Below, in pieces: positions 1 to 64,000 of a stretch of 64,000 bases of DNA (positions within the stretch are counted from its first letter, which is position 1; every line of letters starts with the position of its first letter). The notes below the pieces were generated by a model that was not told the DNA's origin, searched no databases, and saw only the letters and a program-made list of their open reading frames with translations. The translations under genes and the position numbers were made by a program. Source of the DNA: an uncultured delta proteobacterium (GTDB lineage: Bacteria > Desulfobacterota > Syntrophobacteria > Syntrophobacterales > Syntrophobacteraceae); NCBI GenBank assembly GCA_963808625.1, contig CAWEHK010000008.1, positions 206,752 to 270,751 on the forward strand, in the 5' to 3' direction.

Positions 1-26
1 TTCCCATTGCCACACCTCCTCAGGTT

Positions 27-67
27 GATTTCGGATTTCGGATATCGGATTTTGGATTTCGGATTTG
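27..67. repeat. Heptamer array (TCGGATT)n
   Basis: Five to six degenerate units just upstream of an RBS and ATG at the left edge. Confidence 0.8.
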
Positions 68-360
68 AAAACCGACACCTTGCCGAAATATGCGTTCCCT
101 AATACAACTCCGAATAAACCAGTGTCCGCATTCGAGTTGTCATTCCCGCCAGGAACATGCGGGAATGACGTCCAGAGACCAAGGACACTTCATTCTGCCG
201 TGCTGCACTAAGCTTTCATGCGCCTTTGATTTACAGGGGTGCTGGTAATTATCATGTTTGCTCTTCAATCCGTGGAAAAATCCTGTCACCAAATCAAAAA
301 CGGCATAGCGGACGTTTCCCAGCCAGCGGATGGGCGCCCGGCAAGCGCCATGGAAGCCGA

Positions 361-1296
361 TCAGTCGCTTCTGGGCCGGGGGTAAAGTCCCGCCCGCTGG
401 ACGATCTCGGGGACTTTTTCCTCCCATTCGATGGCCATGATATGGAAGCCGCGAATCCCCTCCACTTCCTTCAGTTCCGCGATCTGCTCAAGACAGATGT
501 TGATTCCCTCTTCCGCCTGCTTCTCCTTGGGGACCCCCGCCAGGCGCTTGACGATGGCTTCCGGCACATCGATGCCCGGCACGCGGTTCTTCATGTATCT
601 CGCCATGCCCACGTTCTTCATGGGGGTGACGCCGGCAAGGATCGCAACGTGTTCATGGAGCCCCATGTCACAGACCCCCTGCATCCAGAGTTTGAACTTT
701 TCCATGTTGTAAATGCACTGCGTCTGGATGAACTGGGCGCCGGCGGCAACCTTTTTGGCCAGGCGGAAAACCCGGATTTCAAAAGGGTCCGCGAAAGGAT
801 TTTCGGCCGCGCCGATAAACATCTGCGGCCGCCCATCTTCCATTTCATAACCTCCGAGCAGACGCCCCTCATCACGCATCATTCGCACCGTTTGGATCAG
901 CTTCGTGGAGTCCATGTCGAAGACATTGGCGCTGTTGGGATGGTCCCCAAACCGCTGATGATCGCCGGTGAGACACAGGATATTATGAATCCCGAAGGAC
1001 GTGGCTCCCAGGAGATCACTCTGGATCGCGATGCGGTTCCGGTCCCGGGTCACCATCTGCAAGACCGGATCGATCCCCATCAACTTCAGACGGATACAGG
1101 CGGCAAGACTGCACTGGCGCACCACGGCCGTCTGGTTGTCGGTGATATTGATCGCATCGACATATTCCCTGATCATATCGGCTTTCTTTTGCACCGTATC
1201 CGGATTTCCATTTCGAGGCGGTCCGCACTCCGAGGTGACGGCCAAATGTCCGGCGGCCAAAACTTTCTCAAGGTTGCTGGGCGTTTTCACATTCAT
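361..1296 (-). CDS. metF: 5,10-methylenetetrahydrofolate reductase MetF
   Basis: 311 aa with SECGPP, AINITDNQ, RDRNRIA, LTGDH, AQFIQTQ and GFHIMAI motifs of the MTHFR family; overlaps the metV stop. Confidence 0.92.
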   Translation of the reverse strand: MNVKTPSNLEKVLAAGHLAVTSECGPPRNGNPDTVQKKADMIREYVDAINITDNQTAVVRQCSLAACIRLKLMGIDPVLQMVTRDRNRIAIQSDLLGATSFGIHNILCLTGDHQRFGDHPNSANVFDMDSTKLIQTVRMMRDEGRLLGGYEMEDGRPQMFIGAAENPFADPFEIRVFRLAKKVAAGAQFIQTQCIYNMEKFKLWMQGVCDMGLHEHVAILAGVTPMKNVGMARYMKNRVPGIDVPEAIVKRLAGVPKEKQAEEGINICLEQIAELKEVEGIRGFHIMAIEWEEKVPEIVQRAGLYPRPRSD

Positions 1297-1973
1297 GGCC
1301 TGACATCCTCCCTTACAATTTCGCGAGGTCCGCCATCACGGTTAACCGTCCAATCCTTGTCTTCGGCCGGCGTCTTGAATCGGTCCAGCTGGCCCAGGCT
1401 CTTGAGCCGATCGTAAATGAGCTGCCAGCCGCAGGGAATTTCTTTGTTCATGAGGACACTCAGTTCACATTTGCCTTTTTCCGAACCACCGCAAGGACCG
1501 TTGAGCATGCGTTTCGAACACCGGGCAACGGGACAGATGCCGCCGGTACTTGCGAGCACGCATTGGCCGCAAGCCAGACACCGCTCACTCCATACTCCCT
1601 GCTCGATGGTAACCCCGATAAAACAGGTGTCCACGGCCGGGAGTATGGGTTTCTCGGCATACATTTCCGCCAGGAACTGGACGCCGGCCCCGCAGGCCAA
1701 AGAAAGCACCGCGTCGTAGGTGTCCATCTTATCCTTCAGTTCCTGGAGGTACTCTTTGTCGCACTGGCGCGTCAGGCTGATCTCATCAATCTCCACCCGC
1801 CGTCCCTGCTGTGAAAAATAGATGCGCAGGGCCGAGGCAAGGGTCTGGACCTCTTTCAGGCCGCCCGCTTCACATACTGCGACGCACCCGTTACAGCCGG
1901 CCAGCAGTATTTTGTCGAAGCCAGCGATCATGTTTATGATTTCATCAATCGGTTTGGCTTTTGCCATAATCAT
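1293..1973 (-). CDS. metV: Methylene-THF reductase Fe-S subunit MetV (MTHFR_C domain)
   Basis: Cys-rich GCNGCVAVC, ACGAG, CLACGQC, GICPVARCSKRMLNGPCGG and CGW motifs; directly upstream of metF. Confidence 0.9.
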   Translation of the reverse strand: MIMAKAKPIDEIINMIAGFDKILLAGCNGCVAVCEAGGLKEVQTLASALRIYFSQQGRRVEIDEISLTRQCDKEYLQELKDKMDTYDAVLSLACGAGVQFLAEMYAEKPILPAVDTCFIGVTIEQGVWSERCLACGQCVLASTGGICPVARCSKRMLNGPCGGSEKGKCELSVLMNKEIPCGWQLIYDRLKSLGQLDRFKTPAEDKDWTVNRDGGPREIVREDVRP

Positions 1974-2075
1974 ACGGCCACCTCCCTAAAGTGATTCGAC
2001 TCAGCCTCGTTTGGTCCTTGAATTTACCGGCTCCCGGACAGCAGCCGGCAACCGGGAACCGCCGATCATTAGCTG

Positions 2076-2513
2076 CTAAGCAACCGCGGCTTTGCCCTTG
2101 GCTCCATCGCTGACATTCAAGGGCCCAAGTTGCCGCACCTTTTCGGTCATCTCCTGCACAATCTCGGCAAACCTGGGTCCCATTCCGGCGGAGAGATTGT
2201 ACATGGCAATCCTTTCCGGAGCCACCCCAATGCTCTGGAGGATCTGCTGCACATAGCCTACCCTCTTCCTGGCCCTCAGATTGCCGGATTGATAATGACA
2301 ATCGCCCTCTAAACAGCCCGCAACAAAAACCCCATCGGCGCCCTTCTCCAATGTCTTCAGCAGATGGACGGCGTCCACTCGGCCGGTGCAGGGCACGATG
2401 ACGATCCTGACATTGGAGGGATAACTCAGTCTCATGGTACCTGCCAGGTCCGCAGCAGAATAAGCTCAGTAATTGCAGCAAAATGCGACAATGACCGGTT
2501 CAAATTGCGCCAT
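2076..2513 (-). CDS. mvhD: MvhD-family [2Fe-2S] subunit, selenocysteine-containing
   Basis: AAGGAG RBS then ATG at 2513 gives MAQFEPVIVAFCCNY-TGA(2466-2468)-AYSAADLAGTMRLSYP, in frame with the tracked ORF (PCTGRV, GADGV, GCLEGDCHY). The TGA occupies the conserved Cys position of the family's FCCxxC motif. Confidence 0.9.
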
Positions 2514-2536
2514 TGGATTTCTCCTTCTCTTTCTTT

Positions 2537-2670
<134 letters not shown>

Positions 2671-2672
2671 TT

Positions 2673-5600
2673 TCATCCAAACAAAGCGTCTATTTTCGCC
2701 ATCAGCTGGTCGTCCGAATAATGGGCCAGTTGGATTGCCTTGGCCGGACATTCGGAGGCACAAATGCCACATCCCTGACAAAGCGCCTCATTGATTTCCG
2801 AAACATCGTTCTCGTTGATGCGCGGCACCCCGTACGGGCATCTTCTTACGCAGACGAGACACGCCGCACACAGGCTCTGCTCAACATGGGCAACAACGCC
2901 GCCAATGGTCTGGTGCATGGAGGCAAGGAAGGAACCGGCCCTCGAGGCCGCGGCCATCGCCTGAGCGATGCTTTCACTGATCAGCTTGGGGCCGTGCGCC
3001 ATACCGCAGAGATAGATGCCCTCGGAAGGAAAGTCCACCGGCCGGAGTTTGGCATGGGCTTCAATGAAGTAACCTTCCGCGTTGCGAGGGACTTTCAGGA
3101 AGGATGCCAGTTCCTCGGTTTCTTCGGCGACGGTGGCGGCGCTCAGCACAACGGCGTCAGCGCTCATCCTGAGGGTGCGTTTCAAGACGTGATCCCGGAA
3201 GGTGACACTCACGCCGTCCCCCTGCGTCTCCGTTTCGGGAGGCTGTTCCAGATCGTAGCGGCAGAAAAGGATCCCTTCGTTCCTGGCGGCCGTGTAGTAA
3301 TCCTCGAGCAGGCCATACATTCTCATGTCCCGGTAAAGAACCACGATATTCATATCCGGGTTGAGCTCTTTCAGGAGCAGGGCGTTCTTCACCGCATTCT
3401 GGCAGCAAATACGGCTGCAGTTCGGATTCTCCTCATTGCGCGAACCCACACATTGGATCATGACCACACAGTTCCATGCGGCTACGTCTTTAGCACGCTC
3501 CTCCATGAGCCGTCCGAGCTCGAGCTGAGTCACTATTCTCTGGTCTTCCCCGTAGAGGAATTCTTTGGGCTTGTATTCTTTGGCCCCCGTAGCGACGATG
3601 ACAACGCCGTGGTCGATCTTGCGATGATACATCCCCGGGCCAACCAGCACCTCGGTACTGAAATTGCCTTTGTAGCCGGTGAACCCAACCACAAGGGCTT
3701 CCGTCAAGACCTGGATGTTCTTATGGTTGGTCACATCCCGGATGAGCTGGTCGAGATAGGCCTGCACATCCAGCCCCTCGATGGTGTGGTAAAGGGAGCG
3801 CGCCGTACCGCCCAGTTCTTTATCTTTTTCGACCAGGATGGTTTCGAATCCCTGTCTCGCAAGACTCAGGGCAGCATTGAGACCGGCGATGCCTCCGCCC
3901 AGCACGAGACCCCTTTGCCTTATCTCCAGCGGCCGTTCGATGAGCGGCTCCAAATGGGCCGCACGAGCAACCGCCATTCTTACCAGGTCCTTCGCCTTCT
4001 CCGTTGCCTGCAGCGGTTCTTTCTGATGCACCCAGGAATCCTGGTCGCGAATGTTGGCCATATCGAACAGGTATTTATTAACTCCGCAAGCCTTCAAGGT
4101 TTCCCGAAAGAGACTTTCATGGGTCCTGGGCGAACATGCCGCCACCACAATTCGATTCAGCTTCTCTTCCTCGATGATGCTTTTGATCCTCTCCTGGGTA
4201 TCTTGAGAGCAACTGAAAAGGTTTTGAGTGGTGAACACGACATGGGGCAGCGTGGCGGCATAATCGACCACCTCGGTGACATTGACAACCGAGCTGATAT
4301 TGATGCCGCAGTTGCAGACAAAAACACCGATCCGGGGCTCCTCCAGCGATAGATCGCGCTCAGCCGGCAGCACTTCCTCCAGCGCCTGGGTCCCGCGGGC
4401 ATCGGAGAGGTCGATGGCAGCAGCACAGGCCGCCGCACTCGCCTCCATTACCGCGTAGGGAATGTCCTTGGGGCCCTGGAAAAGCCCGCAAACGTAGACT
4501 CCCGGCCGGGAAGTGCTGACCGGAGAAGTCACGCTGGTCATGGCGAAGTTGTACTGATTGAGGTCGATATCGAGCCTCCCGGCAAGAGCGATCGTATCCG
4601 GCCCGACCTCCATACCGACGGAAAGCACCACCAGGTCGAATTCTTCATCAACCATCTCCCCGTCTTCGGTGGCATAGCTTATACTCAGGCTCCCATCTGC
4701 GGAGCTCGGGTTCACCGTGTGCACCCTTGAACGAACGAACCGCACCCCGTATTCGTCGTTGGCCCGGTTGTAATATCTCTCGAAGTCTTTCCCATGAGTC
4801 CGCATGTCCATAAAAAAGATCGCCGTATCCAGGGGCTCGCTGCTGTGCTCCTTGGCGCAGATGGCCTCCTTGATGGCGTACATGCAGCAGACGCCGGAAC
4901 AGTATCCATTGCCGCCGTGCTGGATATCCCTTGAGCCGACGCATTGAAGCCAGGCAATCTTGTCGGGCTTCCGCCCGTCCGACGGGCGTTCGAGATGCCC
5001 CTGGGTAGGCCCGGAGGCGCTCAACATGCGTTCGAATTCTTTACTGGTAATCACATTGGGGTGAGCCCCGTACCCGTAGCTGTACATCTGAGGATCGAAA
5101 GCCTTGAATCCGGGCGCCAGGATAACCGACCCGACTTCAATCCGGTGGACCTTAGCCTGCTGATCGAGAGCGACGGCCTGGGCCGGACAAAACTTCTCGC
5201 AGGCCCGGCACTTGCCCTTTTCAAAATAAATGCAGTTCTTCTCGTCGATGGCATACTTCAAAGGTACCGCCTGAGGGAATTTAACATAGGCAGCTTTGCG
5301 CATGGTTCAGACCCTCGTTGAATTCATCCGCTACCTTCCGCGGACATTTCTCCGCACATACGCCGCACGCGATGCATTTCTCCATATCCACATAGCGCGG
5401 ATGTTCCTTCACCACCGCGGTGAAATGACCCGCTTCACCTTCCAGATCCTCCAGTTCCGCCATGGTAATCAGCTTGATGTTCAGATGACGCCCGCATTCG
5501 ACCAGTTTGGGTGAGAGGATGCACATCGAGCAGTCATTGGTGGGGAAGGTCTTATCCAATTGCGCCATGACACCCCCGATGGCAGGGGATTTTTCGACCA

Positions 5601-5709
5601 GGTAAACGTAGAACCCCGAGTTGGCCAGGTCGAGGGCAGCCTGAACGCCGGCCACGCCGCCTCCTACCACCATTACGGAACCAACAGAACGGCCCTGCTT
5701 GCTTTCCAT
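2673..5709 (-). CDS. hdrA: Heterodisulfide reductase subunit A-like flavoprotein, long form (one frameshift near 5305)
   Basis: ORFs 5281..5709 (VVGGGVAG, LDKTFPTNDCSMC, CIACGVC) and 2673..5303 (two QCVGSR motifs, second GGGIAG FAD motif, C-terminal ferredoxin) join as GLNMRKAAY if one C is removed. Confidence 0.9.
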
Positions 5710-5713
5710 GACC

Positions 5714-6580
5714 TTACCCCTCCAGGATATCGGAAAGTTTGTCTTCCCAACCGATGGTGGAGATGAGCACTCCGCCGTACCCGGCGTCCCTCAAAGCCAG
5801 GACAAGTTCGCGGGCGATTTGCACGCATTCGCGGGCTTTATCCGGGGCCTTTTGAATACGCGTGATGAGCTCGCCGGGAACATGGACATGAGCCAGATGC
5901 TGATCGATATAACGGGCCATGCCGACGGATTTGAGCAAGAGCACGGTCGGGATAATTCCGGGCTTTCGGTTTTCGGCTCTTTTCATGAACCGGGTCAGGG
6001 TCTGGAGGTCAAAGACCGGTTGGGTGACAAAGAATTCCGCGCCGGCCGCAATCTTCTTCTCCAGCTCCTCCAGCTCCAGGTCCAGGAGCCCTCCGCTGAC
6101 CCCGGTATTGACCATGGAGCCAACACAATACCTGGGCGCACCATTCAGCTCGACTCCCGCCATATCGCGACCGGCCTGGAGTTTTTGAATGGCCTCCAAC
6201 AATTCCAGCAAATCGATGTCGTTAACGGGACGGGCCCGGTGGTGGTCCCCATAACTTGGTTCAACGCCGGTGATGGCCATGACATTTGAGACACCGAGGG
6301 CGTTAGCCGCCAGGAGGTCGGCCTGCAAGGCCAAACGGTTGCGATCCCGGCAGCAAACCTGCATCACCGTCTCCAACCCCCGGTTCTGCAGCAGTGCACA
6401 ACCTCCCAGAGAGCTCATCCTCATAACCGCATTGCTCATCTCAGGAACCACGAAGGCATCCACTTTGCCTTTAACATGCATGGCATGAGCGATCACGGCA
6501 GAGAAATCCGCTCCCTTAGGAGGCTCCATCTCCGCCAGAACAAGGAACTCCCCAGAGGCCAGTTTCTTTTGCATGTTCAT
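5714..6580 (-). CDS. metF: Second, divergent MetF-like protein
   Basis: AEMEPPKG, CCRDRNRLALQADL, KIAAGAEFFVTQP; GGAGG RBS before ATG at 6580. Confidence 0.8.
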   Translation of the reverse strand: MNMQKKLASGEFLVLAEMEPPKGADFSAVIAHAMHVKGKVDAFVVPEMSNAVMRMSSLGGCALLQNRGLETVMQVCCRDRNRLALQADLLAANALGVSNVMAITGVEPSYGDHHRARPVNDIDLLELLEAIQKLQAGRDMAGVELNGAPRYCVGSMVNTGVSGGLLDLELEELEKKIAAGAEFFVTQPVFDLQTLTRFMKRAENRKPGIIPTVLLLKSVGMARYIDQHLAHVHVPGELITRIQKAPDKARECVQIARELVLALRDAGYGGVLISTIGWEDKLSDILEG

Positions 6581-7046
6581 AAGGTATCCCTCCAAAATAT
6601 GAGTGCTGTTGGCTCTTCACCCCTGAGTCGGGCCGGGTTCCCAACTCCTGCATCGCGACGCCGGATGACCGCATAGAAAAACTGAAAAAGGTGTGCCTCT
6701 TTCAGTGGCAAAAATTCGGGGAAAACTTGGGCACAGGCCTGTGCTTATGGGGACAGATTCATAGCCCTCGCCCTGAGCCAGGGGAAACATCCATGGTGAC
6801 GCTGCAAATCCATTCACCCGATAACGTGATGAAAACTTCTTCCAGTTTCTCAACCGCTTTGGATGATCAAAACTTCTCCGTCAACTTCAGGTCGCGGGTG
6901 GCGTTCAACCGGCTACGAGGTTCCACATGAAGAGGGGACGACGGCCACATTTTCTTATTCCGTGGGGTGGTACAGGACACCACCATTGCCGCCGGTTATT
7001 ATTTATCACTATTTTTTCAATCTTGCAAACACGATGGCACAGAAAA

Positions 7047-7149
7047 CAGGAGTCAGAAGTCAGAAGTCAGAAGTCAACAGTCGGAAGTCAGAATTGAAAA
7101 TGATCTTTTCGTGTGCCTTCGTCTTCCTTCGTGTGAATTCGTGGATGAG
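7047..7149 (+). repeat. Composite repeat: (AGAAGTC)n plus TTCGTG array
   Basis: Ends TTCGTGTGAATTCGTGGATGA next to the kinase stop codon. Confidence 0.85.
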
Positions 7150-7156
7150 ACAACGT

Positions 7157-8641
7157 TCACGGTTGCCGGAGCACCGGGAGGAGCACGCGAAAGGTCGTTC
7201 CCACACCAGGCTGGCTCTCGACCTCGATGGAACCCCGGTGAGATTCGACAATCCCTTTGACAATGGCAAGGCCCAGACCCGTACCGATCACCTGCCTGGT
7301 TTTGGGATGTTTGACCCGATAGAACTTGTCGAAGATTTTCGGGAGCTCTTCGGGTTCGATGCCAACCCCCGTATCACTTACCATCACTTCCAGGTAGTCT
7401 CCCCGTGAAACGACCGAAACGTTCACTTCTCCGCCGCCTGGCGAATAATTGACCGCATTGCTGACAAGGTTGGTAAAAAGCTCTTCCATGCTTCGAGGGT
7501 CCGCCTGAACGAGCGGGACTTCAGATGGGAGATTCAGCCGCAGCGACACATTCTGGCTTTCCGCCCGAGGTCTCAACAGGCCAACGGTCTGCTCCAGCAC
7601 CTCCCCCAGGCGGAGTGGGACCTGCTGCTGAAAGGTATGGCCGCTCTCAATCTTGGCTACATCCAAAAGATCATTGATGAGTTCGAGCAAGCCATCGATC
7701 TTTAGCAGAGAACGACCGAGGAGGTCTTTCTGCTTGTCCATCAGTTCCCCGGCGAGACCGTCCACGACGACGGTCAGCAATTGCCTGATGGACGCCAGGG
7801 GCGAGCGCAGCTCATGAGAAACCATGTGGACGAAATCCGATTTCATCTCATCCAGTTGTTTAAACGTCGTAATATCCTGGAAAACGGTGACGGTGCCCAT
7901 AACTTCCCCATGCAATCCGGGCACGGGGGCCGACAGGGAATGGATATACTTGCTTCCTATGTGGAGGTCCCGGGAAAGAAGAACCGGATCATCACCACTC
8001 GCGCCCAGAATGCTCTTGAGACCCTTTTCCAGGTCCTCGTCAGCGAGAAATTCGGAGAGGGCGGTGGGCTCGGCCAACGAGTCAGAAAGGCCGAGCGTTC
8101 TCATCAAGGCCGGATTATGCAGGACCATCTCCAGATCGCGGTTGGTCACCATGACCCCGTCCGCCATGCAGTTGATGATCGTTCGGATGCGGCTCTTTTC
8201 CATCGCGAGGTCATAGAGGTTTTGCGCCTGCGCTTCCTGGAGTTCCCGCGCACGGCGCTCCAACGCCTGTTTTTCCAGCGCTCTGCTTACAATCAGGGTC
8301 AGGTGGTCGGCCCGGAACGGTTTGGTGATGAAATCGTAGGCCCCCTTCTTCATGGCCTCGACCGCATTGGCCACCGTACCGTGACCCGTAATGACAATCA
8401 GCGGCACCTCGGGATAATTGGCCCTGACTTCCTCAAGGACCTCAAAGGCCCCCATCACCGGCATGACAAGATCGCAGAGAATCAGGTCCATCGGTTCCGC
8501 TGCAAGCAGATCAAGCGCTTCCCGACCGTTCACGGCGGTAAGGGGCCGATACCCCGCAAGTTTCAACAAACGGCTGCAGCCATCCCGGATTACCTTTTCA
8601 TCATCTACAACCAGAACCGTCTGCATCGGGCCAGCCTTCAT
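7157..8641 (-). CDS. Hybrid receiver-PAS-histidine kinase
   Basis: N-terminal VVDDE receiver, H-box SHELRSPL, N-box NLVSNAVNY, DTGVGI and GTGLGL. Confidence 0.9.
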   Translation of the reverse strand: MKAGPMQTVLVVDDEKVIRDGCSRLLKLAGYRPLTAVNGREALDLLAAEPMDLILCDLVMPVMGAFEVLEEVRANYPEVPLIVITGHGTVANAVEAMKKGAYDFITKPFRADHLTLIVSRALEKQALERRARELQEAQAQNLYDLAMEKSRIRTIINCMADGVMVTNRDLEMVLHNPALMRTLGLSDSLAEPTALSEFLADEDLEKGLKSILGASGDDPVLLSRDLHIGSKYIHSLSAPVPGLHGEVMGTVTVFQDITTFKQLDEMKSDFVHMVSHELRSPLASIRQLLTVVVDGLAGELMDKQKDLLGRSLLKIDGLLELINDLLDVAKIESGHTFQQQVPLRLGEVLEQTVGLLRPRAESQNVSLRLNLPSEVPLVQADPRSMEELFTNLVSNAVNYSPGGGEVNVSVVSRGDYLEVMVSDTGVGIEPEELPKIFDKFYRVKHPKTRQVIGTGLGLAIVKGIVESHRGSIEVESQPGVGTTFRVLLPVLRQP

Positions 8642-8649
8642 TCTGCCGT

Positions 8650-10980
8650 TTAACAGGTGAACTCAATTTCTTCTTCAGGGCACTCCAGCGGGAGGGTGAT
8701 CGTAAAGAGGGCGCCGCCCGCGTGAGCATTCTTGACCTCGATGGTCCCTCCGTGTTGTTGAATGATCCCGTAGACGACGGACAGACCAAGGCCGGTGCCC
8801 TCTCCCGGCCGTTTCGTGGTAAAGAAAGGCTCGAATATTTTGTCCATGATTTCGGAGGGGATGCCCGGACCCGTATCGGCAATTTGCAGGCTGACTTCCT
8901 CACATTCCGGATCGAACCTGCTGGTGATGACGATCTTGCCCTTGCCGTTCATGGCGACCCCGGCATTGATAATGAGATTCGTGAAAACCTGCTGAAACTG
9001 ACCCGGATCACCCGTCATCTGGGGAATATCGGGTTGGAGATCGATCACAAAATCGACATCCTGAAAAAGCGATTGGCGAGCCAACAGCTCGGCGGAACGG
9101 TTGATCACAAGGTTGATGTCGAAAGGAACTCTCTGGCCCACAGACTGTCGGCTGAACTCCAACAAACGGGTAACGATTTCCTTGCAGCGCAGGGTCTGAT
9201 CAACGATCTCCTGCAGGTCTTCGCGCCACTGAGGGTTGGGCTCAAGCTCTTTCATCAGCATGTCGGCGTAGAGCAAAATGCCGGAGAGCGGGTTATTGAT
9301 TTCGTGAGCGACACCAGCTGCCAATCTTCCGACCGAGGCGATTTTTTCGGCCTGCATCAATTGAATTTTGGCTTCCTCGAGCTCCCTGCGTATTCGCAAC
9401 CGTTCCCGGAGGTCGGAGAAGATACCGACGCTGCCGATTTCACGCTCATTTTGCTTGATGAGGGCCGCGGAGAAGTTTACCGGCACTTCCTCGCCCGATT
9501 TGGTCACAAGAATTATCCGCAAAGAAGTGGCCTTGCCGGGTACGCCATAATCCTTGCTGCGCATCCGCCGCATGATTACCTTTGCGACTTCCTCGCTGCA
9601 GATGTTGAACGACATGAGGGGATGATCGACCAACTCTTCTGCGCTATAACCCAGAATCCTTTCGGCTGCTTCATTGAAAATTAATACTTTCCCTTCATTG
9701 TCGAGGACCATTATACCATCAGCGGAACTCCTGATAATGTTAGTGAGAAAGCTGTTAGTGTTGTGGAGTTGCCGCTCGATCTCAATGTGCTTTGTCAAAT
9801 CGTGGAAAAACATGTAGGTTATCGCGCTCTTGCCAATACGAGACACGATCATGCAGGTTTCAAGGACACGATGCTCCTGCTGGGGGACCTTCGCCGGCTG
9901 GATGGTGCTGCAAAAGAGCAATTGCTGAGGGTTTTCCGGGTCAACTTTCTGCATTAAATCGTCTATAATGTTAAGGTGCTGCAATGGGAGTAAGGCGCTG
10001 AGGTCTTTGCCAATAAGCTCATCTTCAGGTTGCTCCAGGATCTCGGCCATCTTTGAGTTGGCAAAAATCACTCGCCGGCTCTCGTCAGCCATGAGGATTC
10101 CTTCCTGAGTAATCTCAGTGAGCACCCTGAACTTCTCTTCCGCTTCCAGGAGCGGGGTAATATCCCTCATTGCTTCAAAGCCGCCAATCACCCCCTGCTC
10201 CGCGTCAGTCAGCATGGTGGCATGAGCCGCTACCGGGATTCTCCTGCCCTCCCGATCCTGGATGGTGAAGCGAAGCCCGGCAAGGGGCTTCATGGTCTCC
10301 ATCGCATACTTGATGGCACACCTTTTCGTATGGCAGTGATCGGTTCGGAGCAGTTCAGCACAGGTCATCCTGTTCACCACTTCGCTTTTACTGTACCCCG
10401 TAAGTCTCTCGAGGTGATGGTTCATGTAGGTGATCGTCAGGTCTTTATTCACAGTGAAAAAGGGCATGGGGAAGTTATTGATGATGCTGGAGGATATAGG
10501 ACCCATGAGATGATTTCCCGCCCCGGCGAGAGCCGCTGGCGCGTCGCGCAGAATGGCCAGGCGCCACGCAGGTCCCCCCTCTTTGCTGCTCGCCAATTGG
10601 GTGGAAAGTGAAAAGGGCAGCCAGTCCCCCGAAAGACGTTTGAGTTGTACCGGAACGTCTTTTAAGCTGTGGTTTTCGAGAAATCGATCGAGCAGAGATC
10701 CCGGGGCATCGCCGACATCCGTGCGCAAAAGATCAGCGCAAAGGAGAGGGCTTTCTTCCGTACCAGTTTTGCCCGTCAGGCGTTGTGCAGAATCATTCAG
10801 ATATACGATTCTGCACAGCACGTCCATTACCATGACCGGGTCGGGGAAACCATCGAAACAGCGCCGGAAAAATTCCAGATCCAAAATCTCAGGACAGGTC
10901 GCGACAATCGCGTCAGACCCGGCTTCCGCTGCGGTTGAGGCAGGCTCGGAGCTCATCTTCTTTGTCCTCATCAGGCGCAC
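8650..10980 (-). CDS. Cytoplasmic multi-PAS histidine kinase (NtrB type)
   Basis: Several PAS-like segments, [19 protein letters not shown] and GTGLGL; exact start uncertain. Confidence 0.88.
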
Positions 10981-11147
10981 ACGTGTCGCCTTGTTCTCCC
11001 GGAGACTTTTCGATCCGGTGACTGGAGGCGACAGGAGCGACGGGAATTTCGATGCTAGAGTATTCTAATCAACACCTACAGGGGCTGTCAGGCTAACCAT
11101 GTCCTTATACCGTAAAAGCCGGGAGGAGCGAAGCATAAAAATTCGTT

Positions 11148-11320
11148 GGAGGAGACAGAAGTCAGAGACAGGAGTTGGAGTCAGAAGTCAGGAGACAGAA
11201 GTCAAGAGAAGGAGTCAGGAGTCGGGAGTACGGAGGCTGAAATCGGAAGTCAGAGTACAAAATGATTTCTTCGTGTGACTTCGTTGTCCTTCGTGTGACT
11301 TCGTGGATGACTTGTGGATA
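11148..11320 (+). repeat. Composite repeat: (AGRAGWC)n plus TTCGTG array
   Basis: Same AAAATGAT linker as the 7047 copy; ends TTCGTGTGACTTCGTGGATGA. Confidence 0.85.
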
Positions 11321-11323
11321 GAT

Positions 11324-11945
11324 TTATTCACGTGAATGCCTGGGCTTTGCGCCTCGCGTGAGTCCGGGCTCAGGACGTTCCGCGGCTACATAACGAGTGA
11401 AGAGAAAGGAAAAAGGATCGCCAGAAGGGGAATGAGATAAAGCGTCAGGTAAAAAAAATCATCACCTCATTTTCAATGGCTTTTACTTCCGTCATCGGCA
11501 ATGCCAGGCGGATGATTCTACCCTTTTCTTTGAAAAACACCGACGCATAAAACATATCCGCATTCAGTGTTTCACTGTAGCGGACAGCGGTTGCAGACCC
11601 AACAGCGATAGCCCGCTGGATCTCCGGCCGGTCCATACGGTTCTCACCAACAATGGCATCGTCGGTGGAATCGCCAAGCACACTGCCATCCATCTCGATT
11701 ACGGTGATGCGCACCTGTGCCGCATCCTGGTACTGCCGACACCAGGCGACGAGAATGGCAGGATCTGAGGTATCGGGCAGCACGCTCGCCAAGACCTTTG
11801 CCAGAGTGAAAACCTGTTTTTCGAGTTGGTCCTTCAGTTTCTCTTTCAACTGCATCTGCAGGACAAAGCCGGCCATGGTCACCAGGATTACGAAAAGAGC
11901 AGAGGAAATAAGGTAGAATTTCCATATGCGGCTCAGTCTTATCAT
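11324..11945 (-). CDS. PhoR-like membrane sensor domain without kinase domain (probable homopolymer indel near 11455)
   Basis: TM helix plus RITVIEMDGSVLGDS...ENRMDRPEI...RYSETLNADMFY, typical of PhoR N-termini. Adding one base to the A8 run gives a second TM helix and a stop at 11324. Confidence 0.65.
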
Positions 11946-11974
11946 ACCGTCCTCCCATGCGATGGTCAGAATAG

Positions 11975-12955
11975 CTAAGGGCCATTTCCGAGGGTCTGTG
12001 AGACTTGCCGAAGGAAAGTAGTTAGCGTCTCAATTCGGTCGAACCTGATAAACAGGTATGCCAGAAGCGCTGCTGACGCCGGTGCCGAAATCCAGCCCAC
12101 ACCAATCTTTGTAAGCATTTTGCGGCTGACCGTTTGGACGTCGCCGGCGATCCCGATGCCCACTACCGCACCGACGATGGCCTGGGAAGAAGACACCGGC
12201 ACCCCCAACTGGGTAAAGAGGTGCATGGTGAGTGCTCCGGCCAATACAGCCACAAGCGCGGAAAATGGATCAAGAGGGGCAATGCCCTTGCCGATCGTCA
12301 CCATCACCTTCTTGCTGTAGGTGAGTACGCCGCTGGCGATACTCAACCCTCCGATAAGGGATGCCGCCTCAGCGGTCAGCATGTGGGCACCAACATAGAC
12401 ACCCGTGACGTTGGCAACATTATTGGAACCCAGACAATAAGCCCCGTAGCATCCGGTAAGGATAGTCCCAGCGGTATAAATCAGGTTGCGCTGAGTGATG
12501 TTGCTGGTGGCTCTATCAAGAAGGTATCCGAGAAGACGATAGAGGGCATAGCTTGCGAAGACGGCAAAAAATGGCGTGAAAACCCAACAGGCGACAATCT
12601 TGTAGAGCTTCGAAAAATCCGCTGATCCCGAAAAGATGCCGGCCCCGATGACCGCCCCGATGATGGCCTGAGAAGCGGAACCGGGAAAGGAGAGGACGGT
12701 GAGAAGGGTCATCATGATAGCGGCCGCCAGGGCACAGTAGAAGGCATCGAGAGGGGTCAGACGGGAAAGGGCGCCGACCGTGCGCATGCACTTCGGGCCT
12801 TCAAGGAAAGCACCCAGGATCACGAACACTGCCGTTAACGCGATCGCCATGCGATAACTGACAGTCCCGGTCGCAACCCCCGTGCCGAATACATTCGCGG
12901 TATGATTGGCGCCAAGGCTCCAACCAAGAAGAAGACCGCTCGACACCATCCACAT
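11975..12955 (-). CDS. PiT-family inorganic phosphate transporter
   Basis: GANHTAN and GSNNVAN signature repeats, PVSSSQAIVG, multiple TM helices. Confidence 0.88.
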   Translation of the reverse strand: MWMVSSGLLLGWSLGANHTANVFGTGVATGTVSYRMAIALTAVFVILGAFLEGPKCMRTVGALSRLTPLDAFYCALAAAIMMTLLTVLSFPGSASQAIIGAVIGAGIFSGSADFSKLYKIVACWVFTPFFAVFASYALYRLLGYLLDRATSNITQRNLIYTAGTILTGCYGAYCLGSNNVANVTGVYVGAHMLTAEAASLIGGLSIASGVLTYSKKVMVTIGKGIAPLDPFSALVAVLAGALTMHLFTQLGVPVSSSQAIVGAVVGIGIAGDVQTVSRKMLTKIGVGWISAPASAALLAYLFIRFDRIETLTTFLRQVSQTLGNGP

Positions 12956-13022
12956 GCTCTACATCGTCCTCAGTCGCAACCCGACATCGAAATCCCAAAT
13001 CCCTCCAAAAGCTCTCCACTAA

Positions 13023-13182
13023 GCCACACGAAGATTAACGAAGACACACGAATTGAATTGACTGCCCAACAATCCAACATCCAAAATCCAACATCCAAAA
13101 TCCAACCTCCGAAATCCAACCTCCGAAATCCAACCTCCAAAATCCGAAATCCGACATCCGAAATCCGACATCCGAAATCCAT
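13023..13182 (-). repeat. Composite repeat: (GGATTTC-like)n plus TTCGTG array
   Basis: About 15 heptamers directly after the DUF47 stop, then TTCGTGTGTCTTCGTTAATCTTCGTGTGG. Confidence 0.85.
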
Positions 13183-13813
13183 CTACCGGGTGCTTAAATT
13201 GAGAATCTGAAGATGGTCACTGGCGTCTTCGATGATGTCGCTGATCGAGGTCAGGCCTGAGATCAAATCGGACAACATCTTTCCCGACCAGAAGTCGGCC
13301 ACCCCCACCTGCTGGGCCTGACTGATAATATCGAACTTCATGTCGTCAATTTTTTTCTCATAAATTCTTATGGCAAGGGTTTTCTCACGGAGGTCCTCAC
13401 CTTCGAGCATGGCCTCAAAAGTGATTAACAGCATCTCACACATGCGGAAATTCAGGAGAGCTACCCGGACGCACTCGTTGCGCAAGGGTTCAGGGAGGTC
13501 TGTGTCCAGGTAATAGGTGGCCGTATCCTTGAGGAGATCGAAGACCTCGTCGACGACTTCCACGAACTTGCACAGGTCCGGGCGCAGGTAGGGTAGAAAT
13601 GCTCCCTCGTAGATGTGGGAAATCACTTGCTCTCCTCACCGAGTCGCCTTGGCGCTCCAAGTCGATTACCTCACGCATGAGGTTCGTGTCCTGTTTCTCC
13701 AGGGCCGCTTTGAAGGTATTGCAGGCGTCGCAGAGGAGCTGAATATGCCTTCTCATATCTTCCGTGACATCCCGCTCCTTTTTGCCAAACTGCAATAATC
13801 TCTCAAAAATCAT
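13183..13813 (-). CDS. DUF47/PhoU-like Pit accessory protein (frameshift near 13628)
   Basis: LERQGDSVRR joins ISHIYEGAFLPYLRPDL and later EKKIDD...SDIIEDASD; lies upstream of the Pit gene. Confidence 0.82.
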
Positions 13814-14216
13814 GGTTCCCCCTCGCTCTGTTGATCAATTCGGCAGCCATGATATCGAGCAGGGAAACCACCCCGATCACCTTTTCCCCATCGCAGACGA
13901 AGAGTCTGGCTATATTCGACTTTTCCATGAGTGTCGCAGCATCCTCGATGTCCATCTGCTCGTCGATACAGACGATGGGCTTTGACGCAATTTCCGAGAC
14001 TTTGACATTCTTGGGATTGATGCCCTTGGCAAGCACCTTGAAGACGATGTCCCTCGCCGTCACCACACCGTCAATGGACGTTTTCCCGGATTTTCGGATC
14101 ACCTTGACGGCCAGCGAGCGAAGGTGCTGGTCCACCATGATCTCCACGGCGTCATACACCGTCCTGTCGGCGTCAATCGACTCCACCTTTGTGCTCATAA
14201 ACTCATGAATCTGCAT
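13803..14216 (-). CDS. CBS domain pair protein
   Basis: MSTKVESID...GVVTARD...GVVSLLD tandem CBS pattern; GGAGG RBS. Confidence 0.85.
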   Translation of the reverse strand: MQIHEFMSTKVESIDADRTVYDAVEIMVDQHLRSLAVKVIRKSGKTSIDGVVTARDIVFKVLAKGINPKNVKVSEIASKPIVCIDEQMDIEDAATLMEKSNIARLFVCDGEKVIGVVSLLDIMAAELINRARGNHDF

Positions 14217-14441
14217 TCCTTTACCTCCATCTGGCAGGAAACAAGATGTGATTGCTTGCAGTCATTGAGGTCGTCACCGGAGTGGTCCATGGTGTGGCAA
14301 ATCATACTCCACCAAATCACAACGCATCAAGCCATTTGGTCGCGGGTGCGGTCTTTTTCCGGCAGATTGAAGGTTCCTGGTCCTCACTCACCCCGGCACC
14401 TCGTAAAGCACCGCAGAATAGAGTGCCCTTGATCTCGCGAT

Positions 14442-14521
14442 GTCATTCCCGTACGTTCTTCGCGGGGATCCAGGGAATTCGCAGGGCCTGGATTCCCCCC
14501 CAGAAGCGCGAAGGAATGACG
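14442..14521. repeat. REP-like palindrome GTCATTCCC...CTGGATTCC...GGAATGAC
   Basis: Related copies at 139-170, 26566-26647, 26923-26989, 29861-29927 and 63015-63042. Confidence 0.75.
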
Positions 14522-14998
14522 ATTCGAATTCGGACACCGATCTGTAAGGACCCAGTCGGCGTCGAAGACAAGCCGATCATCATGCTCCTGTGTGGTGATT
14601 CGCAGGTTCCTGTAACCGAAATGTCGTGACAGCCCCTCGACCACGGGAACCAGATGCAGGTGCCGATTGGTGATATGGACCGCGAGGACACCTCCCGGGG
14701 CAAGATGGCACCGGGAGAGTGCAAATGCTTCCCGCGTGAGCAGACGCAACGGGATGGCGGCACTGCTGAAGGCGTCGACAACAAGGACATCAAAGTTCGG
14801 CGGCGCTTCCCGCTCCAGCGACACCCGACCGTCTCCCGGAACCACTTCGCACGTTCCGCGGCAATCCGCCAAATATGTGCAATATTGTCGAGCCAGGCGC
14901 AGGACTTCCGGGTTGATCTCATCGAACCGGTACTCGTCTCCCGGTCCGGCATAAGCGGCGAGAGTCCCGACGCCCAAACCTGCCGCCCCCAGGCGCAT
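14520..14998 (-). pseudogene. Fragment of a spermidine-synthase-like SAM-dependent domain
   Basis: GLGVGTLAAY, EINPEV, GDGRVSLE, FDVLVVDAFSS, VHITNRH. No N-terminal part is present and the 3' end runs into a palindromic repeat. Confidence 0.65.
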
Positions 14999-15966
14999 GA
15001 CGCCGTGTTCCTATGATGTTTTCCCTGGAACTGAGAACAGAACAAGGATATCACGCTGATGGCATGGGATACAGTCAGGTTACAGCGAGATTGACCCCAA
15101 AAACAAAGACTAAAGTCCGGCAGCACATAGGGTTCCTCCATTGGGTGCTTCGATGGCCGGGGCCTTCCATCGGTTCATGGTGATTTCTGGAATGTCTATG
15201 ATTTCTGTCGTCTATCAGTTCTTGACTTGGAAGACGAGTTCTTGTATTTTTCACCCCGCGAAACCATTTCGCCAATCTCTCATTCGCATTCTGGATGGAT
15301 TTACTTACGATACAGTGTGTCTCCTTGCGCCTCTAACGGCCAGGGTGTTTCAAGTCTTCTCATTCGCCGCTCCGGTGAGGGTGGGGCGTATCGCGCGGTC
15401 AGGGTTTCATGGCGCACGAATACAGTGCGCCAGTGTCTATTGATCTTATGAAAGGAGGTTTTTCAAGAGACAAACGGTTCCATGTGAGAGGGTCCCGTGT
15501 TCCCATGAGAAAAGATCGCTGCTTGCTGATGCGCCAGGTTGAAATTCCTGCTTTTGATTCCTCCCGATCTGTTCGATCTTGGTCTTGCCTAATCGCTGAA
15601 TCCTCAGGCAGTTTGCAGACTACCTCCGCTATGGACCGACGATGCCGGCAGAGGTATTTGACGGATCCCCCGAGGGTGTCTGTTCGTAATCAAAGCAGCC
15701 CTCTCGCGCCTATTTTGCTCGCACGTATGAACGGTTCTTTCGCTTGCGTTGATGCTGGGCTGGAATAACCCTTTCATCATGAAAGGGCTCTCAACTGATC
15801 AGGGAGTACCTGTCAAGAAATGTGGCGAAAACCAGAAGGCTTTTTCAGGCTCATGTTTGCGCCTTCATTCACAAAATCGCGGGAGGTGAACGACAGATCA
15901 GGGTTTGATAGCTATTGAAGAGGAATTTTTTCGCTTGAGTAAGGTATTCAAATGGAGGTTATCCGC

Positions 15967-16522
15967 ATGGCAGACAATCAAAAATCGCGAGGAGCCGTAA
16001 AATGTCTTTTCTGGACGGCTCTGGCACTTGTGTTAATCGGTTATGCCTGGTGGTCGTACACCTCGGGGCAGATGGTTGAATGGTACTATTTCAGGGCCAA
16101 GACGGACGGCTTTGCCGTCAACGCCAACACCTTCGCGGGATGCAACCAAGGAAAAGCCCATCTCCCTTGAAATCGGCAAATTCAATCCCCTTGAGGGACT
16201 GCAGGCGACTGCCGTGAAGAAAGGCGACCGGCTGCCCACCAACACCAACGGCGTCATCAGCAAGAAGTTAGTGGAAGAGGGCAAGCGCGTCAAGCTCGAC
16301 GGGGACAAGCTCGTGGTGATGATCCCCATGCAGATCCAGGAGGCGAGAGGCTTCAAGTTCAAGGACACCTTCAAGCACAAGGGCGTCGAGACCAACCCCT
16401 GGTCGGGGGTCTGGAATGTGTGCTGGATCCTTGCTCTCGGGGTGTGCCTGGGCTACAGCGCCGAGGGGATGACCGACATGTTCGGCCTGAAGCTCACCAA
16501 GATACAACACCATGGTCATTAA
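15967..16522 (+). CDS. Membrane protein with DVU0150-like C-terminus (frameshift near 16137)
   Basis: GGAGG RBS, N-terminal TM, joined ORFs 15952..16170 and 16043..16522. Its C-terminus aligns with that of 40330..40629. Confidence 0.7.
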
Positions 16523-16558
16523 GACCGGTTGCCTGAAATCTCACTGGAGGAGTTGGAC

Positions 16559-17626
16559 ATGTTTGAATTTACAATAGCTGGTGTTACAAGCCCCTGGTTT
16601 CTGCTGGTACTTACCGGGTTCACCGTGGGCATAGTGGGCGGCTTCATCGGGGTCGGCGGCGGCTACATGGTGACGCCGGCCCTCATCGTTTTCGGATTTC
16701 CGGGCTACATGGCCTCGGGCATCGACATGACGCATATCGCGGGTAAATCGGTCATTGCCACCGTCAGGCACCGGCAGATGGGCAACATCGACTGGGTCCT
16801 TGGTCTGGCCATGGTGGGCGGCACCATGTTGGGCGTGGAGATCGGCGTCACTTTGCTCAGCTGGGCCAAGGCCCTGGGAATAGCCGGAGTTCTGCTCCTG
16901 ATCTGCTCCCTGGTGGTCATGCTGAGTCTCTTCTTTTACACCCAGATTGAAACCGCCAAGGCTCAGAAGAAGATCCGGCAGGATTCCGCGGCGGGCATCG
17001 AGCACGGCCGAGAGGTCATGGTCAGCAAAGTCCCCATGTTTTTTCAAAACATTCCCCTCTATCCCATCGTGCGCTGCCGCACCGCCCGCCTGGTCATCTC
17101 CATGTGGGTGATTGTCATCGTCGGCATCGTCACGGGGGTCCTTTCCGGCTTCCTGGGGGTCGGGGGCGGTTTCGTGCGCGTGCCGGCCCTGGTCTACATT
17201 GTGGGTGCGACCACCCACATCGCGGTGGGCACCGACCTGCTCGAGATTGCCGTCTCCGGCGGCTACGGGGCCATGAGGCACTCCCAGATGGGCAACGTGG
17301 ACATGATCGCCGTCCTCTTCATGATCATCGGCGCCATGGTCGGGGCCCAGTTCGGCAGCATCGCCACCTCCTACGTGCGCGGTCCGGCCATTCGGTACAT
17401 CCTCAGTTACTCGCTGGTTCTGGCCTGCGTGGGAGCAGGTTTTCGGCTGGTTGACATGCTCACCGGCCAGCAGTACGAGATCCTTCAATTCTTCGCCATC
17501 GTCTTCACCCTGGGGGAGATGTTCTTCCTCTGCTTCTTCATTGTGAGCCTGGTGATCTTCGCCGTGCGTTACCGCAACGGCAAGTCGGTGCCTGACTGGA
17601 TTCCCTCACTGGTGGTCAAGGAATAG
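16559..17626 (+). CDS. TauE/SafE (TSUP) family membrane transporter
   Basis: Duplicated GxxGGFxGxGGG motifs and HIAVGTDL; RBS before ATG at 16559. Confidence 0.88.
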   Translation: MFEFTIAGVTSPWFLLVLTGFTVGIVGGFIGVGGGYMVTPALIVFGFPGYMASGIDMTHIAGKSVIATVRHRQMGNIDWVLGLAMVGGTMLGVEIGVTLLSWAKALGIAGVLLLICSLVVMLSLFFYTQIETAKAQKKIRQDSAAGIEHGREVMVSKVPMFFQNIPLYPIVRCRTARLVISMWVIVIVGIVTGVLSGFLGVGGGFVRVPALVYIVGATTHIAVGTDLLEIAVSGGYGAMRHSQMGNVDMIAVLFMIIGAMVGAQFGSIATSYVRGPAIRYILSYSLVLACVGAGFRLVDMLTGQQYEILQFFAIVFTLGEMFFLCFFIVSLVIFAVRYRNGKSVPDWIPSLVVKE

Positions 17627-17661
17627 TCATTCTCTTCAACCTTACTAGGAGGTAAAGCGCA

Positions 17662-17769
17662 ATGGGATGGTTCTGGAATAGTATGATCGGTTATTGGATC
17701 GGCCTGCTCCTCATTTCCTGCGGGATTGCGGCGGCCATTTACATGATATGGCTTCGAGGATTACTATAA
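17662..17769 (+). CDS. 35-aa single-TM small protein
   Basis: AGGAGG RBS, MGWFWNSMIGYWIGLLLISCGIAAAIYMIWLRGLL*; fills the operon gap exactly. Confidence 0.7.
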   Translation: MGWFWNSMIGYWIGLLLISCGIAAAIYMIWLRGLL

Positions 17770-17784
17770 GGGGGAAAATAAGCC

Positions 17785-17976
17785 ATGCAAATGATGATCA
17801 ATTTGGTACTATACGGGTTCCTAGCATTTATGATCTACGAGTCCGTCTTTATCGCAGAGGATTACTTTATGACCTTCTGTGTGGTGTTCGTCATTGTGGT
17901 GGCGGTCATCACCAAGCTCATGCCCAGTCTTCATGTGGATAAGTGCTACCCCGGTGAGTATCCATTCGACGACTGA
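17785..17976 (+). CDS. 63-aa two-TM small membrane protein
   Basis: Purine-rich RBS, two hydrophobic segments, TGA/ATG overlap with the next gene. Confidence 0.7.
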   Translation: MQMMINLVLYGFLAFMIYESVFIAEDYFMTFCVVFVIVVAVITKLMPSLHVDKCYPGEYPFDD

Positions 17977-18638
17977 TGACCGTTAAACCCATGGCAACGG
18001 ATCTTGAACCCCTGCGCAGGGGGATCATAACGCTTTACGAGAAGCGGAAGATCGGCGACCTGACGGAAAAGAAGTTTCAGGCTCAGCTCGCCGAAAAGAC
18101 GGTGGACCTCTACCGGGCCCTCGTGCGAGACCGGATGGCGGATGGGGAGGAAATCCAGCTTGAGCACCACACGATCCTCTCCCATCTCAAGCTCACCAAG
18201 TCCGTCCTTCGCGAACCGGAACAGTTCGCCACCAGCCTGTTCGCCACCGACCGGAGGCTCTTCCGCGTCCGCGCCACGGTGATCATTACCAAGCCCCCGA
18301 CGGGGGACAAGCGGGATCAGACCGAGGTGGATGCGCTTTCTTACAAGCGCATGGCGTCGCTCAAGGTCCATCGCGAGATCCGGTGGGGCGAAGCCGGCGT
18401 GGGCGCTGGCTTCGCGGCCATCGGGGCCTTCTTCGCCCCCTGGCTCGACATCACCGGACCCTTTGTGATCGGCTTCGGCGTGTTGGGCATCTTGCACGCC
18501 TTTATCATTCCCACCCGCTGGATGGAGGTGGTGCCCGAGAACCCGATTCCCGATATGGATCCGATGAACATCAACGTGCTGAGAAAAAAGAGTGCCAAGG
18601 CTCTCGTGCGGTTCCTCCGGGAGAAACTGGAGCGGTGA
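17976..18638 (+). CDS. Hypothetical membrane protein
   Basis: 220 aa, translationally coupled at both ends, two TM segments near the C-terminus. Confidence 0.7.
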   Translation: MTVKPMATDLEPLRRGIITLYEKRKIGDLTEKKFQAQLAEKTVDLYRALVRDRMADGEEIQLEHHTILSHLKLTKSVLREPEQFATSLFATDRRLFRVRATVIITKPPTGDKRDQTEVDALSYKRMASLKVHREIRWGEAGVGAGFAAIGAFFAPWLDITGPFVIGFGVLGILHAFIIPTRWMEVVPENPIPDMDPMNINVLRKKSAKALVRFLREKLER

Positions 18639-19037
18639 TGGAAGGGATCAAGGTTCTTCTCGTAGACGATGAAGTCGAGTTCACCGCCAGCATGCGCAGG
18701 GTCCTGGCGCGGCGGGGATTCGAGGTGGACGTTGCCGATGACGGCCTGGCCGCGCTTCCCATGATGGCGCAGAAGCGTTTTGACGTCGTCGTGCTCGACA
18801 TCAAAATGCCCGGCATGGATGGAATCAGTGTGCTCGCGCGAAATCAAGCGCCTTTACCCGGACACCCAGGTGATCATGCTCACCGGGCACTTCTCTTTCG
18901 ATGGGGAAGAGGACCCTGCGCAACCCGGGGCCTTCGCCCACCTGCTGAAGCCCATTCCCATCATGAAGCTGGTGGACATCATCCGGGACGCTGCCGTTCA
19001 TGCCAAAACGGTCCCCGGTGGAGGTGCAAGATCCTGA
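18638..19037 (+). CDS. Single-domain response regulator (frameshift near 18838)
   Basis: LLVDDE, LDIKMPGMDG, then VIMLTGH and LLKP in a second frame. Confidence 0.8.
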
Positions 19038-19509
19038 GGGATTGAAGCTCCTGGCCTTCGCATTGGAACCCCCCCCCCGCTCCTGCTATTCTCCCTCTGC
19101 GCCTCCCGACCGCCTTTACGCCTCTTGCGGGGTGTGATACAGAAGTGGGGGATAGAAGAGCACGAAGTGAGGAAAGAGCAGGGAATTTGTAATGGTCGGG
19201 CACGGTAAAGGTGTGCCAGGATTCCTCCTAGAATTGAAGCTGCGGCGATCAAAGGGTGAGGCGCAGTTGCTACATTTTGAAGCCGGCCGAGACGATACTG
19301 GCCCATTCACAACTGCAAGTGAAGGTTCAGCATGGGGTCAAACGTTTCGAACTATAATTTCTTCCTGCCCCTCGTCCCCGGTCAGGTTCGTGGTAAAAAA
19401 ACCTTTGTTCACACTATGGGCTTCCGTCGGGTTAATGACAACTCGGCTAGTCAAATGTCGGTGATTACCGCAATCAACCACCAGCGACAACTATTAAGAG
19501 AATGGGAAC

Positions 19510-22179
19510 ATGGAATCTGCGAAACCGGTTGAAACTGAAGCCTCGGAAGCCCGTCCCTGGCATGCAAGAGCCTGGTCGGGTTTTCTCAATTTCCTGGAAA
19601 TCATCGGCATACTGAAAGGACAGGACGTGGACCAGGCGGCCCAGGTCGCCAGGCTCAGGCTTTATCACACCGAGTTCCGCAAGCTCCTGTCGGCCAACAA
19701 CAGCTTCCTGGAGAACCTCGGCGATCTCGATCAGAAGCTTCACGGTAGCGAACTCGTCGACCGCGCCTTCGTGAAGAGCAAGGTCGTGCGGCTCATCACC
19801 GATATCCACGGCATGGTGGAGAGCATCAATGTCATAGCGGGGGATCGCTATGGAGCATTACGCGACGCATTCGACCGAATATCAGCCCCGGTTGGCCTGC
19901 TGCTGGAAGAAGCCACCGAATCCCCCGGAAGCGAACTGGTCTTGGACCTCCCCTCGCTGACAACGGCGCAGGCCGAGCTGGCCGGCGGGAAAATGGCCAA
20001 CTTGAGCGAAGTGGCCAACGGTATGGGCCTGCCCACCCCGGATGGCTTTGTGGTGACGACCGAGGGTTTCCGGGTGCTGGTGGAGGAGGGCGGTATCCGC
20101 TCCTGGCTCCAGAACCGGCACCTCGAAATCGAGTCCGCCCAGGATCTCGATGAGATCAGTGCGGAACTGCAGGATCGTATCCTGGGCCTCGAAATTCCCT
20201 CTCGACTGCAGGAAGGAATCCTGTCCGCCTATGACCGCCTGGTTGAACGAACTGGGGAGCCGATGCCTGCCGCTGTCCGATCGAGCGCCGTCGGCGAGGA
20301 TAGTGACTTTTCCTTTGCCGGCCAATTTCTTTCGGTGCTTAACGTTCCCAGAGACGAACTCTGCCAGGCCTATCTGCGGGTGGCTGCCAGCCTTTATTCA
20401 CCGGAAGCCATGCATTACCGGTTCCTGCACGGCATCCCCGGAGAATCCGCTCAAATGGCGGTGGGATGCATCGGGATGGTGAATGCCGCGGCCAGTGGGG
20501 TGGTCTTTTCGCGCGATCCCAACCGGCCCGACTCCGGCAAGGTTTTGATCCATGCCATCAAGGGGGTGGGAGTCCTGCTCGTGGATGGGCGTACCTCCCC
20601 CGAAGTGCTGGAGGTTTCACGGGATCTCGATGATAAGCAAGTCTTACGGAGCCCCTCTTCCCAGCTCAGCCGGCTGGTGCTCTCCCCGACATCCGGCCTG
20701 AAAGAAGAGGACTTACCGCCGGGAGAAGCCCATAAGCCATGCATTACCGACGACCAGGCGGTGCAGCTGGCGACGTGGGCGCTGGAACTGGAAGCCCATT
20801 TCGGGAGCACTCAGGATCTGGAATGGGCGCTTGATGAGGAAGGAAGGCTCATTCTGCTGCAGTCGAGGCCCCTCAGCCTTTCCGCGCAGTCGAGCCGCAC
20901 CGAAAAACCGATCCCCGGCTGCACGCTTCTGGTGGAGGGCGGCGAAGTCGGCTGCCCCGGCATCGGGATCGGCCCCGCTGTCCACATGTCCCAGGATGAC
21001 GACCTGGAATCCTTTCCGGATGGTGCCGTGCTCGTGGCGAGAAGGTCCTCCCCGCGGTTTGTGCGCCTGATGTCCAAGGCGAGGGCGATCGTGACCGACG
21101 CCGGCAGCACCACCGGGCACATGGCGTCTCTCGCCCGGGAACTCAGAGTCCCTACCCTGCTCAACACCAGGACGGCCGTCTCGTCCATTCCCAACGGCAC
21201 CCTGGTCACCGTTGACGCCAGCAGCGGGTTCGTTTACGAAGGAGAAGTCCCGGCTCTGGCCGAGAAGCAGGCTACAGCTCTGGAAGAAGGAGAATTCTCC
21301 GGCAGAAGAAAGCTGACGCCCGGCTATCAACTGCTCGCAAAAGCGGTCGAGCTCATCGCGCCGCTCCACCTCACCAACCCTGCCGGGGGCGGTTTTTCCG
21401 CCAAAGGGTGCCTCACCCTGCACGATATCGCCCGCTACGTCCACGAAAAATCCTACCAGGAAATGTTCATGCTCAGCGACAATGTGGGAGATCTCCGCGC
21501 CGCCAGCTATCACCTCGATGTGTTTCTGCCTATTGATCTCTACATCATCGACCTCGGCGGCGGTCTCGAAGGGGACCTCTCGCATCGCAAGGTCAAACGC
21601 GCCCAGGTGATTTCCGTGCCGCTCAAGGCGGTGCTGGACGGCATGATGCACAAGAAGATCCAAAGGTTTGGAGCAAAACCCATGGACTTCAGCGGTTTCT
21701 TCAACATCATGATGCGGCACGCCACATCCAGCCCCGAGGAGGACGCCTCCTTCCGGGCCCCCTGCTACGCCATCATCTCCGACAAATATCTGAATTACGC
21801 CGCCCGGGTCGGCTACCACTTCAGCGTGGTGGACAGCTACTGCGGGCTGACCCAGAACAAGAATTACATCAGTCTGGTCTTTCACGGCGGGGCCGCCGAC
21901 TATACGCGCAGGGCGCGGAGAGTACGGGCCATTGGCGAGATCCTCAAGGAGCATGGCTTCACGGTAAAGGTCGACCAGGACCGGGTCCATGCCCGCCTGG
22001 CCAAGACCACCCAGGAAGATACCGTGAAGCATTTGGAGATGATCGGTTCCCTCTTCCAGTTCTTCCGGCAGATGGATGCGGCTATGACCAGCGACGCGGC
22101 CGTTGCCATTTACCGGGATGCGTTTCTGCGAGGCGATTACGGTCTGGAAGAAATCACTGGGAAGGGAACATCCCAGTAA
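19510..22179 (+). CDS. PEP-synthase-like dikinase (nucleotide-binding domain plus phosphohistidine swivel domain)
   Basis: GGKMANL, AVRSSAVGED, SFAGQF, QDLEWA, LQSRP, GSTTGHMASLARE; the C-terminus does not resemble the canonical PEP-binding barrel. Confidence 0.85.
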   Translation: MESAKPVETEASEARPWHARAWSGFLNFLEIIGILKGQDVDQAAQVARLRLYHTEFRKLLSANNSFLENLGDLDQKLHGSELVDRAFVKSKVVRLITDIHGMVESINVIAGDRYGALRDAFDRISAPVGLLLEEATESPGSELVLDLPSLTTAQAELAGGKMANLSEVANGMGLPTPDGFVVTTEGFRVLVEEGGIRSWLQNRHLEIESAQDLDEISAELQDRILGLEIPSRLQEGILSAYDRLVERTGEPMPAAVRSSAVGEDSDFSFAGQFLSVLNVPRDELCQAYLRVAASLYSPEAMHYRFLHGIPGESAQMAVGCIGMVNAAASGVVFSRDPNRPDSGKVLIHAIKGVGVLLVDGRTSPEVLEVSRDLDDKQVLRSPSSQLSRLVLSPTSGLKEEDLPPGEAHKPCITDDQAVQLATWALELEAHFGSTQDLEWALDEEGRLILLQSRPLSLSAQSSRTEKPIPGCTLLVEGGEVGCPGIGIGPAVHMSQDDDLESFPDGAVLVARRSSPRFVRLMSKARAIVTDAGSTTGHMASLARELRVPTLLNTRTAVSSIPNGTLVTVDASSGFVYEGEVPALAEKQATALEEGEFSGRRKLTPGYQLLAKAVELIAPLHLTNPAGGGFSAKGCLTLHDIARYVHEKSYQEMFMLSDNVGDLRAASYHLDVFLPIDLYIIDLGGGLEGDLSHRKVKRAQVISVPLKAVLDGMMHKKIQRFGAKPMDFSGFFNIMMRHATSSPEEDASFRAPCYAIISDKYLNYAARVGYHFSVVDSYCGLTQNKNYISLVFHGGAADYTRRARRVRAIGEILKEHGFTVKVDQDRVHARLAKTTQEDTVKHLEMIGSLFQFFRQMDAAMTSDAAVAIYRDAFLRGDYGLEEITGKGTSQ

Positions 22180-22334
22180 AGGCGGGCATGGGTGCGTGCG
22201 TGGAGCCCCTCTCAGGACCTTGCCGGCGCTGATAAGGGGCTCACACTCTGGAAACTGGAAAAGGTCTCGCAATGACAACCCGAATCTCTGCCAAGCGTGA
22301 AGCCTGAGACGTATCGGCCCATACCAGGCCGGAT

Positions 22335-22817
22335 TCAGACCACCGTGACAGGGCAGCCGGCATTTGCGATTAAATCCTCCACCGGCGCTCCGAAGAATTT
22401 CTTCACCCATTCAGGTCTTTTTGACCGTGTGGTCACAATAAGAGATGGCTTCACCCGCTCCACGATCTCAAGGCACACGACCGCAAAGCGGCCGATCTGG
22501 ATGTGCGTCTGCACTTCAATTCCTTCTTTTTGAGCCCTCGCAATGATCGCCTCCACATGCTCCCGGCCGGCTTTCTCATGCTGCTCCAGCAGACCTGACT
22601 CGCAAGACTCCCTCAACTCACCAAAGAGCCCCAGGTCGACGTCCACAAAGTAGCGCGCTAAATTGACGTCCGCGACATAAACGACCGCTAGTCTCTTAAC
22701 CTCTCGAGATTTTTCAATGGCGGTGTCGATGGCCTTCTCAGATTGCCTGAACGTCGAGAGGGCCAACATCACACAGCCTTCCATGTTCCTGGTTGCACTG
22801 TCAGGTGCTTGCGCCAT
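22335..22817 (-). CDS. Universal stress protein
   Basis: USP-like layout ending FFGAPVEDLIANAGCPVTVV; GAGGAGG RBS. Confidence 0.8.
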   Translation of the reverse strand: MAQAPDSATRNMEGCVMLALSTFRQSEKAIDTAIEKSREVKRLAVVYVADVNLARYFVDVDLGLFGELRESCESGLLEQHEKAGREHVEAIIARAQKEGIEVQTHIQIGRFAVVCLEIVERVKPSLIVTTRSKRPEWVKKFFGAPVEDLIANAGCPVTVV

Positions 22818-23309
22818 GACTTCCTCCTCAATCCAAAGAAGTGGTAAGTGGTGAATTGATTACGGGAAAACCAAACCCATAATCCGCGATAGCCTCCCGT
22901 GGGCTCACCTTCCTCCTTTCTCAGGCCAAGGGAACTGGTTCGGTCGCCCTCCCTGGGTCAGTGCGTTTCAGAAGAATCGCGTCCCATTTAAAACTTGCTT
23001 CCACCTGTTGATGCTATGCACTTGTGCAGGTACGGCAAAAGCGCTTGAATCGAGATCTCAGCTTCAATCGATAAGTGAGGTTCCGGACGTCGCGGAGACG
23101 CTTCCTGGCAAGAACCCTGCATATCTCCATGCGGACGAACGGACGATGCGTGAAGTTTGCGTGTCCCATTCATTATCCACATAAATGGATATTTTCTCAA
23201 TGGCTTCTTTGCAGTGTGGGTCCTATTCTTTAGAAGTTTGAGGCATCGGTGCCAGGATATTTCCCGGGATTATGCATTTTATGCATTCACGGTTGCGCCG
23301 AAAGAGAAG

Positions 23310-23824
23310 AGCCTGCCTGACCGATCCGACCTCGGGGGCCTTTCGGCCGACGCCGCCAGCGTCAAGGACATGGCCCCATACATCCTCGAGAAATCGTATC
23401 ACGAGATGTTCATGCTGGGTGAAAACGCAGGCGATCTTGGGCTCCCCGCTCCCCCTGGACAGCTGTCTGCCAATCGGCATGTATCCATTGATCTAGGGGG
23501 CTGATCCCGGGGACTGCGAGCAAGCCAAGGCAGAACGCGCTCAAATCGGCTCGACCCCCTGCAGGTGCGGAGGGTACGCACTATTGCGGGTAACTCGACG
23601 AGTAAGAAGATTCAGCGTAAAGGTCAATCAGGACGGAGCGGCTAAACGCCAGCCTGAATAAGCCAAGCAGGGAGGAAGCGGTAACACATCTCGAGATGAT
23701 CGGCTCACTCCTGCAGTTTTTCAGGCAAATGGACGCGGCCATGACCAGCGACGAAGCCTTGACCATCATAAAGGACGATTTGAGAGGTGATTATGGCCTG
23801 GAGGAAATTGCCGGGAAGAAGTAA
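23310..23824 (+). pseudogene. Degraded copy of the 3' part of the PEP-synthase-like gene
   Basis: EKSYHEMFMLGENAGDL and HLEMIGSLLQFFRQMDAAMTSD...RGDYGLEEIAGKK* match the C-terminus of 19510..22179, with stops and deletions. Confidence 0.8.
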
Positions 23825-23828
23825 ACGA

Positions 23829-24230
23829 CTAGGTCTTTTCAGCAACGTCCAGGACACAGCATTTCCGCTCGTAGGCGTCTTCGATACACGAGACCAGATT
23901 GTCGATGGGGCAGGGCTTCAGCAAGACCTCGGCGCAGCCGTCCTTAAGGGCCTGAGACACCTGTTTGATATCGATATGACCCGATAAAAAGATCACCGGA
24001 GTCACAGCATCCCGCTCCCTCATCGCCTTGAAGGTTGCAATCCCATCCATCCCGGGCATTCGCACATCGAGAACGATAACATCGACCTCCTCTTTGGACA
24101 GCAGTTCCAGCGCGGCTGCCCCATTCGGAGCGCTCTGCACCACCATTCCCCTTCTCCGGAGGACTCTGGTCAGCGAGTCAACAAAGATCTGTTCATCATC
24201 AATCAGTAGCACACGTATGGGATCAGACAT
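23829..24230 (-). CDS. Single-domain response regulator
   Basis: LLIDDE, LDVRMPGMDG, LSGH, LKP. Confidence 0.9.
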   Translation of the reverse strand: MSDPIRVLLIDDEQIFVDSLTRVLRRRGMVVQSAPNGAAALELLSKEEVDVIVLDVRMPGMDGIATFKAMRERDAVTPVIFLSGHIDIKQVSQALKDGCAEVLLKPCPIDNLVSCIEDAYERKCCVLDVAEKT

Positions 24231-24241
24231 TTTCGTTCACC

Positions 24242-24649
24242 TTAAGGACCTTTCCCTTCCTGCATTAGCTTTCGCTCAAAGGCCTCGTCGATTTTTTCCT
24301 GCAGCTCGCTGATCTGGATCGGCTTCATGGCGTAATCAAAAGCGCCGATGTTCATCCCCTGAATTCCCGTTTCCACCGAGCCATGGCCGGTAAGGATGAT
24401 GACTTCCATCAGCGGCCGTTTCCTCTTCATCACTTTCAGAGCGGCAATACCGTCCATTCCCGGCATGCGCAGGTCGAGCATGGCGACGTCGTATTCCTCG
24501 TCTTCGATGGCCCTGACCGCGCTCTCGCCATCGTTTACGGCGCTGACATCATATCCCCTTCTGGAAAGGAGCTTGGACATGTTGGCGGTAAAGGCAACCT
24601 CATCATCAACCAGCAAAATCCTTGCTTTCCTCATCTCAATTTCCTCCAT
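24242..24649 (-). CDS. Single-domain response regulator
   Basis: [25 protein letters not shown]. Confidence 0.9.
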
Positions 24650-26419
24650 GAATGCCGTCCGCGCTTCCGTGGCGATCCCCAGACGACCTGAAGGGGAGGA
24701 AAATCGTGAACTCGGTTCCCTTCCCGACCTCGCTCTGTACCGTAATGACCCCGCCCAGTTCTTTGATAATGTTGTACGAGATCGACAAGCCCCAACCCGG
24801 TTCCTTTGCCCACCGGTTTGGTGGTGAAGAAAGGATCGAATATTTTCTCGAGAACTTCACGGGGCATACCGGAACCGGTATCGGCAAACCTGATCTCACA
24901 CCCTGCCCGGCTTTGTCATTGGCGCGCGTGGCTCACGCGGATGGTTCCATAGGGCTTTCCGTCATGAGCATCGATGGCATTTGCAGCCAGGTTCACAAAG
25001 ACCTGCTGAAGCTGGGAAGCATCGGTCAGGACTTTGGGCAGATCCTTATCCAGATCGGTGACAAATTCGACCCCACTCGATTTGCCTCTCTTTTCCAGCA
25101 GATCAACGACTTCCTGCAGACAGCCATTGAGATCGACCATTTCCGTCACCGCCTGCGAACGCCGGGCAAAGCGCAAAAGATTGTGGGTAATGTGATTGCA
25201 GCGCTGAACCTGATTTTCAATTTGGGTTAAGGATTCAGACAATTCTGCTTTGAACTCGCCGTTGAGATCCGGATAATCCCCGCTGACATCCCGCACAATC
25301 TGGCTTTCCGTAAGAATAATGGCCAGCGGATTGTTGATTTCGTGCGCCACACCCGCGGCCAGCTCGCCCAGCGAGGCCAGTTTGCTGGCCTGCATGAGTT
25401 GCCGGTTAAGATGTTCCGCTTCTTCATCCCGCTTCCGGATCACCCCGATCATGTGCTTGGTCGTAATGAAAGAAACGACCAGAATGGCCAGCACGCTCAG
25501 GTGAATGAAGACCAACGCCAGGGTGTTGGCATGGTTGACGTCGCCAAAGGCTTCCGCATAATCCTGCTTGACGATGAGCACCCAGCGAGGTTCTTTGAGC
25601 CACGCGTAGCCCACTACCTGGGAGGGTTGCTTCTGATAGGTGCTGATCTCTCTCGGTTCCAGGACCCGAACCCCCCCTTCACCCGGCAAAGGATGCCACC
25701 GGCAGGGGCGATCGCTCCATGATCTTGCCGCCGAAGCGAGGGCTGGTTTGATAGACGCCCTCGCCGTTCACAATGAACACTTCACCGGTTTCACCGAGTT
25801 TGATGTTGCCAAGGAGTGAGTCCAGGAACTCGTTTTCCATGGTCGCTCGTAAAATCCATTTTCGGCCTCCTTCCGACCACAGGAAGCCGATGATAAAGTG
25901 AGGCGTCTTGCGATATCCGGTAAACATGTCACTGACGTAGAACCCTCCTTTCGCCATCAGTTCCTTAAACCAGAAGGTCACAGAGTAGTCCTTATCCATC
26001 AGATCATACGGCCCCACATAGGCCACATGCTTGCCCTGGTCATTGATGAGCCCGAGATCCATGAAGTAGGAATCTTCCCGATTCAGGTTATCGAGAACGC
26101 GCTGAAGGTTTGAACGGTCCCCAAGATAGTCCACGGAATGGGTCGAGGCCGTCAATTGGAGGTCGGAAGTGCGCTCTTTCAGAAACAGTTCGATCAGTTT
26201 TCGATTGTACTCTACCCGCCGGTAGAAGAAATCTTCCATTCGCGAAAAGGCAAAGTTGGAGTAGTTCGAGTAAATGACCCACCCCACCAGAAGCATGGGA
26301 AGCACGGAACAGATCAACGTGAGCAGGATGAAGCGGCGATAGAGACTGGAATAGGATTTCTTGTGCAACTCCCCGGTATGCTGGTGGGAATCGGCGGCAA
26401 TGTTCAGTTCACGGCTCAT
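24636..26419 (-). CDS. Membrane histidine kinase with Cache-like sensor (several frameshifts)
   Basis: ORFs 25679..26419, 24916..25689 and fragments 24631-24899 give TM-sensor-[25 protein letters not shown]; paralogous to 56632..58299. Confidence 0.82.
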
Positions 26420-27072
26420 CTAACCCCCACAACCCGTTCGGCCGCAACGAGGTAAGGGAACTTTGTCGCAGGGGCAAGTCCCAAACCCGTCACAACCATA
26501 TTATCATTAATCCCTGCAACCCTCATGCCCCGGAGGGTCGCAAAGAACCATGAAAGCCTCGGCCTGTCATTTCCCCGCGCTTTAGCGGGAATCGATTCCG
26601 CCCTTGGCGGAACGGGACGTCTGACATGGACGTGTGCGGGGGATGACTGCTTGGCAGCTGTCATATAAGCAGGTTAAATTCAGCATGAAATCATATCTGC
26701 AAAGCGCTATGTTTTAGCAAGCCATTTCCTGCTTGCACCCGAATCGGACGAACTGCTGCCTCCGCTTTCGAGCCGGCATTTACCAAAGTGCTTTGACCCT
26801 TCAAGTCCGTATTCCCATTTATGGCCTTTTTGTGGTTTAATGGTCAGGTGAAGAGCGATATTTTCTCTTTGCGAAAGTTGAAGCTACCAGCTCCACATAA
26901 ACATGACTCCGGATTCAGATAAGTCATACGGGCGAAAGCCGGTACTCCAGGCAGTCTTCTGGATTCCGGTTCCACACGCGGGAATGACGCGCCGAGAGTC
27001 CTGTGGTCGCTTGGCTGTCGCTGGGGTCATTGACGAAGCCGCCTGTCACAGAAAACACAGGATCGATGCAAT

Positions 27073-29676
27073 ATGCTTGACAGACTCAATCCCTTTCGAT
27101 GGTTCCGTTCCAGGAGCCAAAAGCCCTCAAAGGACCAGGCCTACGATGCTTTCCGCTTCAAATACGAACGCTTCAAGGAACTCCTGGACTCGAACTCGGA
27201 ATTGTCGAAAATTCTCGTGGATATGGAAGAGAGACTTCAAGGCCACCGGGTGTTCGGCATGAGTTATGTCCGGTCGCAATCGGCGCGGGCCGTTTTCCAT
27301 ACCATGCGCATGATCCAGAGCTTGAATGCCATCTCGCGCGACCGCTATCCGACGCTCCTGAAAGTGCTCGAAGACATCAACCTCCAGATCAAACGAGAAT
27401 TGGACAAACGCAAAGAGAGTCCGATCCAGGACTTGATTCTCCCCTACTCCGCAATCACCCGCGAGATGGTGGACTGGGTGGGCGGCAAAAGCGCCAACCT
27501 CGGCGAAGTGGCCAGCCGGGTCAAGTTGCCGATCCCGGAAGGGTTTGCCATCACTACCCACGCCTTCGATGTTTTCCTCAAGCAGAACGACCTCATCGAT
27601 GAGATCAACAAAGTAAAAATGGAGATCGACCCCAACATTCCGGAAACGATCACCCTGGCAAGCGAGGAAATCCAGCGGATCATTATCGGCGCATCCCTTC
27701 CCCAGGAGCTCGAAGGGGTGATGCTCGCCGCTTATGATCAGATGATCGAGCGCATTACCGAAACCGGCGCCACCGATTTTTCACCCCAGGTATCGTTGCG
27801 AAGCAGCGCCATTGGAGAAGACAGTGAGCTCTCCTTTGCCGGCCAGTACCTCTCCGTGCTCAACGTCCCCCGCGACCGGCTCACCAGGACTTACAAGTTT
27901 GTGGTGGCGAGCCTCTTTACGCCTCGCGCCATTTCCTATCGACTGAGCAAGGGCATCCCCCACGAAAGTGCGGCCATGAGCGTCGCCTGCCTCCAGATGA
28001 TCGACTCGGTTGCCAGCGGCGTTGCCTACTCGCACCATCCTTTCAATCTCCTCGAGGAAAACATCATCATCAACGCCGTGTGGGGACTCGGACCTTATGC
28101 TGTCGACGGCGTCATCACGCCGGATACCTACACTGTCGCTAAGGATCGAGCACCTGACGATTCTCGAGACGAAGATTTCCCACAAAGCTGTCCAACTGGT
28201 GAGCCGCCCTGAGGGCGGTTTGGTGGAAATCCCGGTGCCCGAAGGTGACCAGGAGCGGCCGTGCCTCTCTGAGGAGCAGATCAAGGGCCTCGCCGATTAC
28301 TCGCTGAGACTCGAGAGGCACTACGGGCATCCCCAGGACACCGAATGGGCGCTCGACAAGCATGGCCGGATCATCATCCTCCAGACCCGGCCCCTGATTC
28401 TCCAGTCCCAGAACGAAGGCGGCGCGGGTCGAACCACGCCGGTGCTGCCCGGCTACCCTTTGCTTTTTGAAGGCGGCGCCGTCGCGTCGCCCGGAGTCGG
28501 GTTCGGACCGGCTTTTGTCGTCAATACCGACGACGATCTCATGGCATTTCCTGACGGTGCGGTGCTCGTCTCGAAGCACTCCTCCCCCAAGTTTGTGGTG
28601 GCCATGCCAAAAGCCCAGGCCATTCTTACCGATTCCGGCAGCGTCAGCGGCCACATGGCCTCACTCACCCGCGAATTTTCCGTCCCCACCATCGTCGGGA
28701 CGAAAGATTTGACCTCAAACCTTGCCAATGGTCTCGGAGATCACGGTGGATGCCTATTCCGGGAGAGTGTACGCGGGCAAGGTGCCCGAGTTGCTGAAGC
28801 TGCAGGTAGCGAGGCAAACCGGGATCAGCAGAGACACCCCGGTCTACCAGACCCTCAAGCATATCGGCGAACTCTCCATCCCCCTTCGGCTCCTTGATCC
28901 GAAGTCGCCCGATTTTACGCCGGAAAACTGCCGATCCCTTCACGACATCATGCGGCTGGTCCACGAATTCTCCTACCGTCACATGTTTCAACTGAGCGAC
29001 CAGGTTTCGGACGTGAGCGGCTGCAGTGTGAATCTGGTTGCCCCCATTCCCCTCGATCTCTGCATCATCGACCTGGGAGGAGGTCTCGCGGACACTCGAG
29101 AAGGGGTCAGAAAGGTCCCGGTGGACCAGGTCGTGTCCGTTCCTTTCAAGGCCCTCCTCAAAGGCATGCTGCATGAAGGCGTTCGTCATACGCAGCCGCG
29201 ACCGGTCGAGACTCAAAGGCTTCTTTTCCGTGATGAGCGAACAGATGCTCTCACCCGGCTATGGTTCGGAACGGTTCGGGGACCGGAGCTACGCCATCGT
29301 CTCCGACAAGTACCTCAACTTCAGCTCCCGCGTCGGCTACCACTACGCCATTCTCGACGCCTACTGCGGCCAGACTATTAACAACAATTACATCACCTTC
29401 TCGTTCAAGGGAGGAGCTGCCGACGATGTCCGCAGGAACCGGCGCGTCCGCTCCATCGGCCGCATTCTCGAGGAACTCGGCTTTGTCGTGGACGTCACCG
29501 GCGATCGGGTCAGTGCGCGCTTTCAGCGCTACGAATGCCCGGAAATTCAAGAGCGACTGGACACCATGGGCCGCCTGCTGCAATTCACCCGCCAGATGGA
29601 TATGCTCATGCGCAGCGAAGCAGCTGTGGAGACGATTGCCAAGGCTTTTCTGGAGGGAAATTATAGCTTGGAGTGA
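27073..29676 (+). CDS. Second PEP-synthase-like dikinase (about three frameshifts)
   Basis: Four overlapping ORFs carry GGKSANL, RSSAIGED, QDTEWA, SGHMASLTRE and SRVGYHY...RQMDM, collinear with 19510..22179. Confidence 0.82.
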
Positions 29677-29745
29677 TGAGTGATGAGTGATGGGTGGCGA
29701 GTGAGGAGTGATGAGTGATGAGTGGAGGGGAGAGTGAGGAGAGAG
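29672..29745 (+). repeat. Heptamer array (GTGATGA/GTGAGGA)n
   Basis: Begins in the stop codon of the second dikinase gene. Confidence 0.8.
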
Positions 29746-29992
29746 GAGCAAGGGGTCGGGAGGGGGAATGGATGCTGCGGGTGCTCTGATATTGCTTTCT
29801 TCCCCGAGTCAGGACTCCCCGTGACCCGAAGAATCAGAGAAAATGTTGAGAACCAACGATCGTCATTCCCGCAGGCTCCAGTCGGGAATCCAGAGAGATG
29901 GTCTGGATACACGCTTTCACCAGTTTGAAAGAGTGAGATTATATGGACCGCTAACCACCGTTTTCATAAGTGCCAAGCAAAGGAGACCCATT

Positions 29993-30619
29993 ATGAAACG
30001 ACTTCTGGTTGTGCTGCTTTTGCTTTTCTGGGCAACGACGCCGGCCTGGGCAGACTATGAATCGGCAATGGCCGCCTACAAACAGGCCGACTATGCAACC
30101 GCCCTCAAGGAATTAAAGCCGCTGGCGGAGCAGGGCGACGCCAAGGCTCAAAACACCCTCGGCTGGATGTATCGGGAGGGACAGGGAGTAACCAAGGATT
30201 ACAACGAAGCCATAAAGTGGTTTGAAAAAGCGGCTGCCCAAGGCTTTGCCAAGGCCTTGAACAACCTCGGCATCATGTATGAAAAAGGGATTGGCGTCAA
30301 ACCTGACGGGGCAGAAGCCATGAAGTGGTATCAAAAGGCCGCCGATCAGGGGGATGCCTGGGGCCAAAACAATCTTGGCATGCTGTACCTGGGGGACAAG
30401 GGCATTCCTCAGAACCAACTCGAGGCCGTAAAATGGTTCCGCAGGGCGGCGGATCAGGGCCTCGCCAAATCACAGTTCCAGCTCGGATTGATGTACGAGC
30501 AGGGGCTTGGGGTGCAGCAGGACAAGGAAGAGGCCGCAAAATGGTATCAGAAAGCGGCAGATCAAGGCTTCGAAGAGGCAAAGGCAAAGCTCGACGCTGG
30601 AAAAACCAAGGCCCAATAA
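29993..30619 (+). CDS. Secreted Sel1-like repeat protein
   Basis: AGGAG RBS, signal peptide, four AQNxLGxMYxxGxGV/AxKWYxKAAxQG repeats. Confidence 0.9.
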   Translation: MKRLLVVLLLLFWATTPAWADYESAMAAYKQADYATALKELKPLAEQGDAKAQNTLGWMYREGQGVTKDYNEAIKWFEKAAAQGFAKALNNLGIMYEKGIGVKPDGAEAMKWYQKAADQGDAWGQNNLGMLYLGDKGIPQNQLEAVKWFRRAADQGLAKSQFQLGLMYEQGLGVQQDKEEAAKWYQKAADQGFEEAKAKLDAGKTKAQ

Positions 30620-30962
30620 GCTTCAACATCGTCCCGCGGCTCTATGAGGATCGCCTTATCGGGCTGCCGTTCACCCACTTGTGAACACGCTTTCTGGGGA
30701 AGTTCTCTTGATGAGTGCCGGGCCCAGATGACAACATAGAGGGCATGTTCATGGTGATCCACACCTTACTCGTTTACTCGTGAGAATAGTGTGGCGACGG
30801 GGCGAACATTGCCTGTTGACATCACCCTTTTTTAACTGCTATTTTCAATCGAAATAGAAATCCTCGATCAAGAAGCTAAGTCCTGATTGATAGCGCCTAC
30901 CTGAAGATAATGAAAAAGAGTCTCGAATAGGGAAAAACGTTCTTTCATAGAAAGGGGTTCCC

Positions 30963-33900
30963 ATGAAGCGGTCCAAGGCCCTAAATCTCAGCGTCTCCCG
31001 TCTCGTTGTCCGTTCCGTTTTCATCATTGGCGTGCTTCTTTGCGCTTGTCTGGTGTGGTCGGCGCCGTGGGCGGCGACCGATGTGGATACGGGATCGGTC
31101 GAAGGCAGGCTCTTTGATGGGGTCGTGACGGGCGGGGGCAGCCTGACTCCCGTGTTGCAGGCCGCAGCGGCAACCGGCGAGGAGGAATCAGGCGACAGAG
31201 GATATTTAAGCGAACAGGCCGACACTTCATGGCTCATGGCTGGAGCGACTGACCTGGAAGGCGGCGCTATTCTGATCGGCCAGCGGATCGCCGGTGCCAT
31301 CGATGACAGCGGAGATGCAGACGTCTTCCATTTCCAGGGTGTGGCCGGCGAGTCGGTGAAGATTGAAGTCAATTCCTTATCCGGTGGTCTGGACCCGGCG
31401 GTGACCTTGTTCTGGGAAACAGGATCTGCTAAAGCCGCGGCCTCCCTTGGTGCGGACAAGTTGGAGGTACCGCCCGCTCAGGCCGAGGAAATCCCCGGTG
31501 TCTACAGCATTTCCTTTGCCAAACTCGCTGCGCAAGCCAAAGTTTTCGTGGAAATCACGAGTCCCAGCGATGGGGCTACGGTCCCCATCGCTGCAAACCC
31601 CGCCAATATCCAGGTGTCAGGCAAGGCCGGGGTGACGGGTTCCGGCACCCCGACCAACCTGGAGGTGGCCATTGTTCTGGATGTCTCCGGCAGCGTCGAT
31701 GGCACGGAGTTCAACCTGGAATTGGCAGGGGCGCGGGCAATCCTCGATGCTCTGGATCCCGACAAGGATGGGATGCTCTCGTCACCCGTGGCCATCATCC
31801 AGTTCAGCGACGGCGCAGTGATCACCGCCGCGCTGAGCCGCAGCCGCTCCCAGGTTGAGGCCGGCTTCACCCGCCAGTACAGCGGCGGCACCAACTTCGA
31901 CCCGGCGTTTACCAAAGCGCTCGAAGCACTGGCACCCTCCAGCACTACGGACGGCGTGGCAGAGGTGGTCCTTTTTTTCACTGATGGATACGGCAGTTAT
32001 ACCCCGCCAGGCCAAAGCGGTCCCCTGGATCAGTTCAAACCCAACGGTATCGTTGTCAACACCTTTGGCATCGGCTCTTCCGTGGACGCGAACAGTCTTA
32101 CCACGATCGCCCAGGCCACAGACGGTACGTACACCGCCATTCCGGACTTTGCCGACATCTCCAAGGTCGTATCCTCCCTTCCTGGACTGGTAGGCCTCAG
32201 TTCGGTCAAGATCGACACCAACAACGACGGCATTGGGGACATTGACGCTGCGGTTGGCATCGACGGGAGCTGGACCGCCACCGTACCCATCCATCTGGGA
32301 CCCAATAAACTCACAGCCATCGCCACTGCCACTGACGCCGGACTGACGCCCGCAACAGCCTCGATTACCGTCTACGGTCAGCTGAGCCGGCAGGGAGAGA
32401 TCATCCACGACGACAATTCCGGGGGTGGGGGCAATGCTCTGATCAAAGTCTTCAAACTGCCTTATACCGGGAAGTACCGGATCGTGGTTGCCGCTTCCGG
32501 CAGTGCCTCCAGCGGCGATTACGAGCTAGTCCTGAGCCCCGTGGATAAGGACAGCAATGCAGGGGTCTATAGCCATTCCACCGGCCTGGTGCTCTTCAGC
32601 ACCAGCAGAGACAACCATGCGATCTTCACGACGGGCCAACCCGACACTGCGTTTCTGGGATTCAGCCCCGATGGGGAGTCAGCAGCCTATTCGCATTCGA
32701 CCGGACTGGTCGTCGCCAGCACCAGGACGGACAACCATGCGATCTTCACGACGGGCCAACCCGACGCTACGTTTCTCGGATTCAGCCCCGATGGCGCCTC
32801 AGTGGCCTATTCGCATTCGACCGGACTGGTCGTCGCCAGCACCAGGATGGACAACCATGCGATCTTCACGACGGGCCAACCCAACGCCACATTTCTCGGA
32901 TTCAGCCCCGATGGCGCCTCGGCGGCCTATTCGCACTCGACCGGTCTGGTCGTCGCCAGCACCAGGACGGACAACCATGCGATCTTCACGACGGGCCAAC
33001 CCAACGCCACATTTCTGGGATTCAGCCCCGATGGCGCCTCGGCGGCCTATTCGCACTCGACCGGTCTGGTCGTCGCCAGCACCAGGACAGACAACCATGC
33101 GATTTTCACGACGGGCCAACCCAACGCTGCATTTCTCGGATTCAGCCCCGATAGCGCCTCGGCGGCCTATTCGCACTCAACCGGACTGGTAGTCGCCAGC
33201 ACCAAGACGGACAACCACGCGATTTTCACGACGGGCCAACCCAACGCCACATTTCTGGGATTCAGCCCCGATGGCGCCTCGGCGGTCTATTCGCACTCGA
33301 CCGGACTGGCGGTCGCCAGCACCAGGACGGATAACCATGCGATCTTCACGACGGGCCAACCCAACGCTGCATTTCTCGGATTCAGCCCCGATAGCGCCTC
33401 GGTGGTCTATTCGCACTCTACCGGACTGGTAGTCGCCAGCACCAGGACGGACAACCATGCGATCTTTACGACGGGCCAACCCAACGCCGCATTTATCGGA
33501 TTCAGCCCTGAGGGCGCCTCGGCGGTTTATTCGCATTCGACCGGTCTGGTAGTCGCCAGCACGAAGACAGACAACCATGCCATCTTCACAACGGGCCAAC
33601 CCAACGCCACGTTTCTCGGATTCAGTCCCGATGGCGCCTCGGCGGTTTATTCGCATTCGACCGGTCTGGCAGTCGCCAGCACCAAGACGGACAACCATGC
33701 CATCTTCACAACGGGCCAACCCAATGCCACATTTTTGGGATTCAGCCCCGATGGTGCCTCGGCGGCCTATTCGCATTCTACCGGTCTGGCAGTCGCCAGC
33801 ACCAGGACGGACAACCATGCCATCTTCACGACGGGCCAACCCAATGCCATTTTTCTGGGATTCAGCCCCGAGGGTGCCTCGGCGGCCTATTCGCACTCTA

Positions 33901-36900
33901 CCGGTCTGGCAGTCGCCAGCACCAAGACGGACAACCATGCGATCTTCACTACGGGCCAACCCAACGCCGCCTTTCTGGGGTTCAGCCCCGACGGTACTGC
34001 AGCAGCATATTCGCATTCGACGGGTCTCGTGGTCCTCAGCACGCAAGTGGACAACCATGCGATCCTCACGACGGGCCAACCCAGTGCCACTTTCCTGGGG
34101 TTCAGTCTGGATGCGGATTCAGGGGTGTATTCACACGCCACCGGCCTGGTGCTCTTCAGCACGCAACTGGACGACCATGCGATCCTCACTACGGGCCAAC
34201 CCAATGCCGCTTTTCTGGGGTTCAGCTTCGACCGGACTCATGGAACAAGCCCCAACGGACCGGACGACAACTGCCTCAAGGCTGCGCTTATCACCAATCT
34301 CCCGTTCACCCAGTCCTCGGATACTGCTGCTGCCACGGCTTCTCAGGATGATCCAACCCAATCCTGCGCCTGGACGGATGATCATTTCAGCAGTGTCTGG
34401 TACAAGTACACTTCCAGCAAGAATGGCATCCTCAGGGCTGACACCGACGGCAGCGGCTACGATACCATCCTCACCGTCTACAGCGGCGCCTGCGGCGGGC
34501 TGACGGAGGTCGCCTGTGACGACGACGGCGGGATCGGGCTGCAGTCAAAGATTCAATTCCCGGTTACGGCAGGCACCACCTACTATTTCCTGACCACGGG
34601 CTTCGATGAGGGTGGTGGCACCCTGGTCTTCAACCTCAACTGGGCGCCCTCGGTAACGGTGTTGACCCCCAACGGCGGTGAAGTCTGGTCGGTAGGTTCT
34701 GTCAAGACCATCAGCTGGGATACCATCGGCAAGGTGGACAGGGTAAGCCTCGAATACTCCACCAACAGCGGCTATACTTGGAAGGTCATCGCCACGGACA
34801 TCGAGAACACCGGCTCCCAGCCCTGGACCATCCCCAACAATCCCTCGACTGCCTGTGTGGTGCGGGTCTATGAGGCCTACAGCGGGGATCCCATGGATTT
34901 CGGGGACGGCCTTTTCACCATTACTCTGGCCCCTGATTCACCCACCAACCTGCAGTTGACAGTCATCTCACCGACCCAGATCGACTTGGCCTGGCAGGAC
35001 AATTCCGCCAATGAGACCGGCTTCCGCATCGAGCGCAAGAGCGGGCCCACCGGTACCTGGACCTATGTGAACTCTCTGGGGCCGAACAAGACCGCCTATC
35101 AGAGCAAGGGGTTGAAACCGGGGACCACCTATTATTACCGGTTGCGATCCTACAATACTGACGGGAAATCGGGTTACTCCAACGAAGCGTTTGCCACCAC
35201 ACTCACGGTCGGGCCTACAGCCCCGACCAACCTCACTGCCGCGGCAGCCTCATCCACTGCAGTAAATCTGGCCTGGCAGGACAACTCCAGTAACGAAACC
35301 GGCTTCAGGATCGAGCGCAAGACTGTCCCGCCCAACAAGTGGGAGGAGATCGCTACGGTGGGAGCGGGTGTGACCGCTTATAAGAACACCGGGCTAATTA
35401 CCAACACTCGTTACTACTACCGTGTCAGAGCTTACAACGCTTCCGGCAACTCCAGCTATTCCAACTCGGCCGATGCTACCCCACCCTCCGTGCCCGTACC
35501 GCCTTCAAATCTGAAGGCAATCGCGGTGTCCAAGACCGGGATCAATTTGCATTGGGTCGACAAGTCCGGCAAAGAAGATGGGTTCAAGATCGAGCGGAAG
35601 ACGGGCCAAGGTGGCGCCTATGCCCGGATAGCCACGGTACCGGCCAACACTACTGACTACCAGGATACGGGCTTGACCCCTGGCACCACCTACTATTACC
35701 GCCTGCGGGCCTATAACGTGGGTGGCAACTCGGGTCCGTCCAACGAAGCATCGGCTACAACCCAGGGGGCCCCTGTGGCGCCGACGAAATTGACCGCCGC
35801 GGTGGCCTCGGGCACGTCGGTAAACCTGGCCTGGCAGGACAACTCCGATGATGAGAATGGGTTCAAAATCGAACGAAAGCCATCGGGGGGCGCCTATGCC
35901 GAGATTGCCACAGTAGGGGCCAACGTGGCTGCCTACACGGACACCGGCCTGACGAGCAATATCAAATATTTCTATCGGGTGCGGGCGTTCAATGCCTATG
36001 GGAACTCGGCATATTCCAATGCCGCCGATGCGACGCCGCCGTCCGTGCCTGTGGCGCCGGCAAACCTGACCGCGACGGTGGTATCCGACACCCAGGTCGA
36101 TCTAAGCTGGACCGACAAATCGAGCAAGGAAGACGGGTTCAAGATCGAGCGGAAGACGGGCGCTGGCGGGACCTTTGTCCAGATCGCCACCGTGGCAGCC
36201 AATACCACCACGTACCAGGACACCGGGCTGGGCAAGGGCATTGCCTATTTCTACCGGGTGCGTGCCTACAACGTAGCGGGCAACTCGGGGTATTCCAATG
36301 TGGCTTCAGCGACTCCCGGCGGCGAAGCGGGGGAACTCTACGCTGTCGACAAGATCGTGGGCAACATGCGTTTTACTCCAGCCACAGGCCCAGGCGGCTT
36401 CAAGCAGGGTTCGGAGGCAACCGAATTCTGTAAGCGATCTGACGAGAAACCTTTCCAACATGAACTGACAGCAAACCTGGCCGTCATGGAAACCGAAGTG
36501 ACCCGGCAGATGTGGGAAGACCTGCAAGCCGTCCGGTCATCGCTGCCCAATGATCCAAGCTACCTTGCCGTCAGCACCGGCATGAGCGACCCCGTGCAGA
36601 GCAGCACCTGGAATGAAGCGTTTCTCTTCGCCAACCTGCTGTCGATCGAAAATGGCTTTACCCGGGCCTATTACGCGAATAGTGGTTTTACCGTCCCGAT
36701 AACCGCTTCCAACTACACCACCACCAGCGCGATTTATTGTGATTTTTCGGCCAACGGCTATCGCCTGCCGACCGAGGGGGAGTGGGAGTATTTCACACGG
36801 GCCGGCACCAAGACTGCGTTTTCCATCGATGAGCCGAACTACGACGGCTCCACTTGCGCTTCCTGCACCGTTGATGACCTGCCCTCCCTGCAAACGGTGG

Positions 36901-37208
36901 CTTGGTTCTGTGGCAACAGCTTTGGCCTCGAATACACGAACCCGGTTGGTTGGCTCGATCCCAATCCCTGGAACTTGAAGGATGTCCACGGGAACGTATT
37001 GGAAATGTGTTGGGATTTTTACGATGCCAACTATCCCACCGGGACGGTTGCGGACTACCATGGCCCAGCCACCGGACTCGAGCGCGTCATTCGCGGCGGC
37101 AGCTGGTCCTTCGAGCCCAGGTACTGCCGGTCGGCGTTCCGCTTGCACATCCCGATCGGGAACCGTTATTACAACGTCGGCTTCCGCCTGGTGCGCAAAG
37201 CCGACTGA
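30963..37208 (+). CDS. 2081-aa secreted/surface protein: PPC-like, vWA, 14x40-aa repeats, 5xFN3, C-terminal FGE-sulfatase (CLec) domain
   Basis: Signal-like N-terminus; MIDAS DVSGS/GGTN/FTDG; FN3 PTNL...W.D.S..E.GF.IERK five times; RLPTEGEWEY, GNVLEMC, RGGSW and GFRL. Confidence 0.9.
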   Translation: MKRSKALNLSVSRLVVRSVFIIGVLLCACLVWSAPWAATDVDTGSVEGRLFDGVVTGGGSLTPVLQAAAATGEEESGDRGYLSEQADTSWLMAGATDLEGGAILIGQRIAGAIDDSGDADVFHFQGVAGESVKIEVNSLSGGLDPAVTLFWETGSAKAAASLGADKLEVPPAQAEEIPGVYSISFAKLAAQAKVFVEITSPSDGATVPIAANPANIQVSGKAGVTGSGTPTNLEVAIVLDVSGSVDGTEFNLELAGARAILDALDPDKDGMLSSPVAIIQFSDGAVITAALSRSRSQVEAGFTRQYSGGTNFDPAFTKALEALAPSSTTDGVAEVVLFFTDGYGSYTPPGQSGPLDQFKPNGIVVNTFGIGSSVDANSLTTIAQATDGTYTAIPDFADISKVVSSLPGLVGLSSVKIDTNNDGIGDIDAAVGIDGSWTATVPIHLGPNKLTAIATATDAGLTPATASITVYGQLSRQGEIIHDDNSGGGGNALIKVFKLPYTGKYRIVVAASGSASSGDYELVLSPVDKDSNAGVYSHSTGLVLFSTSRDNHAIFTTGQPDTAFLGFSPDGESAAYSHSTGLVVASTRTDNHAIFTTGQPDATFLGFSPDGASVAYSHSTGLVVASTRMDNHAIFTTGQPNATFLGFSPDGASAAYSHSTGLVVASTRTDNHAIFTTGQPNATFLGFSPDGASAAYSHSTGLVVASTRTDNHAIFTTGQPNAAFLGFSPDSASAAYSHSTGLVVASTKTDNHAIFTTGQPNATFLGFSPDGASAVYSHSTGLAVASTRTDNHAIFTTGQPNAAFLGFSPDSASVVYSHSTGLVVASTRTDNHAIFTTGQPNAAFIGFSPEGASAVYSHSTGLVVASTKTDNHAIFTTGQPNATFLGFSPDGASAVYSHSTGLAVASTKTDNHAIFTTGQPNATFLGFSPDGASAAYSHSTGLAVASTRTDNHAIFTTGQPNAIFLGFSPEGASAAYSHSTGLAVASTKTDNHAIFTTGQPNAAFLGFSPDGTAAAYSHSTGLVVLSTQVDNHAILTTGQPSATFLGFSLDADSGVYSHATGLVLFSTQLDDHAILTTGQPNAAFLGFSFDRTHGTSPNGPDDNCLKAALITNLPFTQSSDTAAATASQDDPTQSCAWTDDHFSSVWYKYTSSKNGILRADTDGSGYDTILTVYSGACGGLTEVACDDDGGIGLQSKIQFPVTAGTTYYFLTTGFDEGGGTLVFNLNWAPSVTVLTPNGGEVWSVGSVKTISWDTIGKVDRVSLEYSTNSGYTWKVIATDIENTGSQPWTIPNNPSTACVVRVYEAYSGDPMDFGDGLFTITLAPDSPTNLQLTVISPTQIDLAWQDNSANETGFRIERKSGPTGTWTYVNSLGPNKTAYQSKGLKPGTTYYYRLRSYNTDGKSGYSNEAFATTLTVGPTAPTNLTAAAASSTAVNLAWQDNSSNETGFRIERKTVPPNKWEEIATVGAGVTAYKNTGLITNTRYYYRVRAYNASGNSSYSNSADATPPSVPVPPSNLKAIAVSKTGINLHWVDKSGKEDGFKIERKTGQGGAYARIATVPANTTDYQDTGLTPGTTYYYRLRAYNVGGNSGPSNEASATTQGAPVAPTKLTAAVASGTSVNLAWQDNSDDENGFKIERKPSGGAYAEIATVGANVAAYTDTGLTSNIKYFYRVRAFNAYGNSAYSNAADATPPSVPVAPANLTATVVSDTQVDLSWTDKSSKEDGFKIERKTGAGGTFVQIATVAANTTTYQDTGLGKGIAYFYRVRAYNVAGNSGYSNVASATPGGEAGELYAVDKIVGNMRFTPATGPGGFKQGSEATEFCKRSDEKPFQHELTANLAVMETEVTRQMWEDLQAVRSSLPNDPSYLAVSTGMSDPVQSSTWNEAFLFANLLSIENGFTRAYYANSGFTVPITASNYTTTSAIYCDFSANGYRLPTEGEWEYFTRAGTKTAFSIDEPNYDGSTCASCTVDDLPSLQTVAWFCGNSFGLEYTNPVGWLDPNPWNLKDVHGNVLEMCWDFYDANYPTGTVADYHGPATGLERVIRGGSWSFEPRYCRSAFRLHIPIGNRYYNVGFRLVRKAD
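32562..34241 (+). repeat. 14 tandem 120-bp coding repeats
   Basis: Unit YSHSTGLVVASTRTDNHAIFTTGQPNATFLGFSPDGASA(A), counted 14 times at exact 120-bp period. Confidence 0.97.
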
Positions 37209-37375
37209 GGACCCAGCCCGGGGACCGGCCTTTTCGAGGTCGCTCCCCCCATCAAAGAGGATAACCGCACTGGGCACAGGATGGGCACGTCTTTTTGTGC
37301 CCACGGGGGAACTGCGCAGGAATTTACACCGATATGCACTGGTGGTTAGAGGAGTTCGGCTCGGGTAGTTGCCCA

Positions 37376-38162
37376 TCAGGACAATGCGACCAGAAAGCCC
37401 GGTTCCTGGCAGGCAGTCCGAGGTTGCGACGGCGATTGCATCCTCGTCGTAGACCTCCTTAACCACGACGCTGCCGACGGGGACCCCTGTCTTATCGAGA
37501 AGCGTCAGCACACTGCCGGTGCGCACCCCTTGCCTGGTTCCAAGGGCGAAGGATACTTCATATTCGTCGTCCTTTCTGCTGATGCGATAGATTTCTGCTT
37601 TGCCCTCCTGCCTGAGGAGTTGCTCCCTTCGCTGTGAACACAGGTAGACTATGCCGGAGAATACTATTGCCAGGGGAAAGAAGAGGGCTGCGGACCACCA
37701 GGGCGAAATGCCCGTATAGCGCTGAATGATGGATGCAGAGCTTCTCTGCAGACTGGCTGTACTACCAAAGATCCGAACGCGGAATACCGTGAGTGGTTTC
37801 CCGGATGGTTCGCTTCTGCTGCTCACGGTAACCGTGTAGTCCCCAGCCGTGATCTCGGTGCTCGTCGTCAACTCTCCTCGCCACATGAGGCCCCCGAGCC
37901 AGAACCCGGTATGGATTTTCTCGAAGGAGAGGCGGATCTGGTCGGAGTCACTGGCATATTTCAAATCCTGAGGGTCGCGGACGCCTTCGCTTGCCGGTCC
38001 ATTTACCGGTATGGATTCTCCGGGGAGGAGCCGCAGTTCGTTGACGTCCTGCCCGAAACGAGAGCTCAGACCGTCAAGGGCGGAAACACAAAACAGCAGA
38101 CAGCAAAGGGCTGCCACTCTTCCCGCTGACTGCCGCCAACGGTTGATGTGATCAAGGGTCAT
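37376..38162 (-). CDS. Hypothetical membrane-anchored protein (frameshift near the 3' end)
   Basis: Last gene of the TauE operon. Removing one base near 37405 gives DCLPEPGFLVALS* at 37376 instead of running into the opposing gene. Confidence 0.65.
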
Positions 38163-38192
38163 GAAGAAAACACCATAGGCTTCGCGAAGGGG

Positions 38193-38409
38193 CTAAACAT
38201 TTGTCTTCGGCTCCGGTTCTTTCGAACGCAACCCCTTGATAACAAATCGTGCCAGAATCAGCGTCGGAATAAGCAAGGAAAAAAACATCAGGAAAAAGAT
38301 TGAGGCAAAGTCTCCAGGATTCTGGTTGGCAAAATAGATGCTGATAGCCAAGCTCAACCAGGACCGCAACATCCAAAACCGCTACCCCAACTTTTTGCCG
38401 AAAGTTCAT
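38193..38409 (-). CDS. Small two-TM membrane protein (frameshift near 38345)
   Basis: Corrected reading MNFRQKVGVAVLDVAVLVELG...FFLMFFSLLIPTLILARFVIKGLRSKEPEPKTNV*; GGGGAG RBS. Confidence 0.6.
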
Positions 38410-38463
38410 GCTCCCCTGGTTGCAGTCTCTTCAAGCCGATTGTAATCGTCGAAAAATAAAAAC

Positions 38464-38511
38464 GGAGAATCGCCCCCGGTCATTGGTTGTCAATCGCCGG
38501 GAGCGATTCTC
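38464..38511. terminator. Strong intergenic hairpin (terminator or stabiliser)
   Basis: GGAGAATCGC...GCGATTCTCC stem with inner CCCGG/CCGGG and ATTG/CAAT pairs; A-run on the left would be a U-tract on the minus strand. Confidence 0.6.
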
Positions 38512-38545
38512 CTCAACCAGCCGTAACTCTGTGCCTGTCTTGCCC

Positions 38546-39160
38546 CTATTTCTTGTAGATATCCGTCGTGGTGACGTTCATGCACCGTTGGGCCACACCT
38601 TCCTTATGATAATAAACCCGGATCTCGTCTCCGGCATCCCAGGTGCTGTCGGGAAGGGCAAAATATTCGTCCGGAAGCGAGAAGGTGACCAGGACCTTCT
38701 GTCGGCCGGAGTAAATGGTGATGGTCTTCTTTTCCTTGTCCACCGCCGGGAATTTCTTGGCCTTCTTCTCAGCCGCGTCATAGACCAGCGGATCAATCTT
38801 CTCCACGTTTTCTTTCTGGTCGATCAGGGTGTAGTCGAGGGTTTTGAAATTCTGTGCAGCCGGATCATAAATCACAATCTGCTTGGCCTTGGTATCCAGC
38901 TTCATACGGCCGCCGGGTTTCGGTTCCTGGCCCATTTCCATGGGATCTTTGGGCAGGGCGTAGGTCATGGGCGGCAGATGAGTGTAGTCCGGGTTTTTCG
39001 AATCATTGGCAGTGTCCCGGATGATCGTGGCCGTCCACTTCTCCTTATCGAATTTGACCACCCGACCCTGGTCCACCTTTCCATATTCGCCACAACTCAC
39101 CACCAGGGCCAGTGGCAGAATGATCAAAAGCGTCATCAACCAGTTGCGTTTCATTGCCAT
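38546..39160 (-). CDS. Lipoprotein, DUF4881-like
   Basis: Lipobox LVVSC followed by GEYGKVDQGRVV; in the DVU0150/TauE operon. Family name is from recall. Confidence 0.7.
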   Translation of the reverse strand: MAMKRNWLMTLLIILPLALVVSCGEYGKVDQGRVVKFDKEKWTATIIRDTANDSKNPDYTHLPPMTYALPKDPMEMGQEPKPGGRMKLDTKAKQIVIYDPAAQNFKTLDYTLIDQKENVEKIDPLVYDAAEKKAKKFPAVDKEKKTITIYSGRQKVLVTFSLPDEYFALPDSTWDAGDEIRVYYHKEGVAQRCMNVTTTDIYKK

Positions 39161-39215
39161 ATTACTCTCCCTCTCTTTCGAAGTCCAACTCTCGGAACTT
39201 TCCGCTCGGACACCA

Positions 39216-40277
39216 TTAGCTTCCCATAGCTGCTTTCTTGCGCCGTACTTCCTCTGCCGCTCCCTGAAACATCTTGACGGAGATATAGACCGACAGGGCA
39301 GCGACAACCCCCAGCACGACCACGGTGGCGAGGGTATCGCAAATGGCCTGGACGGAAGGAACGTACATGGGAATGATTTTCAAAATGACCGAAATGGTAC
39401 AGCCCACCACGGCACAGCCAAACGCAACGCGAATGCCGTAGCCCTTGATGTATTTGGTGGCGACCGCGCCAATCTGAGCTCCCATGGACGCCCCCACCAG
39501 CATGATGATGGCCGCAACGAGTTCGACCCGGCCCTTGTAGGTATAGGTAGCCGCGCCGTAGAGGCCCGAGATCATGACTTCAAAGAGGTCGGTGCCCACC
39601 GCGACGTGGGTCGGACAGCCAAGGATATAGATCAAAGCGGGCATCCGGATGAGACCACCGCCGATGCCAAGGATACCAGCGAGCCAACCCGTGAGGAAGC
39701 TCACCATGATGGGCAGCCAGGCCGAACAATAGATGCCGGCCACGTGGAGATGCACCATGGGAGGGATCTTGATTTTGTGAAAGGTCTTGTGCCATTCGAG
39801 ACCCGTAGCCAGGGCATCCAGTTCCTCGCCCGCGGCCGCGGCTTCTCTTTCCTTCTTTCTTCGCTTGGCTATATCGCTGAAGACCATCCAGGTGATGAGA
39901 AGGAGCAGCAGGACGTAAAGCCAGCGGACAATCATATCCACCTGGCCGATGCGTTCCAGCCACATGATCATCTGGGCGCCGACTTCAAAACCGATGACCG
40001 TGCCGACCAGCATGATCAGGCCGAGCTTGTAGTCCACGTTCCCGAACTTGCCGTGGCGCATGGTGGAGATGAGGGATTTCCCGGCCATGTGCGCAATGTC
40101 CGTGCCAATGGCAAAAGCCATGGGAAAACCGAGGATGTTCAGGCCGGGAGTCACCATCCAGGCACCGCCCATACCAAAGAAACCGCCAATGATGCCCACG
40201 CCGATTCCCAGAATGATCAAACCTGGCCAGAATATATGGACACCCGCAATGGGCATGAGAACATAAAGCCAATCCAT
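39216..40277 (-). CDS. TauE/SafE (TSUP) family membrane transporter
   Basis: GIIGGFFGMGG, AIGTDIAH, GILGIGGG, HVAVGTDL; paralogue of 16559..17626. Confidence 0.88.
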   Translation of the reverse strand: MDWLYVLMPIAGVHIFWPGLIILGIGVGIIGGFFGMGGAWMVTPGLNILGFPMAFAIGTDIAHMAGKSLISTMRHGKFGNVDYKLGLIMLVGTVIGFEVGAQMIMWLERIGQVDMIVRWLYVLLLLLITWMVFSDIAKRRKKEREAAAAGEELDALATGLEWHKTFHKIKIPPMVHLHVAGIYCSAWLPIMVSFLTGWLAGILGIGGGLIRMPALIYILGCPTHVAVGTDLFEVMISGLYGAATYTYKGRVELVAAIIMLVGASMGAQIGAVATKYIKGYGIRVAFGCAVVGCTISVILKIIPMYVPSVQAICDTLATVVVLGVVAALSVYISVKMFQGAAEEVRRKKAAMGS

Positions 40278-40329
40278 AAAAATACCTCCTGTTTTGGGTT
40301 GGGGTGGCGATTGCCGTCAACAATCGCCA

Positions 40330-40629
40330 TTAGTGTTCCGCGAGGTCCCGCGACTTCAGATCAATGCCGATGTGGGACATGACGATATCGGCCAGCGTCC
40401 CGAAGATTACCCCAATCAAAGGGATCAGAATGATGGTCACGATCGTGAAATAGACATGGCTTTCATTGTACAGATCGCCCCACCAGGCCATCAGGCCGCT
40501 GAGCTTGCGCGTGTCGGCGACAATGACCACCGGTGCCGCGCCGCCCCCACCGGCTGCCAGCACCATCCCGGGCAACAGGAGAGAGACCAGGGTCCCCAGT
40601 CCAAGAAGTTTTGTCCATAATCTCCGCAT
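40330..40629 (-). CDS. DVU0150-family small membrane protein
   Basis: Signal peptide, AAGGGGAAPVVIVADTRKL, TM helix, GIDLKSRDLAEH end. Confidence 0.75.
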   Translation of the reverse strand: MRRLWTKLLGLGTLVSLLLPGMVLAAGGGGAAPVVIVADTRKLSGLMAWWGDLYNESHVYFTIVTIILIPLIGVIFGTLADIVMSHIGIDLKSRDLAEH

Positions 40630-40760
40630 GTTTGATAACCTCCCTTTGCTAAAATTCTAAATCGGAACGCAGCCTCAAGCCTCGTAGCAAATTATTTCTT
40701 CGGAAAGCAAGCCGCCCGGAACCATCTTCCTCCAGGATTCTTCCCGACGTCCCGCTCCCT

Positions 40761-41174
40761 TCACCTGATCACGGCAACCGAACAAGGGGCACTGGCGACG
40801 ACCTTTGCCGCCGTACTGCCGATCAACAACCTCTTCAAGCCGCTGTGCCCGGTGCTTCCCATCAGGACAAGATCGAACTTTCCCTCTTCCGCCTTGCTGA
40901 TAATATTGTTGGCGGGTACATAGCCCGCTTCGAGGATGGTCTCGACCTTGATGCCCTTCTCGTCAAAGAGCGCTTTCGCTTTCTTCAAGGCATCGGCAGC
41001 TTGAGCTTCCAGTTTTTCCTGGATGTTCAAGGGAATCTCATCGAGGTCTTCCCTTGAAAAGAAGGCGACGGAAATCAGGGTGATCTCATCACCCTCCCTT
41101 TCCGCCAACTCTATCGCCCTCCTCACGGCCTTCAGGGAATGCTCCGACCCGTCCGTTGCGACAAGAATCTTCAT
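40761..41174 (-). CDS. Universal stress protein
   Basis: KILVATDGS, DLVLMGSTG, IGSTAAKV, PCSVAV. Confidence 0.92.
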   Translation of the reverse strand: MKILVATDGSEHSLKAVRRAIELAEREGDEITLISVAFFSREDLDEIPLNIQEKLEAQAADALKKAKALFDEKGIKVETILEAGYVPANNIISKAEEGKFDLVLMGSTGHSGLKRLLIGSTAAKVVASAPCSVAVIR

Positions 41175-41432
41175 AAAAACCTCCCTTCCTCTTTTAAGTG
41201 GCTACAAACGTGGCGCCTCTCTTCAGGTTTGAGAGAAGATCTCCACCCTCACAATCTCCAAGTTCCTTTCATTTCAGGGTAAGGCCGGTCGCTCCCGGAA
41301 GTTTCTTCAAAGAGACCCGGACCACTTCCTGCAGTTGGTCGAAAACGGTCGTTTCACGTGAGGAGAGGAGCAGTATCGGAGGATGAATTCGTCGTTTAAC
41401 AGTCACTCGATGGTCAACCGGTTATGGCTTTG

Positions 41433-41448
41433 AGCAATATTTATACCA
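41433..41448 (-). promoter_or_regulatory. Putative sigma-54 (-24/-12) promoter of the USP-DVU0150-TauE operon
   Basis: Minus strand TGGTATAAATATTGCT fits TGGYAY-N5-TTGCW. Confidence 0.7.
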
Positions 41449-41545
41449 TACCATTGATACGATGCTCTGCCACGAAATTGCGAGCCTCGGCGGCCTGATC
41501 AATCCCTTCCTCAAGAGGCAACAGTGAAACTTCCAGGCGACAGGT

Positions 41546-41566
41546 GTGTCATGCGCCGGGTGACAC
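41546..41566. promoter_or_regulatory. Palindromic candidate upstream activator site
   Basis: GTGTCA-N9-TGACAC about 100 bp upstream of the sigma-54 motif. Confidence 0.45.
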
Positions 41567-41568
41567 TC

Positions 41569-41964
41569 TCACAGGATGGAAGCCTGGGCCATGGGGAAAA
41601 ATTCTTCGATTTTCTTTCTGATTGACTCCACTTTGATGGGTTTGAAGATATGGCCCTGGGCCCCCAGGGTGAAGGCCTCACCGAGATGTTCCTTTTGGTG
41701 AAGGAAGGCGTTCACTACGACAACCACCTCCGGGAACCGCCTTTTGATCTTTTTGAGAAGCTTGAAATCACTCTCCCTGGCAATGCTCAAGTCGATCAGC
41801 GTGAGGACGAAGGGGATATCCTGAAGGAGGTCGAAAGCCTCCTCTTCTCCCGCCGCCAGGTAACACTTGCAGTCCCGGCGAACCTCAATGGCGCGCGCGA
41901 ACAATTCACTCACATCGCGATCCGCCTCCAGGATGAGAATGTTCTTGCGGTTTGGTTCGGTCAT
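41569..41964 (-). CDS. Atypical single-domain response regulator
   Basis: ILILEAD acidic pocket variant, LIDLS, IFKP; start uncertain. Confidence 0.75.
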   Translation of the reverse strand: MTEPNRKNILILEADRDVSELFARAIEVRRDCKCYLAAGEEEAFDLLQDIPFVLTLIDLSIARESDFKLLKKIKRRFPEVVVVVNAFLHQKEHLGEAFTLGAQGHIFKPIKVESIRKKIEEFFPMAQASIL

Positions 41965-42151
41965 GCTGAGAACGCTTTCCGCTCCCGGGAGAAGAGCCAG
42001 GCTCAAGTGGGCCGAAGACTCGTTGCATGGTTGTCAGCGCATCAACGGCAAATATCGGCGAATTCCTTATCGGGGAAGAACAATATCAATTACTGTGCCA
42101 GACTAAGCCGGCATCTGAAATAGGGGCGCAGGGCAGACACTGAGGCAAACC

Positions 42152-42300
42152 GATATCGAACATCGAACCGCACAGGGTGAAGGATCGAACCGCAGAATAT
42201 CGAACCGCAGAAAGTCGAAGGGTGCGCCTGTTCACAGTTTGAAGTTCGTCTTCCCACCCCTTCGATATTCGTGATTCGATTTTCGTTATTCGGTATTCGC
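42152..42300. repeat. Opposed TCGAA/TTCG short-unit arrays
   Basis: ATCGAACCGCAGAA units facing (TATTCG)-type heptamers that overlap the kinase stop codon. Confidence 0.7.
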
Positions 42301-44514
42301 TTTTTGTAGAGGTATCCGAAGGGTGAATGTAGTACCGGAAGCCCCCGGTCGGTCGGCCTCGGTGTGACTTTCACACTCTATCGTCCCGCCATACTGAGTG
42401 ACAATGCCATAGCTCACGGAAAGGCCCAGGCCCGTGCCTTCTCCCACCTTCTTCGTGGTGAAGAAGGGATCGAAGATCCGGGGCAGGAATTCCTTCTCGA
42501 TGCCGCAACCGGTGTCCGAAACCAGCACCTCGGCCCAACCGGCTTCTCCTTCGCAGCGGGTCGATACGTTAAGCACCCCCTTGCCGTTCATCGCATGAAG
42601 CGCGTTGCTGATGAGGTTCAACAGCACCTGCTGCAGGCCTTTGGAATCAATGCCGGCAATTCCCACTCCCTCTTCGAGGTTGGCAATCAGTTTGATATTG
42701 TTCATGCTAAGGGTGTGCTTGACGACGGCAAGGATGGCCTCAACACTGGCGTTCACGTTGCAGTACGCTTCGGTCTCTTCGCTGATCCTGGCAAAGTTGA
42801 GCAGCCTCTCGATGATGCTCTTGCAGTGCAATCCATGCCGTTCGATGGTCTTCAGATCGTTATACTCCATGGTGCCCGGCGCCATTCTCTCCAGCAGCAG
42901 CTCACAAAACCCCATCATGATCCCGAGAGGGTTGTTGATCTCATGCGCCACGCCCGAAGCCAGGGTCCCCAGGGACGCCAGTTTCTCCGTGTTGATCAGT
43001 TGTTTTTCGAGGCTTTTTCGCTCCGTTACGTCGCGCCCTATGGCAAGAACGTAATCCTCACCACTGCCTTCATCCCTTACCGGAAGGAATTGGAGATGAA
43101 ACCAGAATTCCTGGTTATGAATCTTGAAGATGGTTTCAGTCCGCTGGCTGATCCCGGACCGCAGCACCTCGTTGACAATGCGCAACTGATCTTCCGTTTG
43201 ATCCAGCGAAAGCAGGCAGTAGAGGCTTTGACCGGCCAGTTCGTCCATGTTGACGCCAAAGAGCTTGGACATGTATTGGTTCATGGATTTGATGATGCCG
43301 TCGCCATCGAGAGTGAAGATGAGCTCCTCGGCATTTTCCGCCAGTGCGCTGAACCTTGCCTCCGAGGTTTTCAGATCTTTTGCCTGCCGGTGAAGATCAT
43401 CGACTTTCGCGCTCACCTCCTGTTCAAGGGCATTTGCCCAACGCCATTCATAAAGCACCCCGACGAACCCCCCCAGGAGGATAAGGAGGAGCACCAGGCC
43501 TTCGAGGAAAACCTGCCGCCCGTAGACGGTCGTGATAATCCCCTCAACCTCGTCGGCAGGGGCAACGACGGCCACCGACCAGACATAGTCCATAAAGGGT
43601 CCCTGGATACGGACTGGAGCAAAAGCAATCAGTTTTTCCATCGGTTCGATCAGCTCGCGATGCCAGCCCGACAGGTACTTGCCGGTGCCTTCCCGGCCTT
43701 TCATCATCTCATTGCGCTGGATGTCATTGATTTGGGCAAAAGACATTTGCGCATTGCGAATGGTGCGTATTTCAAAGGCGTTTTCCGCGATAAAACCGCT
43801 TTCCGGATGGTAAAGAAAGGTGCCGGAGGAGTCCATGACCCAGGCATAACCGCTCCTGCCCGACCGGATCAGGGGCACAATCTGGGCGAGAAGCCGGCTG
43901 ACATCGATGGTGGCTTTCAGATACCCGGCAAAGCCGTGAGACGGTTGCGGATGCAAACTGCTGATTGCTTCTTCGTAGGTCGGAATGATGAGATCCATAA
44001 CGAGATGTTTGCGGTCGATGGTGGGATCTTTTGAGCGAATGCCGGTCCCCATGGTCTTTCCCCGATTGCTGAGATCGGAAGCCCAGGACAGATACACACC
44101 GGCCTCACTCTGGACCAGGTCCAGATGTTTCATGCCAATTCCCTGCTCGTTGGCGACGAAGAGCGTATGGCCATTGCGGTCGACCCGCCGGATTTCAATG
44201 ATATTGTCTCGATTCAGCAGGGGAAGGGTCGAGAGAAGGAGTACTTCATAGGAATTGGGATCACCATATTGGACCGCCGGCAGCGAGTTCAGCAGGATCA
44301 GATCCGTAATTGCCGCCTGCAGGTTGGCTTCGATCCGCTGCGCCGTTGCCCTTGCCAGGACCAGTTGTTCGGCATTGAACTGGTCTTCGATAATTACCCG
44401 CATTTGCCGGACCGTCGAAAACCCCAGATAGCAGGTCCCGGCAATCAGCAGGACCGCTAGAACGCATATTATCTTGAATCTCTTGAGAAGTTTTTGCCGT
44501 TCTCTGGCGATCAT
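42286..44514 (-). CDS. Membrane Cache-PAS histidine kinase
   Basis: Two TM helices, [28 protein letters not shown]. Confidence 0.92.
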   Translation of the reverse strand: MIARERQKLLKRFKIICVLAVLLIAGTCYLGFSTVRQMRVIIEDQFNAEQLVLARATAQRIEANLQAAITDLILLNSLPAVQYGDPNSYEVLLLSTLPLLNRDNIIEIRRVDRNGHTLFVANEQGIGMKHLDLVQSEAGVYLSWASDLSNRGKTMGTGIRSKDPTIDRKHLVMDLIIPTYEEAISSLHPQPSHGFAGYLKATIDVSRLLAQIVPLIRSGRSGYAWVMDSSGTFLYHPESGFIAENAFEIRTIRNAQMSFAQINDIQRNEMMKGREGTGKYLSGWHRELIEPMEKLIAFAPVRIQGPFMDYVWSVAVVAPADEVEGIITTVYGRQVFLEGLVLLLILLGGFVGVLYEWRWANALEQEVSAKVDDLHRQAKDLKTSEARFSALAENAEELIFTLDGDGIIKSMNQYMSKLFGVNMDELAGQSLYCLLSLDQTEDQLRIVNEVLRSGISQRTETIFKIHNQEFWFHLQFLPVRDEGSGEDYVLAIGRDVTERKSLEKQLINTEKLASLGTLASGVAHEINNPLGIMMGFCELLLERMAPGTMEYNDLKTIERHGLHCKSIIERLLNFARISEETEAYCNVNASVEAILAVVKHTLSMNNIKLIANLEEGVGIAGIDSKGLQQVLLNLISNALHAMNGKGVLNVSTRCEGEAGWAEVLVSDTGCGIEKEFLPRIFDPFFTTKKVGEGTGLGLSVSYGIVTQYGGTIECESHTEADRPGASGTTFTLRIPLQKANTE

Positions 44515-44679
44515 TTTTTGTTTTCCTCTGCTTCGAAGAGTTGCGCGTTCGCGAGTTGCGGGTCAAGAAAGCAACGTGGCCTTTTCATGTGTTTTCGGGT
44601 GTCCCGAAGGGGCATAAAGAGCTGCTACCGAAAGCGCCTGGCGTGGGGTGAAACTTTCAGGTGACATTCTCATTGACTT

Positions 44680-44779
44680 GCCCCTCACATCGTGGTCAGA
44701 ATAGCCGACATGAATTGGTTGATGGTTGATAGTTGATGGTTGAAGCCCCTCACGTCGTGGTCAGAATAGCCGACATGAA
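44680..44779 (+). repeat. 35-bp direct repeat around a 30-bp (TTGATGG)n array
   Basis: GCCCCTCACRTCGTGGTCAGAATAGCCGACATGAA at 44680-44714 and 44745-44779, one mismatch. Confidence 0.92.
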
Positions 44780-44805
44780 CCGTGATTCCAACAAGGGAGG
44801 CAGAG

Positions 44806-46227
44806 ATGTCGGGAAGAATCCTCATCATTGATGATGAAAAGGACATGCTGGTCCTTTTGGAACGGATCTTGTCGGGGGCTCTTGCCGTCGAGATCACACG
44901 CACCGATGATCCCATGGAAGTGCCGGGATTGTTAAAGAAAAACAACTTCGAGGTGGTCATCACCGACCTCAAGATGCCGCAGCGAAACGGCATCCAGATT
45001 CTCGAAATGGTCAAGGAGAAAGACGAGACCACGGCCGTGATCATCATGACCGCCTTCGGCACTATCGAATCGGCCATCGAAGCCACGCGCAAAGGGGCAT
45101 ACGACTATATCACCAAGCCTTTTCGGAAGGAAAGAATCCTGCACGTGGTGGAAAAAGCCATCAACTGGCAGCGGCTCCAGAAGGAAAACGTCTATCTCCG
45201 GGAAAAGCTGGGAGGAAAGCCGCAGTTTCCGGCCCTCCTTGGAGGCAGCGCCGCCATGGAGCGTTTGCACGCCCAGATCGACCGCATCGCCGGGACTTCG
45301 GCGACCGTGCTCATCACCGGTGAAAGCGGGACCGGTAAGGAATTGGTGGCGCGCGCCGTGCACATCCACAGCCAGAGAAAGACGAAACCGTTTATCCCCA
45401 TTGACTGCAGCACCATTCCCGAATCACTTATTGAAAGCGAGCTTTTCGGTCATGTGAAGGGAGCGTTTACCGGTGCCATTCGGGACAAGAAGGGACTGGT
45501 CGAGGAAGCCAACAGCGGGACGCTTTTCCTGGATGAGATCGGTGACCTGAGCGTGACCATGCAGGTCAAACTCCTGCGCGTGCTCCAGGAAGGGGAATAC
45601 AAGGTGGTGGGTGCGAACACCATGCGGAAGGTGGATATCCGCTTTATCGCCGCCACCAATCGGAATTTGCAGGAGCAAATCAAAAACGGAGAATTTCGTG
45701 AAGACCTCTTCTACCGCCTGAACGTCATCAACATTCATCTTCCCCCTCTGCGGCGAGAGGATGGAAGACATCCCCGTGCTGACCAGCCCATTTCATCGAA
45801 AAATACAGCGTCATTCACGGCAAGAAGGTGAAAGGAATCTGCCGGGAAGCCCTTGATCATTTGCTGTCGCGGGACTGGCCGGGCAATATCCGGGAATTGG
45901 AAAATGTCATCGAACGGGGCGTGATCATGGCCACCGGCGATATCTTGCTTGAGGAAGATCTCCTGGCCACGGACGCGCCGGGTTCTGCCGGAGCCGCCCC
46001 CGCTCATCTCGCCGATGATATCTTCGCCATGCCCTTCAAGGAGGCCAAAGACCGACTGATCGAGGAATTCCAGATGCCAATACATCGCCCGAGCCCTGGC
46101 GCGCCACGGTGGCAATGTCTCGCAGGCCGCCCGCGACTCCGGCGTCAAGCGCCAATATCTCCACCGCCTCATGCGCGACACCCACCTCGAGTCAAAGGCC
46201 TTCAGGAAGCCTGAGTCATCAGAGTAG
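44806..46227 (+). CDS. Sigma-54-dependent response regulator, NtrC family (frameshifts near 45755, 45790 and 46078)
   Basis: Receiver, [31 protein letters not shown]-terminal [27 protein letters not shown] at 46225-46227. Confidence 0.9.
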
Positions 46228-46405
46228 TTGCGCTCTCCTCAAAGCCATACTTGCTGAATCTAAGGGTCCGGCAATTCTCAGTTACCGCTCTGGCGGTGTT
46301 TTTGGGCACCCCGTCCTGCGCCTGAACGGGCAGTCAGTCCGGCTTTGAGAACTTCGAAGCCACGACCGATCCTTTCACTGTTGGTTACCGCCATCCAAAT
46401 CTCCC

Positions 46406-46819
46406 CTATTCGCTTCCCAGAAGCTTCTTCATCTCGGCCACAAAGGCCATGGCCTGGTCGAGGATGGCCCTCACCTCATCAGATTCAAACTGCGCGATGG
46501 GTTGATAACCGGCCCGCTGGCGGTGGTCGAAGATCCATTCATAAAACGGCCCCCACGAGACATCGATCCTTCCGGGCTTGATCAGATCTCGATGAAAACT
46601 TGCGCACACCTGGGAGTGTTTCTTCAAGGTCTTGCCTTCCTTCATGAAAAACGCTGAAACGACGTGGAAACACGCAAAGTAAATGTCTCGCAAAGCATTG
46701 GGCAGTCTCCCGGCTTCAAAGTTCACCTGTGCTGAGTCATGATCGTTTCGCGCCTTGTCGATCCAGTGACTCACAAGAACCGTGCTGTAGTCTTTCTCCT
46801 GCCGCCCCTTCTCTGTCAT
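46406..46819 (-). CDS. HEPN domain protein
   Basis: IYFACFH, KKHSQV, RQRAGY; coupled to the upstream nucleotidyltransferase. Confidence 0.8.
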   Translation of the reverse strand: MTEKGRQEKDYSTVLVSHWIDKARNDHDSAQVNFEAGRLPNALRDIYFACFHVVSAFFMKEGKTLKKHSQVCASFHRDLIKPGRIDVSWGPFYEWIFDHRQRAGYQPIAQFESDEVRAILDQAMAFVAEMKKLLGSE

Positions 46820-47163
46820 GCTGCCAGTAACCCATCCCGCATGATTTCCCGATAAATTGGCAATGCGGTGAAAATACCGCCTGACCATTCCTCCATCGTG
46901 ACGATCAGAATGCTTATGATCGCGTCGTGACTCATTTCGATTTCAAACAGCGCGTCGATGATGGCTTTTCGTTCTCGCCACTAAATGGAACGTGAAGAGA
47001 TGAGAAGAAGATCGATATCGGAGTCCTCATCCGAATCCCCCCGGGCTTTGGACCCGTAAACGATGACCTTTTCAACGGGAAATCGCTCCCTGAGCATTTC
47101 AACGGCTGCATTGACGGCTCGGAGGTCGCGTTCAGCAAGTGGCACCTCATTGAGAGTTCTCAT
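46816..47163 (-). CDS. Minimal nucleotidyltransferase (MNT) (frameshifted)
   Basis: YGSKARGDSDEDSDIDLL (GS-x10-DxD); ATGA overlap with the HEPN gene. Confidence 0.82.
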
Positions 47164-47390
47164 GCCATATCCCTCATATTCATTTGTCTTCGACCCTGAC
47201 TGCTCGTTTGCCGTTGACTTGCCAACCCCGTCAACCGCGGCTAGTCTCCACGAGACAATTTATCCACTTGCTGCTTGCCCTCGTCGGGTGGTCTTGTGAG
47301 TATCTTGATCTCTATCGTCTTTTGACGAGCTCTCTTGGAAATATGACATATTTGTCCGGACTCGCACAGAAGTCTTTCAATGACTTTTGA

Positions 47391-47573
47391 GGGTCGGTCG
47401 CATGGCTCTCTGAAATTCCTTCACGGCAGGCGAGCGGCCTTTCATTCTTCCGGTCACACCACCAGGCAACCGGGCAAGCATGCCAGTCCTTTCGGATCGC
47501 CTACCGAAGCTTTTTCCCTTGTTTTCGGAATGTGCGACAAGACAAACGCAACACCACCCGTTTCGACCGACCC
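47391..47573 (-). ncRNA. Candidate structured RNA of unknown class
   Basis: 10-bp terminal inverted repeat, internal helices needing G-U pairs only on the minus strand, GAAA tetraloop hairpin. Confidence 0.45.
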
Positions 47574-47690
47574 CGGACTCTTTGATTCCCATTCATGGCA
47601 CCCCTCACCGACCCCGAAGCCCCCAAACGCAACAAACCCTCCCCTGTTCACCAACCGATGGGCTCTCGGATTTCAATTCCGGGAGTCCTC

Positions 47691-50600
47691 TCAGGGAAGG
47701 CGAGCTGGAACTCTTCTGAAGCGCCGAGGCACGGGAAGATCCGGGCATTGTTTTTCGTAGGGAAGATCGGGGATATACCGCCGCCACTCGTTTTCGCTCA
47801 AATTACACGTTAGCTTGGCGCAGACCAGTTCAAGCCAGGCATCCGGCCCGTCCCACAAGTGGAGCGTCTTATCCCGACTCCCTGAGACGATGCTCTTGCC
47901 ATCGGGGCTGAAGGCTACACCATATACCCCTTCCTTATGATCGCTTAAGGGCTCACCGATAGGTTGACCGGTTTGAGCGTCCCACAGCCGCAGCGTCCTG
48001 TCCGCACTTCCCGAGACGATGTACCGGCCATCCGAGCTGAAGGCTACGCTGAGTACCTCGTTGTCATGGCAGCACAAGGACTCTGTGATGGGCTTGGCAC
48101 TTGGGCTGAAGGCCGGGCTATACTCCATTCGCCAATGACCGCGCGGGCGTGGCATGTCGTCGTCCGTTGAAATTTTGGGAATATGGTAGGGGGACACAAA
48201 GCGCCCATGATCGCGCAGGATCTCGCTGACATGCCACAGCCGCACCGACTTGTCCCAACTTCCGGAGACGATGCGTTGGCCATCAGGGCTGAAGGCTACG
48301 CTATTTACTCCGCCGTCGTGGCCGCGCAGGGGCTCACCGACAGGTTGACCGGTTTGAGCGTCCCACAGCCGTAACGTCTGGTCCCCACTTCCGGAGACGA
48401 TGCGTTGGCCATCAGGGCTGAAGGCTACGCTATTTACTCCGCCGTCGTGGCCGCGCAGGGGCTCACCGACAGGTTGACCGGTTTGAGCGTCCCACAGCCG
48501 TAACGTCTGGTCCCCACTTCCGGAGACGATGCGTTGGCCATCAGGGCTGAAGGCTACGCTAAACACCACCCCCTCATGGCCGCGCAGGGGCTCACCGATA
48601 AGTCGACCGGTTATAGCATCCCACAGACGCACCGTCTGGTCCCCACCTCCAGAGACAATGCGTTGGCCATCAGGGCTGAAGGCTACGCTAAACACCACCC
48701 CCTCATGGCCGCGCAGGGGATCGCCAAGGGGCTGACCCGTTTGAGCATCCCACAGCCGCAATGTCTTGTCCCCACTTCCTGAGACGATGCGCTTGCCATC
48801 AGGGCTGAAGGCCACACCATTCACCTGGTCCTCATGACGGAACCGGGGATTACCGATGGGGTGGCCGCTTTGAACATCCCAGAGCCGCACCGTCCAGTCA
48901 TAACTTCCTGAGACGATGCACTTGCCATCCGGGCTGAAGGCTACACCAGACACCGCCTTTTCATGGCCAGACAGGGGCTCGCCGATGGGTTGACCGCTTT
49001 GGGCATCCCACAGCCGCACCGTCCAGTCATAACTTCCTGACACGATGCGTTTCCCATCACGACTGAAGGCTACACCAGACACCACGTCTTGATGGCCAAG
49101 CAGGGGCTTGCCGACAGGCTGACCGCTTCGAGCATCCCAAAGCCGCACCGTAGTGTCCCAACTTCCAGAGACAATGCGCTTGCCATCAGGGCTAAAGGCT
49201 ACGCTAAGCACCGAGTTCTCATGGCCGCGCAGGGGCTTGCCGATGGGTTGACCGCTTCGAGCATCCCACATCTGCAACATCTTGTTCCGGCTTCCTGAAA
49301 CAATGCGCTTGCCATCAGGGCTGAACGCTACGCTGTAAACCTCGTCCTTATGGCCGTGCAGGGGTTTGCCGATAGGCTGACCACTTCGAGCGTCCCACAG
49401 CCGCAACGTCTGGTCCCGACTTCCTGAGACGATACGCTTCCCATCAGGGCTAAACGCCACGCTATACACCTCGGCCTCATGACCAACCAGGGGCTCGCCG
49501 ATCGGCTGGCCGCTTTCAACATCCCATAGACGTAACGTCTGGTCCCAACTTCCGGAGACGACGCGCTTGCCATCAGGGCTGAAGGCGACGCTATAAACCA
49601 CGCCCTTATGGCCTGTCAGAGGCTCACCGATGGGTTGCCCGCTTCGAGCATCCCATAGCCGCAACGTCGTATCCCAACTTCCTGAGACAATCCGCTTGCC
49701 GTCCGGGCTGAAGGCCACGCTATTCACCACGTTCTCATGGCAACCCAGAGGCCTGCCGACATCCCACAGGCGGACCGTACCGTCCCCACTTGCCGAGACG
49801 ACGCCTTTGCCATCAGGACTGAAGGCTACGCTATTCACCTCGCCCTCATGGCCGTGCAGAGGCTCAACAATCAGATTCCCACTCTGTGCATCCCACAGCC
49901 GCACCCTCTGGTCCCAACTTCCTGAGGCGATGCGCCTGCCATCCGGGCTGAAGGCCACGCTAAGCACCACCCCCTCATGACCACGCAGGGGCTCGCCGAG
50001 GGATTGGCCGCTTTCAGCATCCCACAGGCGGACCGTTCCGTCCCCACTTCCTGAGACGATGCGTTTGCCATCCGGGCTGAAGGCTACGCCACATACCTCA
50101 CCCTCACGCCCTCGCAGGGGCTCGCCGAGGGGCTGGCCGCTTTCAGCATCCCACAGCCGAATCGTCTGGTCCCAACTTCCGGAGACAACGCGCTTGCCAT
50201 CAGGGCTGAAGGCTACGCTAGCTACCCTGTGTTCATGGCCGCGCAGGGGCTCGCCAAGAGGCTGACCCGTTTGAGCATCCCACAGCCGCAATGTCTTGTC
50301 CCAACTCCCTGAGACGATGTGCTTGCCATCAGGGCTGAAGGCTACGCTAGCTACCACATCTTCATGGCCACGCAGCGGCTCGCCAAGGGGCTGACCCGTT
50401 TGAGCATCCCATAGCCGTAACGTCATATCCCAACTCCCTGAGACGATGCGCTTGCCATCAGGGCTGAAGGCTACGCTAGCTACCCCGGCTTCATGACCGT
50501 GCAGGGGCTCGCCGAGGGGCTGGCCGCTTTGAGCATCCAACAGCCGAATCGTCTTGTCCCCACTCCCTGAGACGATACGCTTGCCATCAGGGCTGAAAGC

Positions 50601-52265
50601 TATGCTGTACACAGGACTCCGCATATCGGCGATCCAAAACATTCCTGAGGTCAATCGAAGACCATACTGCAGTGCGATCAACGTCTCAAGACCGGGTTTT
50701 AGCCGATAAGCTGCAGCGGCCAACTGGAGCCCCAGTTGGTCCGTGCCGGCATGGGTGCCATTGAGGATATCACGGCTTTCGATCGACAGCTTCCATGGGG
50801 AGGTCGCACGCAAGGTGGCCGCCAGCCGCTGCTTTGTCTGGGTGGCGTCATACCACAGCCACAAGCATGTTCCGGCTATCGCCAGCGCGACAAGGACTAC
50901 CACGCCGGCCAAGGTGAGTTGAAGACGTCGGAGTTTGTCTTTTTGCCTCTCGATCTCCTGTCTTTTTCGCTCACGCTCGCGGTCGCGGAAGTCCCGCACC
51001 ACACCAGTGAGGAGATCGTGAATGAGCTCAATGCGGTCCGTCCCCATATGGGGTTCGACGCGAAGCAACCGGCATTTGACCAGCCCCTCGAGTTCTTGTT
51101 CGGTGACAATTCCTTGGCTGAGGGCATCTTCCTTGGGATAGGGATTGCGGAAGCCACCCTCGGTGATGAGCTCGTCTTCAATGAACCGGCACGCGCGCTC
51201 CGGCAGGCCATCCACGCAGCCTTCATAGAACTCGGCAATAATGGCGCGCCCCGTGCCATGCAGCAGTTCCCGGTCGATACGGAGTTTCCTGGGAGGTCCC
51301 TTGCGGCGTTCATTGAGCCCGGTGCAGACGAGGCTGAGGAGCGCCGGCTCGATAACGAGATTTTCCAGTGGTGCAGCCTCCAGCGGCTTCACAGTGGATG
51401 CCGCGGTACCGCCAGAACCTGCAGCTTCCCCGGTCTTTTCCAACTCCCAACGGGCGGCAGCAACAAACCTCACGATTTCCCGCGAGATCGCTTTATCTAC
51501 AAGCGGGCGCCCGGTCTTGAACACGGCGTCCATGGCCTGGTTTCCATCCATCGGCAACAGGCGAAAGCGATTGCGCGTCGGCGATAGGCTTTCCAGGCGC
51601 CAGCCTTCCACCTCGGGAAGGTAATCCTCCCGGAAGCTCACCAGCACCCTGTAGCGGTGGCTCTGGAAATTAACAACTGGTCGTGGCCTTCGGTCTCCTC
51701 CAGTCGTTTGGCGAGGGGGCCTGGAATGCGGTTTCCGATCAAGTCGGCCAGGTCTTCGTGAAGCTGCCGCACGGCCCCGGCATTCTCTACCCCCAGCGTG
51801 AACACCTCTTCGAACTGGTCGAAGATGAAAACGGGTGTGAGGAGGTGGTTTTGGCGGCTCCACAATTCCAGTTCAGCCTGGTGCAGGTATTCCCAGAGGG
51901 TTCCCGCGGGGACGAAGGGAAGATGGTCGACGCCCTGGGCATGCAAGCTCCTTCTGGAAGGCATGCAACGCCTGCTCCATGAGCGGAGCGGTGGAGTCGC
52001 GAGGATCGAGGCGGACGTAGACGGGAAGATACTGTTCCTCTCGAAGGCGCGGGAACAACCCGGCCTGAAGGAGCGAGGTCTTGCCAAGCCCGGACCTGCC
52101 GTAGAGGACCGTGAGAGGGGCGTCGCGCACGAGACGGAGAAGAGCCGCCGTCTCCTCATCGCGCCCGTTGAAGAAGTCCTGGCCGCGCTCATCGAATTCG
52201 TGGAGGCCGGGCCACGGGTTTTCGGCATCAAGGATCACGCCACTCTGCACCTGGTATTCCGTCAT
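47691..52265 (-). CDS. STAND (nSTAND1-like) ATPase - TM helix - 21 WD40 repeats (two frameshifts near 51945 and 51665)
   Basis: NPWPGL...FNGRDEE, Walker A GRSGLGKTS, Walker B FIFDQFEE, SFREDY, ELIHD, TM LAGVVVLVALAIAGTCLWLW, and 21 VAFSPDG..IVSGS.D.T.RLWD units. Confidence 0.88.
47850..50615 (-). repeat. Highly similar 129-bp WD40 tandem repeats
   Basis: 43-aa period; the units around 48260-48520 are identical at DNA level. Confidence 0.93.
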
Positions 52266-53700
52266 GACGACCTCCGTCGCCGCAAGTCCCGAAGTGCGAC
52301 CATGATGGTCTGACGCAGCTGCTCGCTCATGCGGCCCCCAGGAGCGTGGCCAAACTGAAATTCCCGGAACTTGTCGGGCATTAGCAGATACCGGGTGGCA
52401 TTGCCGTCGAATTCAGAGTCCACGACCACCGGGAAGATAAACTTGCGGCCCTGGATCATTTTGGAACGTTCCGCAGCTTCGTGCCACTCTTTCCGGAAAT
52501 AGCCCTCCGTGCGCACTTCCGTGCTGGCAGAGATCAAAGGGAGAAACAGGGCACAGCGCTTGATCGCCCCCATGATGGCTCGTTCCCATTCGTCACCGGG
52601 CTTCAACATGTTCTTGTCGAACCAGATGATGCCCGCCCCGATCTCTTCGAGTTCGGCACACAAGGTTCGGGCGGCGGGAAGATCGGTTCGCGAGTAGCTG
52701 ATGAAGATGTCACCGGCGCCGGGAGTCTGCTCGGGTTCGAGGCGCGGCGGCATGGCTTCTGCAACTTCGGGATGGCGCTCATGCCATCGATGGGTGAGCT
52801 CGCCGATAAACGTCCCGGCGTCGCCCGGGTAGACCTGCGTGTTCTGGCTAAAGCGTTCGAGAAACAGGGTCAGGCTGTGGTTCTGGGCCACTTCATTGCC
52901 AACCAGGAATTCCTTCTTGGCGCGACCCCCCAAGAGCCGCTCCTTGTCCTTGTTGGAGAGCCGAATGAAGAAACGGTTCAGCCAGTCCGCAAAAGGGCAC
53001 CCGATGATGAGCAGGTTTCTGCTGCGCACTTCCGAGACCATGCGATCCGGCAGGTTCCCGCCCCCTGCATGGAGGTTGTAGAGGAACTCAAGGGTGTCTT
53101 CGTCGTGGATAGCGTAAAAGGGAGAGGCGGAAGCCCGACCGAAGAGGTAAAAAACGGCACTGTATAACGAGCTTCTAATTTCAGGGATATCCCGTGCCTG
53201 ATCGCCAGGAAGGTTGGGCGCATACACAATCTGCTCGGCGAAAGGCGCGCCGCCGCCTCGCTCAACATCCAGCGCCCTGACCAGGAGGTCGTCACAGGTG
53301 GTCGTGACAAAAAGATCCAAGGCGGAGATGCGGGCGAGATGGCGCAGAGCCTCAGGGATTGTGGGTTGGGAACCGAGGATGCCACGGAGCAATCGTTGAT
53401 GGGCCGGTAGAGGTCCTGGATGCGCCTGCCCCGCCGGGCAAGTGCACACACCGCGTCGTTCAGCTCCAGGTGAGGACGCAGTAACACCTCGTTGCTGATG
53501 ACCTCCCCCTCGACGACCCCGCTTGAAGCCTTAAGATCATATTTTGCCAGAAGCCGCTCGGCAAGGGCGCGGTAAAGGCGGACTTCCTGCCCCTGCTCCT
53601 GGATCGTGAGCAGCTCCGGGCCCAGGACCGGAATAACGCGCCGCTCCTCAATGTGGGCGAGCAGGTCATCCCAGAAATCATTGATGTCCGCAGCATTCAT
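52262..53700 (-). CDS. SIR2-like domain plus C-terminal TIR domain protein (frameshift near 53392)
   Basis: VIPVLGPEL, FVTTTCD, FYLFG, LLIIGC (SIR2-like); IFISYSRTD, WFD...PGDEW, FLPLIS, YFRKEW (TIR); ATGA overlap with the STAND gene. Confidence 0.85.
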
Positions 53701-53820
53701 TGGTGTACTCTCAGAGCGACGATTAAGGTGGCAATGTTGCCCAGGCAGCCCGCAGCATCGGGGTAAAACGGCGGCATCTCCAGCGCCTCATGCGTGACAC
53801 CAACATCGAGTCAAAGGCCT

Positions 53821-54255
53821 TCAGGAAACCTGATTCATCGGATTGGTTTCGGCTTTCCGCACTCTTTCATCCCTCGCCGCTTTGCGTTCGAAGGCCGATT
53901 CAATCTTCGCCAGCAGTTCATCGATGGGGCAGGGCTTGAGCAGGTATTCGTAGCCGCCGAGCCGCATGATCTCGACGGCCACATCCACCGAAGCGTGTCC
54001 GGTCAGGATAATGACTTCCACCTCCCGGTTGATCTTCTTCAACTCGGCCAGGGCCTCGATGCCGCTCATACCGGGCATTTTCACGTCGAGCAGGATGACG
54101 TCATAGGGCTGTTGCTGCAGCTCCTCGATGGCTTCCATGCCGCTCCCGACGGCGTTGGTGTCAAGGCCGTTAGCGGTCAGCAGTTTCTTGAGAGTGAGGC
54201 GGAATCGTTCTTCATCGTCGACGATTAAAACCTTTGCCTTGGGCAGCATTGTCAT
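53821..54255 (-). CDS. Single-domain response regulator
   Basis: IVDDEE, LDVKMPG, LTGHAS, LKP. Confidence 0.9.
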   Translation of the reverse strand: MTMLPKAKVLIVDDEERFRLTLKKLLTANGLDTNAVGSGMEAIEELQQQPYDVILLDVKMPGMSGIEALAELKKINREVEVIILTGHASVDVAVEIMRLGGYEYLLKPCPIDELLAKIESAFERKAARDERVRKAETNPMNQVS

Positions 54256-55193
54256 GGTCCCCCTTTCGATGACGCAACGGGAAGGTGAATGGTGAAGGTG
54301 GTTCCTTTGCCCACTTCACTGGCAACGGAAATGCGACCTCCGAGTTTGACGACGATACTGTGGGAAATGGAGAGCCCCAGACCAGTGCCTTTTCCCGGAG
54401 GCTTGGTCGTAAAAAAAGGATCAAATATCTTGTCGAGCTGCTCCTTGGGAATGCCACAGCCGGTATCGCTAAAGGACAGTTCCACGAGCGTGTCTCCGGA
54501 TTGGCGGGTGGCAATCGTGATCGCACCGTCCTTGCCAATCGCGTAGGCCGCATTATTCAAGATATTCAAAACCACCTGACGCAGAAGAGGAGGATCGGTC
54601 TGTACGCGAGGCAAATTCGCCTGGTAGGCCCTTATGATCTGAATATTATGCTGCGCCGCCTCTTTATCTACCAGCTTGGCCATGTCCTCGATCAGCCGGT
54701 TCACATCGGCACGCTGAATGAGAGGCTCTTTCTTCCTCGCAAAATCCAGCAGTTTGTGGGTGATTTCCTTGCAGCGCTCAACCTGTGAGACGATCTCGCG
54801 CAGTGAATCGCGCAGCTCTTCGGGGGCCCCGGGAGCCTCGAGATGATCATCTTTCAAGAGATGTTTGATCCACTCCGTCTCCTGCCCCATGATGGCGAGA
54901 GGATTGTTGATCTCGTGGGCAATTCCCGAGGACAGCTCGCCGATTGCCGCCAGTTTCTGGGATTGAATCAGCTGCTCGTCAAGGTGGCACTTCTGCTCAT
55001 TGGCTTGCTTTATGTCATGTGTCAACCGCCTGGTGAGGAAGAACGAGATGAGTGCAATCAGCAGAGCGAGTGCCGCCGGAACGAATTCTTTGGAGAGTCC
55101 AAGGACGATTGCGAGCCCGGCTGTGAGAAGGGATGCTGCGTAAGGATAGAGACTCAAGATAGAATATCGGCGTTCATTCGGCATCGGGATCAT
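54252..55193 (-). CDS. Small membrane histidine kinase
   Basis: Two adjacent TM helices, [20 protein letters not shown]. Confidence 0.9.
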   Translation of the reverse strand: MIPMPNERRYSILSLYPYAASLLTAGLAIVLGLSKEFVPAALALLIALISFFLTRRLTHDIKQANEQKCHLDEQLIQSQKLAAIGELSSGIAHEINNPLAIMGQETEWIKHLLKDDHLEAPGAPEELRDSLREIVSQVERCKEITHKLLDFARKKEPLIQRADVNRLIEDMAKLVDKEAAQHNIQIIRAYQANLPRVQTDPPLLRQVVLNILNNAAYAIGKDGAITIATRQSGDTLVELSFSDTGCGIPKEQLDKIFDPFFTTKPPGKGTGLGLSISHSIVVKLGGRISVASEVGKGTTFTIHLPVASSKGGP

Positions 55194-55194
55194 C

Positions 55195-55602
55195 TCAGAT
55201 CATCCTGGTTTTTCGCACCTTTTCCTCGTGCAGGATCTTTCGTTCGTGCGCCTCGCGGATCTTCTCCAGCAGATCATTGATGTCCGCCGGTTTCATCACG
55301 TAATCGAAAGCCCCGTATTGCATCCCCTGGACGCCGGATTCGACGGACGCATGTCCGGTGAGCATGATCACCTCCATGAGCGGTCGCTTTCGTTTCATCT
55401 CCTTCAGGGTCTCGATACCATCCAGGCCAGGCATTCTAACATCCAGAATGACCACGTCAAAATGCTCCTTCTCCAGAAGTTCCAGAGCCTTGATCCCACT
55501 GTCGATACCGGTAGCATCCACCTTGCGCCTTTTCAGGCGCTTCACGATCGTCTCCAAAAAATCGAGCTCATCGTCGACGATCAATACTCTAAAATTTTCC
55601 AT
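55195..55602 (-). CDS. Single-domain response regulator
   Basis: MENFRVLIVDDE, LDVRMPG, LTGHAS, MKP; GAGAGG RBS. Confidence 0.9.
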   Translation of the reverse strand: MENFRVLIVDDELDFLETIVKRLKRRKVDATGIDSGIKALELLEKEHFDVVILDVRMPGLDGIETLKEMKRKRPLMEVIMLTGHASVESGVQGMQYGAFDYVMKPADINDLLEKIREAHERKILHEEKVRKTRMI

Positions 55603-55916
55603 CAGTATTGCCTCTCTCCACCACATCCAAAACTGTGGTGTCCATTTCGCTCCCACCGATCCGTGGACTTACCACAGTTACTCATGTCCGTTCGGGACAC
55701 CCGAAGAGACATGAACAGAAGCTCTTCGAACCAGTACCTTCATGGCGGCTGTCACCAGCCGCCATGACGCAGAAAACAATCCGGAACCTCCATTCCCGCG
55801 AGCTTCAGCAGAAATCCGCATGCTTCCTGGTCCCTGGTCCTCCGTCAGAGCCTGTCCCCACAGGCTCTGGGTGGGGAAGGCAGCGGCCGAGACAGGAGGA
55901 CCTCTTCGAGACGTTC

Positions 55917-56573
55917 TTATCTTACCCGCAAACCGGCAATCTTGACGGCGCCACGGTTATAACCATCGGGGAATAGTATTCCCAGTTCCTCAATCTCAAG
56001 ATTATTCGCCTCACAAGTCTGATGAACCGTTGGCACGGCGCCGGTCTTTTGAAATTGCTCACGGAGGAACCGAATAATGCTCCAGTGCCTTTGCGTCAAG
56101 TCGGGCATTTTCATCTCTCGCGCCCGGAAGACGGCATACTCTTCATCCCACTCTGAAGGGTTGATCAGAAATCCCCATATGTTCACACGGTAGGTTCTCT
56201 CGGCCAGAGCCGTCGTTACTTTGGTCATTCTCTGGGTCGGCAGCCAGGAGGAGTGAACTTCTTCCTCAAAATAGGTTAGTCCCGCCAGCTTGCATGCTCC
56301 CCGCAGATAACCGGAAGGGAAGAGCCTCTTCAAATCAGCCAGCTTCATACCGCAATCCTTGCCAATTTCATGGACCATCGGACATCGGCCGGTTTCCGCA
56401 AGAGTATTTCGAATAAAGGTGATAATACACCAATGTTCGTTGGTCAGCCCGGAAAGGATCCCGACCAGGGGCGCCATTCCCTTGGCAAAATTCTCATCCC
56501 ACTGTTCCGGATGCAGCAGGAAACCCCCTTCATCCACCTCGTAAGCCTTGCCTTCAAATTCGATAGTTGCCAT
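55917..56573 (-). CDS. Tandem TusE/DsrC-like domain protein
   Basis: Two copies of GFL..P..W.E....HW.II.F.R....LFP.G...GA.K.AGL. Confidence 0.85.
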   Translation of the reverse strand: MATIEFEGKAYEVDEGGFLLHPEQWDENFAKGMAPLVGILSGLTNEHWCIITFIRNTLAETGRCPMVHEIGKDCGMKLADLKRLFPSGYLRGACKLAGLTYFEEEVHSSWLPTQRMTKVTTALAERTYRVNIWGFLINPSEWDEEYAVFRAREMKMPDLTQRHWSIIRFLREQFQKTGAVPTVHQTCEANNLEIEELGILFPDGYNRGAVKIAGLRVR

Positions 56574-56631
56574 GGTGCCCTCCTGATGTGTGTTGGCCCC
56601 GAAAAATGGCTAAAAAAACCTTCACCCTGCG

Positions 56632-58299
56632 CTACTGGAACTGATCCTGATTCACGATCGGCAGATAGATCGTGAAGGTTGTCCCCTGCCCTACCTTGCT
56701 GGCTACGGCAATCCTCCCCCCGAGCTTTTCGACAATGCTGTAGCTGATCGAGAGACCGAGCCCGGTACCCTTCCCCACTTCCTTGGTGGTAAAAAAAGGA
56801 TCAAAGATTTTGCTCAACACCTCGGCAGGAATTCCCGGGCCGGTGTCGGCGATGTTGATTGCCACCTCCCCGATCCGTTCGCAATAAACCGTCTGCACGG
56901 TAATGGTCCCATCCTTGCCAAGAGCGTCGATGGCATTGTTAAGAATGTTGAGAAATACCTGCTGAAGTTGCGTCGAATCGCTCGTCGTTTCCGGGAGGTT
57001 CAGAGCAAGCTCCGAGTGGATTTCAATATTCCGGTAATGGGCCTCATTGCGCAGGAAGTCGATCGTCTCCTCGAGAACCTTGTTGACATTGATCCGTTCC
57101 TGAGTGGGCTCCATTCTCCTCGCAAAACCCAGGAGGCGATGGGTCACCTTCTTTGCCCGGTCGACATGGTAATCGATCTTCCGCAGAGCGTCATCAAATT
57201 CCTGGAAATTCTCGCTCTTGGAAACTTCCTCCTCCGAAAGCAAATCCGTCAGCCACCCCACCTTCTCCTTGATCACCGCCAGAGGATTGTTCACCTCATG
57301 GGCAATGCCGGCGGCAAGCTTGCCGAGGGCGGCCATCTTGCTCGATTGCATCAGGCTCGCATCGAGGGTCGCTTTTTCACGCTCGGCGTTGATCAGCCGC
57401 GCAATCATCATGCGCGTGATAAGGACGGTCCCGGCAACGATGAGCAATACGCCCCCGAGTCCCAGGCCGATCACCAGAAACCTGGCACGCAGCAGGGGCA
57501 TCAGCTCCTCGCGCGGACTCTCCTTGATGACCAACATCCAATCCTTGTTCCTGAGCCAGGTCATGCCATAGATGTTGTTCTCACCGTTGACTGCCATTTC
57601 CTCGATGCGCGTTCCGGGAAACTTGGACAAATCGAAGTAGTCCAGCCGTTCAAGGAGCTCACCGCCAAAACGCGGGGGGGTCTGCAGGACGCCATTCCTG
57701 TTGAGGACAAAGGCATCGCCCCGCTGACCGACTTGTGCGGCCTTCACCATGGAATCGAAAATCTCGGTGTCGATCGTGGCCCGCAGGATCCAGCTCCGAT
57801 CTCCCTCGCGGCGCATCACCGCAAGGATGAAATGGGGAAACTTGCGAAACCCGGTAAAGACGTCGCTGATGTAGAAGCCCCGTAACATCACCTCCTGAAA
57901 CCATTCCTCGTTTTTGTAGCTAAGTCCCTTCAGTTCGTAGGGGCCGACATACGAAACATAGTGTCCATCCCAGTCAATAATGCCGACGTCAACATATGAT
58001 TTTGACCGCATCTGCATGAGCGTGAAGACCTTATTCAAATAGCCTTCATCTTTAAGCTGGTCGAAGGAATGGGTATAAGCCAGCGTGTATAGCTGGGATA
58101 CGCGCTCGTCGATAAACAAATCAATGGAGTTGCGTCGGTTCTCCACCCGGTTTCCCAGCATTTCAATGATCTTCGCCGTGTACGAGACGCTGAACTGGTA
58201 GTAGATACTGAGTCCCAGAGCGAAGAGCGGGATCAAGGAGAACGAGAGGGTCGTGGCGATGATCTTCCACTGCAGCTTCTTATAACTTTTCTCTTCCAT
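56632..58299 (-). CDS. Membrane histidine kinase with Cache-like sensor
   Basis: TM-sensor-[22 protein letters not shown]. Confidence 0.92.
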
Positions 58300-58752
58300 C
58301 GATTATCACCCTGAAACCATCAATATTAGCCGATTCCTTCACCAACCCCTGGACGCCGTCTTAAAGCCTCTGCCATCCAATGAGCAGGGCTGGGCCGGTA
58401 CCGGACAACCCTGTACAGAGACCCGACAGCCTTGCGTGTGCCTGGTCAGCGTGCCGGATCAGTTATCCCCTGGTAATTCAAACTCAGTCCTCGCCGCATT
58501 GAACTCGGGAAAACCCCGCAGAGGTATCGCTGAAGAAGGTCCGCAAACAGCCATGCACTTGATTTGATACCCCTTTCAGTAACAGATTGTGCTTGCTTAG
58601 TACAGTCTTATTTGCCCAGCTCAATGACACCGTTCGATGGTGCAACTTCTTGAGGAATAACCGAGAAAGGGACCAAGACGGGTCGTGAGAAAATGCTCGC
58701 AAAGCCATCCCCAATTTTCATTATCCGATCCTTGTCTCCCACTCGAGGCCCG

Positions 58753-59682
58753 TCAGCCGATTGACTGCACAAAACCATTTTCCAGTCCAAGATCGAAAAC
58801 TGCGCGACACGCATACTCATATTCGCGTCGGCTTGTCTTGCGGTTGAGAGGCGGGGTATGGAGTGCTTCGTGCGCAGGAAAATACTGATGCATCAGGCTG
58901 ATCCAGACTTCCGGCCCGAATCTTTCCGCAAGAAAGGCAAGGTTCTGCGCGGTCCCGGCCAGGTCTTCGGGGAGCACAAGATGGCGGATCAGCATGCCCC
59001 GGTAGGCAATGCCTTCCGCGTCCACTTTGAGGGGGCCGACCTGGCGCCACATCTCCAGCAACGCCATGCGATTGCATTGCCACATAATCGGATCTCCGGG
59101 AACAGCGTTCTGCCACCGCAGGGTCAGCATACTTGATGTCCGGAAGATAGATGTCCACAATTCCTTCAAGCAACTCGCAGGATTTCAACCCGTTCGTACC
59201 CACTGGTGTTGTGCACGAGCGGCAGCCGGAACCCACGAGGGATGGCCCGGAGCAGGGCTTCCACCACCGCAGCCATCTGGTGCGTCGCCGTGACCAGGTT
59301 GAGGTTATGCGCCCCCTTCCTCTGGAGGTCCAGCATGCCCTCCGCCAATTCCTCTACGCTCAGATAACGGCCTACTCCCAGTTGGCTGATGGGATAATTC
59401 TGGCAGAAGATGCATTGGAGCGTGCAGCCGGAAAAAAAGATCGTTCCCGAACCACGAGTCCCGGAAATGGGCGGTTCTTCCCAGGGGTGGATGTTGACGG
59501 CGGCAACCTTTGGTCGTGCATCCACCCCGCACGCTCCCAGCTCGCCCGGCTTTCCGGTTAACGCCGCACCGGCGCGGGCAGAGAGTGCATGAGGCAAGCG
59601 CTTCACCCAGCTGGTTGGCCCTCTCGGTGAGGATGCCATGTTCGTATAGCGCGAGATAGCGTGGTTTCTCTTTTTTATCCAC
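58753..59682 (-). CDS. Radical SAM protein, PflX-like (several frameshifts)
   Basis: CTLCPRRCGV, HPWEEPPISG, GCTLQCIFCQN, DIYLPDIKY, RHLVLP across frames. Confidence 0.85.
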
Positions 59683-60149
59683 GAATGCACACGAAGAAAC
59701 ACGAAGAGATATTCAGGTTGCGGTACGCGTTATCTAACAAATCGTTTCCATTCCAGTTTTGTTGAGTTTCCAAAATTGATAAGTAAGCCGACACGAAGGC
59801 CGGTAGCTTTAAGATAATTCAACAACTGGGCATCTTCTCTCCCCGACAGATGTTCGAGGGCTTTCAATTCCACAACGATCTGTCGGTAGCATAAGAGATC
59901 CGAAACATATTCTTTCTTCAACTGTTGGCCTTTGTAGAGAATAATCAAAGGCATGTGGGCCTCAAAAGGAATCTGCCTTTTTCTGAGCTCGATTTCCATC
60001 GCTTCCTGATAAACCCCCTCCAAGAAACCAAAACCAAGCTCGTTGTGGACCTCCATTGCTGCCCCTACAACCGCATAGACTTCATCTTTGAGAATCAAAT
60101 CCATCAAATTCGGTTTTCCTTCGTGTCACTTCGTGTGAATTCGTGGATA
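59676..60149. repeat. 31-bp inverted repeats flanking the GxxExxY gene
   Basis: 59676-59706 reverse complement CTTCGTGTTTCTTCGTGTGCATTCGTGGATA versus 60119-60149 CTTCGTGTCACTTCGTGTGAATTCGTGGATA (28/31). Confidence 0.9.
59730..60107 (-). CDS. GxxExxY protein
   Basis: VHNELGFGFLEGVYQEA, DLL...IVVELKA, QLLNYLKATG...LINFG. Confidence 0.93.
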   Translation of the reverse strand: MMDLILKDEVYAVVGAAMEVHNELGFGFLEGVYQEAMEIELRKRQIPFEAHMPLIILYKGQQLKKEYVSDLLCYRQIVVELKALEHLSGREDAQLLNYLKATGLRVGLLINFGNSTKLEWKRFVR

Positions 60150-60152
60150 GAA

Positions 60153-62103
60153 TCAGCTCCATTTTTCACCATCCCAGACACCCTTGACCGTCCCTGATGC
60201 GGATACGTCATAGCCGCCGAGTGCGTTCACGGTATGGCGGCAGGAGGCGGAAACGATGATATCCAGGAGCAACCGGATTTTGGGATCGTCCCAACTGGCT
60301 TCGGGAATCACCAGGTCGTAGCGTTCTTCCGCAATGGGAATGAAGTCCAGATGCAGTGCCCTGGCGGAAGCATAAATTGCCATCCCGGCATCCGCCCGGC
60401 CACTGAGCACGTTCACGGCCACCGCCATGTGGGTGAATTCCTCCTGGTCGTAACCACGAATCCCGTCGCGTGAGAGCCCCGACTGCTGCAGGCAATAGTC
60501 CAGAAGGATGCGCGTACCGGCCCCGGCCTGGCGATTGATGAAAGTCACCTCGGGTCTGAGCAGGTCTTCAATTCCCCGGATGTTCTTGGGGTTTCCGGGG
60601 CGAATGAGCAGACCCTGCTGGCGCATTGCCAGCTGCACCAGGCGCAACGGCGTGCCTTTGAGATAGCGCTCGATGTAAGAGAAATTGTACTCACCGCTAT
60701 CCACATCCAGGAGATGGGAACCGGCCAGGTGAGTCTGTCCCCGGCGAATGGCCATGAGCCCGCCCAGGCTGCCGACATTGCTCGAGGAAAGGTGGAGCCG
60801 GCTGTCCCTCCGCTTCAGTTCGTTGGCGAGCACATCAATGGCGTTATCATGGCTCCCGATCATGATGAGGGTATGGTCCAGCTGCTCCTCGGGCCGAAGC
60901 AGGCGCACGCGCACGGTCTCTTCCACCTCGTGGCCTTCCAGGTCCTGGGGAATCTGCAGGATGCCATCGGCGCGCGTGAGCGAGGTAATGACGCCGGCGC
61001 CGCGCTGGAGGGGCATGGCGATGAGGCGCCCCTGCACCCGCCCGAGGATGACCCGCACGAATTCCTCGAGTCCCAGCTTGGACGGCATCTTACGGCCCAG
61101 AAACGCTTCCACCTCGGGAAAGGCCGGACATGGCAAACCCTGCAGAGCGTAGAGAAGAGGCCGCACAAATTGTTCGAAGGCCATAATGGCTGAGACCGAA
61201 TAGCCGGGGACACCGACGACGGGTTTGCCTTTGATCACGCCAAGGATCGTCGGCTTTCCCGGCATCATGGTCACGCCATGCACCAACACCTCGCCCAGCT
61301 CGTCAACGATTGCCGAAGTATAATCTTCGGACCCGGCGGACGAACCGGCATTGACCAGCACCACGTCGGTCGGCGCTTCAACGGCCCGCCGCAGCGCCTC
61401 CTTGATGGTCTCATAGTCATCCGCGACGATTCCCTGCAGGAGGGCCTCGCCGCCGCATTCCTGAACCAGTCCCGAAAGAATTGCCCCGTTGAATTCGACA
61501 ATCTGCCCGGGAGCAGCTTCTGCCGCTTCGCCTGGCATCGAGGAGTTCCGTGCCGGTGGGTTGAATCCAAACACGGGGACGAGTATAGACCGGAACTTCC
61601 TGGACTCCGCCGGCGAGCAGCACCCCGACGTCGGCAGGCCGAAGCCGGTGGTGCTGAGGCAAGAGCAGTTCCCCGGCGACCATATCCTCCCCGACTTTGC
61701 GCACATGCTGCCAGGGGAATGCTGCCGCGCGAATCTCCACCTCATCCTCTGCCACCGGTTCCACATATTCGATCATGACCACGGCATCGGTTTCAGGCGG
61801 CAAGGGGTCGCCGGTGTCAACCGCATGGGCCGTCTTCCCAAGCACGAGACGCAGCGGGTGAACCTCGCTTGCACCAAAGGTGTCTCGAGCCTTCACCGCA
61901 ATGCCGTCCATTGCCGAACCGTGATAATGCGGCACGGAACTCCCGGCAATGATCGGTTGCGCCAGGACCCTGCCAAGAGTCGACACCGCCGGGATGCCCT
62001 CGATTGCACAGCGGCAGGCTGCGGTCTTTTCTGCCCAAAGCCCCCGAGCTTCCTCAAGCGTCTTCATCTTCAGATAGACATTTCTCTTCGGTTTCACTGA
62101 CAT
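60153..62103 (-). CDS. moeA: Molybdopterin biosynthesis protein MoeA fused to a periplasmic-binding-protein-like domain (frameshift near 61535)
   Basis: SAMDGIAV, VDTGDPLP, PTGTEL, GSSAGSED, PGKP, then GSHD, GSLGG, RQAGAGTR, THMAVA. Confidence 0.9.
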
Positions 62104-62171
62104 ACGTAATACCTCCGGGGTGTCCCCGCGGCGTTGGGGCCCGGGGCCCATCATTTAGAGGTCGTCCGGCT

Positions 62172-62981
62172 TTACCGTTGAAAACCGAAACGCCCCCAGA
62201 ATTCTCGACGGAAACGCCTTGCCGTGCGCAGGTCGACCTCCGCAAAGTGAACCTGTTCCAGTTGATCCAGTTCCGTCCTCACCCAGTCGTTAGCGGTGTC
62301 AAGGCTCTTGAACCAGCGGCGGAAATCTTCCCGGTCGAGGATTTTCGGCAACTGAATGACAAAGCTCTGGCCGCCGTGCTGGTGGATTCGCTTGCCGTTC
62401 ATAACCGCATTGTAATCTGCGGTGTTGACGCCCACTACGGGCACGAAATTGTCAAACGCCCGCACCAGGGCCCCATGCTTCCAGTGGCCACGCAGAATAG
62501 GAAAGATGGCAAGGTTGAATACGACATCGACCCCTTGGTCTGCAAGCTGCCTTCCTGCTTCCGGTTGGCCCCAAAAGTCGATGCACACGGGGATGCCGAT
62601 CTTCCCAAAATCGGTCGTAAAGGCGCGAAATACCCCGTCTCCCGGCGAAATCCCCAGCTGTTCCCGCTCCAATACCCCCAGGTTGCGCTTCCGTTGTCGG
62701 CCGAAGATGCGGCCCGACCGGTCAAAAAGCGTGGCGGTATTGTAGAGACGATCACCCTCGGCCTCCACCAACCCGGCTATAAGGTATGTGTCGAGCTGAC
62801 GGGCTGCCGTGCCCAGTTCCTTTTCTCCCTGATAGGGAAAATACTCCGGGAAGCACACGACGTCGAGCCTTTCGCCGCGGCATTTTTCCAACAGCATCAA
62901 AGCGTGACCGATATTTCGCGGATCATCAAAGGTGGGATAGGGCTTGGGCTGGATGATGGCGATGCGAATCGTATCTTTCAT
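62172..62981 (-). CDS. Carbon-nitrogen hydrolase (nitrilase superfamily)
   Basis: Catalytic triad motifs CFPE, QRK and PVCID. Confidence 0.88.
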   Translation of the reverse strand: MKDTIRIAIIQPKPYPTFDDPRNIGHALMLLEKCRGERLDVVCFPEYFPYQGEKELGTAARQLDTYLIAGLVEAEGDRLYNTATLFDRSGRIFGRQRKRNLGVLEREQLGISPGDGVFRAFTTDFGKIGIPVCIDFWGQPEAGRQLADQGVDVVFNLAIFPILRGHWKHGALVRAFDNFVPVVGVNTADYNAVMNGKRIHQHGGQSFVIQLPKILDREDFRRWFKSLDTANDWVRTELDQLEQVHFAEVDLRTARRFRREFWGRFGFQR

Positions 62982-63927
62982 CTGTATTTATTCCTTTTTA
63001 GGAGCAACTTCGCCCTGGATTCCGGCTTTCGCCGGAATGACGATGGCGAGCGTCTTGACGATTTTGAGATGGCTTCCAAGGCAGGACTAACGAGTTTATG
63101 GTCCCTTCGTGTATATTTTGCTTTTTCTTCGTATGAATTCGTGGATCGGGCATTCTTTTCCCAATCGAGTTCCACCGCATAAGGAAAGTGATCCGATGGA
63201 TAACGCCCCTCGCGGTTCGCCCTCACCACCACCGCGTCGATCACGCGAAACTCGGGGCTTGCCAGAACCCAGTCCATGCGGCATTGCTGAGGGACTCCGA
63301 AAAAATTATGATGGGTCATGCTCGCTTCGTCTTCCCCCCGGAGAAGCGCTTGCCAGGTGTCGCGAAGGCCCGTTTCGGGGGCCGTCAGGACGCGGTGCAC
63401 GGCGGAACCGGGAACATCGTTGAAATCCCCCATCAGGACCCGTGGTCCCGGTCGCCGGCCGAACCACTCGGCGAGGATTTTGGCCTGCTCCAGGCGAGCT
63501 TCATGCCCAAGATGATCCAGGTGGGTTACTGCTGTCCAGAATGACACCCGGTTCGCCACATCTTCCATGAGGCCAAAATTCATCATGCGCGGAAAGGCGC
63601 TGCCCCAGTCCTTACTCCGGTGCACCGAAGGAGTCTTCGACAGCCAGAACTCCCCCCCTCGAGCAGGCGGAATTGCTCCGGCCGGTAAAACAAAGTGGGA
63701 TACTGGCACGTATCATCCCAAACCCGTTCAAAAGCCTGCATCCGGTAGTGAGGCAGGTGCTCCTGCAAGTACGCGAGCTGCCTTTGCGTCCCTTCCTGGG
63801 TCCCGAAAACCGCCGGCGCCGACTCGGCAATTACCTCAACCAGCAGGTCCCTGCGATATGACCAGGCGTTCTTCCCATCGCGGTCGTTGTCAAAACGGAG
63901 ATTAAAAGTCATGATCTGCATCGGCAT
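62978..63927 (-). CDS. Endonuclease/exonuclease/phosphatase family protein (frameshift near 63655)
   Basis: MTFNLR, GTQE, THLDH, MGDFN, MDWV, SDHFP. Confidence 0.87.
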
Positions 63928-64000
63928 CCGCCCGGTTTCCCCTCCCCCTCCTCGCGTCTAGACCAGCCCCTGACGTACACGTAAGATTTACATTGTCTAA

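Follow-up and report, generated by a model that had tools for sequence, protein, structure and literature searches.

In Avs systems the effector is fused to the STAND ATPase and the proteins are cytoplasmic, and the fungal NLRs HET-E and HET-D are intracellular proteins that have a NACHT-type ATPase and carry their HET effector as a fusion. To our knowledge, the characterised bacterial STAND receptors all sense inside the cell. Kaur, Iyer, Burroughs and Aravind (eLife 2021; PMC8195603) described pairs of effector and STAND-FGS genes connected by adaptor domains, and the source data of their Figure 2 contain the rows 'TIR+DrHyd -> nSTAND1+TM+BetaPropeller' and 'TIR -> nSTAND1+TM+BetaPropeller' and mention nSTAND1+TM 461 times. 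Here we analyse a two-gene locus from an uncultured delta proteobacterium, lying within a stretch of 64,000 nucleotides (the window; Table 1). We think it somewhat probable that the pair is a conserved nSTAND1 module that works as a switch in immunity or conflict: a STAND protein would span the membrane, exposing its WD40 repeats on the outer side, and a TIR NADase would dock on it through a dead SIR2 domain.

With the nSTAND1 conflict systems of Kaur et al. the locus shares the ATPase clade (PF20703), a variable C-terminal sensor (beta-propeller, TPR or FGS) on a constant core, and an effector encoded in the adjacent upstream gene, an order found in the window and at 81 of 94 loci with a gene 1 homologue. 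It differs from the examples in their text, in which both proteins carry a paired homotypic adaptor (EAD or bDLD) that is absent here; because the source data also hold EAD-free rows, an EAD is not required for the nSTAND1 clade. None of the 8 mentions of SIR2 in those data is a SIR2+TIR gene before nSTAND1, and the available portion of the text discusses neither nSTAND1 proteins that span the membrane nor an inactive SIR2 as adaptor. Since the rows carry labels only, some of the 'TIR ->' rows could belong to the present pseudo-SIR2-TIR family with its fold unrecognised. Literature searches, which left most subscription papers outside their reach, returned neither an inactive SIR2 or sirtuin with STAND, TIR and a transmembrane segment nor SIR2-TIR with STAND. 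A preliminary description of this DNA had presented the split, membrane-spanning layout as distinct from characterised cytoplasmic Avs systems, which was overstated: the clade is named, and a TIR gene followed by nSTAND1+TM+beta-propeller is already tabulated. Because the layout stands in a published table, the advance would be one of mechanism and not of the gene pair.

Table 1. Features of the locus, in window coordinates.
Feature	Position	Strand	Basis
Left copy of imperfect direct repeat (~125 bp), 3' end of sigma-54 regulator gene, insert boundary	46110..46235	+	
Genes sharing the insert with the pair: nucleotidyltransferase-like (interrupted by one in-frame stop) and HEPN	46406..47163	-	HEPN Pfam E 5e-12; translation
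Gene 2 (~1525 aa if read through): nSTAND1 ATPase, TM helix, 21 WD40 repeats and a C-terminal cap with a Cys pair	47691..52265	-	
21 WD40 repeats, variable surface-type positions	47838..50630	-	Regex 21, Pfam 21 stretches
Predicted single TM helix after basic stretch, N-in/C-out predicted	50844..50918	-	KD 2.5
Walker B, IFDQFEE	51806..51826	-	
Walker A, GRSGLGKTS	52074..52100	-	
Gene 1: pseudo-SIR2 (SIR2_2 fold) and TIR_2; ~479 aa if read through	52262..53700	-	ORF/translation, Pfam
Gene 1 TIR domain, approximate boundary	52290..52711	-	Pfam, alignment
YFRKEW motif (TIR), with Glu	52501-52484	-	
FISYS motif (TIR)	52705-52691	-	
SIR2-fold domain with altered motifs GPEL/TTTCD/YLFG, approximate boundary	52770..53700	-	Fold search of homologue model, motif columns
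YLFG motif	53149-53138	-	
TTTCD motif	53305-53291	-	
GPEL motif	53622-53611	-	
Right copy of direct repeat (~125 bp), overlaps 3' end of response-regulator gene	53732..53857	+	

In gene 1, Pfam finds TIR_2 (E 3e-16) and, below its cut-off, SIR2_2 (E 4e-4); NCBIfam has no model for the gene, and for an intact copy PADLOC returned nothing but TIR-domain matches. Intact homologues are 477–480 amino acids long, with 71–79% identity. The Glu of YFRKEW, described earlier as retained, occupies the alignment column of the AbTir and SPARTA TIR Glu, which we take to be the catalytic residue, and it is kept in all 122 representatives that have this column in the family alignment. With the conserved Glu of catalytic TIR NADases in place, the gene 1 product may cleave NAD.

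The remainder of gene 1 has, as first described, a SIR2-like domain with altered motifs. A predicted model of the homologue from locus L002, used as the query of a fold search, matched KomC best (Z 19.3, rmsd 3.6, 257 aligned), then ThsA (Z 19.0, rmsd 4.0, 262 aligned) and the SIR2 domain of Avs5 (Z 16.4), which places it in the sirtuin-like fold of SIR2_2 NADases such as ThsA and DSR2; a PDB sequence search with a SIR2-only profile gave nothing meaningful. The catalytic Asn of TTNxD and His of KLHG are missing from gene 1 of the window, which has TTTCD and YLFG. When columns were mapped to canonical SIR2_2 by motif order and a non-significant local hhalign match (E 0.073) rather than by residue-level structural alignment, the His column held F, L or M in 150 of 150 representatives (His in 0) and the Asn column held N in 5 of 149. 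In ThsA, the substitutions N112A and H152A abolished NAD cleavage and left no NAD binding (PMC7272460). To judge from this family-wide loss of Asn and His, the SIR2 domain is likely to be catalytically dead.

Its pocket may still work, because 83 of 150 representatives have a His two positions ahead of the usual one, where gene 1 of the window has Tyr, and the residues D134, E198, D199, E202, W237, R240 and R244 (profile positions) are 93–99% conserved. The domain could then serve as a nucleotide sensor or second lock, binding NAD, ADP-ribose or the TIR product uncleaved and gating or amplifying the TIR, and not mainly as a dock. We regard this as unlikely even with the full SIR2 fold kept and the pocket glycines and acidic residues nearly invariant: the ThsA mutants just cited did not bind NAD, the replacement of GAGxS by GxE/DLL (121 of 146 have an acidic residue at position 33) would likely disfavour phosphate binding, and the degenerate SIR2 domain is also joined to other effectors ahead of an nSTAND1 gene (L138). 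Among the genomes examined, such degenerate domains carry a TIR, a TIR with a CHAT-like domain, or a kinase, and the source genome itself has a SIR2 with canonical motifs directly upstream of an nSTAND1 gene (C53). These canonical and degenerate arrangements trace a possible path from NADase to docking domain. The SIR2-only profile family comprises 736 clusters at 50% identity (E ≤ 1e-30).

Avs/AVAST systems, and especially Avs5 (SIR2-STAND), resemble the locus in having a STAND switch, a repeat sensor, an NAD-targeting effector and a SIR2 fold. However, their effector is fused N-terminal to the STAND module, whereas here it is a separate gene, its SIR2 domain lacks the catalytic residues, the TIR comes after the SIR2, and a TM helix lies between ATPase and sensor; PADLOC models for Avs did not match the gene pair. 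Thoeris (ThsA SIR2-SLOG plus ThsB TIR) also combines SIR2 and TIR in one system and, together with KomC, provides the closest SIR2 fold, but the roles look reversed here, the TIR having its Glu and the SIR2 lacking Asn and His. A STAND receptor is present in place of a SLOG or Macro domain with a separate TIR sensor, and neither Pfam nor PADLOC detected SLOG or Macro in gene 1 or gene 2.

The first fragment of gene 2 matches nSTAND1 (PF20703) at E 1.4e-18 (68 bits, cut-off 27); PADLOC on two intact STAND parts and a PDB sequence search with a STAND profile yielded no match. The Walker motifs of the preliminary description are intact, and its single helix and 21 repeats could likewise be located, whereas the division into three propellers is 21/7 arithmetic. 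It had also inferred that the receptor has no effector itself, which the family bears out: partner proteins start ~12 residues before the NPWPGL motif of nSTAND1, at which their alignment opens. Of the 46 partners with enough length for this test, 44 have a helix of KD ≥1.6 after the STAND module and 45 have more lysine and arginine ahead of the helix than behind it; in nearly all it is a single hydrophobic helix of 19 residues with basic residues on its N side. From these features we predict that the gene 2 product crosses the inner membrane, its ATPase inside and its WD40 repeats outside. Of 37 complete partners, 17 have a C-terminal Cys-pair motif, as does gene 2 of the window.

Alternatively, the helix could be a mere membrane tether or structural helix with both ends in the cytoplasm, in which case the pair would be a split cytoplasmic Avs that senses phage proteins. 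An FHA domain, normally cytoplasmic, follows the helix in one partner (L063), and another (L051) has no helix. Characterised STAND sensors recognise phage proteins intracellularly (PMC12803255). The near-constant single helix with its N-side basic residues and the conserved terminal Cys pair nonetheless make a tether quite improbable.

The region beyond the predicted membrane helix differs among homologues on one scaffold. It is mostly WD40, with FGE, TPR and others also found; Pfam assigned 11 sensor pieces to FGE (1), TPR (3), TPR with FHA (1), astacin (1), PPC (1, below cut-off) or nothing (4). The WD40 repeats of the window have a mean pairwise identity of 68% and mostly a 43-residue spacing, and repeat number varies among homologues, reaching 15 with a profile built from the window's repeats. 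Fungal HET-E/HET-D likewise combine a STAND with highly similar WD40 repeats, whose diversifying sites are 10, 11, 12, 14, 30 and 32 (PMC12222747). Variable positions in the window match the spacing of these sites under a numbering offset chosen to fit, and the most variable position, 7, is not a HET-E site. The fungal proteins differ in being intracellular and in their fused effector and NACHT-type ATPase, as opposed to a separate effector gene and nSTAND1 here.

While this sensor is swapped, the two core genes keep together. Translational coupling, proposed earlier from an ATGA overlap of the gene 2 start with the gene 1 stop, extends to the family: 74 of the 81 pairs have the 4-base overlap, and 11 of the 13 loci without nSTAND1 stop at a contig edge. 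Trees of effector and ATPase from 36 pairs agree: of their well-supported splits, 10 of 12 in one and 10 of 11 in the other are shared, and none that is supported contradicts the other tree. Four apparent fusions (P0122, P0124, P0126 and P0179) were rejected as Rosetta evidence, having out-of-frame text at the join; P0199 is a single chain, lacking a TM helix, in which STAND precedes SIR2-TIR, and it could be real or a read-through.

The pair is part of a 7.5-kb insert in a signalling-gene cluster, flanked by the direct repeats of Table 1, and the site is empty in four genomes of the same genus. Presence is patchy (0 of 400 other genomes of the phylum, 1 of 5 of the genus), and the insert includes a HEPN gene beside a gene that we take, from a sequence motif, to be nucleotidyltransferase-like. 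A promoter and terminator scan performed at chance level. Frame breaks near 53391 in gene 1 and near 51945 and 51690 in gene 2, together with the stop in the nucleotidyltransferase-like gene, could mean that the two genes are decaying pseudogenes here. That is very improbable, since in the same assembly rpoB and rpoC each lie in five frame pieces (gyrA is whole), the motifs are intact, and the broken gene 1 pieces are 71–83% identical to intact homologues. Because of the fragmented rpoB and rpoC, we regard the three frameshifts as likely assembly artefacts.

The module could also be a non-immune transmembrane relay, in which an envelope or contact cue leads the TIR to make a regulatory nucleotide or to scaffold proteins without cell death. 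Among 104 neighbouring ORFs, PADLOC gave conflict-type matches for only 8, spread over 7 of the 18 loci (raw counts), 2 more resembled ABC-ATPase cross-matches, and 94 had no match at 1e-15, which favours a relay, as does the fact that PADLOC lacks a model covering the STAND part. STAND clades with and without a role in defence are moreover intermingled (PMC12803255). The patchy presence, the HEPN gene in the same insert, the swapped sensors and the variable repeats instead fit a conflict system, and we consider a relay improbable.

In the conflict switch that we favour, a foreign or damage ligand would bind the variable face of the periplasmic WD40 repeats. Receptors would cluster and, by analogy with STAND biology, their cytoplasmic STAND domains would exchange nucleotide and oligomerise. 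The pseudo-SIR2 domain may dock on the STAND module, and clustered TIR domains, which have the Glu, would cleave NAD, leading to cell arrest or death, or make a signal. The idea of a dead SIR2 as adaptor, put forward in the preliminary description, stands as to the lost catalytic residues; for docking, the complex prediction for the L006 pair gives weak support (0.50, against 0.00 for the best control), with runs sharing at least 59% of contacts and partner pLDDT of at least 75. Of the solved pairs, 116 of 157 attained our mark, 18 of them with values of 0.60 or below; of the mismatched pairs, 2 of 215 did, both in that lower range. The prediction gave no interface and is taken at the level of the whole of gene 1.

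Intact two-gene copies exist, such as those at L006 and L054. More tentatively, the family may represent a bacterial Toll-like NLR, in which a membrane-spanning STAND would recognise periplasmic invaders and bring in its effector by way of a sirtuin turned general docking domain. If the topology holds, a large family would sense molecules of phages, predators or neighbours before entry, coupled to the destruction of NAD; if the adaptor role is true, a pseudo-sirtuin would join the list of immune adaptors.

Translation in three frames bore out the two genes, all of the motifs named for them in the preliminary description and the ATGA overlap that joins them. Single frame breaks lie near 53391, 51945 and 51690, as placed by intact homologues. 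These are likely to be assembly errors: in the same assembly rpoB is in five frame pieces and rpoC likewise in five (gyrA is whole), which puts three breaks per 6 kb within the assembly's error level, and the further genes in the window that seem split between frames are consistent with such errors.

Features of the window and of other contigs (C53, C8, C50) of the source genome
Feature	Coordinates	Strand	Content
gene 1	53700-52262	minus	TIR_2 (E 3e-16); weak SIR2_2 match (E 4e-4)
gene 2	52265-47691	minus	nSTAND1, one hydrophobic helix, 21 WD40 repeats
imperfect direct repeat copies	46110-46235 and 53732-53857		bound the insert
nucleotidyltransferase-like gene and HEPN gene	46406-47163	minus	within the insert; one in-frame stop in the former
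frame-split gene	44782-46214		presumably a sigma-54 regulator
frame-split gene	58753-59702		presumably radical-SAM-like
frame-split gene	60153-62154		presumably MoeA-like
second SIR2 gene and nSTAND1 gene	C53:28000-30500	plus	many frame breaks
nSTAND1 paralogue	C8:134114-141246	minus	presumably a TIR-nSTAND1-TM-WD40 fusion, preceded by a CHAT-like gene and a further ATPase gene
nSTAND1 paralogue	C50:60812-63857	minus	presumably an N-terminal domain fused to nSTAND1, with an FGE-like tail

Gene 1 had 499 homologues at E <= 0.001, and a profile of its SIR2 part alone matched 736 clusters with E <= 1e-30, or 1455 with the looser limit of 1e-10. Titled genomes with gene 1 were mostly Acidobacteriota and Gemmatimonadota, with one record from Syntrophobacteraceae. 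An nSTAND1 gene directly followed the gene 1 homologue in 81 of the 94 loci examined (14 from genomes; 80 from metagenomes, chosen as the best of 255), although several loci are near-duplicates and the counts are therefore not independent. The sequence stops inside gene 1 or no more than 42 bases beyond it in 11 of the other 13; at locus L014 gene 1 is truncated and the partner absent over 7.9 kb, and at L091 the partner is absent over 503 bases. A 4-base overlap was possible from an in-frame start in 74 of the 81 pairs, a count biased upward by our scripted choice of the start nearest to the place of such an overlap. When we built trees from 36 pairs with STAND parts less than 90% alike, the STAND tree contained 10 of 12 well-supported effector splits and the effector tree 10 of 11 STAND splits, with no supported conflict between the two. 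This agreement, which says nothing on contact, shows that effector and ATPase were inherited jointly. A weak indication that the two proteins may bind came from complex prediction for the pair at locus L006, which scored 0.50 (best control, 0.00), with at least 59% of contacts in common between runs and a pLDDT of at least 75 for the partner; the prediction named no interface. In calibration, 116 of 157 solved pairs reached the mark, as did 2 of 215 mismatched ones; those that did so at 0.60 or under were only 18 of the solved pairs and both mismatched ones.

A structure model of the SIR2-fold domain from locus L002 (pLDDT 78, pTM 0.81) matched KomC (Z 19.3), ThsA (19.0), Avs5 (16.4) and FAM118B (14.1), with SIR2-fold matches scoring well over unrelated folds. 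When five canonical SIR2_2 proteins were compared by hhalign, the motifs fell in the expected register, though only at E 0.073. In the 150 top representatives, the Asn is kept in 5 of the 149 with that column, which otherwise has mostly T (121) or S (11); the His column is F, L or M without exception. N112A and H152A in ThsA are described as losing both NAD cleavage and binding (PMC7272460), and the equivalent residues as also important in FAM118B (10.1101/2024.09.18.613514; PMC12700824). Loss of both columns, read with these mutant effects, makes the pseudo-SIR2 likely dead as a classical NADase. Caveats to this reading are the hhalign E value above, several acidic and basic residues that were almost invariant in the same representatives, and a His two residues before the usual His column in 83 of 150. 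The TIR domain was found in 124 of the 150, its Glu, aligned to that of AbTir and SPARTA, being retained in 122 of 122. Twelve of the 26 TIR-less representatives were inspected: P0196 fuses a kinase to the pseudo-SIR2, and the other 11 seem truncated or frameshifted.

Variant architectures also occurred. On contig C53, a SIR2 gene with canonical-looking GAGAS, TNYD and MHG motifs and no TIR seen lies immediately upstream of an nSTAND1 gene, which has a possible TM helix; we take the gene upstream of the SIR2 gene to be clostripain-like. In genome G404 (L138:479-7244), one protein combines a TIR, a region that we take to be CHAT-like and a degenerate SIR2, and its gene overlaps one for an nSTAND1-TM-propeller protein: the same design as the pair with another effector load. 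In representative P0125, SIR2-TIR is preceded by a SAV_2336 N-terminal domain. These three variants are compatible with a dead SIR2 having been taken over for docking. Other representatives place STAND before SIR2-TIR in a single chain (P0199), insert a helical domain before the TIR (P0155) or read TIR-SIR2-TIR (P0121).

Shortly past the STAND, 44 of the 46 partners long enough to test had a helix of KD at least 1.6, and in 45 of 46 K/R was commoner before the helix than after (means 7.4 versus 3.1), from which we predict the ATPase inside and the sensor outside. Of 37 complete partners, 17 end in a Cys-pair motif, which would fit an oxidising compartment. Two exceptions, L063 with an FHA domain and L051 without the helix, speak against one topology rule for all partners. 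Most partners carry WD40 repeats after the helix; 11 selected post-TM pieces gave FGE-sulfatase, TPR, TPR+FHA, astacin, PPC or no match in Pfam. Gene 2's 21 repeats (mean identity 68%) vary at positions 10, 11, 12, 14, 30 and 32 on a numbering offset that we picked, which are the repeat sites used by fungal HET-E/D (PMC12222747); positions 7 and 40 are equally variable, and the resemblance is suggestive only. An insertion of ~41 aa breaks the array between repeats 19 and 20 (about 48240-48100; spacing 84), and repeat 7 is short by 6 aa.

The two flanking genes adjoin directly, without the insert, in four genomes of the same genus (G401, G405, G406 and G407); in the window, ~7.5 kb separates two imperfect 125-bp copies of their junction, a stretch that contains the pair along with the nucleotidyltransferase-like and HEPN genes. 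Two convergent regulator genes, whose 3' ends overlap, have those ends restored by the direct repeat. G+C is 60% in gene 1 and gene 2 versus 54-55% in the flanks, and the ORFs of the insert showed no integrase. A sample of 400 further genomes from the phylum yielded no gene 1, and one of five from the genus carried it, at a different site. PADLOC at 1e-15 matched 10 of 104 neighbouring ORFs from 18 loci, 8 of them, in 7 loci, with phospholipase, TIR, SIR2-type, E1 or cyclase domains; counted without a background, this points to a modest defence-island linkage. Phospholipase-effector-like genes lay near the pair in 3 of the 18 (L008:12745-13905, L018:11741-12928 and L054:4429-5601).

Kaur et al. 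(2021), who named nSTAND1, include among the matches listed in their supplement separate TIR or TIR+DrHyd genes preceding nSTAND1+TM+beta-propeller genes, and none of the 8 SIR2 mentions in supplementary file 1 places SIR2 before such a gene (PMC8195603). Dore et al. predicted a periplasmic lectin sensor for one STAND target (10.1101/2023.09.22.558884), and PMC12803255 reports WD40 and FGE sensors on STANDs, with no membrane-spanning STAND in its main text. The literature searched yielded no published description of a dead-SIR2-TIR partner. The pair probably works like an NLR or Avs switch, and is a member of neither Avs nor Thoeris. It is a real, conserved and coherent system that belongs among the nSTAND1 conflict systems, and what is new in it would be the putative pseudo-SIR2 coupling and, as its sequence predicts, a likely outward sensing.
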